Positions 1 to 64,000 of a stretch of DNA of 64,000 nucleotides are shown here, piece by piece. Origin of the DNA: Podarcis muralis (taxonomy: Eukaryota). The number at the start of each line of letters is the position of its first letter. The stretch's first letter is position 1. The position numbers and the translations under genes were made by a program. Below the pieces are notes generated by a model. That model saw nothing but the letters and a program-made list of their open reading frames with translations. It was not told the origin of the DNA and did not search any database. The stretch lies in contig NC_135659.1 in the NCBI RefSeq assembly GCF_964188315.1, forward strand, positions 101,060,001 to 101,124,000, given 5' to 3'.

Positions 1-82
1 TGATGCAAGAGACATCTTTCAGCACACCCAGGCTTGAATGGCGTGTCACCTGCCTATGGGAGGCAAAACACCCTCACAAACG

Positions 83-410
83 CTATGCCCTCCAAGTGTA
101 CCAGTTTCCCAGGGACAGTCCCAGAATTACAGAAGCCGTCCCAGTTTCTGATTTGATCCCAGAATGTCCCCGTTTTCCTTTTTCCTCCCTTCCACATCTC
201 AGAGAGCAATTAAAAGTGATGGAGAGATCAGCCCCGCCCGCCCCCGGTCCTTTTTGGAAACAGGAGCCTTGGCTTTGTCTGTGTGTGTCCCTATTTTCCA
301 GGGACTGTCCCGGATTTACAGAAGCTGTCCTGGTTTCTGATCTGATCCCAGAACGTCCCACTTTTCCTTAGGAGGTCTCTATTTTCATCGGAGAAATGCT
401 CGAGGGTTTG
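83..410. mobile_element. Degenerate MITE-like repeat with internal ~70-bp duplication
   Basis: CCAGGGACAGTCCC...GATCCCAGAATGTCCC occurs at about 109-170 and 298-360; weak terminal inverted similarity. Confidence 0.4.
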
Positions 411-883
411 GATACTTTGCCAGCCACAATGTGGGTCCGAGAGACATGGAAAGGGTGAGTAATGCTAAGTTCATAAAAATGCGTAGCAAATACATTTCTG
501 GAGCTTTGTGTGAAAAAAGTAGGCAGAGAGTTGGAGGGGAATAAGAAAAGCGTAAGCACTTCTTTCTTCTCCCACCCCGTTCATCTCTCAGCTGCAAATT
601 GCCCCATACCTGTCCTGCTTTGCCTAGACCTGCAGGAATGTGTCTATCTTACAAACAACATAATTTATCATTTACATGAATCTGGCAGACACAAAGAGAC
701 CTTGCAGCACTGCTTTGCTTAGAGCAGCCTTGCAGGTTTATTACAAACACACTTGATTTTCAGGGGGTGGGCAGGACTTTTGTTGGTATTTCAAATGTAC
801 TTCTAAGCCTCTGATGGTGACTTTCTAGAGATCTGAGGGGGAGAGCATCCCTGTGTATGGCAGCAGGATTTTGCTCTCAACAT

Positions 884-1739
884 TGTTGTAAACAAAATCT
901 GCCCTTTTCCCCTTATGGGGTGTCCAAGAGCCCTTATAGAGTCCTTACGTAGATTCCCTATAGGTAGGAGAAAAGAACAGAGGCCAACCAGAGAATATTG
1001 AGAAGCAAAGCAGCTAGTAAGCCTGATCTTTATTGATCTGTTGCAACAGGGTGCTCCCCTCACGTGCAGGAGAAAGGAGGAGGACCCCCGAAACAAAGGT
1101 GTGCCTGCCTTTATATAGACATTTTAAATTCCCTGCCCTGGAGCTCAAGACCCCTCCATACATCATACATACATCACAGAATGGGTGTAGCCCAAGACCA
1201 CCCCTCCAGATACATCATACCTACATCACAGAAAAGGTGGTCTACAACTGAAATTTGAATCTTGTTGTTTTTCCTGTATGCCAGGTTATCTGATAATGCC
1301 TTATCTGATTGCCTTTCCTGGTAGTCTGCCAATTCCTTGAAATGGTGATTACTAAATTACTAAACTTCCTGACAGTAAGAGCTGTTCGACAGTGGACTTT
1401 GCTGCCAAGGAGTGTGGTGGAGTCTCCTTCTTTGGAGGTCTTTAAGCAGAGGCTTGACAACCATATGTCAGGAGTGCTCTGATGATGTTTCCTGCTTGGC
1501 AGGGGGTTGGACTCGATGGCCCTTGTGGTCTCTTCCAACTCTATGATTCTATGATTCTATGAAATTCCTGTAACAAGGAAGGTTCTTTCACCTCCACCCT
1601 CCTTGCAGAGAAACATTTGGTCAGCTTGGGAGTCAAAATGGTTTCAGTACTGTCTTCCTGTGCAGCTCCAGACATGTGGTTTGCTTGGTACATTTATGAA
1701 CATTTATTACATATCTAAGACCTTAAAATTCTTATAACA
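884..1739 (-). mobile_element. Solo LTR, family 1 (contains a CR1 3' end at 1363-1561)
   Basis: TG...CA ends, 4-bp TSD ACAT (880-883, 1740-1743), minus-strand TATA near 1110 and AATAAA at 1029-1034. Confidence 0.85.
1363..1561 (+). mobile_element. CR1 LINE 3' end
   Basis: Ends in an (ATTCTATG)n tail; nearly identical to the 3' end of the CR1 at 25748-26428. Confidence 0.9.
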
Positions 1740-2128
1740 ACATTTTCCTCAAAAGCCAAAATAGTAAATAGGGATTGCTCCTGTAAACAGAAACAGCTGG
1801 AGCATATGCAAGTCAACCCACGCCAAACACTGGGTGCTGAGGTTTGTGGGAAATAACTGGTCGCCATTCTTTGCAGTATTCTTACACTTTGGTTGAATAC
1901 AGGCGCTTCAGTTCCTTCCACCCAAAACAAGGGGGGGCTACAAAGCACATGTGATCTAGAGTACTGGGCTTGTGCACTTAGAGCTGGAGGACCACAGGTT
2001 AACCTACCGACCTTAGAGAGTCCCTGGTTCAGGAACAGAACATGGCATTTCCTTCTTCCTTAGCGCCTATGACTTGCCTTAGCAACAAACTGCACAGCCT
2101 GTGAAGAAGAACCTGCTTTCCTCTAAGG

Positions 2129-2384
2129 CAGGGGTCAGCAACCTTTTTCAGCCATGGGCCAGTCCATCGTCCCTCAGACAATGTGGTGGGCCAGACTATA
2201 TATTTTGGGGGGGGGGGGGGATGAACAAATTCCTATGCCCCACAAATAACCCTGAGATGCATTTTAAATAAAAGCACAAATTCTACTCATGTAAAAACAC
2301 GCTGATTCCCGGACCGTCCGCGGGCCGGATTGAGAAGGCGATTGGGCTGCACATGGCCCACGGGCCTTAGGTTGCCTACTCCTG
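2129..2384. mobile_element. hAT-family MITE
   Basis: TIRs CAGGGGTCAGCAACCT / AGGTTGCCTACTCCTG; perfect 8-bp TSD CTCTAAGG. Confidence 0.85.
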
Positions 2385-3309
2385 CTCTAAGGAACTGAGC
2401 AGCATGGCATGCAAATCCAGCTTGGCTTTCAGCACCGCACAGTCCCTTGTAGGACACTCAGCACCAGCACCAGTGCCCAATCCACAGGAGCACTGAGTTT
2501 AACAGCAGGAAAGGGTCACTGGTGCTTATTTATTTGTAACAGTTACACCCAGTCTCGTTCCTGTTGATCAAGGTGGTTCCCACCAGCACAAGGTCGGACT
2601 CAGCTGTGAGCCCCTCCATCCTATGCTCAGGTTGTAGATCTGTGCAAGTAAAACCATATATCCTAAAGACCCAACAGTCTCCTTTCTTGCACCTTACCCA
2701 AAATAACCAGTTGTGCCTGAGGACTTTGTTGAACAGGCACTATATAAATGACGTAAACAAAAAAATCACCAACACCCAAACCTTTCAGCACATGCAAAAC
2801 CTAGACCCAGAGCACATCAAAACCCAGGCTTCGTCCTGGCATGAAACAAGGGTTCCTGCATTGCAGGGGTTGGACTAGATGGCCCTTGGGTCCCTTCCAA
2901 CCCTACAGTTCTAGGATTCTAAGGGCGCAAAGACATGTCTGGAGAACTGGAGGGCGAGGAGCTGCTGGAGGCGGTTTCTGACGTGAGCCTGCTGCTTCCT
3001 GCCCTGGTTTATCCCTCACAAGGCTTGCAATGTTTGGGCGCCACATGTCAAATCAAATCCCTGTCACATTCTTCCCCCAAGGACAAAAGGCACCGACTGT
3101 CGAAATGCAGAACAATGTCACGTAAGCAAATTGTACAATATGCAGGGCAGAAAGAGCTTCCGGCCCAGTTATGTCTGTTTCTGCCATTTCATAACAGAAA
3201 CGCTTCGTTGAAACTTGGGGGGTTTTTTAAAGCAAATTTGATGTCAGTATTCACAGATGTCTTATTAATGTCCATTCCTTATGCTGAAAGACAATGGGTT
3301 GTTGTTAAC

Positions 3310-4003
3310 TGTTGTAAGAAAAAACTGCTCCTTTTCCCTTATGGGGTACCCAAGAGCCCATATAGAGTCCTTTCGTAGGTTCTCTATTGGCAGGAGAAAA
3401 TAACAGAGGCCAATATTGAGAAGCAAAGCAGCTAGCAAGCCTGATCTTTATTGATCTGTTGCAACAGGGTCCTCACTCACCACACGCAGGAGGGAGGAGG
3501 AACCCAGAACAATGGCACACAAGGCCTTATATAGACATTTTAAATTCCCTGCCCTGGAGCTCAAGACCACCCCTCCATACATCATACATACATCACAGAA
3601 GGGGTGTAACCCAAGACCACCCCCCACATACCTACATCACAGAAAAGGCGGTCTACAGCAGAAATCTGAGTGCTTTGTTTACCTCCTGTCTGCCAGGTTA
3701 CCTGTTTAATGGTCACTTGATTGGATACCCTGGGGAGCCTGGCCAGTCTTTTGTAATGATAAATACTTAGTTCCTGAGCCAGGTCACAGGCTCACACCCT
3801 ATTCATATCTTAAGACAGGATTTGTGAAGGAAAAGACAATGGGGAGGCATTTCCATTTTCCTTGGACCTTGCAGAGAAAACATTTGCTCAGTTTGGGAAT
3901 CAAAACGGTTCCAGGTCGGTCTTCCTGTGCTGATCTATGTACGTGCTTGGTTGGTACTTATGAACATTTAACATATATCTAAGACCTCAAAATTCCTATC
4001 ACA
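3310..4003 (-). mobile_element. Solo LTR, family 1
   Basis: Homologous to 884-1739; TG...CA ends; TSD TAAC/TAAG. Confidence 0.85.
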
Positions 4004-4186
4004 TAAGTGCTTGTTACTAAGAGCACACTTACTTAAATCAATGGTCATGGCTAACTTCAGCCCATTAATTTCAGTGGGCCTACTCTGAGTAACAATCATA
4101 TACCCTATGCAGGAAGGGTGGTTCTGTAATGGATGGGCCAAATCATGGGGGATGTGGGGGCAGCTGCCCTCCTACCCAGAAGACTG

Positions 4187-4900
4187 ATGGGGTCTCCTCG
4201 CAATCCTTTTTGAAGATGGAGACAACATTTGCCCACCTCCAGCCCATAGGGACATCTGAAATGGTCCAGTTCTGGACAATGCAGTTTAAGAAGGATGTGG
4301 CCAGGCTAGAAGGTGGGCAGAGGAGGGTGACTGAGATGGTCAAGGGTTTGGAAACCAGCCCTAAGGAGGAGTGGTTGAGGGAGTTGGGCATGTTTAGCCT
4401 GGAAAAGAGGAGACTGATGGGTGAATTGATAGCCAAATTCAAATATATGAAGGGCTGTCCCATAGAAGATGCATGTTATGTACTACTGAGTTGAATAGGA
4501 TCCAAAATGCAGCAGTCTGATTGGTCCTAAAACAATAGGACCCAGAATGCAGCAGTCTGATTGGTCCACAGGAGCCACCCAATCCAGCTCCAGGTGGAAG
4601 TGAATCCCCAACCTGATTGGCCTACAGGAGAATCCCGGAATTAGCCAATCACGGGGGACATTCTGGGGGAACTTCCATTCCTCCTCACCACTATGAGCTG
4701 AATAAAGAGCACGAAATCCACTCTCAACTCCGAGTATATGTCAATGGAGCAAGCTTGTTTTCTGCTACTCTTCGAGTCACAAGAAAGGAGATTCTGACTA
4801 AACCTTAGGGGAAACTGTCTGTCCTGGCCAAGCTTTAGCTCAGATTCCTGCATTGCAGGATACCACTGAGTTGGACTGGATGACCCCTGGGGGTCCCTTC
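4187..4900 (+). mobile_element. CR1 LINE fragments (RT C-terminus), interrupted by an LTR
   Basis: ORF segment [28 protein letters not shown]; a short inverted piece near 4187-4260. Confidence 0.8.
4474..4743 (+). mobile_element. Short solo LTR (Gypsy-like, CCAAT-rich)
   Basis: TGTTATG...TATGTCA, 5-bp TSD ATGCA/ATGGA, repeated CTGATTGG, AATAAA near 4701. Confidence 0.7.
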
Positions 4901-5846
4901 CGCCTCCACAACTAGGACTCCATGGAAAGCAGAATGATGCTGTGCATCTGACAGTTCTTGCTGGCAACTGTCCCTCTCGGGAGCCAATGGAGTCAAGTCA
5001 AACCCTTGGGCGGTTGTGGCGCATGCTGTGGCCAAGGAAACTGATACGTGAAAGACATGTTTTGCTGCAGCCGGGGCAGAGGATGGCGTCCTGTTGGGCT
5101 GCTGCAGATGCCACCATGGCAGTCCTTCTCTCTGCGCTCCTCCCAGCGGCCATTCCTCCTCTGCTCACTGCTGCAGACGCACGACCAGACAGTCCACATC
5201 TACCATTCTCTGAGAAGTGAAGGCCGTCTTGCTGTGCCCTCTGCCAGGGATGCTTCAGCTGAGATTCCTGCAATAATAATAATAATAATTACAATGGTAC
5301 CTCGGGTTAAGTACTTAATTCGTTCCGGAGATTCGTTCTTAACCTGAAACTGTTCTTAACCTGAAGCACCACTTTAGCTAATGGGGCCTCCTGCTGCCGC
5401 CGCGCCGCTAGAGCACGATTTCTGTTCTCATCCTGAAGCAAAGTTCTTAACCTGAAGCACTATTTCTGGGTTAGAGGAGTCTGTAACCTGAAGCGTCTTG
5501 TTGCAGGAACCCCCCCCCCCCATCATTCAGTTTGTACAAACAGGACACACACACACACTCACACACGACATACGTGAAGCTTGTTATAAATTAATAGAAA
5601 ATCAGCCGTACATCAGATCTCTACAGTTCCACTTTTATTTTACACCATGAAGGAAGGACTATCAAGGGGGGAGACTTGACACATCTACCCAGATGGCATG
5701 CTAACCTTGATGGTCCTAGACAGAAGATCATTACACTCACAAAGGACCTGCATATGGAAGTAGATTCAGCAGGGACTAAAACAAAGGACCTAGACAGCAT
5801 CTTAAAAAGCAGAGACATCACCTTACCAACAAAGGTCCATATAGTT

Positions 5847-6848
5847 CAGGGGTCTGCAACCTTTAAGACAAAAAGAGCCACTTGGACCCGTTTCCGAAGG
5901 GAAAAAAAACTGGGAGCCGCAAAACCATTGCAACATTTAAAACAAATATATCTCCGGAGCCACGATCTGACAGCGGGCGGGAAGGTGACGTCGGGACGGT
6001 GCGTGACTAACGCACGCACTGCCCCCATGCGATGTCACAGCCAGTACAGCGCCCGCCACAGTGGGGAGTGTCGGGGCGCACAATGCGCCTCCTCCCCTCG
6101 CTAGTGTTACGGCTAAATCTGGGTGCGGGGCTACCCTGCCACCCAGCTCGTCGGACTAAGTAAGTCCGCGGGTCCCTGCGGAAGAAAATGAGCTCAGCCG
6201 GACAGGAGCAAACTGCAGAAGATCCAAGTTTATTGCGCAACAGGTTCAAGACCAGATTGAACAGCGAGAAAGGGGTGACATTAACTTTTGAAACTCCCTC
6301 CATGTCCCAGAATACAGTGCAAAATACATCCCAGTTACATCATGAATACATTAAGGAAAGGTTGGGTTACACAGATTACATCATGAATACATTAAGGGGA
6401 GGTTGGGTTAAACCGGATTAACATATGGAGGAGGGAGGGGGGAATATGCAGAGCTGGAGATATGCGCAGATAAGCGCTTCCTGAGTGCCAGTGATGAGAA
6501 GACAATGGTCCATGTATGCATAGTCTGTCACCTGGCATTGCCCGGAGGAAAGGCTTGGCAGAGTGATTTGACAGGATTACGGTCTTGCTTGAGGGATTAT
6601 GGAGGACAGGGGAGGTGTGTGGAGTCCTAGAGAAATTGAGCAAAGTGGCACGTTGATTTTCTATGGATTTTATAGATTTTAGTCCCTTTTGACATTGACA
6701 ATTGGGAATAAATGGATATATTGTAACGAAGAAGAAGGTGAAGAAGACATCCCCCCCCCCTTCCGTAACACTAGTATCCGCCCCGGAGCCGCGGCAAAGG
6801 TGTAAAAGAGCCACATGTGGCTTCGGAGCCACGGGTTGCAGACCCCTG
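5847..6848. mobile_element. hAT (Charlie-like) non-autonomous element
   Basis: Perfect 15-bp TIR CAGGGGTCTGCAACC; 8-bp TSD ATATAGTT/GTATAGTT. Confidence 0.85.
6105..6770 (-). mobile_element. Solo LTR, family 3
   Basis: TGTTACGG...CCGTAACA termini, TSD CTAG, minus-strand AATAAA near 6228. Confidence 0.85.
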
Positions 6849-7741
6849 GTATAGTTAAAGCTCTGGTTTTCCCAGTAGTGATGTATGGAAGTGAGACCTG
6901 GACCATAAAGAAGGCTGATGGCCGAAGAATTGATGCTTTTGAATTCTGGTGCTGGAGGAGACTCTTGAGAGTCCCATGGACTGCAAGAAGATCAAACCTC
7001 TCCATTCTGAAGGAAATCAGCCCTGAGTGCTCACTGGAAGGACAGATCCTGAAGCTGAGGCTCCAAGACTTTGGCCACCTCATGAGAAGAGAAGACTCCC
7101 TGGAAAAGATCCTGATGTTGGGAAAGATGGAGGGCACAAGGAGAAGGGGGCGACAGAGGACGAGATGGTGGGACAGTATTCTCGAAGCTACCAGCATGAG
7201 TTTGACCAAACTGCGGGAGGTAGTGGAGGACAGAGGTGCCTGGCGTGCTCTGGTCCAGGGGGTCATGAAGAGTCGGACACGACTAAACGACTAAACAACA
7301 ACAAAACAAAGGACAGTGATCAGCTCTTCCCTCTGGGGGCAGGAAACAGTGAACTCCTCTTTCTCCTCAGGAATGTAATCATGGGGAGGGGGAAAGGAGG
7401 AACTGGACAGGTGACAGGACACTCAGGTTACCACCACAACTCCTCCCTGAACCCCTCCTCTTTGTGATGTGTCAATGATGTAGTCTTGGGGGTGTAGCAA
7501 GGGGATTATCAGCTAATAAAAGTTTGGGTCTCCTTTTGCTCTGGGCTTCCATTATGTTTCACCTGGTGGCAGGTGGGAGTCCTGTCACGACAGTCTTCAA
7601 TCAAGACCAAGCCTACTGGCTGCTGTTTTGCTCTGGTCTTCCTGGCTGGGGTCCTTGTTGTTTTTTTGTCCAAGGGAGCCCTCAGATTTCTCCATTAACA
7701 GTCTGTAACCTGAAGTGTCTGTAACCCAAGGTACCACTGTA

Positions 7742-7875
7742 TTATTATTTATTTCTACCCCGCCCATCTGGCTGGGTTTCCCCAGCCACTCTGGGTGGCT
7801 TCCAGCAAAATATTAAAATACAATAACTCATCAAATATTAAAACAATTCATCAAGTGTTAAAAGCTTCCCTAAAC
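7742..7875 (-). mobile_element. L2-type LINE 3' end (further copies at about 13135-13995, 20385-20480, 22850-22990, 46545-46640, 48250-48370, 55525-55960, 61790-61880, 61965-62320)
   Basis: Shared terminus GAGCCGCCCAGAGTGGCTGGGGAAACCCAGCCAGATGGGCGGGGTATAAAT followed by an (AAT)/(ATT) tail. Confidence 0.75.
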
Positions 7876-7959
7876 AAGGCAGGGGGTGGGACTAGATGGC
7901 CTCTGGGGGTCCCTTCCGGGTTCCAATCCCAGAGAAGCACATAAAAGTATTCCCCTGGA

Positions 7960-8500
7960 GGTGAGGGGGTGGCTCTAGGCGGGGAGGCGCTCTGCCCATG
8001 CTCAGGATGCTCCCTCGGGCCCTGGACGCCGTTGCCAAGGCGACGCCTCCCGGGCTCCGGCTTCCGGCGCGTGGCGATGACGCAGTTCCGGGCGCCTCTC
8101 CTCCTTCCCGCTTGCTTCTCCCTGGAGGATGGGGGCCGCCCGGGAGGCCGAGCAGCAGCCGGCGCCGGAGCCCGAGCGGGGCGAGGAGGAGGACGAGGAG
8201 GAGGAAGAGGCGGCGGCGGCGGCGGGGCAGGAGGAGGCGGAGGAGGAGGCGGCCGGGCCCGGGGGGTCGGGCGCCGCGGTGAGGGGAAGGGGAGGCCGGG
8301 GGGGGAGAGGGGAGGGGGACCCCATTCCCGGGGGGGGGAGAGGGAGACCCCCCGACTGAGGCGCCTCTCGTCCCCCAGAGCCCCTGGAACATCATGATCA
8401 AGCACCGGCTGGTGCAGCGGAGGGGACGGAGGTCGCAGGTGATGACCAGGTGAGCGGGGGGGGGAAGGGGGGTCGAGGGGAGAAGACAACCCCCCCACAA
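7960..8500 (+). promoter_or_regulatory. DNTTIP1 CpG-island promoter
   Basis: High CpG density; ETS core CTTCCGG near 8061; CRE half-site TGACGCA near 8078; overlaps exons 1-2. Boundaries approximate. Confidence 0.8.
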
Positions 8501-9548
8501 ACACACACGCACAATGCCCGATTTACGTATAGTAATAATATAATAATAATAATAATAATTTATTATTTATACCCCGCCCATCTGGCTGGGCTAAACAAGC
8601 TTTAGCTTAGGACCCCACTCTCTGGGGGCCCCCCAAAAAGTAATTAAAGGGGTGCAATGGATGTACATTTCCAAAATATTAGAAAACAAATAAAATAAAA
8701 CCTGCCTACAGCAACAGTGTTTTGTTGGCTCCTATGATGTAAGTCAGGCATGGGCAAACTTGGCCCTCCGGTTTTTTTTGGGACTACAACTCCCATCATC
8801 CCTAGCGAACAGGACCAGCGGTCAGGGATGATGGGAGTTGCAGTCCCAAAACATCTGGAGGGCCAAGTTTGCCTATGCCTGGTGTAAGTAATGGGCCCTG
8901 CCTGCTCGCTAAAATATCACATACAGTCATACCTTGGGTTGAATGTGCTTCAGGTTGAGCGCTTTTGGGTTACGCTCCGCGGCAACTCGGAAGTAATGGA
9001 GCACGTTACTTCTGGGTTTTGCCGCATGCGCAGACTGTCAAAATGATGTCACGCGCATGCGCGGAAGTGGCAAAAAGTGACACGCGTAGGCGCACCGTCG
9101 CGTCTTGCATTCCATTCAGTATGCGAACCGGGCTCCGGAATGGATCCCGTTCGCATCCCAAGGTACCACTGTATTTTGTTATGTGCAAATGGCTTTAGAT
9201 ACCTGTTACGTCCGTAAATGACCATATAGCACATATTCAACACAGAAAACAGCGACAATTTGTTGTTGACAAAGGACAGCTGGACATAGAAAGGGCCCCA
9301 TTGCCTTCAGGAGCTGAGGGCCTCATCAAACCTAAATCCGGCCCTGCACAAACCCCACATGTGACAGCGGCAGGAGGAGCCCCTACCAAGCTGTCTCTCC
9401 CCCAGCACCTGCCCTTCTCTACCAGCTCCGTTCCCCCTGGGCTGAGGATGCTCATCACCTGAAGGCAGAAGGGAGAACAAGAGAAAGACCACACACACAC
9501 ACACAGCATAGGAAGCGATGGGGCTGATTGGACCCAATAATCCTTTTC

Positions 9549-9609
<61 letters not shown>

Positions 9610-12600
9610 AATACCACTGCAAGCAACCAAAGGCAAGCCTCTGGGCTCGCCAACAAAAATGAATAACCAAATTAGGAATCTGTCCACATGACACAAAAAC
9701 TCTGCACATGAGCTATGCCAAAGAAGGAAAGGTCATTATCCCACCCTCCTCTCCTTTGCCTTGCCACTTCCTGCAGGTCAGATTAACAATGAAGCTGCAG
9801 GTGGGAAGGTTTGGGACAGGGAAAGCAAAGTTCTTCTTCACATGATGCAGTGTTGAACTGCAGAATTCACTCCTGCAGGAGGGAGGTGATGACTGCCAAA
9901 CCAGATGGCTTCAAATTATTACTATTATAATTATTATTATTTAGATTTATATGTCACCCTTCATCCATAGATCTCAAGGAGGTTCACTGCATATAAATGC
10001 AAGGTGAAAACACAAAATACATAATAAAAAGAACAAAATAAACCACGTGCTTGGGACTGATTAACGGAGGAGAGGCTATCATTGGCCACTAGCCAGCAAC
10101 ACTTCTGAATACCAGTTGCAGGAAACCACAGGAGGGGGGCGTGTTGCTCTTTTGCTCAGATCCTGCATGAGGGACCCCTCTAATGGGCAGCTGGTTGGCC
10201 ACTGAGAACAGGATGCTGGACTAGATGGGCCATGGGCCTGATCCAGCAGACGCTGCTTACATTCTGCTGCAGAGCCCAGGGCTGGCCTGTGTCAGGGGTG
10301 TGCATGTTTTTGCTGGCTGCATCCAGCCATCTCTCGGTCCAGTTTCACAGACCCCGTGGTTTCCATGGACCTGCTCCGAGCCGTCCTGCAGCCCAGCATC
10401 AACGAAGAGATCCAGGCTGTCTTCAGCAAATACATGAAGGTAAGAACAGCAGAAAGGCCCGTGCTGGACCTGCCAGCCTTGTGAGGCTGTGCAGGAGTCC
10501 TGCCCACATTCAGCCTCAGGGTGCCTGGGGAGGGCAGACCTTCCCCCCCCCCCCCTTCAACCCATTGGGGTTTCTGTGGGCAGCAGGGAGAGGGAGCTGC
10601 TGGCCCAGGCTTCAACCATCTTGCAGTATGCCGAGTCGGGTGAAGCTTGGGAAGGGAGGGGTGGCACTTTGAGGGGCAGCTAATTTGGTCTGCGCCATCC
10701 CTGTCGTTCCCAAGTTCTTCCAGAAGGCAGCGGGGAACGTGCGGGAGAATGTCGGGGAGGACGTGGACACGGAGCAGCTCATCCAAGAGACGTGCCGGAG
10801 TTGCCTGGAACAGGTGGGTGCCCGAGGGTCTTCCTTGCTTCAGGAATGAGTTATTCTGGGGGGGGAAGGCCCTCTTCTGGGGGCAGAAAGCAACACCAGC
10901 AGGTCTTGAGATCTCCCAGGATGAAGCCACCTCTGCCTAGCAGAATGCTGCAGGGGGAATGGGACATGTCGTTGCTGCTGATGACTTCTGGCCGTGATGG
11001 CGTTGCGTCTGCAGGCAGTGATGCTTCCGAATAGCACTTCCTGGAAGGCCCAGGAGGGGAGAGTCCTGCCCTGGTGCTCAGACCCTGTTTCAGGGTTTCC
11101 CAGAACTGCTTGGCCCTGTGAGAACAGGATGCTGCCCTAGAAGGGACCACTCTTACCTGATCCAGCAGGGTACCTTCTTTTGTGCCAGACACACCTCTGT
11201 GGAGTAGGAATTCTATAGCATTTCGAGGTTCCTGATTCCCCGCATGCTGCTGCTGTTAAAACTAGGGTCCTGATGTCCTTGTGCTCCGCTCTCTGCTGGC
11301 AGAGGGCCGTGTGGGGTGTGTTGCATCCCCCCCCCCAGTCTTTTTATTTATTCATTCTTTTCAGGTTTATACATTGCACTAAATTTACAATCATTTTAAC
11401 ATTTCAAAACTTGACTTCCTTCCCCCTCGTTCCGCGGTTCCTTAAATTTATTTTTAATGTCTTCTACGTATCCAAATTAACTTAATTTACTCATTTATTC
11501 ATCTACTTTAAATATATGCTATTATAAAACTGCAGGTTATTACAACAATCCTGCCAATGTTCTTATCTGTTTACCATTTATCTGTAAATATTCAATAAAC
11601 CATTTCCATTCTTTTATAAAAAGTTTGTTACCTTGATTTCTTATTCTTCCAGTAAGTTTCACTATTTCTGCATATTCCATAAGTTTTTTTTATCCATTCT
11701 TCCTTTGCTGGGACTTCTGCTCCTTTCCATTTTGGGGCGAGTAACATTCTTGCCGCTGTAGTAGCATACATGAATAACTTTCTATACAGTTTCGGTAGTT
11801 CTGGCCCTATAATTCCCAAAAGACAAGCTTCTGGTTTTTTTACAAACGTTATTCTAAACATCCTTTTCAATTCATTACATATCCTTTCCCACTAAGCTTT
11901 AACCTTACTACAGACCACCACATATGATTTCTCTCTACATTTCCAACATTTATTTGATTTAGATTTATACATTTTTGCTAATTTACTCAGTGTTAGATAC
12001 CATCGATATATCATTTCCATATAATTTTCTCTTAGACTATAACATGCTGTAAATTTTATATCCATGTTCCACAATCGTTCCCATGCTTCCATGTCTATAT
12101 GATGATGAAGTGTTGCATTGCCCCACCAAACCATTGGCTGCTTCCCAAAATGGGCATCCTAAGAAGCCTTGAAGGGACGCGGGTGGCGCTGTGGGTAAAA
12201 GCCTCAGCGCCTAGGGCTTGCCGATCGAAAGGTCGGCGGTTCGAATCCCCGCGGCGGGGTGCGCTCCTGTCGTTCGGTCCCAGCGCCTGCCAACCTAGCA
12301 GTTCGAAAGCACCCCCGGGTGCAAGTAGATAAATAGGGACCGCTTACTAGAGGGAAGGTAAACGGCGTTCCGTGTGCTGCGCTGGCTCGCCAGATGCAGC
12401 TTTGTCACGCTGGCCATGTGACCCGGAAGTGTCTCCGGACAGCGCTGGCCCCCCGGCCTCTTGAGTGAGATGGGCGCACAACCCCAGAGTCTGTCAAGAC
12501 TGGCCCGTACGGGCAGGGGTACCTTTACCTTTTAAGAAGCCTTGAAGCGGCTACAATTGCCAGTTGGCATATAATTCCTAGGCTCTTAAGGGTTCCAGCA

Positions 12601-15352
12601 CGGGGTGCTGAGCACAGACTGGGTGCCTTGACCATCTCTGATGCACTCCTGACCCTTTTCTCTCCCTGCAGGCCAAGCTCCTCTTCTGCGACAGCAAGAA
12701 GTCTGCCGCCAGGCTGCCCCATGAAGTGCCAGCGATGAAGGTAGAAGCCCTTTTCTCTCTCCTGCGAGGGACGGGGCTGGTGCTTTCTCTCCCGGGTGTG
12801 GGACCTTTGGGTGCCTCTGAGCAGCCATCGGCTATCAGCCCTGTGCCTCCTCCTGGGGAGGACTTGGGGAGCGCTGGCTCGGAGCAGGAATGCCCCAAAG
12901 GGCCCTGCTGGCCAAGGAGCGTCAGAGCGGGGAGAGACGAATGCTCCTCCCTTTTCCAACTGAGCCTCTCTTCTCCCTGACCAGCGTGCCAAGCCGATGG
13001 AGGAGGAGATGAGCCAGCAGGGAAGCCCCATCCCCAGAAAGGTAGGAGACCCTGGGGAGCTGTTAGAGAGACAGCAGTGGCGGGGGGGGGGGGTCACTCT
13101 GGAACTCACCTTCTGTCCCTTCAAGATAGCCTGGGGGCGAGGGTCACCAGGCAGAGGGCCTTCTCGGTGGTGGCACCAGCCCTGTGGAACGCCCTCCCAT
13201 CCAACGTCAAGGAAATAAACAACTATCTGACTTTTAAAAGTTAGGTAGGTAGCCGTGTTGGTCTGCCGTAGTCGAAACAAAATTTAAAAAATCCTTTCAG
13301 TAGCTCCTTAGAGACCAACTAAGTTTGTTATTGGTATGAGCTTTCGTGTGCATGCACACTTCTTCAGATACCTGCATGCACACGAAAGCTCATACCAAAA
13401 ACATACTTAGTTGGTCTCTAAGGTGCTACGGAGGGATGCGGGTGGCGCTGTGGGTTAAACCACAGAGCCTAGGACTTGCCGATCAGAAGGTCGGTGGTTC
13501 GAATCCCCGCGACGGGGTGAGCTCCCATTGCTCGGTCCCTGCTCCTGCCAACCTAGCAATTCGAAAGCACGTCAAAGTACAAGTAGAGATATAGGTACCG
13601 CTCCAGTGGGAAGGTAAACGGCATTTCTGTGCGCAGCTCTGGTTCGCCAGAAGCGGCTTAGTCATGCTGGCCACATGACCCGGAAGCTGTACGCCGGCTT
13701 CCTCAGCCAGTAAAGCGAGATGAGCGCCGTAACCCCAGAGTCAGCCATGACTGGACCTAATGGTCAGGGGTCCCTTTAGCTTTACCTTTAAGGTGCTACT
13801 GGAAGGAATTTTTAAATTTTGTTTCGACTTTTAAAAGACATCTGAAGTTGGCCCTGTTTAGGGAAGCTTTTAATGTCTGGGGTTTTATCACTTTTTAATT
13901 ATTATTATTATCATCATTAATTCTCTTGGGAGCCGCCCAGAGTGGCTGGGGAAACCCAGCCAGATGGGTGGGGTATAAATATATTATTATTATTATTCAG
14001 GCCCCTCCCTGTGCTGTGCTGCTTCTGTGGTTGTGGGCAGGGGGGGAGGTCTGCTCCCAGTGGGGGCCAGCCACGCTTGCACCACCGGGAGGAGCAACTG
14101 TTGACCAGAATAATAATATATTTTTTTTATTTATACCCCACCCTCCCCAGCCAAGGCCGGGCTCAGGGCGGCTAATAAGACACTGTAATAAAAGATGTCC
14201 TTTTTCAGAGGAAAGGGCGGCCTCCAGGACAGAGCCAGGCAAACGACCGAGCGGCTCCAGTCGGGAGCACGTAAGTGTGCCGTCCAGCTGGGCCGAGGGG
14301 GGTCTATGCTGCAACCTCCATTTCCCCCTCCCACAGTGCTTCGGAGAGCCCCAGCTGAGACGAAGGCAGGAGTTGGTTCAGCAGCAGAGAGAGCAAAGCA
14401 GCCAAGCCCTCATAGGAAGCAGCCTTATCCTGAACCAGGCCATTGGTCCAGCTAGCTCAGTATTGCCGGCACTGACTGGCAGCAGCTCTCGGAAGGCAGG
14501 AGGTCTCTCCCAGCCATACCTGGAGATGCTGGGGGTTGATCCAGAGACCTTCGACCTGCAAGGCAGATGTTCTGCACTGAGCTGCATCCCTTCCCCAAGC
14601 GTGATTGAGCCAGGAGGGAACAGGCCTTCCCAAATGAGGGCACTTCCTGGTGGTGGTGAGGCTCTGGCTTGAGACCAGGCTATCAGCCTTGCAATTGATC
14701 CCGCTGGGCTTTGGGTAGGGCTGAGTCTCCTCAAAGCAGAGCATTTGGCCCTTTCAGATTCACCTTCTGTCGCGTGATTCTCAGCTCCGATGCCTTCTCT
14801 CCTTTCAGGTGGAAAACCAAGTCCTGCGAGCCAGTGCAGAGGGATGGTCCCAAGGTAGGCTGTGCCCTGCAGCCCCCACCCCCTTGCTATACAGAACCTC
14901 CCTGGAGAAAAGGGGGGGACCTTCCTGCAGGCAGGGAGCTCTTCTGCCAGATCCAGTTCTACTGGATTTAACTTGCTTCCGCAGGGCCTGTAAGACAGAG
15001 CTATTCTGCCTGGCTTTGAACATGAACTTAGCCTGGTCTTTTATTCCCCTTCTCTTCCCTCCCTCTCTCCTTTTTATGAAGATTACCCGCTTTGGGAACC
15101 CACAGCTAATTCTCCCCTGGTCTCCTCGCTGTCCCAAACAGGACTAACTTAGCCAGCTAACCTTGGTGATCATCTAATGTTTATTGGATGGACTTCCCCC
15201 CAAATTGATTTTTGAATTCTGCATTTATTGTTATTCCCGTTTTATACTGTATTTTATGCTGGTTTTTGTTGCATCAATTAAGTGTTTTAAATTTGTTGTT
15301 AGCCGCCCTGAGCCCAGTTTTCTGAACCAGGAAGGGTGGGGTATGAATAAAA

Positions 15353-15391
<39 letters not shown>

Positions 15392-18177
15392 TGAACACCA
15401 GCTGTCAGGGACGGGGGGACACAGTGGCAAACAGCAAGGGAGGGCTGCTGTGTGCACATTACCACTAAGACTTGCCCAGAGTAAGACAGAGTCAGCAGCA
15501 AAACCTGAAGCAGGGATGTAGTGGGGGGAGGCAGGAGCAAACTAACTTCTCTCCTTTTCCTCCTCCTGCTTTGCAGTGGAATCCCTCGCGGATCACAGAC
15601 ACCACTACCTTCGTCCTTGGATCAAGGGCCAACAAGTAAGCCTTCGCCAGGCAGGTGGGCACAGGGCTGGGGGGGGGGGAGACCAGGTGGATTTTTGCAC
15701 ACACACCCCTTGGGGGCAAGCAGAGCACTGAGCTGATAAGCACAGACTGGTCACTTCTCAATTGAGGTGGCTTTAGGCCAGGGGTGTCCAAAATTTTTTC
15801 AAAGAGAGCCAGATTTGATGAAGTGAACATGCGTGAATGCCGACCAAAGTTGTGGAGCTTTTTTAGGATTGTACCCCAGGAAATAAACTGCCACAGGTGC
15901 CGGGTTAAACCAGATTAGGCCCCTGAAACGGACTTTGGACTTCCTGATTTAAGCATATGGCTGGGCGACAAGGATGGGGTGCAATTTACCAGGTGCAGAA
16001 TTCTAAATCCCCCACTTTTTGTTCCTGATTCAGAGCTCTCGGGATGGGAGGAACCAGAGGCAGGCTCTACATCAAGCATCCCCACCTCTTCAAGGTCAGT
16101 CATTCGACCTCCCTTGACTCTGCCCCTCAACATCCTCTGCCCTTGGACCACAGGGGAAGTGAGCTGCTGGCATTGTCAGAAAACACACGTGTCAGATCTT
16201 GACAGGCCTCACCTAGGAAAGCAGACGTGGTTTTTTTCCCCTGCCTATTACTGTCCTCTGGCTCCCGAGTACAGTGGTACCTCTGGATGCAAATGGGATC
16301 CGTTCCAGAGCCCCGTTCGCATCCTAAGTAGAACGTAAGACGCGACTGTGCGTGTGCGCGTTTTGCCGGTTCCGCGCATGCTTGTGAGGTCATTTTGAGA
16401 ATCTGCACATACGCAAGCGGCAAAACCCGCAAGTAACACGCTCCGTTACTTCCGGGTCGCCGCGGAGCGTAACTTGAAAATGCTCAACCTGAAGCACATT
16501 TAACCTGAGGTATGACTGTATTTGTGTTTTGTGCGCAGAGCTTTGAGTGGTTGCGGTAGAACTCACTGATCTTCCCTGTGTGTACCTGTGGGTACCTGTA
16601 GGACCACTGACCCTAGTGTTTCCTCCCCCCCCCCCACAACTCAGACCTCCTTTTCCACCCTTGAGCAGCAGAGAAGTCTTAGAATGTGAGGAGACATTTG
16701 CACAGCAGACCCCGAGGGTGGTGGCACAACATCTCTCCGTTTTTCATAGAATCACAGAATGGTAGAGTTGGAAGGGACCCCGAGGGTCATCTAGCCCAAC
16801 CCCCTGCAGTGCAGGAACCACAGTTGTCAATATCCTCCTTAAATTGTGGTACCCAGAACGGGACACTCTTTTCATTCAGGAGGTCTCTCACAGCCCAGCC
16901 TGCATTGCTTCATCGCAGTATGCGTCACCCGCATCCTCTTGACTTCTGTCTCTCTTCCAGTATGCAGCTGATGCGCAAGACAAGCACTGGCTGGCCGAAC
17001 AGCAGCACATGAGAGCCACGGGGGGCAAAATGGTGAGCGCCCCAAAGCCTGAGGAAAGCAGAACTGAATGCACTCTGAACGGCACGACAGATCTAACGGC
17101 GTTTTTGAGACCTTCTGCCGTCTAGGGCCTCTGCCGCTTCCTTTATGCAGTTTTCATAGAATTCCTAGAGTCAGAAAGGAACCCAGGGGTCATCCAGCCC
17201 AACCCCCTGCTGCTGCTGCTGCAATAATAATAATAATAATAAATTTTATTTATATCCCATCATTCCCAGCCGAAGCCGGGCTCACAGCAGATAACAACAG
17301 TAAAAGAAACACAACATTCTAAAATCAATTCATTTTAAAATCAATTCAAAATCGAATTAATGGCAACCATTGGGCTAGAGTTCTGTGAGGATTACCAAAG
17401 GCAGACTGTGCCTTGGCCAAAGGCCTGGTGGAACAGCTCCGTCTTGCAGGCCCTGCGGAAAGATGTCAAGTCCCATAGGGCCCTAGTCTCTTGTGACAGA
17501 GCGTTCCACCAGATCGGGGCCACAGCCGAAAAAGCCCTGCAGCAACCACTGCTAGAGCTTCCCTGACAGAGGACCGCCCAACCTCTGCTTCTAAAACCGG
17601 CTGGGCTGGGCTAGGCTGGCTTCTCCTTTGCAGGGGGAGTTGGGGGTTGCAAACTGCGGCCTTGCCATAGCTAGCAACTCCTCACTCTCGCTCTCTCTCT
17701 CCTTCCCAAGGCCTATCTCCTCCTGGAAGAGGACATCCAGGATCTGGCTTTGAGCGATGATTACCGGTGAGTTACAGAGCAGACCCCGCTTGGGGTACGG
17801 ATTCTGCCCCTGTGCACAGCTGAGCTTTGTGCCCTGCGCAGGGCGCGTGGGTGTGCATGGAGCCGGCCCCCCAAGTCTCGGAGGACCCACGCGGTCTCAA
17901 GTGCCTGGTCTTGGGGGGACGACTGTTTGGGGAGCAGGTAGGCAGGCAGGCCAAAGTCCTAAGCTGGCTTTCCTGTCTCGTTGTGCCCTAAGAGCTGCCC
18001 CCTCTTCACGGGGTCTTCCTCTCTCCTTCCTCCAGTTCTTCCATGGATCTGAAGATGGACGAACTGAAGCCCTTCACTCCTCCGCCGTGGATGACCGCCA
18101 AGATGCGGAGGTTCATGGAGACCCTTCGGAGCGAAGGGGAGCCGCCGCTGCCGCCGGAGGGGACTCAGGACACATAA
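8129..18177 (+). CDS. DNTTIP1: Deoxynucleotidyltransferase terminal-interacting protein 1 (TdIF1, MiDAC subunit), 13 coding exons, 346 aa
   Basis: Exons 8129-8278, 8379-8449, 10343-10439, 10715-10813, 12672-12740, 12985-13041, 14209-14270, 14809-14854, 15577-15635, 16034-16094, 16961-17032, 17711-17766, 18036-18177. All introns are GT-AG with consistent phases (1041 nt). Peptides SPWNIMIKHRLVQRRGRRSQ, SMDLLRAVLQPSINEEIQ, FVLGSRANKALGMGGTRGRLYIKHPHLFKYAAD match vertebrate DNTTIP1. Confidence 0.97.
8745..8881. mobile_element. Palindromic hAT MITE
   Basis: TIRs CAGGCATGGGCAAAC / GTTTGCCTATGCCTG; TSD ATGTAAGT/GTGTAAGT; near-complete self-complementarity. Confidence 0.85.
8924..9171. mobile_element. 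Tigger-like MITE (related copies 16272-16518, 55603-55796; other subfamily 42683-43029)
   Basis: CAGTCATACC / GGTACCACTG ends; TA TSD. Confidence 0.85.
9547..9609. repeat. Compound (CT)n(CA)n microsatellite
   Basis: Seen directly. Confidence 0.95.
9790..10265 (+). mobile_element. Old CR1 3' fragment
   Basis: Degenerate CR1-like end GGATGCTGGACTAGATGGGCC...CTGATCCAGCAG. Boundaries approximate. Confidence 0.6.
11335..12090 (-). mobile_element. L1-type LINE ORF2 3' remnant (related plus-strand remnants at about 30290-30690, 39880-40565, 41690-41995, 46190-46730)
   Basis: Frameshifted ORFs such as FMYATTAARMLLAPKWK...EEWIKK and YRWYLT...SNKCWKC. Confidence 0.75.
12175..12532 (+). mobile_element. 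Sauria SINE, divergent subfamily, full length
   Basis: tRNA-like head with box B GGTTCGAATCC, ACCTTT tail, 15-bp TSD TAAGAAGCCTTGAAG. Confidence 0.9.
13333..13372 (-). ncRNA. Minimal type I hammerhead ribozyme (Penelope-type), copy A
   Basis: Minus strand GGUAU-CUGAAGA-A-GUGUG(CAUG)CACAC-GAAA-GC-UC/AUACC: complete core, 5-bp stem I, palindromic AGCU stem III. Confidence 0.8.
13433..13788 (+). mobile_element. Sauria SINE, full length
   Basis: TSD TAAGGTGCTAC(T)GGA; inserted in the palindromic element. Confidence 0.92.
15150..15370 (+). mobile_element. Second L2-like family 3' end (also about 14110-14190, 17240-17545, 23540-24110)
   Basis: Shared CTTCCGCAGGGCCTGCAAGACAGAGCT...GCCGCCCTGAGCCC...GGGTGGGGTAT with ATT tail. 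Boundaries approximate. Confidence 0.65.
15779..15946. mobile_element. hAT MITE
   Basis: CAGGGGTGTCCAAA / TTTGGACTTCCTG ends; degenerate 8-bp TSD. Confidence 0.65.
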
Positions 18178-18373
18178 GGCCTCATCCTGTCCTCACCCGC
18201 TTCCTCCTCGAGCCACCGGGCAGTGATGGGCTTCCTGAGAACAGACGAGAGAAGCTGCCAGGCCCAGCCTGGTCACCCTTGGGCAGTGATGCAGCACAGG
18301 ATCCTTCCCAGGGGCTCACCTGCTTCCCGTTTCTGTACTTTAATCGTCTTCTTGCTCTTAGGAATAGTTTGGA

Positions 18374-18379
18374 AATAAA
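18374..18379 (+). terminator. DNTTIP1 polyadenylation signal
   Basis: AATAAA about 200 nt after the stop codon. Confidence 0.7.
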
Positions 18380-18481
18380 CACGTCCGCCTGACCCTGCTG
18401 TGTCTCTGTTGAAAGGCTAGGAGGCTTTGTCCCTGAACCAAATGTGCAGCAAATTGGTGGATCCACAAGTCCATGGGGTGG

Positions 18482-18834
18482 TAAAGGTAAAGGGGCCCCT
18501 GACCATTAGGTCCAGTCGCGGACGACTCTGGGGTTGCGGCGTTCTTCTCACTTTACTGGCCGAGGGAGCCGGTGTACAGCTTCCAGGCCATGTGGCCAGC
18601 AGGACTAAACCGCTTCTGGCAAACCAGAGCAGCGCACGGAAATGCCGTTTACCTTCCCGCCGGAGCGGTACCTATTTATCTACTTGCACTTTGACGTGCT
18701 TTCGAACTGCTAGGTTGGCATGAGCAGGGACTGAGCAACGGGAGCTCACCCTGTCACAGGGATACGAACCACCGACCTTCTGATTGGCAAGTCCTAGGCT
18801 CTGTGGTTTAACCCACAGCGCCACCCGCGTCCCC
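18482..18834 (-). mobile_element. Sauria SINE, full length
   Basis: 12-bp TSD TCCATGGGGTGG. Confidence 0.92.
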
Positions 18835-20033
18835 TCCATGGGGTGGAGCTCCATGCAATAAGCCTCTTTTTTGAAAATGTGGGGTTTTTCCAACAGCTCT
18901 TGGGAGGAGAAAAGCAGCAGAAGCTGCTCCCTTCTCCTCTCTCTCCCGCTGAGCACGAGCTTTGCAAATTCCCTTGTGGGTGGACACAGGAAGGAAGCAG
19001 GCAGGGGGAGTCTGATGAGTAATAATAATACTTATTACCATTTATTATGTCTTAAATTTTATACAGTGCTTGTAAAAACCTCAAAGCAGTTGGCAAAAAT
19101 TATAAGGCAATAAAATTAACAATAATTTAAGGCTTTCCAAATAGTTAAAATAGCACTGGACTGAAAACAGATTAAAACTGGCATTAAATATCTTAAGCAT
19201 CTGGAGAGGCAAGTCTAAACAAAAATGTTTTTAGCAGGTGCTGAATACAGTGAAGGCTTCTGCCTGGTGTCAATAGGCAGGGAGTTCCAAAGTGAAGTGG
19301 CTGCCACACTGGAAGACTTGGGTCCTTACAAATGCAGAAAATGGGTCTTCATGTGCACCTGTAACACAGCCACTTCCGCCAATCAAAGCGGGGTGGGGGG
19401 GACGATGACACACCCTGTTCTCAAGGCTTACTGTGTAAAGCACAATTGGGGAACCTGTGGCCTGCTGGACTAAACTCCCATCAGCCCTAAGCACTGGGCC
19501 TGCTGGCTGCGGCTGATGGGACCTGGAGTCCAAGGACACACGGAAGAAAGAAAAAGAAGCCATAAAAACTGAAGGAAATGGGAAGCAGGGCTTGAAGGTG
19601 TGGAAAGCAGGGCTTGGGTTTCAGGGAACAAGGAAGCAGGAAAGAGAGGAAAGTATTGGTGGAGAGAGGAGGAGGAGGGGAAAAAAGGGAAAAGTGTAGA
19701 AAGGTGAGGGGAATTGGCTGGAGGGAAAACAGTAGAGAGAAGAGGAGGCAGGGGGTTAAGGGGAGCAGCCAAGTTTCCTTGGGAGGAATGTGGCACAGGC
19801 CTGTCCACTCTGCACCCCAGCATCTCACCGGAGCACCTTATCCCTTTCCTCTCTAAACCAAAAAGTCCCGAATGCTGCAATGTTTCCTCGTCAAGGAGTT
19901 GCTGCATCCCCTTGATCGTTCGGTTGCCCTTTCCTGATTCTTTCTCAGCTCTCTCAGATCCTTTTGGGAGGTGAAGCAACCGGAATTGTGCACAGGATTA
20001 AAAAAAAACACCAGTACAGTGCACCCCTGCGAG

Positions 20034-21046
20034 GTTGTTGTTGTTGAGTCGTGTCCGCCTCTTCATGACCCCCTGGACCAGAGCATGCCAGGCACTCCTG
20101 TCTTCCATCGCCTCCCGCAGTTTGGTCAGGCTCATGCTGGTAGCTTTGAGAACACTGTCCAACCATCTTGTCCTTTGTCGTCCCAACATCAGGGTCTTTT
20201 CTCATGATGTGGCGAAAGTATTGGAGCCTCAGCTTCAGGATCTGTCCTTCCAGTGAGCACTCAGGGCTGATTTCCTTCAGAATGGATCAATTTGATCTTC
20301 TTGCAGTCCATGGGACTCTCAAGAGTCTCCTCCAACACCATAATTCAAAAGCATCAATTCTTCGGTGTTCAGGGAAGTTTTTAATTTATGATATTTTAGT
20401 GTTTTTTGGTTTCTATGGAAGCCGCCCAGAGTGGCTGGGGAAACCCAGCCAGATGGGCGGGGTACAAATAATAAATTATTATTCAGTGATCAGCCTTCTT
20501 AATGGTCCAGCTCTCACTTCCATACATCACTACTGGGAAAACCATAGCTTTGTCGGCAAGGTGATGTCTCTGCTTTTTAAGATGCTGTCTAGGCCTGTCA
20601 TTGCCCTTCTCCCAAGAAGCAGGCGCCTTTTAATTTCGTGGCTGCTGTCACCATCTGCAGTGATCATGGAGCCCACGAAAGTAAAATCTCTCACTGCCTC
20701 CATTTCTTCCCCTTCTATTTGCCAGGAGGTGATGGGACCAGTGGCCATGATCTTCGTTTTTTGATGTTGAGCTTCAGACCATATTTTGCGCTCTCCTCTT
20801 TCACCCTCATGAAAAGGTTCTTTAATTCCTCCTCACTTTCTGCCATCAAGGTTGTGTCATCTGCATATCTGAGGTTGTTGATATTTCTTCCGACAATCTT
20901 AATTCCGGCTTGGGAGTCATCCAGCCCAGCCTTTCGCATGATGAATTCTGCATATAAGTTAAATAAGCAGGGAGACAATATACAGCCTTGCCGTACTCCT
21001 TTCCCAAGTTTGAACCCATCAGTTGTTCCATATCCAGTTCTAACTG
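20034..21046 (-). mobile_element. BovB LINE fragment, interrupted by an L2 3' end
   Basis: RT motif GRNINNLRYADDTTLMAESEEEL on the minus strand; (CAA)n tail near 20034. Confidence 0.9.
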
Positions 21047-21149
21047 CGAGATAGGCCAGTGCAAGTCTTGAATAAGGGCAGATTGCACACCATGCATTCT
21101 AAACACATCACTTCCACAGCTGTAGTTTGTCGAGGGCTCTGTAGCTCCG

Positions 21150-21460
21150 TGCGAACTACAATTCCCAAGAGTCTTTGGGCGGGGCTCTTTCAATTCCTGG
21201 CCGCGGCCCCTTTAAGAACCCCGCCCTCGGCCTCCTTTCTTTCCGAGTCGGACCCGGGCAGCCAATGGGCGGCCTCCCCCCGCCGCGCCCCTCGGCCAAT
21301 CCCGCCGCGCCCGCCGCCCGTTTCCAGGCCGCCCCCGCGGCGCGCGCGCTCCCATTGGGCGGACCGAAGGCGAGCGCGGCGCTGATTGGCCGCCGCGGCG
21401 GAGCTTTGCAACATTCAAACTGGGCCGCTGCTGCCGCCCGGACGCCGCTCAGCCCGCCAT
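21150..21460 (+). promoter_or_regulatory. UBE2C G2/M-type promoter: ZNF143-type motif, four CCAAT boxes, inverted CHR
   Basis: ACTACAATTCCCA 21155-21167; CCAAT 21262 and 21296; ATTGG 21354 and 21385; TTCAAA 21414-21419. Confidence 0.8.
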
Positions 21461-24400
21461 GGCCGCCTCGCAGAACACCGACCCCGCCGCCAGCGCCGCC
21501 GCCGCCAGGAAGGCCGCCGAGCCCGGCAGCGCCGCCGCCCGGGGCTCCGTCCGGAGCAGGTAGCCGAGAAGCCTGCAGAGCGCCTCGGCGGGGGAAGGGG
21601 GTGGGCCGCCGGGCTCCTAGGCGTGTGCAGAGTGCCTCGGCGGCCCCTCCTGTCGGTGACGGAAGGGGGTAGGCCGCTAGGCTTCTGAGCGCGTGTAGAG
21701 TGTCTCCTGCTTCTTCTTGTTTGCGGGGGTAAGGGGACTCCTGAGCGCGTGCAGAGTGCCTAGGCGGCCCTTCCTGTCGGTGGGGAAAAGGGGTAGGCCG
21801 CCGGGCTCCTGGGCGCGTGCAGAGTGCCTCCGTGCTGCTTCCTATTGGCGGGGGTAGGGGGGCTCCTGGGCGCGTGCAGAGTGCCCCCTGCGGACCTTCT
21901 CTTTCCGGACCCCGCCCTGCTGCTGCCGATCTAACCCTCTTTCCCCGTCTCCGCCCCACAGGCTGCAGCAGGAGCTGATGACTTTGATGGTGAGTCGCCC
22001 TTTTCCCCCGCAGCCCTTGAGCTGCTGCTCTGCTTCTGGCTGGAGAGGCGGGGGGGGGGGGAAGCTTCCTGCCTTCTGGCCAGGCCAGGATGGATGCCCT
22101 TTAAGGGTCCCGGCTGAGTAAGGGGGGGATGGGGTGCCTTGGCTCTGCCAGGGAAGGAGGAAGATCCATCTTGAATGTCTTGAGCAGCCCAGAACAGAGC
22201 CAGCGCCCCCGGGGGCTCCTGGGCTGGGGCGTCGCCTTCCATCTATTTCTTTGCTTGCTTCATTAAATTTATACCCCCACTTGAATGTAGCTAAAAACCT
22301 CAACGCAGGTTAAGAATTTGAGATGTATGTAATGAACGAAAATGAAAAGTGATTAAAAAAAAAACACAAAAAAAAACCCCTCAGCACAGTATAGGAGAAA
22401 GTCAAAAGATCCAACAAAAAATAGTACAGAAATAACAAAAGGTTACAAGAACAATGTGCTGGGGAAAATTGAAACACATCCACTTGTCTAATCAGGCTTG
22501 TCTAAACAAGAACTATGTTGTTATTATTATCTGTTGAAATTGTTTGTCACTTTATCTTGCTCAAACCAAACAAAATGCAAAGCCCACATGGATGCAGTAA
22601 AACCAGGTGGGAGGGGGGTTAAATAAAAAATATCCCACTCAGGCGCCATAAAGTGTGCAGTGAAGTTCCCCGCCTCATCTCAAGAGGCAGGGAGTTCCAA
22701 AGTGTGGGTGCTGCCCTGAAAAACCGAGTTCTTACAAATGCAAAACGGGCAACGTGGGGCGCCTGGGACAGGGCCCAATTCGCAGTCCAAAGTGGTTCAG
22801 TGGGCAGATAGGAGGCAAGGCAAACTCCTAGGTAAACTGGCCCCAGGTTGCTGAGGGTTTTGTGGGCTGTAATAATAATAATAAATTTTATACCCTGCCC
22901 ACCTGGCTGGCTTTCCCCAGCCACTCTGTCCAACAGGACACTAAAAACAGAATAAAACTCCAAACATTCAAAACTTCCCTAAACAGTACTAATGGGGGGG
23001 GCAGCTTGTGAGGCTGTGTGCCGCCTGAGGGGGGGCGCCCTGTTGCCCCAGGGGAGGAATGTGGGTCGGCCGGCCGGGGCAGTTTTCCTTCACCCTCCTG
23101 GGTGAGGCAACCCAGTGCTTCCAGCAAACCACAAAGCGTCTCCCAGTGCCCCCTTCTGCAGCCACTCTCGCCTGTTTCTCCACACAGATGTCTGGGGATA
23201 AAGGGATCTCAGCCTTCCCAGAGTCAGACAACCTCTTCAAGTGGATCGGGACCATTAATGGAGCAACTGGGACGGTGAGTTGGGTCAGGGGGGGAGGAAG
23301 CCTTGGGCCTCGGAGGTCAGCCTCATCTACACCGGCAGAAGCAGCAGCAGCAGCAGTTCCCCAGGGTCTGGGGAGGGGGGGGTCTCCCCCATGTGCAGAA
23401 TCAGACCCAGGGCCTTCCATGCGCAAGGTGCAGCCACCCTGCGGGGTGAGAATTGGGGGGGGGGGTAAGGCAGGGACCCCAAATGAGCCATGCTGCTATC
23501 ATCCTTTTGTCCTGGGAACAAAAATGTCCATCTGAGGGTCCCGGGTGCTTGGCAATATTCCCAGTGTACTCCAGTGGAGTACAGGGTCAGGTTGAAGGGG
23601 CTGGTTTTGACCTTTAAAGCCCTGTGTGGCCTAGGACCCTCGTACCTACGGGACCACCTCTCCTGGTATGCCCCGCGGAGGACCACAAATAACAACACTT
23701 TGGAGGTCCCGAGCCTCAAGGAGGTTAGATTGGTCTCAACCAGAGCCAGGGCTTTTTCGGCTGTGGCTCCAATCTGGTGGAACGCTCTGTCACAAGAGAC
23801 CAGGGCCCTGTGGGATTTGACATCTTTCCGCAGGGCCTGCAAGACAGAGCTGTTCCGCCTGGCCTTTGGTTCGGACTCAGTCTGACCCTTATGTTTCCCT
23901 CCCCTTATGGTCTTGATTTTGATTTATGGGCTACTTTTAAAATGAGGCTGCATTTTAAATTGCATTTTAACCTGTCTTTTAAATTGGTCCCCCCCCCTTT
24001 TTTTTCCCCTATTATGTTTTTACTGTGATTTTATTGGTGTTAGCTGCCCTGAGCCCAGTTCTGGCCAGGGAGGGTGGGGTATAAATACAATTTTTACTAC
24101 TACTATTATTATTAATGCAACATGACATCTGTGCACGTGCAAAGTGCATTCTGTTCTGGCCGTGTATTCAGCCCGCACCCTGCAGTTAGAAGGCAGAGAC
24201 TGAAGTTTAGGCCACTGCCGTCTCTGGCAGAAGCCTTTTGGGTCCTGCCGCTGAGGGCAGAGCAGTTTGGAGATTGCCTAGGAAATGAGGCATATAGGGA
24301 AAGTGCTGCCAGGTTCCCCGTGCTTAAGGGGATCTCCAGAAGGCAAGAGGGAATGGCTGCTGCCTGAGCTCAAAGGGGCCCCGAATCTCCTGCAGCGTTC

Positions 24401-26922
24401 TGTTCTCACAGTGAACAGTTAGAAGCTCACAAACAGTGACGGGAAAGGGTGGGAGCAAGTGGAGTTGGGAATCTTGCCTTGAGGCAGGGGGCAGCGTGGT
24501 GCAATGGTTAGTCTGCCAGACTTGAGGCGGGGATATACCAGGGCTTGAATCCCCACTCGGCCATGAAGCTCACACTGAGGACTAGTCACCTGCCTCTCAG
24601 CCTAGCCTCCCTCGCAGGTCTGTTGCAGGGATTAAATGAGGAAGGGAAGAACTGTGTACACTCCCTTGAGCTACTTCAGAAAAGGTGAACTATAAATGCA
24701 ATTATTTCTAATTAGATGGAGTGCAGGGGCTGCGAAATCCCACCCCAGTGTCTGATTTATGCCTCTCTGCTCTTCTCCCAACCTCTGCCGTCCCCTCCCC
24801 AAAAAGGTGTATGAGGACCTGAGGTACAAGCTGTCCTTGGAGTTCCCCAGCGGGTACCCTTACAACGCGCCCACCGTCAAATTCCTCACCCCCTGCTACC
24901 ACCCCAACGTGGACCTGCAGGGGAACATCTGCCTGGACATCCTCAAGGACAAGTGGTCGGCTCTCTACGACGTCCGAACCATCCTGCTCTCCATCCAGAG
25001 TCTGCTGGGAGGTGAGTCAGAAGCGCTCTGGGCTGGGGGGCTGCTCCTGCCCTCCAACTCCAGGCCTGGCCTGGGGTCCAGCCAGGCCCCTCCAGCCCCA
25101 GTGAAACAACCGGCCCTAGCTTGCCGCTCTACCTGAAGAACTCCTACCCGGTCTTGTCCTGAGAACTCAAGGTGGGCTTGCATGGTCTTTCCTGCATGAA
25201 AGCTGTGTTCCAGGCCTCGTTCATTTTTCCTTCCACAGCGGTGCCGAAAACCCAAAACTGATTTAGCCCCGGTTCGTGCATTGCGGGGGGGGGGGGGGTT
25301 GGGCTGGATGACCCTTGAGGGTCCCTTCCGGCTTTTCGGTTCTATGAAAACCTGCTTCTGTTCGCCCCCGCGGCCCCTCCTTGGTCCCCCACCCAGAATA
25401 ATTCCTGGGGCTGTGCTCAAAAGATCTTCCTGGCTGCAACTTTGGCCGTGGGGTCTGGTGGGGGCTTCTGAGCTGGGAAGAGTTCCCTGGCCTGTTTCTG
25501 GAGCATAGGGGGTGCAGTTGAAGGACCCCCCCCCCCGGTAGTCTTGGGCCTTTGCCAACCGCAGCCCCCGCCCTGATAGCAAATCTCTCCCCTCAGAGCC
25601 AAACGTCGAGAGTCCGCTGAACACGGAAGCTGCAGAGCTTTGGAAGGACCAGGCAGGTGGGTGTCTCGAAATTCAGATTATGCATCAAGGGAGGGAGGCA
25701 TAGCGATGGAGGGGGGTGCCTTTCTGGATCTCCTCTTCTCTCCTCCCCACATCATGTGAAAAGGATCTAGGAGTCTTGGTTGACCACAAACTTGACATGA
25801 GCCAACAGTGTGACGCGGCAGCTAAAAAAGCCAATGCAATTCTGGGCTGCATCAATAGGAGTATAGCATCTAGATCAAGGGAAGTAATAGTGCCACTGTA
25901 TTCTGCTCTGGTCAGACCTCACCTGGAGTACTGTGTCCAGTTCTGGGCACCACAGTTCAAGAAGGACACTGACAAACTGGAACGTGTCCAGAGGAGGGCA
26001 ACCAAAATGGTCAAAGGCCTGGAAACGATGCCTTATGAGGAACGGCTAAGGGAGCTGGGCATGTTTAGCCTGGAGAAGAGGAGGTTAAGGGGTGATATGA
26101 TAGCCATGTTCAGATATATAAAAGGATGTCACATAGAGGAGCGAGAAAGGTTGTTTTCTGCTGCTCCAGAGAAGCGGACACGGAGCAATGGATCCAAACT
26201 ACAAGAAAGAAGATTCCACCTAAACATTAGGAAGAACTTCCTGACAGTAAGAGCTGTTCGACAGTGGAATTTGCTGCCAAGGAGTGTGGTGGAGTCTCCT
26301 TCTCTGGAGGTCTTTAAGCAGAGGCTTGACAACCATATGTCAGGAGTGCTCTGATGGTGTTTCCTGCTTGGCAGGGGGTTGGACTCGATGGCCCTTGTGG
26401 TCTCTTCCAACTCTATGATTCTATGATTCACTTTGAGCCCCAGAGGATGCTGCGAGGATCTGTGCCTTGGAGCATGTACAGAGGGCCAGGGGAACGTCCT
26501 CTGGAACTTGGAGGTAGAGAACAGGCCAGAGGCACTTGAGACTGGGGCGGTGGAGGGAGTGTCGGGGGCTGTTTGGAGGCCCAAGGAAGCCCCCCACTTG
26601 AGTCCTCAACAGAAGTGAGCCGGGGGGGGGGCAGCTATGGAGGAGGACTCAAAGCCACAGCGCCAGATCCTTTGCCCCCACCCCACGGAAATCAGGGTGT
26701 GTGGTTGTCTCTTCCTCCAGCCCCCGACATGGCCTTGGGAGGAAGGGGGGGGGGAGTGTCTTGGGGTTTTTTGGGGGGGTGCCATTGCTCAGGATGCAAA
26801 AGCCATTCAGAAGCCCCCGCCTCCTTCTCCTGACCTTCGTTTCCGTGTCTCTTCCCTCCGCAGCCTACAAGAAATACCTTCACGAATCATATGCAAAGCA
26901 TATGAAGAACCAGGATACCTGA
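21459..26922 (+). CDS. UBE2C: Ubiquitin-conjugating enzyme E2 C (UbcH10), 6 exons, 179 aa
   Basis: Exons 21459-21559, 21962-21989, 23188-23274, 24807-25011, 25597-25656, 26864-26922 (540 nt). [11 protein letters not shown]...[29 protein letters not shown]...[40 protein letters not shown], with the HPN motif and catalytic Cys. Confidence 0.98.
21570..21891 (+). repeat. GC-rich minisatellite in UBE2C intron 1, six cores with alternating ~68/56-bp spacing
   Basis: TG(C/T)AGAG cores at 21574, 21626, 21694, 21750, 21818, 21875. Confidence 0.85.
24488..24715 (+). mobile_element. tRNA-derived CORE/Squam-like SINE (also minus-strand copies at about 31850-32080, 33600-33830, 50870-51090; plus-strand copy 48170-48730)
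   Basis: Head GCAGCGTGGTGCAATGGTTAG...GAATCCCCACTCGGCCATGAAGCT, followed by CAGCCTA(A/G)CCT...CAGG. Boundaries approximate. Confidence 0.65.
25748..26428 (+). mobile_element. Young CR1 LINE, 5'-truncated, uninterrupted ORF2 C-terminus
   Basis: ORF 25716-26354: EKDLGVLVD...[20 protein letters not shown]...[12 protein letters not shown]; (ATTCTATG)n tail. Confidence 0.95.
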
Positions 26923-27067
26923 TGCCCCCCCGCCCCCGCCCCACTCCTGTCTTCCGTCTCCCCCCTGGTGTTGTGTCTGTCTTTGCACCGCTTTCTCTGT
27001 GAATGCCACTGTATTATAGACTTGTTTTTAAATTTATTTGGCATTTTGTCCTGTGGATTAATGTATA

Positions 27068-27073
27068 AATAAA
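27068..27073 (+). terminator. UBE2C polyadenylation signal
   Basis: AATAAA about 145 nt after the stop, followed by a U/GU-rich tract. Confidence 0.75.
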
Positions 27074-27366
27074 CCTGTTTCCTTTTTGGGTTTTTTTTTT
27101 CTAAACGGGGGCCTGGTTCCTGCTTCTGCTGCTCACCTGGGGCCCCCTATATTGAAACCCAGAGGTGGGGGGGTCAGCTCAGAGCACCTCTCCCTATGGA
27201 TGCCGCAAGAGGGGGCTGGCCACTGGGCCGAGGACAGGAGGCACACCTCATTTTACACGTGGGAGCCCGGATGTGGGTTGCTGGCTTGGGGAGGAAGTTT
27301 TGTAGGGAGCCAGGAGAGTGGCCTTGGCCAAGATAAAGCGACTAACAAATTTAATAAATAATAATA

Positions 27367-27718
27367 GGGGCGCGGGTGGCACTGTGGGGTTAAACCAGAA
27401 AGCCTAGGACTTGCCGATCAGAAGGTCGGCGGTTCGAATCCCCGCCATGGGGTGAGCTCCCGTTGCTCGGTCCCTGCTCCTGCCAACCTAGCAGTTCAAA
27501 AGCACGTCAAAGTGCAAGTAGATAAACAGGTACCACTCCATCGGGAAGGTAAATGGCGTTTCCATGCGCTGCTCTGGTTCGCCAGAAGCGGCTTAGTCCT
27601 GCTTGCCACATGACCCGGAAGCTGTACGTCGGCTCCCTTGGCCAGTAAAGCGAGATGAGCGCCGCAACCCCAGAGTCTGCCACGACTGGACCTAATGGTC
27701 AGGGGTCCCTTTACCTTT
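27367..27718 (+). mobile_element. Sauria SINE, full length
   Basis: Head, box B and ACCTTT tail present. Confidence 0.92.
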
Positions 27719-27823
27719 AATAATAATAAATAACAGGGGCTTGCTAAGGGTTCTTGAGACTGCCTAAGAAAAGCCCTGCTGGATCTCCTACTCTTCCTGC
27801 CCCCCCCCCCCCGAGTTAGATTA

Positions 27824-27977
27824 TTGTACTTTTCCATGTATAAGACCAGGGGGGTTTTCTTTAAAAATTATGCTAAAAAGTGGGGGTTGTCTTATACATG
27901 GAGTCATCTTACCCCCATTTTCTTAAATTTGACTCCCCCAAAGTAGGGGGGGGTGTCTTATACACAGAAAAATACGG
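27824..27977. mobile_element. Tc1/mariner-type MITE (related: 42285-42541, 44490-44636)
   Basis: TIR-like GTATTTTTCCGTGTATAAGAC / GTCTTATACACGGAAAAATACGG with TA flanks. Confidence 0.7.
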
Positions 27978-28106
27978 CGGTTCCTTTGAGGAGGCTGCCA
28001 TTCGCTGCCTCTTGCAGCTTTGAATTCCCAGAGCTGGTGAGGGGCTGAGAGAAGACGTCACCGCAATGTCAGATTGGGAAGAACCACCAAGGATCATCCT
28101 CTAGCC

Positions 28107-28243
28107 CAGCGGTTCTCAACCTGTGGGTCCCCAGATGTTGTTGGACTACAACTCCCATCATCCCTGACCACTGGTCCTGTTAGCTAGGGATGGTGGGAAT
28201 TGTAGTCCCAAAACATCTGGAGGGCCGAGTTTGGGGATGCCTC
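28107..28243. mobile_element. hAT MITE with mismatched ends
   Basis: Perfect 8-bp TSD CTCTAGCC; palindromic core shared with 8745-8881. Confidence 0.75.
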
Positions 28244-28511
28244 CTCTAGCCCAGCCCCCTGTCATGAATCCCTGGCCGATGGCCACAACAACTGCTGTCT
28301 AAAAACCTCCAATGAAGGTCTGTCTTGTTGGTCCTGAATGTCGCTCCAGTTGGAATGTCGCCCCCCAAGGGCCATCTAGCCCAACCCCTGCAATGTGGGG
28401 TGGTGGCACACCCAGAGGCCCCCACCATCTGCTCCCATCAACCTCCCCCCTCCCCACCCCTCTGGATCAGGTCCCCACTGCAGACGATGCTCAGCTCCAG
28501 TCCTTTGCTCT

Positions 28512-28517
28512 TTATTG
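28512..28517 (-). terminator. TNNC2 polyadenylation signal
   Basis: TTTATT on the plus strand, about 230 nt past the stop codon. Confidence 0.7.
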
Positions 28518-28746
28518 ATGTGTTGAGTGCTATAAACAGAGCATCACAGCCTTGGGGGGTCGGTGGGCACCCCCAAAGCGGAGCCGAAACGAGTCTCTGA
28601 GCTGTGTTGGAGCAGCAGGCCGGAACAGGACTGGAGGGGTGGGGGCAGCTCAAGAGGCGAGGCTTGGCGGCTGGAGCAGAGGCAAGAGGGGGCCGGCTTG
28701 GTGGCTGGCAGCGGCCCTCAGCTTTGCAGGAATGTATTGAGTCGCT

Positions 28747-31700
28747 TTACTGCACACCCTCCATCATCTTCAGGAACTCTGCGGGGGGAGACGGAAGACG
28801 GGTCAGTCCCAAGGCAGGAGGGGCCAAGGAGCGCGGACTCCACACACCACAGTCCTGAGCAGCAGGATCTCAAGGGGGCAGTATCCTCACCCAGATCGGG
28901 GCTGGCTGTGACTCTAAACCCCCCCCCCCCCAGACAAAGGGCTCTGGCCAGGTTGCCAAGAGCCCAGAATCGACAGCTGCCAAAGCCCAGGAAGGAAGAG
29001 GGAAGCGTATTTCCATCGAAGCTGGGAATTGATTTACTTGTTTTGATAGATAGATGATTTATTACGATCAGAGACCAGCTTATAAAACACACTTGGGGGT
29101 ACAATCCCAGAAGGAAAGCAAACATTTAAAACAATGTACAACAATAAATTTATAAATGCGATAAGCATATAGACACTTAAAACTTTTAAGATGAGTTACC
29201 ACAGACAGATGACCCAGAGTCACCCATGGAACTGAGTTTGGGGATTTTCTTAACGAACTAGTTTGGGTGGGGGGTGGTCTGCGCCTACAAATCTGTACAC
29301 AGAATCTGGCAATCATCCGGGTTGTCTTATTATCTTTGCCTAACAGAAAAGGGTCCAATTTTTGCTTTTCTGGAAGGTCAGCAAGCCTCACCAGCAGGGA
29401 TTTACTTGTTTGTATATAAAATTCATCTCCTGCCAACCTAGCAGTTCGAAAGCACGTCCAAGTGCAAGTAGATCAATAGGTACCGCTCCGGCAGGAAGGT
29501 AAACGGCGTTTCCGTGCGCTGCTCTGGTTCGCCAGAAGTGACTTAGTCATGCTGGCCACATGACCCAGAAGCTGTACGCCGGCTCCCTCGGCCAATAAAG
29601 CGAGATGAGCGCCGCAACCCCAGAGTCGGTCACAACTGGACCTAATGGTCAGGGGTCCCTTTACCTTTTATATAAAATTCATATTCTGCTTGAGCGGGGA
29701 GTCTGTGTGTGCCTTGAGGGCCCTGCCCAGTAAGGCAGGGAGCCTGTGGGGCTGGTGGAAGGGTCACAGAGCTGGCCGGACACCCCCACCCTCTCCAGCT
29801 CCAAAGAAAGGCTGGCTGACCCACTCACCGTCAAAGTCGATCCGGCCATCGTTGTTTTTGTCGCCGTCCTTCATGAGCTCCTCGATCTCTTCTCCAGTGA
29901 CAGACTCTCCGGATAACTGGAAGATCTCGACCAGCTCCTCTGCATCCAGGAAGCCATCGCCATTCCTGTTTGGGGGGGGGGGGGAGAAGCGTTGAAGGAG
30001 GCAGCCCTGATCTCCTCCTGATCTAAACCCCTCACTGCAGTCTGATCAGAGCCAGGTGTGGGCATCCCAGTTTAAGAAGGCTATCGAGGGGCTGGAACGG
30101 GGGCAGGCGACCCGCTGGGTCCCTTCCAACTCTATGGGAACAGCTGTGGGGTTTCTGCGAGCAAGCGTTGTCTTCTCCTAAGGGGGGTTATGGCTTCTCT
30201 GCTCTCCAATCCTTAAAGTTGGGAAGACCAGAGAAGTACTTTGAAAGGCAAGAAAGAGTCCCTAGGTGTTTCTTGCCAGGGACGAAAGAAGAAGAAGAAG
30301 AATGGAGGATGAAATTAATGGACTATGCAGAACTAGATAAACTAACAGGAAGGATTCGAAATCGGCGGGACCAGAAATTCACAGAAGACTGGCGTAAATT
30401 TACAGACCATTTGAAAAGTAATTGTGATGATCAGACTACGTTTGTAGGTTTGCAAGAAGTTTTGTGAGGTGAATTATTGGCACTATTGCACAAATGGATA
30501 AAAGGGAGGATGGTTAATTAAGATAATTAAAGGCAATATGAATTTAAAAAATGCATAAGAGGTGGTCAAAACGGTGGATCATCAGAGGTGCTGATGGAAG
30601 TCCAAAAAAAGATTGTATAAGTGGTGAAGTTTTGTGGTATGCATTATAATTTATATGTTAAAATTAATAAAAATTATGTAAAAAGAAAGAAACCGTCCCT
30701 AGCAGAGCACCTCCTGCAGATCTTAAAATGCAGCCAGCTTGGAGTGGGAAGAGGTGTTCCTTCAGCCTTGACGCCCTAAAACGGGCCCAGAAGACAAGAA
30801 GCAATGGGTGCAATTGTTCTCAGATATTCTCCCTGCCAGGAAGTCTCCTGCAGAGAGCATTGCAAGAGCCGGCCCTGAAGTAGCAGAGCAAAGATCACTG
30901 GAGCCAAGCTGTCTCTCCAGGAGTGGCCAAGGGTGGCACAGTGGTGCAGAGGCCACCTGCCAAAGGCGATTCAAGGAGCACCCCCAAGCTATGCTCCTGC
31001 TCCTTTGAGGGCAGTGCCACCCTGTTTAGAACAAGATGCCCACCAGCGCCCGGATCGGAGGGCCGATCACCCACAGAGCCTCCATCTTGTCTGGATTCAG
31101 CTGGTTTGTTGGCTGCACAACCGGCATGTGGGGTGGAACCGGGCAGGTGCCCCCTGCCCCACTTCTCTGGATGGAACCAACGTGTGTGTTTTGGATGGGT
31201 TGGCCTGTGGCAGACTGGTGGTGAGGGAAGGCTCCCCACTGGCGTGCCAGGATGAGACTGCATGTGACCTTCTGATTCCACACAAGCACCCCAGGGTTGG
31301 TGACCCCCAACTCTTCCTTCCCCTCCAAGCCTGGCACCAGCTGGGCAGCGACCAAGCAGTGAAGGGAGATGGTGTCTGGGCAGCCAGGATCGCTGGGTCC
31401 CCTGAGGTTCCGGGGGCCCCTTCTGCGCCTTTCACACTTAGCTCAGCCCAGTCCTCTGCCTTTGCAGGGGCAGGAGGAGCCCCTACCCTTTGTGCCCGGC
31501 ATTCGCCTAGTCAGGCTCCTCCTTCCTCAAAAGCTGCCAGTGTTTGCCGGGAGGTGAAAAAGGAGACCGGACAGAATTAGCCTCCAGGTAACAGGAGAAG
31601 AGGCAGCTTCTGTGACAACTGCAGCTCACTCTCTGTTTGGGCTCTGGGTGCGAAAGCCAGCTTTGGGAAGAGCTGCAGGTGGGGAAATCTCAGCTCTGTG

Positions 31701-34700
31701 GTGCCCCAGCTTGGATGGTTGGAGGAGGTAATATTCTCCTTTATCTAAATGCAGGCGAGGACAACAAAGGGTGGCCCACCCCTTCCTGGCTTGCAATCCT
31801 GACCCAGGGAACTCTCCTAGTCTAATCCACATCAACAGACCCAGAGTCCCACAGGCAGAACTTATATACTGACTGCATCTGTAGTCCACCTTTCTCCTCC
31901 AAGGAGCTCCAGGTGGCCTACGTTGTTCTGCTCTTCACCCCACAACAACCCTGTGAGGTAGGTCAGGCTGAGAGGCAGCGACGGGTCACACCCAGGGAGC
32001 TTTACAGCGGAGTGGAGGGAGGATTTGAACCCTGGTCTCCCAGGTCCTCATCCGACACTCCAACCACTATACCACACCACATTTGTTTTGACAATAAGGG
32101 TCGTTTGACGGTGGAGCGGACTCTCCTTCGCTGGAGGCTTTTGTGCAGAGGTCAGGTGTTCACCTGCCAGGGATGCCTTGGCTGCGATTCCTGCGCTGCA
32201 GGGGGTTGGACTAGAGGGCCTTTGGGGGTCCCTTCCAGTTCTGTAGTTCTGTGACTCAATGCCAGTCCAGCTGCCATAAGGAGCTTTGAATGGGAGTCTT
32301 GGCGGAGCATAAGTATCTCTGTGTGTGACCTGAACATTGCCCCAGCTGTTCAGGCCCTTCTCCAGGCAGGGGGGGCTTCTGCTGCCCCCCATCTCAGCCT
32401 CACCTGTCAAAGATGCGGAAGCACTCGGCCAGCTCCTCCTCACTTTTTCCCTTGGCATCCTCTTTCATCTGGCGCACCATCATGACCAAGAACTCCTCAA
32501 AGTCGATGGTTCCGCTGCCTGCAGGGAGGGTCCCCGGGAGAAGGGTCAGGGCTGCCCCCTCCGGCCCCCCCTCAGCCTCCCTTCACCCCCCCCTCCTCAG
32601 ATGCAGCCCCTCCTCACCATCCTCATCCACCTCCTCTATGATGGCGTCCAGCTCCTCTTTGGTGGGCGTCTGCCCCAGCATCCTCATGACGGTGCCCAAC
32701 TCCTTGGTGCTGATGTCGCCGCCACCGTCCGCGTCAAACATGTCAAAGGCGGCTTTGAACTCTGCAGGGGGGAGAGAGAGCGGGGGGGGGGGTTAGGGGG
32801 TGAGCCTGGCAGGAACCAGAGCATGGTTTGGGCCAACATCCAAGTCAGCTCGGAGGTTTCCCAGATCATGCAAGCTCCGAGTGGCAGGGGTTGGGCTGGA
32901 TGACCACTAGGGGTCCCTTCTGGCTACAGTTCTAACTGTTTTCATTCTGTCTAAAGGGCCAAAGGAGGGAATGGGCTTTCCAATGGGCTAAAAAGGATCG
33001 TAGAAAAACCATCTGCCCGCAACGCAGACCCCTCTGCTTTTTAGCCGAAAGGTGTCATTCTATGGAAAACCTCATGGAGCTTCTGCAGGTGGGATCAGCT
33101 CCTTTGGTGGGGGAGGACCCCAAAACAACAACCCCCCCCCCATGCATGCATGCACACAATCCCTGCTCTGCTCAGGCAGAGAATGGAACAGAGAAGAGCA
33201 ACCCCTCCCCAAGTGATAATGCTTCAAACCTCACACAACCCACATGCAGAGGTAGCAGGGAGTCCTTGGCCAGAGGAGGTCTAGGGTGGGGCAAACTGCT
33301 AAGCACAAGGTCAGAACTGCAGGGGGCAGCAAGCCCACACTTAGGGGTAGCAACAACTGCCTCTCAGCCCTGGACCACCCTGATTCCAATTATTCCCCTT
33401 CTGTGTGTGCAGCTGGAGATTCAGGAGCCACCCAAATGAGAGGAAGACGGTTGCTTGGTCGCAATTTAGGGGTCCATTTTGGAGGGGCTTGGCAATATTT
33501 TGGGTGCTAGAAGAGGGGGTGCCTCCCCCTCTCCCCCACCCATCATAGGATCTGTTAATCCTCTGAGCCTCCAAAGCCACTTGTGGAATGGCTGGGCATG
33601 GTTATTAATTCTTACTAGTCTTACATATATATCCAACCTTCCCCCCCTCCAAATAGCTCAAGAGGGTATAAATGGCTTCGCCTCCCACTTTTATCCCTGT
33701 GAGGTAGGTCAAGCCGAGAGGCAGTGACCCAAGGCCACACCCAGAGAGCTTCATGGCTGCGTAGGGAGTTGTACCAGGTCTCTTCCAGGTCCTCGTCCAA
33801 CGCACTAACCACTATACCACACTGTCTCTCAGGGTGCCAGCAAATAAAGTACTAGTTTATGACGTTTTGTGGTTACCCCGCCTTCCTCCCTAGTTGGCCC
33901 ACTTCCAACACAGCCACTTTGCCCCTCGGCCGAGTCAGGGTGCCCGCTGTGCCCGCGCCGCCCAGGATGCCCCTCAACTCACCCGCGATCATTTCCTCAG
34001 TGAGGAAGGACCGGGCTTCCGCCTGCTGGTCCGTCTGCAAGGCAAGGGGAGGAAGTCACCAAGGGAGCAGAGTCCGGCCCAGCCGGGGCCATGCCCAGGG
34101 ATGCCCTCCCCACTCCTGGCTACCTGCAGTCCACTCTGCCATTGCCGCTGCTGCTGCCAACTCCTCCTCAGTTGTTTGCTTCTCTCCCGATACTTTCTTT
34201 CCCCAGCCCACAAATAAGCCCCTTCTCTGGGCATCACCAGAAAGGTGACTGCCAGCCACTGGTGCACCAACCCAACCTTGGGCTTGGCTTGCTCCGCCTG
34301 GCATTCTGCAGGTGGTGCAGCAGAAGGGGGTTCATGGCACCCAACCCTCTGCGGCCGGGCTTGCTAGTGCCAGGCGCTCGCGGCAGGGGGCAGGAGGAGT
34401 GCTGGGATTCCCGTTGTGGCTCCTGCATTGCAGCGGGGTTGGAGTAGATGACCCCGGGGGGTCCCTTCCGATTCCGTAAGAGCATCCCTTGCTCTCGAGA
34501 GGCTGGGTGGCACATCTCCACAAAGGCAGTTGCTTCTTGAGCTGCCCCATGGAAGGCCGTTTGCAGTGCCAAGGTCCCAGTGCCCCCTGGCAGAGGCAGC
34601 CAGCTTTGGCCCCAAGTTGCGCTGCAGCCTCAGGCTCCTTTGGACTTTGCCAGGATTCCTGGGTCCTGAGAGAGGGACCTCCCGGTGGCTGGCCAGAGGA

Positions 34701-35463
34701 GAGGATGGTGCTCCTTGACCGCCGGATGCTATTCTTAGCAGCGCCCACCGGCTGCCTCCTTCTAGGGTGCTCAGCAGGCCGCCAGCCAGCTGCTCCAGCA
34801 CCTGTCGGCTGGCGGATTGGGTTACTCCTTCGAGCCGGGTCTTGCAGCTCAGCGGCCGGCGGGCAGGCAGGGTTCCCGGCCGGTTCTCATGACCGGCGGC
34901 TTGGCTTTCTCCACGGCCATCCGGCTCCATCCTTCGTGTCCTTGGCCAGGCTTGGCGAGGGGTGCAGTGCCCCCCAGGGCAGCCCACCACCCGCCCAGAT
35001 CCAAGCAGATTCCGTATTTGCCCCCATCTCTCTTCCAGCAAAAACCGCCCCCCCCCAACACCCCCAGCCACGGTTGACCTCTCCGCCCTCCCTCTCCACG
35101 GGGGCAGTAATAAAGAAGACCCCATCTCTGCCCCCAGCCTTTTGCCTTGCCCCCGCCCTGCCCCCCCCCCCAGTCTCCCCTGCAGCCTCAGCCAAAGGGC
35201 CACTCCTGCCCTTCGGCCCCACACAGGGCAGCTCCGCCGGGAGCCGTGCTTGTGTCCTGGCCACGTCTCCCGCCACGGTCTGTGCTGGTCCTGGGCCCCG
35301 GCGCCGGCCTGTCCCATCGGACGCGCGAACAACCAGTCCATCTCACCACCTGTGCACGATCCGCGGCCCGGTCCGGCATCCCGGGAGGAGATGTGTCTCC
35401 CACCGTCCTGGGCGCCGCCGTCAAAAATGGGCACACGTGCCCATGTCTTACCATGCTTACCAT
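28747..35463 (-). CDS. TNNC2: Troponin C, fast skeletal muscle, 6 exons (163 aa MVSMTDQQ form or 160 aa MTDQQ form)
   Basis: Minus-strand exons 35463-35452 (or 35463-35461), 34034-33983, 32761-32618, 32518-32404, 29965-29829, 28778-28747. [40 protein letters not shown]...[12 protein letters not shown]...[12 protein letters not shown]...[21 protein letters not shown]; four intact EF-hand loops. Confidence 0.97.
29427..29668 (+). mobile_element. 5'-truncated Sauria SINE
   Basis: 14-bp TSD TATATAAAATTCAT at 29413-29426 and 29669-29682. Confidence 0.9.
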
Positions 35464-35579
35464 GTTGGCAGGAAAGACCCCACAGCAACCCACAGAGAGA
35501 AAGAGACCCGGCGCGTCCGCTCCACTCCACTCCCTGGCGGACGACGGAAGAAAGCTTGTCCGCGGCTCCTGGCAGGGCC

Positions 35580-35915
35580 ATTTGTACTCTGCCCGCTGGG
35601 CGGGGCCCTTCCCAGGCCCTCGGCATTGGACGCTGCCGGGAGGCGGGTCTCTGGAGAGCCAATCGCCTCCCTCCCTGCCTGCTCATTGGCCAGCAGGGCA
35701 TTTTAGCCAAATTTAGCCAAGCCACTCCTGGCTGCGTCCGTCCTCAGCAGCAGGGAAGGCAAGAGGAGGAGGCGGGGAGGGTCTGGGTGCCCTGGGGAGA
35801 GAAACCCAACACCTCCCCGAGAGAAGGATAAGGAGCTGGAGGCAGGCTGCCCACAGACTGTACATGCCCGTCCGCTGAGCACACCTGCCCCAGGCCAGCA
35901 GGGGGTTAAAAATAG
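35580..35915 (-). promoter_or_regulatory. TNNC2 promoter / proximal muscle enhancer
   Basis: TATA-like TACAAAT (minus strand, 35580-35586), E-box CACCTG 35882-35887, perfect MEF2 site TTAAAAATAG 35906-35915. Confidence 0.65.
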
Positions 35916-37408
35916 CAGGGACAAAGCCGTGGGTGTCCTCCTCCTTCTCCAGACACAAGCATCCCATATATTGAGGATGGAGGGAGGGCTGGGAAGTCTT
36001 GAAACACAGCCTGCTCTCTTGAGTATCCTTCTGGCCCATCCGAGTGGAGGAATGGCCTGTTCTGGGAGTGGGGCTCCCCTCCCACCCCTCCCAGGTCAGC
36101 CTAGGCTGAGGGCTGGGGGCACCCTTCTTCTTCTGCTAAGCTGCTGGGCACCCAAGCAGGGGAGGCCCCCCTACTGTTTATAAAGGGATCCAGTTTCCGC
36201 CACGGCTCTGAGGGAAGTCGTGTGTGAAATAGGACAAGGCGAAGGCCGGAGAGCAAGGAATCTGCTGGACCCTTTCTCTCTCCTTCCCAAACTTCCCAGC
36301 CTCAGTCCATGGAAAGCCACTGACCACAAGACACATCAGAAGAGCCAGAGGCCCACCTAGTCCAGCATCCTGTTAAGGGTGGCTATTATGGGATCCAAGC
36401 CCAAGAGCCCTCTCCCCTCCTGTGGCTTCCAGCAATAGGGATCCTCTTTTAAAGCCATCCAGCTTGGTGGTCCCCACTGCCTCCTGCAGGAGGGAGTTCC
36501 ACAGTTTAATTTCCGTGCTGCATGAAGAAGCCCTTCCTTTCATCTGCCCAACATTCAGCTTCATGGGAGAGAAGGAGAAAAGCTTTCCTCCGCCCCATTT
36601 CTCCAGGCTGTGCATCATGTTATACACTTCTCTGACGTCGCCAGAGACCCATGTTGTGGAACGGTCCTCTCCTGACGGAAGGGAGCAGCTGGCTGCCTCG
36701 TCCGCTTCCCCTATTAATAGACATTCCTAAGGAAAGCTGCTGAGGAGGCCAGCAGAGCAGCTTCCTAAATAAGGCAGAGAAGTAGCGGGGGGGGGGGTCT
36801 AGTCTCTCCCCCCCCACCAAATACACCTTGAACCCTCACCGGATTGCCAGATTGAAGGCACAACAAAGGAACCTGGCAGAGCTGCAGGGTTCTGGCCCCA
36901 GAGGGGATTTGCTTGTTGGCTTCTTGGAAAGGCGTTTAAAAAGTTTTCAGGACTGTCAGGCCTTGTGTTCTGGAAAAGCCACCTCCCCCCCCCCCCAGCT
37001 CCTGCCATGTGCCCCAGAACAGCCCCTCACATTGCAGGGGGCTCAAGTGTCAAAGCACTGGCAACTTCCCCATGTGGCTCCTCCAGAAAGTTTGCTTAAG
37101 AAAATTCACAGGAGGAAAGTTTGCCATCCTCTCCTCCGCCTCGAAGGCACCTGGGACGACCGAAAGCCTCTCCGGAAGGGCATAGAATAGTAGAGTCGGA
37201 AGGGGCCCCAAGGATCATCCAGCCTGACCCTCTGCAATGCAGGGGTCACTGCTAAAGAATGCCTGGTGGATGGCCATCCCACCTCTGCTTAAAAGCCTCA
37301 AGTGAAGGCTTGGTTCCTGAATCTCAGGGGGTTGGGCTAGATGACCCTTGGGTCCCTTCCAGCTCTACAATTCTATGATTCTAGGCAGGAGGGCCCACCA
37401 CCACCTTC

Positions 37409-38621
37409 TGAGAAATCTGAGGGCTCCCTTGGACAAAAAACAAGGACACCAGCCAGGAATACCACAGCAAAACAGCAGCCAGTAGCCTTGGTCTTGATTG
37501 AAGACTGTCGTGACAGGACTCCCACCTGCCACAAGGTGGAAGGAGATGGAGGCCCAGAACAAAAGAGACCTCAAACTTTTATTAGCTGCTCATCCCCATG
37601 TTACACCCCCCCCCCCCCAGACTACATCACTCATACATCATGGTTACATCATGAAAGGGGAGGTCTGGTGGCAGGAATCTGAGCATCCTGGACCCTGCCC
37701 CATGGTCCCCCTTGCCCTCCACCAAACACCCATCAAGTGAAACAATAGAGACATTTACATTTCCTTGCCGACAAAGGTCCGTTTAGTTAAAGCTCTGGTT
37801 TTCCCAGTAGTGATGTATGGAAGTGAGAGCTGGACCATAAAGAAGGCTGATCGCCGAAGAATTGATGCTTTTGGATTATGGTGTTGGAGGAGACTCTTGA
37901 GAGTCCCATGGACTGCAAGAAGATCAGACCTCTGCATTCTGAAGGAAATCAGCCCTGAGTGCTCACTGGAAGGACAGATCCTGAAGCTGAGGCTCCAAGA
38001 CTTTGGCCTCCTCATGAGAAGAGAAGACTCCCTGGAAAAGACCCTGATGTTGGGAAAGATGGAGGGCACAAGGAGAAGGGGACGACAGAGGACAAGATGG
38101 TTGGACAGTGTTCTTGAAGCTACCAGCATGAGTCTGACCAAACTGCGGGAGGCAGTGGAAGACAGGAGTGCCTGGCGTGCTCTGGTCCAGGGGGTCACAA
38201 AGAGTTGGACACAACTAAACAACAACATTTCCCAGCCAAGTTAATCACACCCTTTTGTCTCCATCTGGGTCTGTTCTTTCTGGCATGGCTCCCTGTCTGG
38301 CCCTCGGGTCTCAGGAGGCCAGGGATGATCCCTCAGGCAGAGGGGCTGCTGAGTAGCTGAGCTCACAGGTCTATAGGAATTTCTGAAGTTTTCCCAGTGA
38401 GCCAGTACAGAGATACATTTATCAGTGAATTCTTACATTTGGTATTGTGCAGCAGAGCCCTTTGAATAGATAGGAAGAAACTGTGATGAAGTGTTTTGTG
38501 GGGACAAATAACAAAAGTCACAAAAGTCACAAAAGTGCTGGTTTTGGTAGTGGGCTGCATGTGCATGATATCTGCTGGAGGAGCAAACCTCCCCCCAACC
38601 TATACATAAATTCCTGCAACA
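37409..38621 (-). mobile_element. Solo LTR, family 2-related, interrupted by BovB
   Basis: Starts TGTTGCAGGAA on the minus strand; 37416-37600 is homologous to 7500-7690. Left end uncertain, no TSD seen. Confidence 0.7.
37765..38224 (+). mobile_element. BovB LINE 3' fragment
   Basis: ORF 37765-38244 is the BovB C-terminus; TSD ACATTTCC. Confidence 0.92.
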
Positions 38622-41600
38622 TGAGGGAGTCTGTTCCACTATCAAATAACTCTTGGGTCCTCCCGGACACAGTGGCTTTGGGGGCTGGGAGAAGGCGAAC
38701 TCTTCTTCCTTAGCTTAACCGATATTAGGATGCAGGCCAAGCATATTTCTGAGTGCAGCATGCCTACAGGAGAGGAAGAGAGGTCAATCCATAGTGTGGG
38801 GCTGTTGGGACGGATTCTGCCAGGGACCCACCCATCCTGCTGCCTGACAGTCTTCCTTCCTTGGCCAAGGCATCAAGGCCGAGCCACACTGACTGGCGGT
38901 CACTCTGGAGATGGCTGGGCTCCTAGAGCCACAGGGTTGAAAGGGACCCCCAAGAGTAATCTAGTCTGAACCCAAGAACTTTTGCAGGGAAAGGCAGTAC
39001 TCCACGGCTGAGTTCCAGCCCCTCCCAAGAGGCTGAGGCCCCTTTGGGCAATTGTCATTCAAGACAGACAGCTCAGCAGTTCCCAAACTTGGTTCCAGAA
39101 ACTCATCCCCAATGCCCCCTACCCTATAAAAACATGATTCAGAATAGGGGTTTGCACAACCCACCAGGCAATAACACAAGGAAATTCAAAACGCGAACAA
39201 TTAATTGTACTTTTATTCAAAATCTAGTTACATTGGACAACAATTAGAAATGGATGAAATGGAAATTTAAGAAGATGTGACATTAGGGGGAAGAGATGGA
39301 CATGTTTGCAACAGGAGTGGGAAACCTGATATTAAGAAACTATTAAATTAAAGTAATTCAGATGGATTTGTAATAATTCGGAAAACTAATAAAAAGAATA
39401 TAAAAAACAAAATTCAGTTTAAATGATTTAGTTTAATTAATGCAGCAAAATGGATCAGTTTGGTCCAGTGAGATCAGCTATTCAAGGTCTGAATAACCTC
39501 CTGCGCCCCTTGACCTTCAGCTCCCCTCTAGGACATCTCAGTGAGCCAGAGGGAACCAGCTGGGGGAAGGCAGGTGTAGAAACATCTGTATGGTCCAATT
39601 GGGTAGGACATCCAAATGCCCCATCCTAATCCTTGCCTTGCAAACAGTTTGCAGGGCTGACCAGCTCAACCTTGGGCTGGTGGGTTCCCAGATGGCAACC
39701 TGACCTCCCAGGCCCCGTCCCCATTCACACAACCACATCCCAACCTGGGTTAGAAGTCTTTCCTCTTTGGCGCCAAGATGGCAATGGAGTGAGCAGCGGC
39801 TGCAGGGGGCCTTCCTGGGCAAGGACTGGTCCAGGTTGCTGACCTTCCACACACCAGTGAGATGTCCGCCCTGCTGATAGCAAAAATGTATAAAACCGGG
39901 TCAAACATATGTTGGAAATGTAAAGAAAAAGAAGGGACTTTTCATCACATGTGGTGGGAAGGTAGAGAAGTTAAAAAAATTGGGAAATGATATACAATGA
40001 ATTGAAAAAAATGTTTAAAATGACATTTGTTAAAAAAGCAGAAGTATTTTTGTTAGGGATTGTAGGACAAGACCTGCCAAGAAAAACAAAGAATTTATTT
40101 ATCTATGCAACAACAGCAACAAGAGTCTTGATAGCACAAGGATGGAAGAATGGGGAAATCCCAGCGAAAGAAGAGTGGCAAGAAAAACTGATGAGCTCTG
40201 CAGAGTTGGCTAAATTGACATATAAATTGCAGGACAAGGACAACTGTGACTTTAAGGAAGAATGGGAACTTTTTACAAATTATCCAAAAAACCCCACACA
40301 AAACGAACTGGACTCCTTGGCAGGTTTTGAATAAACATTCACAAATTTATTGGTTGATTACATGATAGATAAGGTAAGGATATGTATAACTTTATAACAT
40401 GCAGAGAATAATGTGTGCAGAGAAATCAGAGAGAGGAGCTGAGGTGGGGGAGAGGAGGGAGAGAGGGATTGAAGGGGGTGGGGGAAAGGGGGGGGAAATA
40501 ACATGTGATAATATGGTTTGAATTTGTTATGTTGAAATTGTTTAATAAAAATATATTTTTAAAAAGAGATGTCTGCCCTGCAATGGTCTCCCTTTTGCAC
40601 CCATGGAACTGAGCCTGCAGCCGTCACCACTTGGCAGCTAGTGGGTTCGAAGAAGCATCCTGGCCACAGGGATGAGTTTTCTGTGGATTCCCGGTGCCTC
40701 TGCAACATCTGCTTATGAATCCACAAGCAGAGCATCGGTGAAGGCACTCCCAGAAGCAGGCGCCACGCTTGCAAATCCCCAGCATCGGATTCCCCAAGGA
40801 GTGGGGGCCAGATGGAACCTCCATGTCCAGCAGCAGTCTATCTCTACATGCCAGTTGCTGCTGCAGAGAAACAGGAGAAAGGCCTCCTTTGGGGGCTTCC
40901 TGGAGGCATCTGGGTGGTCCCCATTTGAAAGAAGAGGCTGGAATTGGCAAACTTAACTCTGAAAATTACAGAAGAGGTAGGCTTGCAGGAGGAGTGGAAA
41001 CCTTTTGTTGAATAATTAGATAATTTTTTTTTAAAAAGGGGGGAGGCTGTGCTGGGCCCTGCAGGGCTCTTCTGGGGGTTGTAACTGCATTCCAAGGATA
41101 CTCTCTCTCACTCAGTTTGCATGTCTCAAAGTGACTTACAACACAGGCTCAGCACTAAAACCAGTCGCCACGAACAGGAAATAAAACGCTTAAAAACACA
41201 CCCATGCAAACAGAAGAAACAGAGGCCAGATATAAAAGAACACCAGTGGAAGCTGGCTAAACATGAAAGCTCGGGGGCATCCACGTCAGGGCTAACCCAG
41301 GCCTCATCCTGCAAACCCGTGCAAAGAGGTCTGTGTCCACAGTGAAACAGGATCCAAACAGTGACACCTCAGCAAAGCTACATCAGAGACAAAAGCAGGC
41401 GCAGAACCACTTCTGGCCCAAAAGGCCCAAAGTCACAGGCAGAACAGGTGTCACACTTGCTATCCAGTCTAAAACCTCGTCTTCTTACTATTAGGTTCCC
41501 AGAACCAATTCACTATTTCATTTTCCAGCATCCTGTAGTGCATAGAGCAATTTCCTGCAGAAATTCGCAGAAGTAATATGACTAAAAGCAAAAGCAAAAC

Positions 41601-43552
41601 GGAAAGGAGCTTTGTGCAGAAGGAAGGTAGCGCTCCCAGAATAGTCAGGGTGCTAAAAAAAATGGAAGCAAGAAGAATTGCCAACGAAAGAAGGATGGCA
41701 AATGAAATTAATGGGCTATGCAGAATTAGATAAATTAACAGGAAGGATCTGAAACCTGCGGGATCAGAGGTTCTTAGAGGACTGGAGTAAATATTTGAAC
41801 TATTTGAAAAGCAATTGTGATAAACAGATTACGCTAGTAGGACTGCAAGAAGTTCTGTAAGGAGGACTTTGTGAAATATTGCAAGAAAGACTTTGAAAAG
41901 AATGATTAGTTAAGGACAATTAAAAGTAATAGAGAAATTAAGAAATGCAGAACCAGTGATAAAGAACGGAAAATCTTCAGAGTTTGTTGACGGAAGTCTT
42001 CTTGGTTCCACTTTTGTGTCAATAATATTCTTGCTGCTGTTGTTGCATATAAAAACAATTTACAATCCTGTCTGTTAATATCCTCCCCTACAATGCCAGA
42101 ATAGTCAGGGTGCTCAGGACTGCAGCCCAGTACCTAGAAGCAGCTCCTTGGTTGATGACTCCCTCCAGGCAGGGACAGGGGCAGCTGCACACGAACGCTT
42201 GGTCTGAGCATCCGACAGACTCAGGCTGATACGAAGGGCCCTCTGTCAAGAACAGGGATACAGCCCCTTGCCCTAGAGAAGGTACGTATTTTTCGCTCTA
42301 TAAGACTCACTTTTTCCCTCCTAAAAAGTGAGGGGAGATGTGTGTGCCACTTATGGAGCGAATGCAGGCTGCGCAGCTATCCCAGAAGCCAGAACAGCAA
42401 GAGGGATTGCTGCTTTCACTGCGCAGCGATCCCTCATGCTGTTCTGGCTTCTGAGATTCAGAATATTTTTTTTCTTGTTTTCCTCCTCCAAAAACTAGGT
42501 GCGTCTTATGGTCTGGTGCGTCTTATAGAGTGAAAAATATGTTATTCCTTGCATTCAGAAGGACAGTCTTGCTTCAGCAATCTGGTTTTCCCACCATCAC
42601 CTTTACCTCCACAACCTACAGGGAGACCCAACTGCCAAAGCCTCAAGGCCAAGGAAGCACACACACAGCTAGGGGGAAAGTACAGTGGTGCCTCGCAAGA
42701 CGAAATTAATTCGTTCCGCAAGTTTTGTCATCTTGCGATTTTTTTCGTCTTGCGAAGCACGGTGTCGGGAAAGTTTTGGAAAAGCTTCAAAAAGTCTTTA
42801 AAAACCTCAAAAAAGGCTACCACACCGCCTTCTATGAGTTGCTCCTAAAAGTCAAGTCACAACTGTATTAACGGTGTTAAGAAAAAGGAAACAAACTTGC
42901 AAGACATTTCCGTCTTGCAAAGCAAGCCCATAGGGAAAATCGTCTTGCGAAGCAGCTCAAAAAACAAAAAACCCTTTCGTCTAGCGAGGCATTCGTCTTG
43001 CGAGGCATTCGTCTTGCAAGGTACCACTGTATTTTTATTTCCTTAAAGCATCAGTTCAGGGTTATTTGGGGTTTGAGAGAACGTTGTTAGCAATATGCAG
43101 ATGACACTCAGCTCGACTTCTCCATCCACTAGGTATTTGGCTGATTAACATGTCATGGCCTTTAAAATGTGTTTGTGGGGTCATTCGTTTGTTTTCGTTT
43201 TATTATGTATTTTGTCTTCTCATTTTTAAATATTTTTTTCTGTTGTGAACCACCCTGGGATCTTTGGATAAAGGGTAGAATGGGCATAGCCAGGCTTTTG
43301 GTTCAGGGGGCGGGGCAGGACTTTAGTTAGGGTCGGGCAGAACTAATGTGATCAGTCAGTTAGTGAAGCTTTTATATTGTTTTACTTAATTGGGGGGGGC
43401 AGCTACCCCACCTGCCCCCCTTGGCTATGCCCATGAAGGGTGGTATGCAAATCTAATAAATAATAATAATAATAGTAACCCAAGCCTCTATGGGAGTATA
43501 TTGTATTTAAAAATGGGGTATCAGAGTTGTTTTTTGTTTGTTTGTTTTTTAA

Positions 43553-43906
43553 GGGACGTGGGTAGCGCTGAGGGTTAAACCACAGAGCCTAGGGCTTGCC
43601 GATCAGAAGGTCGGCGGTTCAAATCCCCACAACGGGGTGAGCTCCCGTTGCTCGGTCCCTGCTCCTGCCCACCTAGCAGTTCAAAAGCACATCAGTGCAA
43701 GTAGATAAATAGGTACCGCTCCGGTGGGAAGGTAAACGGCGTTTCCATGCGCTGCTCTGGTTCGACAGAAGCGGCTTAGTCCTGCTGGCCACATGACCCG
43801 GAAGCTGTACGCTGGCTCCCTCGGCCGATAAAGCGAGATGAGTGCTGCAACCCCAGAGTCGGCCACGACTGGACCTAATGGTCAGGGGTCCCTTTACCTT
43901 TACCTT
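43553..43906 (+). mobile_element. Sauria SINE, full length
   Basis: Head and ACCTTT tail present; TSD begins TATCAGAGTT. Confidence 0.92.
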
Positions 43907-45309
43907 ATCAGAGTTTTTAGGGGGCTAACCAGGTTGGGATAGCTGGGATAGCAGGCTGGTTGGGTTTTGAATGTCTTATGTAGATTTTTCAATTTCGTTG
44001 TTCTGTATGGGACAAATGACAATAAAGATTATCGTATCATATCGTAAATGACCTGTGAGGTGGCGCAGTTCTTCTTGTTTTAAAGGAATTCTCCACAGGA
44101 GGAAAGGAATCTTCCATAGGGAGTTAACCCCCAGCTCTCTTACTGTGCATTGCTCACGCCCCAATCTTCTCCCCGCCGCTTCTTTTCCACAGGAAGGAAG
44201 GAATCTCCCTCTTGCCTGGAATTTGGGCCACACCCCCTGACCTCCTTGGCTGCAGGTGTGTTTTGAACAAGCCAGGCTGGCCCAGCGACAAACGCCAAAG
44301 GAAATCAGGCAGTCAAGCGAGTTTGATGAAGAAGGTGGGTCCTTGGCCTCGCAGAAGGGCTCTTGTCTTGTGTACCAGGGAAATCAGGTCAGAATGTGCA
44401 GGGAACATTATGTTTCCATAACCGGAACTTGCACACAGCTCAGAGTTCTTCCCAAACGCCGGCGAAATGCTCTTGTCAAAGTGCATATACTGTATTTTTC
44501 CGTGTATAAGACTATATTTTTGCCTAAACTTTGGAAGTTTAAAATAAGGGGTCGTCTTATACATGGAGAGTGCAGTGCGTTTTCTTAAGTTTGAGTCCCC
44601 CAAAATAGGGGGCGTCTTATACACGGAAAAATGCGGTAATACTTATTTCATTTCTTTGCTACTTTTCCACTCGCGAAAAAATAATGCTCAAAGAGACATG
44701 CAGCAGAGAAAACCAAAATGCATTTCAACACCAAAGAGTGCAAAAAGAATTTCCTAATGACATATCAAAACAACTCAATAGCAAATATAATAACATGGGG
44801 GGAAACAATACTACAGAACTATAAATGTAACAAGATTGCATAAACAGCTTTCAGCATCCGGTAACAAAAATAGCAAGGGAGCTTGACAGTTTCCCCTTGG
44901 TCTGGAGACATCTCCTGCCATGCTGTTCCTCACAGCCCCTCTCCTGCAGATGGAGGCTTCAGCTGAGATTCCTGCATTGCAGGGGGTTGCCTAGATGACC
45001 TTTGGAGGTCCCTTCCAACGCTACGATTCTATGATGTCTCTCCAATATGAGGAGTTTTACAGATTTATGTAAAAATGTTAGAAGCTCCTGGCTGCATCCT
45101 CTTCTCACGGTGGCCAGCTGGATGCCAGTTCTGGGAAACCTGCAAACAGGAATTGAGCACAAGATCCCTCTCCCTTCCTCCAGTTTCCAGCTCACCAACT
45201 GCGGAGGCACAGCAGAGCCACCCTGGCCAGGAGCCCTCCAGAGCCCTCTCCTCCTCCACGAATTGGCCTGATCCTCTTTCAAAGCCATCCAAGTTGGTGG
45301 CCCTTAAAA

Positions 45310-45889
45310 TAAAAAAAATTAAGGTCTTAATAAATGTTCATAAATGTACCAAGCAAACATGTACATAAATATATACACCACATGTCTGAAGCAGCACAGG
45401 AAAACAGCCCTGGAACCATCTTGACTCCCAAACTGACCAAATGTTTTCTCTGCAAGGTCAAAGGAAAATGGAAAAGCCTCCCCATTGTCTTTTCCTTCAC
45501 AAATCCTGTCTTAAGGGTATGTCTGTGTATGAATAGGGTGTGAGCCTGTGATCTGGCTCAGGAGGTAAACAATGCACTCAGATTTCTGTTGTAGACCGCC
45601 CTTTCTGTGATGTATGTATGATGTTTCTGGGGGTGGTCTTGGACTCCATGGGAGGCAATTTAAAATGTCTATATAAGGGTGGACACACCTTGGTTCGGGG
45701 TCCTCCTCCTGCGTGTGAGGGGAGCACCCTGTTGCAACAGATCAATAAAGATCAGGCTTACAAGCTGCTTCTCCATATTCTCTGGTTGGCCTCTGTTCTT
45801 TTCTCCGGCCGATGGAGAACCTGCAAAGGACTCTCTAAGGGCTCTTGTGTCCCCCATAAGGAAATAAGGGCAGATTTACGTTTATTACA
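45310..45889 (+). mobile_element. Solo LTR, family 1
   Basis: TATA (TCTATATAAG) near 45669, AATAAA near 45744; 5' end eroded. Confidence 0.8.
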
Positions 45890-47262
45890 CCCTGATGACT
45901 TGCTTGTGGAAGCAAATCCCCCTGTTTAGTTCTGTGCTGCATGAAGAGGTCATTTCTTTTCTCTGTCCTGAATCTCCTGACATTCATTGGGCTCCCCTCA
46001 GTTCCCATGTCAGGAGAGAGGGAGGAAAACTTCTCTCTATCCACTGCAGGAATTTGAAACTTCTATCATGCGGCCTCTGGCTCACCCTTCCCCTGAACGA
46101 AAAAGTCCCAAACATGGCAAAGAGGAGCCACTCTGTCCCCCTTATTCAGCACAGAAAGATTGGGAGGGCCAGGTCTTTTTGGGAAATGGAGTCTTGATAG
46201 CACAAGGATGGAAGAACGAGGAAAATCCCAACAAAAGAACAGTGGCAAGAGAAATTGATGAACTATGCAGAACTGGCAAAACTGACATACAAACTGCGAG
46301 ACAAGGACAACTGTGACTTCAAAGAAGAAGGGGAACTTTTTACAAACTACCTAAAAAGACAACAAAATGAATTGGACTCCATGGCAGGTTTTGAATAAAC
46401 ATACACAAATTTATTGATTGTTAATATATTAGATAGATAATATAAGGATTTATACATTTTTACAGTATGCAGAGAACAATATGTGATGAGAAATCAGAGA
46501 AAGGAGCTGAGGGAAGTCGGAGGGGGGGGGAGGGAGGTCTTGATAATAATAATAATAATTTATTATTTATACCCGCCCATCTGGCTGGGCTTCCCCAGCC
46601 ACTCTGGGCGGCTTCCAAAAAATATATTAAAATACTGTACTATATCATAGGGAGGCGGGAAAGAAAAAGGGGGGAAATAATGAATATAATATGTTTTGAT
46701 ATTTTGATATGTTGAAATTGTTAATTAAAAAAAAAAACTTTTTTAAAATGGAGTCCATTTTCCACAGGGCCAACTCCAGGTTTGAGGAGCCTTTGGCAAG
46801 GTGGCCTTTGTGGGGGTCCTCTAAGTCTCTGCCCCCTCCACCTGCTTCAGGCGGAGGCTCAGCTGCAGGCAGAAGTTTCTGGAAGGGCGCCCGAGAACCT
46901 CTTAACATGCGCTGATTTGCATGGGTCCGCTGAACCCCTATTGCCCCAAATATTCTCTCAAGACATTCCTAGCCTTTCCACAGCCATCCTAAGTGCACCC
47001 AAAAAGGAGGCAGAAGTTAAGGAGGGAAGGAGGAACCAGCTGAGTGACAGCTGACAGGGAGGGTGGAGGCAGGAGGAGGCCACCCAGGGACAAGGTTGTT
47101 TAACCAACAGTGAAGCTCAACATTCACAAAGGAAGCTGTAGGAGGCGAGTCAGATCATTGTGATTGACGAGTGTAAGAGCCTGCTGGATCAGGCCCAAGC
47201 CCCTTCTGGCCAGCCCTCTGGTCTCACAGCAGCCAACTCCGAAAGCAGGACCTTCAAGATGC

Positions 47263-47790
47263 TGTAATAAATGGAAATCTGCTCTTATTCCTTTATGGGG
47301 GACACAAGAGCCCTTATAGAGTCCTTACATGGGTTCCCTATTGGTAGGAGAAAATAACAGAGGCCACCCAGAGAATATTGAGAAGCAAAGCAGCTCGTAA
47401 GCTTGACCTTTATTGATCCGTTGCAACAGGGTGCTCTCCTCACCAGCAGGAAAGGAGGAGGACCCAGAACCCAGGTGTGTCCGCCCTTATATAGACATTT
47501 TAAATTGCCCGCCCTGGAGTCCAAGACCACCCCCAGATACATCATACCTACATCACAGAAAGGGTGGTCTACAGCAGAAATCTGAGTGCCTTGTTTATCT
47601 CCTGTCTGGCAGGTTACCTGTTAATGCTCACTTGATTGGATTGCCTGGGGAGCCTGGCCAGTCTTTTGTAATGACAAATACTTAGTTCCTGAGCCAGGTC
47701 ACAAGCTCACCCTATTCATACAAAGACATTTGCTTGGTACATTTATAAACACTTATTATATATATAAGACCTTTTTTTTTTCCAATGCAC
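47263..47790 (-). mobile_element. Solo LTR, family 1, internally deleted
   Basis: Reverse-complement homolog of 45310-45889. Confidence 0.8.
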
Positions 47791-48012
47791 ATGACAACTG
47801 AAAGGGAAGGGAGAAGAGAGCTCCCCCATCTAGAAGCCACTAGGGACCCTTATCCTCTTCTGTGAATTTGTCCAATTCTCTTTTAAGCCATCAAGTTGGC
47901 CATCAACGCCTCCTGTGGGAGGGAGTCCCATGGATTAACTAGGAGCTGTGTGAACAATCACTTTCTTTTCTCTGTCCCGAATCTTCCCATGGTCAGCTTC
48001 ACTGGGTGGCCA

Positions 48013-48076
48013 TGTTGTAAACAAAAACTGCCCTTTTCCCTTACCATATATCTAAGACCATAAAATTCCTATTACA
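48013..48076 (-). mobile_element. 64-bp LTR relic (both termini only), family 1
   Basis: TGTTGTAAACAAAAACTGCCCTTTTCCCTTA joined to CCATATATCTAAGACCATAAAATTCCTATTACA; TSD GCCA. Confidence 0.8.
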
Positions 48077-48428
48077 GCCACGAGTTCAAGTGCTGGGAGG
48101 AGAAAAACTATTCTCCAAGCACAATATTATTTATAGAGGCTCACTGGTGTACCCTGTTGAAGTGTGGTGAGGCAGCACGGTGTAGTGGTTAGAGCGTCAG
48201 ACTAAGACCTGGGAAACCAGGGTTTGAGCCTCCACCTGGCCATGAAGCTTTTAATATTTGATGAATCATTGTATTTAATTATTTTGCTGGAAGCTGCCCA
48301 GAGTGGCTGGGGAAACCCAGCCAGATGGACCGGGTATAAATACTAAATAATAATAATAATAATAATAATAGCTCATCGGGGGTGACCTTGGGCCAGTCCC
48401 TCCCTTTCAGCCTAACCTCCTTCACAGG

Positions 48429-48650
48429 TACAGATAGGTAGCCGTGTTGGTCTGCCATAGTCAAAACAAAAAAAATTCCTTCCAGTAGCACCTTAAAGAC
48501 CAACTACAGTAAGTTAGTTCTTGGTATGAGCTTTCGTGTGCATGCACACTTCTGAAGAAGTGTATCTGAAGAAGTGTGCATGCACACGAAAGCTCATACC
48601 AAGAACTAACTTAGTTGGTCTTTAAGGTGCTACTGGAAGGAATTTTTTTT
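48429..48650. mobile_element. Palindromic Penelope-like element, copy B
   Basis: Inverted arms; TSD CTCCTTCACAGG at 48417-48428 and 48651-48662; inserted in a tRNA-derived SINE. Confidence 0.8.
48562..48599 (+). ncRNA. Minimal type I hammerhead ribozyme (Penelope-type), copy B
   Basis: GUAU-CUGAAGA-A-GUGUG(CAUG)CACAC-GAAA-GC-UC/AUAC; predicted cleavage between 48595 and 48596. Confidence 0.8.
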
Positions 48651-48939
48651 CTCCTTCACAGGGTTATTGTGAGGATTCATCGAGGAGGGGGAGACTCTCC
48701 TGGAGCTCCTTGGAGATGACATACAAATGCAATAAGATAAATAAATTTAGAGAAAAACAATCCAAGGTTTAGGGCACTTCGAATGACCCATTTATTGCTG
48801 CGTAGGTTTTTGTGGCCGACGGTCCGGCTCCCCAGCTTCCTGCCCTTCTGCCATAAGGAAGCTTCTGCTTCTATTTTCCAGGCGTCACCAGAGAGTGACT
48901 GATCTTAGGGGGAAAAGGCAGGTAAGTCACGGAAGGTGA

Positions 48940-49900
48940 GCAAACGCACCTCGAGCCCCGGGGGTCCCTCCTTCCCATCAGGAGCGCCCGCTTGGCCCCG
49001 GGCCCGTGGGTGCCAGGCGGCGCGCACGGCCCTGGCACTGAATTCTTGTGGGTGCCCGGCCCCTTGGTGGGGAATTTGGTGGGTGCTGGGGGCACCCGGG
49101 GAATCGTCGCCTGCGCTTCCAGCCCTGCGGCTCCGCGCCACGGAATTCCTTTGTTGCCTTTGCGCTGCGCCCTCTCCAAATCTCAGGGCGCGTCTGTGAT
49201 TTCTCCGCGCCGTCTCCAAGGGGCGCCTCGGGGAAGGGAGCCCGCCGGGGCGCACGCCTCTCCGGCTCCCGGGCGGCGGGGGCGGCGCTTCCTTCCCGGC
49301 GCGCGGGGGGAGCCGAGGGAGAGGCCGGCCACGGAGAGCCGGGAGGCGGCGGCTGGAGGAGGAGGAGGAGCCGCCGCAGCCCGAGCGGCCATCGCAGGAG
49401 GAGGAGGACGGAGACGCCGGCGCCCCCAGCCGCCTTTGCCTCCAGGTGAGCGGCCACTCCCTGCTCGCCAAGAGCCTGGGGGGGACCGGGCGGGGGTCCC
49501 GCAGCCCGGCCCCCCCAGCTGGGCTTCATCCTCGGCGGGGCGAGCTGCAAGCGCGCTTCCTCCGGGCATGTGCAGAGCGCGCATCCCTTTGCGCGCAATC
49601 TTCCTCGCCGCTGGGGAGTCCTCGCCCGCCGAGCCCCCGGACCTTTTTCCCGGACGGGGCCGCGGCTTCGGGCCTGCGATGGGTGGGGCTGCGAGAAAGG
49701 GGCCCCGGGGCATGTGCAGAGTGCCCCCTGCCGACTGACCCTACGCGCTTTCCGGGGCGGAGGGTTTCCAGGGCAGGGCTGCGCCCCTGCGCCTTTGGCA
49801 ATACCTGCCAAAGAAAGTGGGGCGGGGGGGGTGGCTTGCGCCCCCCCCCTGCTCTCTTGTACCTGGTGGGGGAGAGAGGGCAAGGCCCGCCTTGGCACCT
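48940..49900 (+). promoter_or_regulatory. SNX21 CpG island
   Basis: Very GC- and CpG-rich segment containing the first-exon donor. Boundaries approximate. Confidence 0.75.
49200..49445 (+). other. SNX21: Probable non-coding first exon of SNX21 (5' end approximate)
   Basis: Lies in a CpG island and ends at the consensus donor CCAG|GTGAGC (GT at 49446). The acceptor at 53998 requires an upstream exon. Confidence 0.65.
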
Positions 49901-50538
49901 GCCGCCCCAGAGCAAGAGGGGCTGGGCTTTCATGTGTTTTATTTACTGTTTATGACTTTTGATACGTTGGCAATTATGTAAAACTTGTCATGTTGTCAGC
50001 CGCCTTGAGCGTTGTTTTAACCATGGAAAGGCGGCATGCAAGTAAAATGATGATGATGGGCTGGAAGAGCCGGGTGTGCCCTGCCTCACCTGCGGGTGCC
50101 CTGCGGCTGAGGCACCTTGGCATCACGTCGAGGCCCCAGGTTGCCCCTGTGGGTGCTCAGTGCCCAGCTGCTCCCTTGGGACAAGAACCGCGAAACCTCT
50201 GGGGACGGGAGGGCGCTGAGTGCCAGCCTTGTTTTGCTCTTCCTCGCTGGGTGTGCATGGGACGGGCATTCTCCCATGCCAAGGAGGACGCCTCAGGCTA
50301 CCTCTGGCATGCAGCTACTGCTGCTTCTCTCCCTTCCTTCTATATCCAGTACCCTCTGCAGAGAGGCCCTCTCTCTGGCTTTCAAAACAAAGGGCAGAAA
50401 AGCCCCACAACTGCGTTGGCAGCATGAAGAGAAATTAAGCAGTGTAAATAAGTTGTGATGGATGCAGTAATACTAATGTTTTAGTTTTTGTAAAAACGCA
50501 GGGATTTATGATATGTAAAATAAACCATGGAAAGAGAA

Positions 50539-50756
50539 ACAAAATTTAAAAATTCCTTCCAGTAGCTCCTTAGAGACCAACTAAGTTTGTTATTGGTATG
50601 AGCTTTCGTGTGCATGCACACTTCTTCAGATACACTTTGCATGCACACGAAAGCTCATACCAATAACAAACTGAGTTGGTCTCTAAGGTGCTACTAGAAG
50701 GATTTCCTTTTATTTTGTTTCGACTACGGCAGACCAACACGGCAGACCTACCTGTA
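50539..50756. mobile_element. Palindromic Penelope-like element, copy C
   Basis: Inverted arms; TSD CATGGAAAGAGAA at 50526-50538 and 50757-50769. Confidence 0.8.
50596..50633 (-). ncRNA. Minimal type I hammerhead ribozyme (Penelope-type), copy C
   Basis: Minus strand GUAU-CUGAAGA-A-GUGUG(CAUG)CACAC-GAAA-GC-UC/AUAC. Confidence 0.8.
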
Positions 50757-53700
50757 CATGGAAAGAGAAGTTATTGATATCCTAAAAAATGTAAAAATTA
50801 GTATTTTAAATTGTCAAACAGAAACTATGATGAGAGAGAGAAAAGCCCCACATACTAAAGATTCCTCATCTTGTTTCATTTTCTTGCATTGCATTTATAT
50901 CTCCAAGGAGCTCAAGGGTGTGTGCGTGGTCCCCCCCCTTCCCTGTTTAATCCCTGCAACAACCCAGTGAGGCGGGTCAGGCTGGGAGGCAGCGACTGGC
51001 CCCCAAGGCGAGCTTCATGGCTGTATTGGGCTTTGAGCCCTGGGCTCTCCCAAGTCCTAGTCCAACACTCTAACCGGCACGCTGCACTGGCTCTAATTAT
51101 TATGGGCTTTCAAAACCACTTTTTAGGGCACAGTTGCCCCTCCAAAATGGTGCACAAGGCACCATGAGAAACACAATGGTCACAAAATATTAAAAATTAA
51201 GCAATTGTCCAGTTAAGACCACGTCACACCCCCTTAAAATGGAGCAGCAATCAACAGCCATTATTAATAAAGCAGCAGTTAATGCAGAGCAGACTGAAAT
51301 GAAAATGGTTTGCATATTCTTGTCAAAAACTTCCAAAACAAGGCCGGCGGGGAGGGTTGCGCAAGAGCACCATTAAGTGCAGCGCAGCTGCTGCCACACA
51401 CCCCCCCCAGACCCTGACCCTCACATCTGGCAGCTTTCTTTCTCCTACAGGCAGGCCGGAGCCCAGGACTTCCTTGGCCGAACGCAAAAGCCCAGGCAGG
51501 CTTGTAGGGGGCACAGGGTGGGACAGGGCAAGCTGCAGCCCTCCAGATGTTGGCTGGGCTTGATGGGAGCGGGAGCCCAAAGAACATCTGCAGGGCCACA
51601 GGAGCCTCGCCCTAAAAGAGTTCAGGGCTTTAGAAGCCAAAATTTGAGCTTTAAATTGGGTTCCAAAATGAAGGAAGCAGCCCATGTAACTGTAGAGAAT
51701 TGGTGGGGCGCTTTGCTCCAACCAGCACCCTCGCTGCCATATTCCTGCTGTGGACTAGATGATCCTTGGGGGTCCCTTCCAGTTGAATCTGTGATGTTGG
51801 TGTTTCCAAAGGCAGAGTGGGCATCATAGTGTCCGGAGTGGGCACAAGGTAAGTCAGGATCTGCTGGTGGACCTCCGAGGGATTAACTGAGTTCTAATAG
51901 TATAAGCATAGTAAGTAAAAACTATATGAGGGCTATTCACTTTTCACCCCATGTTTCTTTCCCGTAAAATATGGATGCCAATTAGCTGCCTTGTCTTGAG
52001 AGTTTTGCATTCCAAATCCCTGAGCAGGTTCAAGTTTGGCAATTCTCTGTGCAGACAATTCCAGTGCATGGCTTATGGAGAACAGTAGCTAACGGGATCC
52101 ATTCCCCGAGAGACCTTTTTGCAGCTGGCTCTGGTTGGTAGATTGTGGAGTTTCAGCAAAACCACGGAGCAGATCCCACATGCTGGAAGTCTGTCTAGCC
52201 CTGTCTTAGAGTCACCCAGCCCAGATACAGACAGAGCAGGTATCAGAGAGAGCCCCGCTTTCTCCAGAAGCATCCCTGGCCACTGATTCCTGCCCCGAGA
52301 GTACCAAATCCAGGACCATCCCTAAACCATGTAACACCCCCATGCAACTCCCATGCAAGACAGGTTGCACAACTCCATCCAGATCAGTGCACCCACATCA
52401 GTGGGTTTCCCCACCCAAATCCATCCCCAAACAGCTCCAGAAACTTCTTGTTCTGAACTTCTATCGCCTCCCTGGCTTGACGGCAGAAACAAGTGGAGCT
52501 GCTTGTCACCTGCTGACAGGTGACACCGCAGCCCAGCAAACCTCCAGATGACTCACTCAGCCATTTCCCATAGGTCACTGGCTCCCAAAGTAGATAATAC
52601 TGCCCACTGGGGGGCTGGGGGGTTACCTAGGGGTGCCACGAGGCGAGGGAGCCAGCACCGGAGGTGGCGATTTAAGATGCCTGCCTGCTAAGAGACTTGA
52701 AACCAGACATTGGGAACCTGCGATCTCGTCATCGAGGCCACCCACCACATTAAGAATTTACTGAACAGTCGTTACTCCGTGTGGCACCTAAGACTCTTAA
52801 TCTCTCTCAGACTTTGAAAAGCTGATCTCCCTGGATCAAGTTCATCAGTTTTGTTGAATCAATTGAACTAAATTTTGTCCCAAGACCAAAGCAGTTTCAG
52901 TCTTCACTTAGCAAGCGTTTATACTCAATATGTTTATTTTGAGATTTTGTGCTGTCTTTTTCTGCATAAGGGGTGTCTCTTAAGCTTTGTGGGAGCAGCT
53001 TGAGGAATCTGTTAGGGTCCCTTCCTTAGCTCCCCACCACAGGCCCATAGAGCAAGAGGACTGAGGTGGGTCACAAAGGAAGTGCCACAGAATGGCCTAT
53101 GGGCCAAGACTTCATACAGGTCTTTGTCAGTCCAACCTGGAGAGCTGTCTCTGAAGTTTGTCCACGGCTGGTGCCTTACTCCACAATTTCTCTCCTTTGT
53201 GCATCCAGGTACATCTTCACTGTGTTGGAGGGGCAGCCGTGTAGTTGGTACCTAGAAGCACATGTGGTGGGGCTGCTCAAACGTGGCTGAATTTTGGAAA
53301 GAGCTGTTTGCCAAGTTCTCTTAGATAACGAAACAAACTATTACTCCCATCTTTCCACCTGGTGCTTTGGAGCCTGCATGTGGAAACAGAACGGGAGTCG
53401 AAAAGTACTTACTTCGCATCTCTTAACAGCAGGCTGGGAAGACCTTTAATCTTAATAGTTTGGATTGCTGGTATTCAAGAGTTTGGCAAACGGCCCTTCT
53501 TGAGTATCTAAAAGGCAGAGTTTGGATCACCGTTTGTGAAATGTATGGCATGGTCTTACTTCTTACAGAGATATTGCAGCATGTGGAAGCTCAGTGCCAT
53601 CAGTACATGCATCTGTCTGGCTCATTTAGGACTATGTAGAACCTTCATACCCAATAATGATGGAACTCACAGGCAGAGAATACTTTTACTGTTATGAATC

Positions 53701-54018
53701 TTTATTATTTGCGAAGGGAATCTTTGTACGAGTCCATACTTTTACTACCCCCCTTTGAAGCTGTGCTGGGTCTTTGTACTTTGTCCTTTTGGGGTGTGAC
53801 GCTTTATGGGCTTAAATCTTTGTTTTCTTTTTGTTACATTTTCACTTTTTGTGTGTGTTGAGAAGCCAATAGTATATATAAGGAAGTGCTAAAGAGGGAA
53901 GCAGAGAAACTGGGCTCCACTGGGGAAACCCCTGCCCCATGGCGTGGGGGGGGGGGAGGCCTGCTGAGAGTGACCCAACTGCCTCTTCTTCCCTGCAGGG
54001 CTCCCCCCTGGCATCTCC

Positions 54019-54442
54019 ATGGCCTCCCGCATCCTGCACCGCCTGCGGCATGCCCTGACCGGAGAGGGCGAGCATGACGGCCTGGCAGGCTGCAGCTCGG
54101 AAGCGGAAGAGTTCCCAGAAAGCTCCGAGCTGGAGGATGACACCGAGGGCCTCTCCACGCGGCTCAGTGGGACGCTGAGCTTCACCAGCAACGATGAGGA
54201 GGAGGAGGGAGAGGAAGAGGACGATGAGGACATTGGCGTGGCTGGGCAAGGGCAACCCCCAGAGCCAGACCTGCTGGGCGAAGACACGGAGGACGCTGGT
54301 AGGGCCCTGGAGCCGGCAGCAGGGAGGGTGGTTTGCAGGCACATGGTCAGTGTGCAGGTGCATAGGAGAGCACATTGGGCAGGGGCTTGCAGTTAAGGGA
54401 ACTGCCTGCACCCGAAACGGGAAGGAGCCAAGGGGCCCTCTC

Positions 54443-54484
<42 letters not shown>

Positions 54485-56996
54485 GCCAGCCAATGTTCAG
54501 CCCCTTCGGAAGCAACTAGTACCCTGGCAGGATGATCACTCACAGGTGCGACGCTACGGAGCACTGTGTACGGTTCTGGTCGCCTCGCCCCCAAAATGAT
54601 GCTGTAGAGTTGGAAAAGGTTCAGAGAAGGGCAACCAAGAGGATCCAGGGGATGGAGGGACTCCCCTATGAAGGGGCTTTTTAGAGAGAAGGCGAGCAAG
54701 AGGTCACATGACAGAAGTTTGTGGAAGCGATGCTTCCACAGGGAAATCGGATAGAGAAGTCTTTGCCTTCCTCTCTCAGAACACTAGTACTCAGGTGGCT
54801 TTAAAAGTGAGTTAGACAAATTCAGGGAGGAGAAAGAATTGCTTCTGAATCCCAGGAGTGGAGAGTGTGGCTCTTGTGCTCAGATCCTGCCTGTGGGTTT
54901 CCTAAAACGGACATCTGGCTGGCTTCTGGGAGAAGAAGATGGCCTGATCCTGCAGGTTCTGCTTCTGTGTTTGGTCCCAGCTCTTCTCCATGCCAGAAAC
55001 AGGAGTCACCAAATCTTCAGCTTGAGCTCTTGCCGACCAAAAAGCAGGGACCCCCCCCCCCAGAGCTTGACATCTGCTTTCTTCCTTTTCTGCCCCCCCC
55101 CCCGCTGCAGAGCACAGCCCCCCAACGGAGCGCAGGGGCAGCAACCTGCTCACCCGGCAGCTGCAGGAGCTCTGGAGGAAATCGCGGGGCAGCTTCGTTC
55201 CCCAGCGCCTCCTGTTCGAGGTCACCAGCGCCAACGTGGTCAGCGAGCGGAACTCCAAGTACGTGGTGAGTGAGATGGGGGTGGGGGCAAAGGAAGAAAA
55301 CACACCCCCCCCCCAGCCTGGGAAAGTACCTGGGATTGGAGGGGTAGCAAAAACAAGACGGGAGAAGGGCCCAATATCTAGAGGGAGGGATATTGTAGAG
55401 AGAAGCTGCCTCTCCTGGCCTTAAGCCAGCCAAATGCCCATTGGGCCCCCCCCCCCCCGCCTCTGAGGCAGTTCCAACTCTACAACCTGGAGAAAAAAGG
55501 GGGCGGTCAGGCTTTGCCTGCCCCACCCTCCTCTGCCTTCTCGGTGGTGGCACCTGCCCTGTGGAATGCTCTCCCATCAGATGTCAAGGAAATAAACAAC
55601 TACAGTGGTACCTCTGGATGCGAACGTAAGACGTGTAGGTCACATTTCGCCACTTCTGCGCTTGACGTCATTTTGAGCACCTGCGCATGCGTGAGCGGCG
55701 AAACCCGGAAGTAACATGCTCTGTTACTTCTGGGTCGCCGCGGAGCGCAACCCAAAAATATTTAAGCTGAAGTGTATTCATCCCAAGGTATGACTGTATC
55801 TGACTTTTAGAAGACATCTGAAGGCAGCCTTGTTTAGGGAAGTTTTTAATGTTTGATGTGTTTTTAATATTCTGTTGGGAGCTGCCCAGAGTGGCTGGGG
55901 AAACCCAGCCAGATGGGCGGGGTATACTGTAAATATTATTATTATTATTGTTGTTGTTGTTGTTGTAAGGAAGACTGGAGTTGCCTCTTCTCGCACCCAC
56001 CATGCCTTATTGGGAGGGGGGCGATGTCTTGTAGGGTGCCTGCCCCTGACTATTTTCTCTTTTTCCTTGTGCTGCTACGGTTTGGGCAGAAGAGCCTCAG
56101 GTAACTTCCCCATGGCTGCCGCTTCACCTGCCTGGCTTCCCCAGCCCTTTCCTTGCTGCTTGGGGGGTCTGTCTGCGGAAGGGGGGAGGTAGGCTCACTC
56201 AGTGGGAAGCCAGGGAGAGGGGCATGCCTCCCTGTTTGTCTTGCTGTGGGGTGGGGAGGGGGTTACTGGATTCTGTCCATTTCTGGGCAGCCCCTCTCAC
56301 CGCTGCCCCCTCCCTGTCCCACAGCTCTACACCGTCTACTTGATCCGCGCGGGGCAGTTCGACAAAGCGCCCGCCTGCATCTCCCGCCGCTACTCTGACT
56401 TCGAGCGGCTGAACCGGCACCTGCGCCGGCGCTTCTGCGGCGACATGGCGGGCGTCTCCTTCCCCCGGAAGCGGCTGCGGCGCAACTTCACGGCCGAGAC
56501 CATCGCCAAGCGCAGCCACGCCTTCGAGCAGTTCCTGTCCCACCTGCACTCGCTGCCAGAGATCCGGCGCTCGGCCGACTACCTGGAGTTCTTCTTCCTG
56601 CGCGACCTGCAGGCGGCGCAGAGCCTGACGTGCTCCGGGAGGTACCCGGAGGCCCTGGCCACCTGGGCCAACGCCCACCAGCTGCAGGAGAGGCTGGGCG
56701 CCTGCCGCTCAGGCCACTTCCTGCTGACGCTGGCCGGGCTGGCCGTCTGCCACCAGGAGCTGGGCCAGGCCGGGGAGGCGCACGCGGCCTGCGAACGGGC
56801 CCTGTGTCTCCTGGAGGCGCAGGACAGTCACCCGCTGCTGGCCCCCTTCCTGCAGGCCCACATCCGCCTCTCCTGGGTGCTGGGAAGGGACAAGCGCCAG
56901 GCCGAGGCCCGGCTGCAGCGACTGCAGGAGGCTGGCGGGGTGGAGATGCACCCACCCACCCTGAAGGAACTGCTCATCAAACAGCCTCTGCCCTGA
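54019..56996 (+). CDS. SNX21: Sorting nexin-21 (PX domain + PXB helical region), 3 coding exons, 368 aa
   Basis: Coding exons 54019-54298 (acceptor at 53998), 55111-55265, 56325-56996. MASRILHRLRHAL, LLFEVTSANVV, ISRRYSDFERL, FPRKRLRRNFTAETIAKRS, LKELLIK. Confidence 0.96.
54444..54483. repeat. (ATT)n microsatellite (another at about 15355-15390)
   Basis: Seen directly. Confidence 0.95.
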
Positions 56997-57538
56997 GGAG
57001 GCCGGCGGGCTTCACTGTGGATCGTGGGAGGGGAGCAGCCCAGGCGGAAACTGGACCGTTGTTTTAGGGCACAGTGAACTCGTCCCTCCCGAGGACCACC
57101 GTGCTTCCGCGAGGAACAGCCGCTGGGGCTGTTTATTTGGGGCTCCGTAGAGGAATTAGATGCCTCCACTTGAATGCCTCTAGGAGGAAAGGGATAGCAG
57201 CATCCGCCTGCCGTGTTTGTCTGACACTAATAGCTGTTACGGTCAGCAGAGGGGCACAGCTCCTCCCCCCAAGTGGAAGCCTGGGGGTCTCCAGAGGTGG
57301 GTGGTGCTGTTGCTGCTAGTTGGGGTTCCAGCCTAGTGGGGAGAGGGGAGCTGAGGTTCCAGCCCCCAGGCTGAAAAAGGGAAGATTTTAGAGTGGTTTG
57401 CAGGGAAGAGGGGCTGCCTGCTTCGGCCTCTTGCAATGGGGCAGGGCGTCAAAGGGAAATCGGGTGGAAACCAGGTCCCTCCCTCCCTCCCTTGCAGCCT
57501 CAGGAGACCAGAGCCTTGGAGGGAGGGGCTGCCACCCC

Positions 57539-57544
57539 TTTATT
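57539..57544 (-). terminator. ACOT8 polyadenylation signal (a second candidate lies at 57132-57137)
   Basis: TTTATT on the plus strand, about 215 nt past the ACOT8 stop. Confidence 0.65.
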
Positions 57545-57589
57545 AGCGACAGGGAAAGCCAAGGGCCAGTCTTGTAACTCCCTTCACCC

Positions 57590-57595
57590 AATAAA
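57590..57595 (+). terminator. SNX21 polyadenylation signal
   Basis: First AATAAA I found after the stop; GU-rich downstream tract at 57611-57635. Confidence 0.65.
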
Positions 57596-57760
57596 AAGGA
57601 TGCTCGTCAGTGCTTCTGTTTGTGGGTCTCTGTGCAAAATCCGCCCAGACCAGCTGGCTTCCATCTGGCTCGAGAGCTGCTGCCGTCCCAGCATGAGGCC
57701 TGCAGGGCCTGCCCAAGTCCACGGTGGCCGCGCATCCGAGCAGGACCGCTCTCTTCCTCG

Positions 57761-60700
57761 CTATAGCTTGCTGCCGGAGGGCTGCTCCTTCACGCGGATG
57801 ACGCCTTCCTGGGCGCAGCTGGCAGCCAAGACGCCGTCCCTGCGCCACAGGCGCCCGTGCACCAGGCCCCGGGACCCCCCTGCGTGTCAGAGAGAGGAGG
57901 AGGAAGGCAGTGGCTGAGGACTGTCTGCTGTGACGCAGAACAGCCCTCAGGCGTCTCTTCCCCACACAGCCCCCCCCCCCACGCTCCCTGCCTGGCACCT
58001 ACCTGCCCAGGGACTCTCGCACTCGTAGAGCATCCAGTGGTCAGCCCTGAAGGGGGCGTGGAACCACATGGAGTGGTCCAGGGAGACCATGAAGCTGACC
58101 CTGTAGTGCTGGTGGGGGAAGAGGGCCGTCTGCAGGAAGGCGTAGTCCGAGATGTAGGCGGCCACACAGCAATGCAGCTTCATGTCACATTCGCCTGCAA
58201 AACAGACATCGCTGGCTGGAGGAGAGAGCAAGGCGCAGAGGGGCGGGTAGCAGAGAGCCTGCTGAGGGGGTCATAGGGGTGCCAGGTGCCCCTGTATGAG
58301 CTGGAGAGGAGGCGGCGCAGCACTAGGCAAACTTGAAAGACCCAAACGATCTCCCAAAGCAAGTTCCTAGGCCTCAGCGTTGTGCAGCAATCTCTCCAGA
58401 GACAAAGCTCTAGAGTTCCAGGGCAGGAGCCTGCGTGTTCCACACATCCCTCCCCACCCCATAATTCTCCTCCCTTACCCCAAAATGTGTGTTTGGGTTG
58501 TTTTTTTTCCTTTTTAAGGTTCTGTAAAAGAAATAAATTGAATACTGATTCAAGCGAAAGGATGCAGATTCACACGGATACTTGAATTAGAGGACTTTTC
58601 TGGGCCTCAGACCAATCCCTGGGATGCTAACGGGGGTGGGGGGGGCAGGTGCTTAAGAGCTTACCTATGTGGCCCCTGGCTCTCACCCACAAGAGCTGCT
58701 TGGGCTCCTGCGGTCTCCGGTGGAAGAAGTCTGGGGGGTTCACTGGCTTAATCTCAATGGGAACTTCTTGGGCCAGCATCTTGTTGAGCCCTTGCCTGTA
58801 TCTGTCCAGAAGGTTTGGGTCCCTTTGAAAAAAGAGCAGACACGAGCAGTGAGCTGGCTGGGGGCAGAAGGGGGGGCACCATTGCAGGTGAGCCAGGAGC
58901 CTTTGCCCACGGGTCCCAGGCAGCCTGGGAAATGTCCAGGGATGGAGCTGCAGCCCCAGCACCACTGGGAGGGTGTGGAGGAAAATGGGGACGGGGAGGG
59001 TCTGGCTCCTTAAAAGTCGGGCCTCATTCTCACTTGCTCAGCCAGGCATACCAACCAACACTGGTAGAAACAGGGCTTTTTTCCACCCGAACTCACTGGA
59101 GCCTTCTTACAAGACAACAAGGGAGGTGTTCACGGTGAACTCTGGCACCAGAAAAATGGCACTGGTTGGAAGCTGTTGTGGGCTAGAGGCAGAGCCCTCT
59201 CCCCTCCTGCAGTTTCCATCCTGGCTAGTCATTGAGAGCCCTCACTTCCTGATCCTCTTTCAAGGCCACCCAAGTTGGTGGCCACCATTCCCTCTTGTGG
59301 GAAGGGGTTCCACAGACTAGCCTGGCCAACCCAAGTTTGCTGGAGCTGCACAGAGCCAGAGGAGAGTTCTGAACTGCGAGCAAACGCAGAGCTGAGCTCA
59401 GTGCAGCTGCTCCAGGAAAGCCCATTGCCCTCCTGGAGGACACACTTTTCCCACATCACAGCTGGCTCCCTGGGCCAGGCAGGAGCCAAGGGCAAGGCTG
59501 GTAACTTCTGCCCCAGGAAGCTTCTTTATGTATATGGCCAAGCGGACGGTCTTCTGGAAGAGAGGTGGGGACCCCGCGCCACTCACTGCAAGTACTTCTG
59601 GATGAGCTCTTCCTGGGTCAGCAGTTCCTCTGGAAGGGGCACATCCGGCATGTGGAACTGGTGCTTGACGGGGCTGGGCTGGTCCTGCTGGAAGGAGGCC
59701 TGGCAAATGAGGATGGGCTTCCCATGCTGGATGGCCTTGACCGACCGCACCGAGAAGCTCTTCCCTGTGCGAGTGCGCTCCACCTGGTACAGAACCGGCA
59801 CCGTGGGGTCCCCTGGAAGCAGGAAGGGCCTTTGGTCAGCTCACCTGCCGCCCCAGAAAGTGAGAGCGATGGGAGCATTATGGCTGCTATGCGAGCAAGC
59901 ACTCGCTCTCTTGGTTTCTTCTCTATCTCCTTTCCCCCCGTCCCAGAGATCAAGAGCAGCGCTCAGGCAGCTTCTGGGCTGTGCCCCGGAATAACAGCAT
60001 GACAGTCAAACGGGGGTGGGCACGGCTGGGTTGGTGGGAGCAGCAGCAGCTTCTGAAGTGCGAGGGGCCAAAGTGCAGAATTTCCTCCCTCTGTTGTTTT
60101 CAGTCCCAGTCAGACCAAAAGTGGTGATGAACTGGGTCTGATGCCACCACCCTTACAGCTGCTGTTGCAGCTTCCTGGGACCCTCTGCCTGCTAAGATGT
60201 GGCCTGTCTGGGCCTGGAAGGAGAGGCAGGAGCGTCCCCCAGTGGCCAACAACACACAAACCATCATCCACTAAAAGCAGCAGGCTGAAGGCAAAAAAAG
60301 TAGGTAGTACTTAGATGCTGCACTGAGGAATTTATGGGAATCACAGCTACAATGAGTAACTGTATTTACTGGTTTTTGGAGGGATGCTGAAAGGAGAGAG
60401 AGAGTAGAGCTAAGAACGTAAGAAGATCCGGCTGAATCAGGCCAGTGGCCCATCTACTCCACAAATGGCCATCTCCGTCCATCACACCTTGCCTTTGGAT
60501 CTTTACCTGGCCACTGGCAACACTTTGGGTGTGGTTGTGTGAGTCATCACCTTCTACTGCCAGCTCTGCAGCTTACCAGGGTCTGCTTATAAGACACTGC
60601 TCAAGAACTCCACCCTTCCCACCCCCTCCTTTCCCAGAACCTGTTATTACCTGCTCTCACGAAGTAGCAATGCAATGAATGGACTTGTACATCCTCACTC

Positions 60701-62601
60701 ACAGCCTTTGCAGCTGCCACCAAGGCCTGGCCCACTATCTGCCCACCGAAGAGTCGCTGTGTGACTGGCACCCAGTAGTGCCTCCCACTAGGAGAAAGAC
60801 AACAAAGTGAGGTTATTCCCCAAAAGATGGTACCTTTCTGTCTGCCCTGATTCCTGTTTTTTGTTTCTTTTAGCATACTATAGGGTGGCCTGTGGGGACA
60901 AGGTGGATAGTGTGGAGTCAAGTCAGGCCCGCATAGTTCTTGTTCTCTGCATTGCGAATCAGAACCTTGCAGCCCACTTTCACAACTATCTGGGGTCAGG
61001 GTCCAGGACATTTGAATTTCTCCCAAAAGCAATTCCCAGCACGAAGCTTGGCTTGTTTTCAGAAAAGACAGGGAAGCAAGAGAGCCCATTTTGTTTCTTG
61101 TGTTATTCCAGACCAAGGGCCTGTCTTTCAAAGGGCAAAGCCACTCACTCAAGTTGTCACCTGTCAAAGAGACATACTTGGGCTTTGCCACTTTGTGTGA
61201 GGTGGCCATTTTTGTTTCATTTGTTTGCAAGACAGATATGAATCCACCAGCAAGACTTTTATTACATTGTTGCCTTTGTTTTTTCTTAATGCTGTGGGAA
61301 TAAAGCACAGCCTGGCTGCTGGATCATGAAAAAGAAGGCCCATCTAGCTCACTGTCCAGCTCTCACAGAGACCCCCATGGGCAGAAGCACTGATAAGCAG
61401 CTGTCTTATGATCCTCATTGCAGACAAAAATTTAAAGGGGGGCTTTTTTTTAAATCAAACAATGAAAAACATAAGAGCTTCAGTGCCATTTGGTGCTGCA
61501 AGATGGGAAGAAACCTGCCAGAAACTTGGAAAAGAGAAGATTGAGATCTCAATACGATAGCCACCTTCAACTATCTGAAGGGTTGTTCAATGGAAGATGG
61601 AGCAAACTTGCTTTCTGCAGGGGAGGAACCGATTGATTCAAATTGCATAAAGAAGATTCTGAATAAACCTCAGGAAAAACTTTCCGACGGTAAGAACAGC
61701 TTGGCGGTGGCAGGATCTCCCTTGGGAAGGTGGTGGACTCTCCTTCCTTAAGAGCTCTGTTTAGGGAAGTGGTTTATGTTTAATGCTGTATTGTGTTTTT
61801 AATATTCGGTTGGGAGCCGCCCAGTGTGGCTGGGGAACCCCAGCCTGATGGGCGGGGTATAAATAATAATAATTATTATTATTACAGGTTTTGAAACAGA
61901 TGTTGGACGGCCTCCTGCCAGGGATGCTTCAGCTGAGATTCCTGCATTGCAGGGGGTTGGGCCTTGGTCCAGTATACCTGAAGGAACGTCTCCACCTCCA
62001 TCGTTCTGCCTGGACACTGAGGTCCAGCTGCCAGGGCCTTCTGGTAGTTCCCTCACTGCGAGCAGCCAAGTTACAGGGAACCAGGCAGAGGGCCTTCTCG
62101 GTAGTGGCACCCGCCCTGTGGAACGCCCTCCCACCAGATGTTAAAGAGAAAAGCAACTACCAGACTTTTAGAAGACATCCGAAGGCAGCCCTATTTAGGA
62201 AAGCTTTTAATGTTTAACAGACCACTGTATTTTAATATTTTGTTGGAAGCCGCCCAGAGTGGCTGGGGAAACCCAGCCAGATGGGCGGGGTATAAATAAA
62301 AATTATTATTATTATTATTATTGACCCTGGGGGTCCCTTCCACCCCTACAGTTCCGAGATTCCAGGTCCACATCCCCCAAGACCCAAGGCCCGGCCTGCG
62401 TGACTCCCTCCCCGCTTCCCGCCCGCCCTCCTCCGCCCCCGCTGACCGAAAGAGGTCCAAGTCCAGCGGCTCCAGGCTGAGGACGCTGGTGACCAGGACG
62501 CTGCGCAGGTCGCCCTCCTGAGGGGCCTCCTCCCCGCCCCCCTCGCCCTTCGCCTTCCGCTCGGGAGCCTCAGGCCGGCCGGTGTCCGCAGGCGACGCCA
62601 T
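57761..62601 (-). CDS. ACOT8: Peroxisomal acyl-CoA thioesterase 8 (TesB-like), 6 exons, 328 aa, PTS1 -SKL
   Basis: Minus-strand exons 62601-62447, 60787-60651, 59812-59587, 58822-58665, 58194-58003, 57879-57761 (987 nt). RLFGGQIVGQALVAA, VHSLHCYF, AYISDYAFL, SLDHSMWFH, CAQEGVIR, C-terminal GSKL*. Confidence 0.97.
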
Positions 62602-63100
62602 CTTGAACCGTCACCTGACAGGAGGCCGCCGGAAGTCCTCGCGGCCGAACCCGGAAGCGCTCTCTCCCTCGCTCTCTCCCATTGGCTGCGGGGGGGGCGT
62701 GGCCCCTCCCACTCGCTTCCTGACGCGGCGTCCGGAAAGCGGAAGCTCCCGCTCCGGAGGCGGAGGCGGGTCCTGCCTCGCGATTGGCCAATCCGTTCGC
62801 CGGTCCCTGGTCTCGTGGCCTTCCCGTTGGCCGAGCTGGCTGCCCATCCTGCGGCGCGGCCCCTGATTGGTGGGTCTCGGGAGAGGGGCGGGCTCCGTCC
62901 CCTGTGGGATGCCGGCGGGCCGAGCGGGTCTCCTTCTGCCGGGCGGCCGGGGAGGGAAGGAGCCGGAGGGGGAGAGAGAGCGGGGCGGAGCGGGGGGCCG
63001 CCAGGGCGAGAGAGCGGAGGAAGGGAGAGCAGAGGGAGAGGGCTCTGGCGCGGGAAGGGTTAATGGGCCGCACGCTCAGGGCAGAGGGAGGCCAGGCAGG
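62602..63100. promoter_or_regulatory. Bidirectional ACOT8/ZSWIM3 CpG-island promoter
   Basis: Several CCGGAAG/GCGGAAG ETS sites (62620-62750), several CCAAT/ATTGG boxes (62680-62870), YY1-type AAGATGGCG over the ACOT8 ATG. Confidence 0.8.
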
Positions 63101-63385
63101 AAGGGGTTAAGCCCCCCTCCTCAAAAAACCCATTATTTCCCCTCTCCCCACACGAAAAAGAGAGAAATCCTTATTCCCTTTGGGTGGGACTGGGTGGGTT
63201 TGGGGAGTTTCCAGGCAGGAAGGGGTTAACCCCTCCTCATCCCTTTGGGTGGGTTGGGAAGGGGGCCTCTGGGGGGGCAGCATAGGGGCCTCGGGGGGGG
63301 CTCCCTTCTCCCCAACCCCGCACACCCCAGTTATCCTGAGGGGAGATGCTCCAGGGCAGGGATGCTCCTCTGTTCCTCTGGGTAG

Positions 63386-64000
<615 letters not shown>

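What the first reader, a model, noticed from the sequence alone, without database searches (positions are those of the whole stretch)
35446..35463. Tandem ATG|GTAAG donors in TNNC2 exon 1: a possible origin of the bird/reptile N-terminal extension
Seen (minus strand): CCAAC ATG GTAAGC ATG GTAAGA, a 9-nt duplication giving two equally good in-frame donors. The first yields M-TDQQAEAR; the second yields [12 protein letters not shown]. Established: mammalian fast TnC begins MTDQQ, while chicken and turkey proteins begin (M)ASMTDQQ and (M)PSMTDQQ. Inference: the extra x-S-M residues are an exonised duplicate of the donor (GTA AGC = Val-Ser), with birds having lost the first GT; this lizard may express both N-helix variants, which could affect Ca2+ regulation.
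Basis: partly seen in the sequence, partly recalled or inferred. Interest (0 to 1): 0.75.

Follow-up and report, generated by a model that had tools for sequence, protein, structure and literature searches.

The report
Duplicated start-codon splice donor in TNNC2
In this lizard's fast-muscle troponin C gene, a 9-base duplication of the start codon plus its splice donor gives two splice sites that RNA reads show are both used, so the protein is made with or without three extra N-terminal residues. The duplication is shared with snakes and monitor lizards but appears unrelated to the similar extension in birds.

Summary
On the minus strand, TNNC2 exon 1 ends in ATG (35463-35461), followed by GTAAGC, ATG, GTAAGA (35460-35446).

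Stranded raw RNA-seq labelled as the same species shows both junctions to exon 2 at 34034. The first donor (M-TDQQ) has 431 and 233 reads. The second donor (MVSM-TDQQ) has 55 and 96 reads, or 11% and 29%.

The same 18 bases occur in Podarcis, Crotalus and Varanus. Their flanking sequence is only 54-79% identical. Anolis, Gekko, turtles and crocodilians have a single ATG|GT unit. So this is a real 9-base tandem duplication confined to some squamate lineages. RefSeq already lists MVSM and M isoforms (X1/X2) for Podarcis and two snakes.

The link to birds is not supported. Birds read ATG NCN TCR ATG|GTAAG, which matches GTAAGC at 0-1 of 6 bases. Their serine uses a different codon family (TCN versus AGC). 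Crocodilians and turtles, the closer relatives of birds, have neither the extension nor the duplication.

Any functional difference between the two proteins is untested and probably small. This is a clean, conserved example of tandem alternative donors, and it is of moderate interest.

The parts
35461..35545 (-). TNNC2 exon 1 in its short form: 5' UTR plus the initiator ATG (35463-35461). Transcript 5' ends fall at about 35534, 35538 and 35545.
   Evidence: RNA-seq depth is confined to 35425-35546, and molecule ends pile up at 35534/35538/35545. Sequence.
35455..35460 (-). Donor 1, GTAAGC. This is the major 5' splice site. When it is used the protein starts M-TDQQ. When donor 2 is used these bases are read as Val-Ser.
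   Evidence: Junction 34034<->35461: 431 reads (X22) and 233 reads (X23), with GT..AG ends.
35452..35454 (-). Second, duplicated ATG. It is exonic only in the long form.
   Evidence: Absent in Anolis, Gekko, turtles and crocodilians.
35446..35451 (-). Donor 2, GTAAGA. This is the minor 5' splice site and gives MVSM-TDQQ.
   Evidence: Junction 34034<->35452: 55 reads from 34 start positions (X22) and 96 reads from 48 start positions (X23), with GT..AG ends.
34035..35445 (-). The part of intron 1 common to both forms.
   Evidence: Zero or near-zero RNA depth. The acceptor ...ccttgcag ends at 34035.
33983..34034 (-). Exon 2 (52 nt): [17 protein letters not shown] plus the first base of Glu.
   Evidence: In 722 and 501 reads the sequence past 33983 continues into exon 3.
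32618..32761 (-). Exon 3 (EF-hand I and part of EF-hand II).
   Evidence: 46/47 identical to chicken TnC.
32404..32518 (-). Exon 4.
29829..29965 (-). Exon 5 (EF-hands III/IV).
   Evidence: Matches lacertid TNNC2 proteins.
28747..28778 (-). Coding part of exon 6, ending in the TAA stop.

Best explanation
In an ancestor of lacertids, snakes and monitor lizards, the nine bases made up of the TNNC2 initiator ATG and the first six bases of intron 1 were duplicated in tandem (shown by outgroup comparison). The pre-mRNA therefore carries two full, non-overlapping, in-frame 5' splice sites 9 nt apart, with identical sequence from -3 to +5. Both are joined to the same exon 2 acceptor (shown by RNA reads). 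The upstream donor is used in about 70-90% of transcripts and gives the mammal-like M-TDQQ protein. The downstream donor is used in about 10-30% and keeps GTA AGC ATG in the mRNA. The first AUG sits in a strong context (A at -3, G at +4), so this mRNA should give MVSM-TDQQ (inferred; no protein data). The 18-base unit has stayed letter-perfect in three deep squamate lineages, which fits constraint on both sites (inferred). The bird M-x-S-M extension is a separate, constitutive event: an upstream in-frame ATG within exon 1 with no donor-like sequence. The resemblance follows from a gene design in which exon 1 ends exactly at the start codon.
For: Sequence. Uniqueness. Both junctions with canonical ends in two raw stranded RNA runs, each supported by many distinct read starts. 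Equal U1 pairing energy. Identical 18-mer in Podarcis L001, Crotalus L002/L003 and Varanus L022. The 27-nt block (CCTGCCAAC plus the tandem) is 27/27 identical while flanks are 54-79% identical. One unit in Anolis L021, where the sequence equals Varanus minus 9 nt, and one unit in Gekko L031, turtles L018-20 and crocodilians L004-6. Public models carry MVSM (X1) and M (X2) pairs in Podarcis raffonei, Crotalus tigris and Pantherophis guttatus, and MVSM alone in P. muralis, Lacerta agilis and Vipera latastei. Bird exon 1 sequences.
Against: There is no protein-level evidence that the MVSM form exists. The tissues of the two RNA runs are unknown. The two runs come from one study, and they carry the same species label as the best DNA holder, but the individual is not shown to be the same. 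The difference between runs (11% vs 29%) is significant on read counts but not on distinct read starts, so regulation is not shown. Anolis does well with one unit, so the second donor is dispensable. The start of the intron is fairly conserved in general (up to 79% between lacertid and Varanus), so some of the conservation may have other causes. Skinks, tuatara, acrodont iguanians and amphisbaenians were not sampled at the DNA level, so the timing of gain and loss is provisional.
Confidence: 0.82

Rival explanations
1. One reading: the bird and reptile x-S-M extensions share one origin, an exonised duplicate of the ATG|GTAAG donor, and birds later lost the first GT.
For: Both extensions are exactly 9 nt, end in Ser-Met and lie directly before GTAAG. 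A single T>C change would turn GTA (Val) into GCA (Ala), and several birds have Ala at that position.
Against: Bird hexamers match GTAAGC at 0-1 of 6 positions. Ser is TCN in all seven bird loci read at this site, from three orders, and AGC in squamates. Crocodilians and turtles have one donor and no such extension (turtles only an extra Thr), and so do Gekko and Anolis. MAFFT aligns the bird upstream ATG within what is 5' UTR in reptiles, without needing a 9-nt gap.
Confidence: 0.04
2. Use of the second donor is splicing noise. Only the M-TDQQ protein matters. The second unit persists because it helps U1 recruitment to the cap-proximal exon, or because of other constraint on the first bases of the intron.
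For: Donor 2 is the minor form. Anolis lost one unit. Rabbit (159-residue) and chicken (162-residue) TnC chains differ by the same length and, from my own knowledge, behave alike in standard assays. Tandem donors of equal strength are expected to be co-used without any regulation (PMC1779574).
Against: 10-30% usage in a very highly expressed gene is well above typical noise. All 18 bases are unchanged in three lineages, including the third codon positions of GTA and AGC, and positions +7 to +15 relative to donor 1.
Confidence: 0.4
3. The minor junction is an artefact, caused by mis-mapping, a paralogue or an allele without the duplication.
For: The 9-nt repeat makes alignments near the junction ambiguous by one base (column 'both' = 1).
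Against: The two junctions differ by 9 nt of retained sequence, with 52-53 nt anchors on the shorter side and 34-48 distinct starts. There is only one TNNC2 gene in the window. An allele lacking one unit would give only the short junction, not the long one. Independent gene models in other squamates have both forms.
Confidence: 0.02

Closest known systems
Tandem alternative 5' splice sites (GYNGYN donors and related close donor pairs; Hiller et al. 2006, PMC1779574)
   Same: Two nearby in-frame GT donors feed one acceptor. Both are used, the protein change is small, and the donors have similar U1 pairing strength, which is the condition that paper links to co-use.
   Different: Here the spacing is 9 nt rather than 3, so the two U1 binding registers barely overlap and each donor keeps a full GTAAG core. 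The pair arose by duplication of the donor together with the start codon, so the long mRNA has two in-frame AUGs. The pair is identical across lacertids, snakes and Varanus.
Bird fast TnC N-terminal extension (M-A/P/T-S-M-TDQQ; chicken TNNC2_CHICK, turkey)
   Same: Three extra residues ending in Ser-Met, encoded at the 3' end of exon 1 directly before GTAAG.
   Different: In the bird models retrieved here the extension is the only annotated form at this junction, and the six extra bases hold no GT. The sequence is ATG NCN TCR ATG, with a single donor and no donor-like hexamer. It is ancestral to crown birds (ratites, Galloanserae, Neoaves). Passerines lost it when the upstream ATG changed to ATT/ATC.
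Other N-terminal variants of vertebrate TNNC2 in public gene models
   Same: Changes of a few residues (one to three in most groups) occur right at the exon 1/exon 2 junction: M[APS]QP vs MP in frogs and salamanders, MPM vs M in sharks and skates, MT-T in turtles, MVR in sheep and takin, MSDQ in Gekko.
   Different: Different routes. Gekko uses an alternative first exon inside intron 1 (L031:9163). Turtles have a duplicated ACG at the start of exon 2. The amphibian, shark and caprine routes were not checked at the DNA level.

Membership tests
TNNC2 (fast skeletal troponin C) orthologue | Protein sequence close to characterised fast TnC | tested here: met
   Exon 3 is 46/47 identical to chicken TnC PDB chains, E about 2e-30. 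Exon 5 hits lacertid TNNC2 at 91-93%.
TNNC2 (fast skeletal troponin C) orthologue | Six coding exons, with exon 1 ending exactly at the initiator ATG | tested here: met
   Exons sum to 483 nt. The same ATG|GT design appears in all 31 fetched loci.
TNNC2 (fast skeletal troponin C) orthologue | Conserved neighbours (SNX21-type PX gene upstream, UBE2C-type UQ_con gene downstream) | tested here: inconclusive
   Seen in the crocodilian, bird and lizard loci. For the window only other readers' notes name SNX21 and DNTTIP1. I did not check this myself.
Tandem alternative 5' splice sites | Two GT donors within about 12 nt, in frame | tested here: met
   GT at 35460 and 35451, 9 nt apart.
Tandem alternative 5' splice sites | Both donors used in transcripts | tested here: met
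   431/233 and 55/96 junction reads in two raw RNA runs.
Tandem alternative 5' splice sites | Comparable donor strength | tested here: met
   Identical from -3 to +5. U1 duplex energy is -8.0 kcal/mol for both. MaxEnt scores were not computed.
GYNGYN (3-nt) tandem donors | Donors 3 nt apart with overlapping U1 sites | tested here: not met
   Spacing is 9 nt.
Homologue of the bird M-x-S-M extension | Nucleotide similarity of the six extra bases | tested here: not met
   0-1 of 6 matches in seven bird loci. Ser is TCN in birds and AGC in squamates.
Homologue of the bird M-x-S-M extension | Presence in lineages between birds and squamates | tested here: not met
   Crocodilians have MTDQQ and a single ATG|GTGAGG. 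Turtles have a single ATG|GTAAGA.

The most novel reading that the evidence does not exclude
The duplicated ATG+donor is a selectively maintained switch, older than about 150 million years (age from my own knowledge of squamate divergence times). It would give lacertids, snakes and anguimorphs two fast troponin C N-termini in regulated proportions, with the VSM extension of the N-helix changing Ca2+ sensitivity or troponin I/T coupling in particular fibre types. That would make TNNC2, which a current review lists as not alternatively spliced (PMC8559874, Table 1), an alternatively spliced regulator in a large vertebrate clade.
Probability: 0.15. Interest if true: 0.55.

Novelty: new member of a known kind. 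Interest (0 to 1): 0.36.

Why it matters
Fast troponin C is usually treated as an invariant Ca2+ switch with no splice variants. A recent review table lists TNNC2 alternative splicing as 'N/A'. This is a small but well-documented exception. Two N-terminal forms come from a duplicated start-codon and donor unit, both are seen in RNA, and the unit is identical in lizards, snakes and Varanus. It is also a clear example of how tandem donors arise by micro-duplication. It further shows how a gene whose first exon ends exactly at ATG keeps changing its protein N-terminus by several routes in different vertebrate groups. It corrects an attractive but unsupported story about the origin of the chicken and turkey extension, which matters to people who use those proteins as structural references. 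The expected physiological effect is small.

Tried and rejected
- **Joined protein not searched.** To reach full-length relatives I queried the open stretch around exon 5 by reference, then used a returned protein id.
- **Wrong frame.** I corrected it.
- **Contig runs uninformative.** The Logan contig runs X1 and X2 held only intronic DNA pieces. All RNA evidence comes from the raw runs X22 and X23.
- **Gecko look-up.** Paroedura isoform X3 (P0175) is not on record, so Gekko japonicus was used instead.
- **Limits on DNA sampling.** Frog, shark, sheep, skink and tuatara DNA could not be fetched, so their mechanisms are inferred from proteins only.
- **Literature.** The peptide strings MVSMTDQQ and similar are not in the paper library. 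One search had a syntax error.
- **Paralogue check.** I looked for a second TNNC2-like gene in the window that could confound read mapping and found none.
- **Third ATG.** The ATG at 35444-35442 is out of frame, has no donor, and is specific to lacertids.
- **Big search not used.** The representative-protein search was not needed.

Full report
**What is there.** On the minus strand the window carries a single fast skeletal troponin C gene, TNNC2. Its coding exons are 35463-35461, 34034-33983, 32761-32618, 32518-32404, 29965-29829 and 28778-28747. Together they make 483 nt, which is 160 codons plus a stop. Exon 3 is 46/47 identical to the chicken TnC chains 1ncx/4tnc. In the same search the chicken chains are 162 residues and the rabbit chains 159, with the match shifted by three residues. 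The pattern occurs once in the window and in none of 100 shuffles.

**Are both donors used?** One read-laying run was allowed. I used window:33900-35700 with two contig runs and two raw, stranded RNA-seq runs carrying the same species label as the best DNA holder.
- The contig runs held only intronic DNA pieces and say nothing.
- The raw runs cover only exon 1 (35425-35546) and exon 2, on the strand expected for a minus-strand gene.
- Junction 34034<->35461 (first donor) has 431 reads in X22 and 233 reads in X23.
- Junction 34034<->35452 (second donor) has 55 reads from 34 distinct starts in X22 and 96 reads from 48 distinct starts in X23.
- Both junctions have GT..AG ends and 52-53 nt on the shorter side.
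- The second donor therefore accounts for 11% and 29% of junction reads.
- The difference between runs is significant on raw counts (Fisher p = 2e-10) but not on distinct starts (p = 0.22). I do not claim regulation.
- Transcript 5' ends pile up at 35534, 35538 and 35545.

The two donors are identical from -3 to +5 and give the same computed U1 duplex energy, -8.0 kcal/mol. Similar donor strength is the condition that Hiller et al. (PMC1779574) associate with co-use of tandem donors.

The short form reads M-TDQQAEAR. The long form keeps GTA AGC ATG. Its first AUG has A at -3 and G at +4, so it should give [12 protein letters not shown]. That last step is inference, as no protein data were available.

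**Is it a duplication, and how old is it?** Genomic loci were fetched through exact protein look-ups.
- The 18-mer ATGGTAAGCATGGTAAGA is identical in Podarcis raffonei (L001), two Crotalus assemblies (L002, L003) and Varanus komodoensis (L022).
- Among the window lacertid, the snake and the varanid, the 27-nt block CCTGCCAAC plus the tandem is 27/27 identical. The 50 nt on either side is 54-79% identical.
- Anolis sagrei has CCTGCCAAC ATG GTAAGA CCACGGG, which is the Varanus sequence minus one 9-nt unit.
- Gekko japonicus has ATG GTAAGC GCGG.
- Three turtles have ..GCCA[AG]C ATG GTAAGA GCC.
- Three crocodilians have ..GCCAAA ATG GTGAGG.

The first ATG of squamates sits in the same ..GCCAAC context as the single ATG of the outgroups. 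So the extra nine bases are an insertion that repeats the ATG plus donor.

On the molecular squamate tree (my own knowledge) the event predates the split between Lacertoidea and Toxicofera, and Anolis lost one unit secondarily. On the older morphological tree no loss would be needed. A 9-nt tandem repeat is easily lost by slippage, so I give this little weight as a phylogenetic character.

**The isoforms are already in public gene models.** Protein searches returned several relevant models.
- MVSM (163 aa, 'isoform X1') and M (160 aa, 'isoform X2') pairs exist for Podarcis raffonei, Crotalus tigris and Pantherophis guttatus.
- MVSM models alone exist for P. muralis, Lacerta agilis and Vipera latastei.
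- I found no paper that discusses them. The peptide strings are absent from the library.
- A 2021 review table lists TNNC2 alternative splicing as 'N/A' (PMC8559874).

**The bird question.** M-x-S-M is ancestral for crown birds. The proteins are MASM in chicken, quail, kiwi, tinamou and pigeon, MTSM in ostrich/emu, stork and penguin, and MPSM in turkey, falcons, eagles, swift and woodpeckers.

At the DNA level exon 1 ends as follows, each time followed by GTAAG:
- Six anseriform loci: ATG GCG TCA ATG.
- Ostrich and emu: ATG ACT TCA/TCG ATG.
- Three piciforms: ATG CCG TCA, ATG CCT TCC or ATG CCT TCG, then ATG.

These hexamers match GTAAGC at 0-1 of 6 positions, below the 1.5 expected by chance. 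Serine is TCN in birds and AGC in squamates. Passerines read ATT/ATC CCC AAG ATG|GTAAG. They have lost the upstream ATG and encode MTDQQ. MAFFT places the bird upstream ATG within what is 5' UTR in reptiles, without needing a 9-nt gap, although the 5' UTR alignment between birds and reptiles is weak. Crocodilians and turtles lack both the extension and the duplication.

The simplest reading is two independent events. Birds gained a constitutive upstream in-frame ATG. Squamates gained a duplicated ATG plus donor that is alternatively used. The terminal Met is shared because exon 1 must end in ATG in both. The shared Ser is coincidence. An independent donor duplication in stem birds that has since been erased cannot be excluded, but nothing supports it.

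**Wider pattern (proteins only unless stated).** The exon 1/exon 2 junction of TNNC2 varies repeatedly across vertebrates.
- Frogs and salamanders have M[APS]QP (X1) beside MP (X2).
- Sharks, skates and chimaera have MPM beside M.
- Teleosts have MP or M.
- Turtles have an extra Thr from a duplicated ACG at the start of exon 2 (DNA).
- Sheep and takin have MVR, which starts with Val as an exonised GTG would.
- Gekko X1 (MSDQ) comes from an alternative first exon inside intron 1 (DNA, L031:9163).

The 'extension' is therefore neither specific to birds and reptiles nor produced by a single mechanism.

**Function.** The N-helix of TnC influences the Ca2+ affinity of the N-lobe (review text, PMC5033975). 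However, mammalian and avian fast TnC differ by the same three-residue length and are used interchangeably in the field (my own knowledge). Anolis also lost the second donor. I put about 40% on the minor form being tolerated noise. I put about 15% on a physiologically meaningful, maintained two-isoform system. The remainder is a weakly selected state in between.

**Verdict.** The duplication and dual usage are supported. The link to birds is not supported. This is a new, well-conserved member of the known class of tandem alternative 5' splice sites, and it is of moderate interest.

Noticed in passing
L021:3001-3020 (Anolis sagrei) versus L022:3001-3030 (Varanus): Anolis has exactly one 9-nt unit, followed by the same CCACGGG as Varanus. 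On the molecular squamate tree this is a secondary precise deletion. On the old morphological tree (Iguania basal) the indel would need no reversal.
   Followed up: partly
Proteins P0200 (Ovis aries X1) and P0208 (Budorcas): Caprine TNNC2 models start MVR-TDQQ. Val-Arg right after Met looks like an exonised GTG AGG donor, which would be a possible parallel to the squamate case. DNA not checked.
   Followed up: no
Proteins P0007/P0213, P0215/P0214, P0216/P0217, P0036, P0026: Frogs and salamanders have paired models M[APS]QP-TDQQ (163 aa) and MP-TDQQ (161 aa). The two extra residues end in Gln (CAG/CAA), which suggests tandem acceptors 6 nt apart. DNA not checked.
   Followed up: no
Proteins P0094, P0109, P0116, P0127 versus P0102, P0113, P0114: Chimaera, skate and shark TNNC2-like models come as MPM-TEQQ ('X1' for the skate and both sharks, 162 aa) and M-TEQQ (160 aa). 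This is another extension ending in Met at the same junction.
   Followed up: no
L031:9160-9180 (Gekko japonicus): An alternative first exon lies inside intron 1: gccacc ATG TCG GAC CAG|gtagaa. It explains the Gekko X1 N-terminus MSDQ-TDQQ. The canonical exon 1 at L031:8001 has a single ATG|GTAAGC.
   Followed up: partly
L018-L020, exon 2 start (about 4770, 4737 and 4654): Turtles have ..ttgcag ACG ACG GAC. A duplicated Thr codon at the start of exon 2 gives MTTDQQ (161 aa).
   Followed up: partly
L010-L017:2991-3003 (passerines): Passerines read ATT/ATC CCC AAG (L015: CCC ACA) ATG|GTAAG. The upstream bird ATG is mutated, so their TnC starts MTDQQ like that of mammals.
   Followed up: partly
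window 29829-29965 (exon 5): Within an otherwise near-identical protein, exon 5 differs from Podarcis raffonei at 4 residues in one stretch ([16 protein letters not shown] versus EIFRLSGEPVSEEEIE). Lacerta and Zootoca differ again. Gene-wide DNA identity to Podarcis is about 92%, so the window is from another lacertid lineage.
   Followed up: partly
window 35535: All RNA reads covering this base (50 and 38) show C instead of T on the plus strand, a few bases from the transcript 5' ends. It is either a polymorphism or a cap-related addition.
   Followed up: no
Protein P0049: An nr entry labelled 'EF-hand domain-containing protein [Streptococcus pneumoniae]' (225 aa) is a vertebrate fast TnC (..[18 protein letters not shown]..). 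It is most likely host contamination in a bacterial assembly.
   Followed up: no
Protein P0219: The same 163-aa amphibian-type sequence (MAQPTDQQQDAR...) is filed under both Ambystoma mexicanum and Ailuropoda melanoleuca. This is a probable contaminant or mislabel in the panda record.
   Followed up: no
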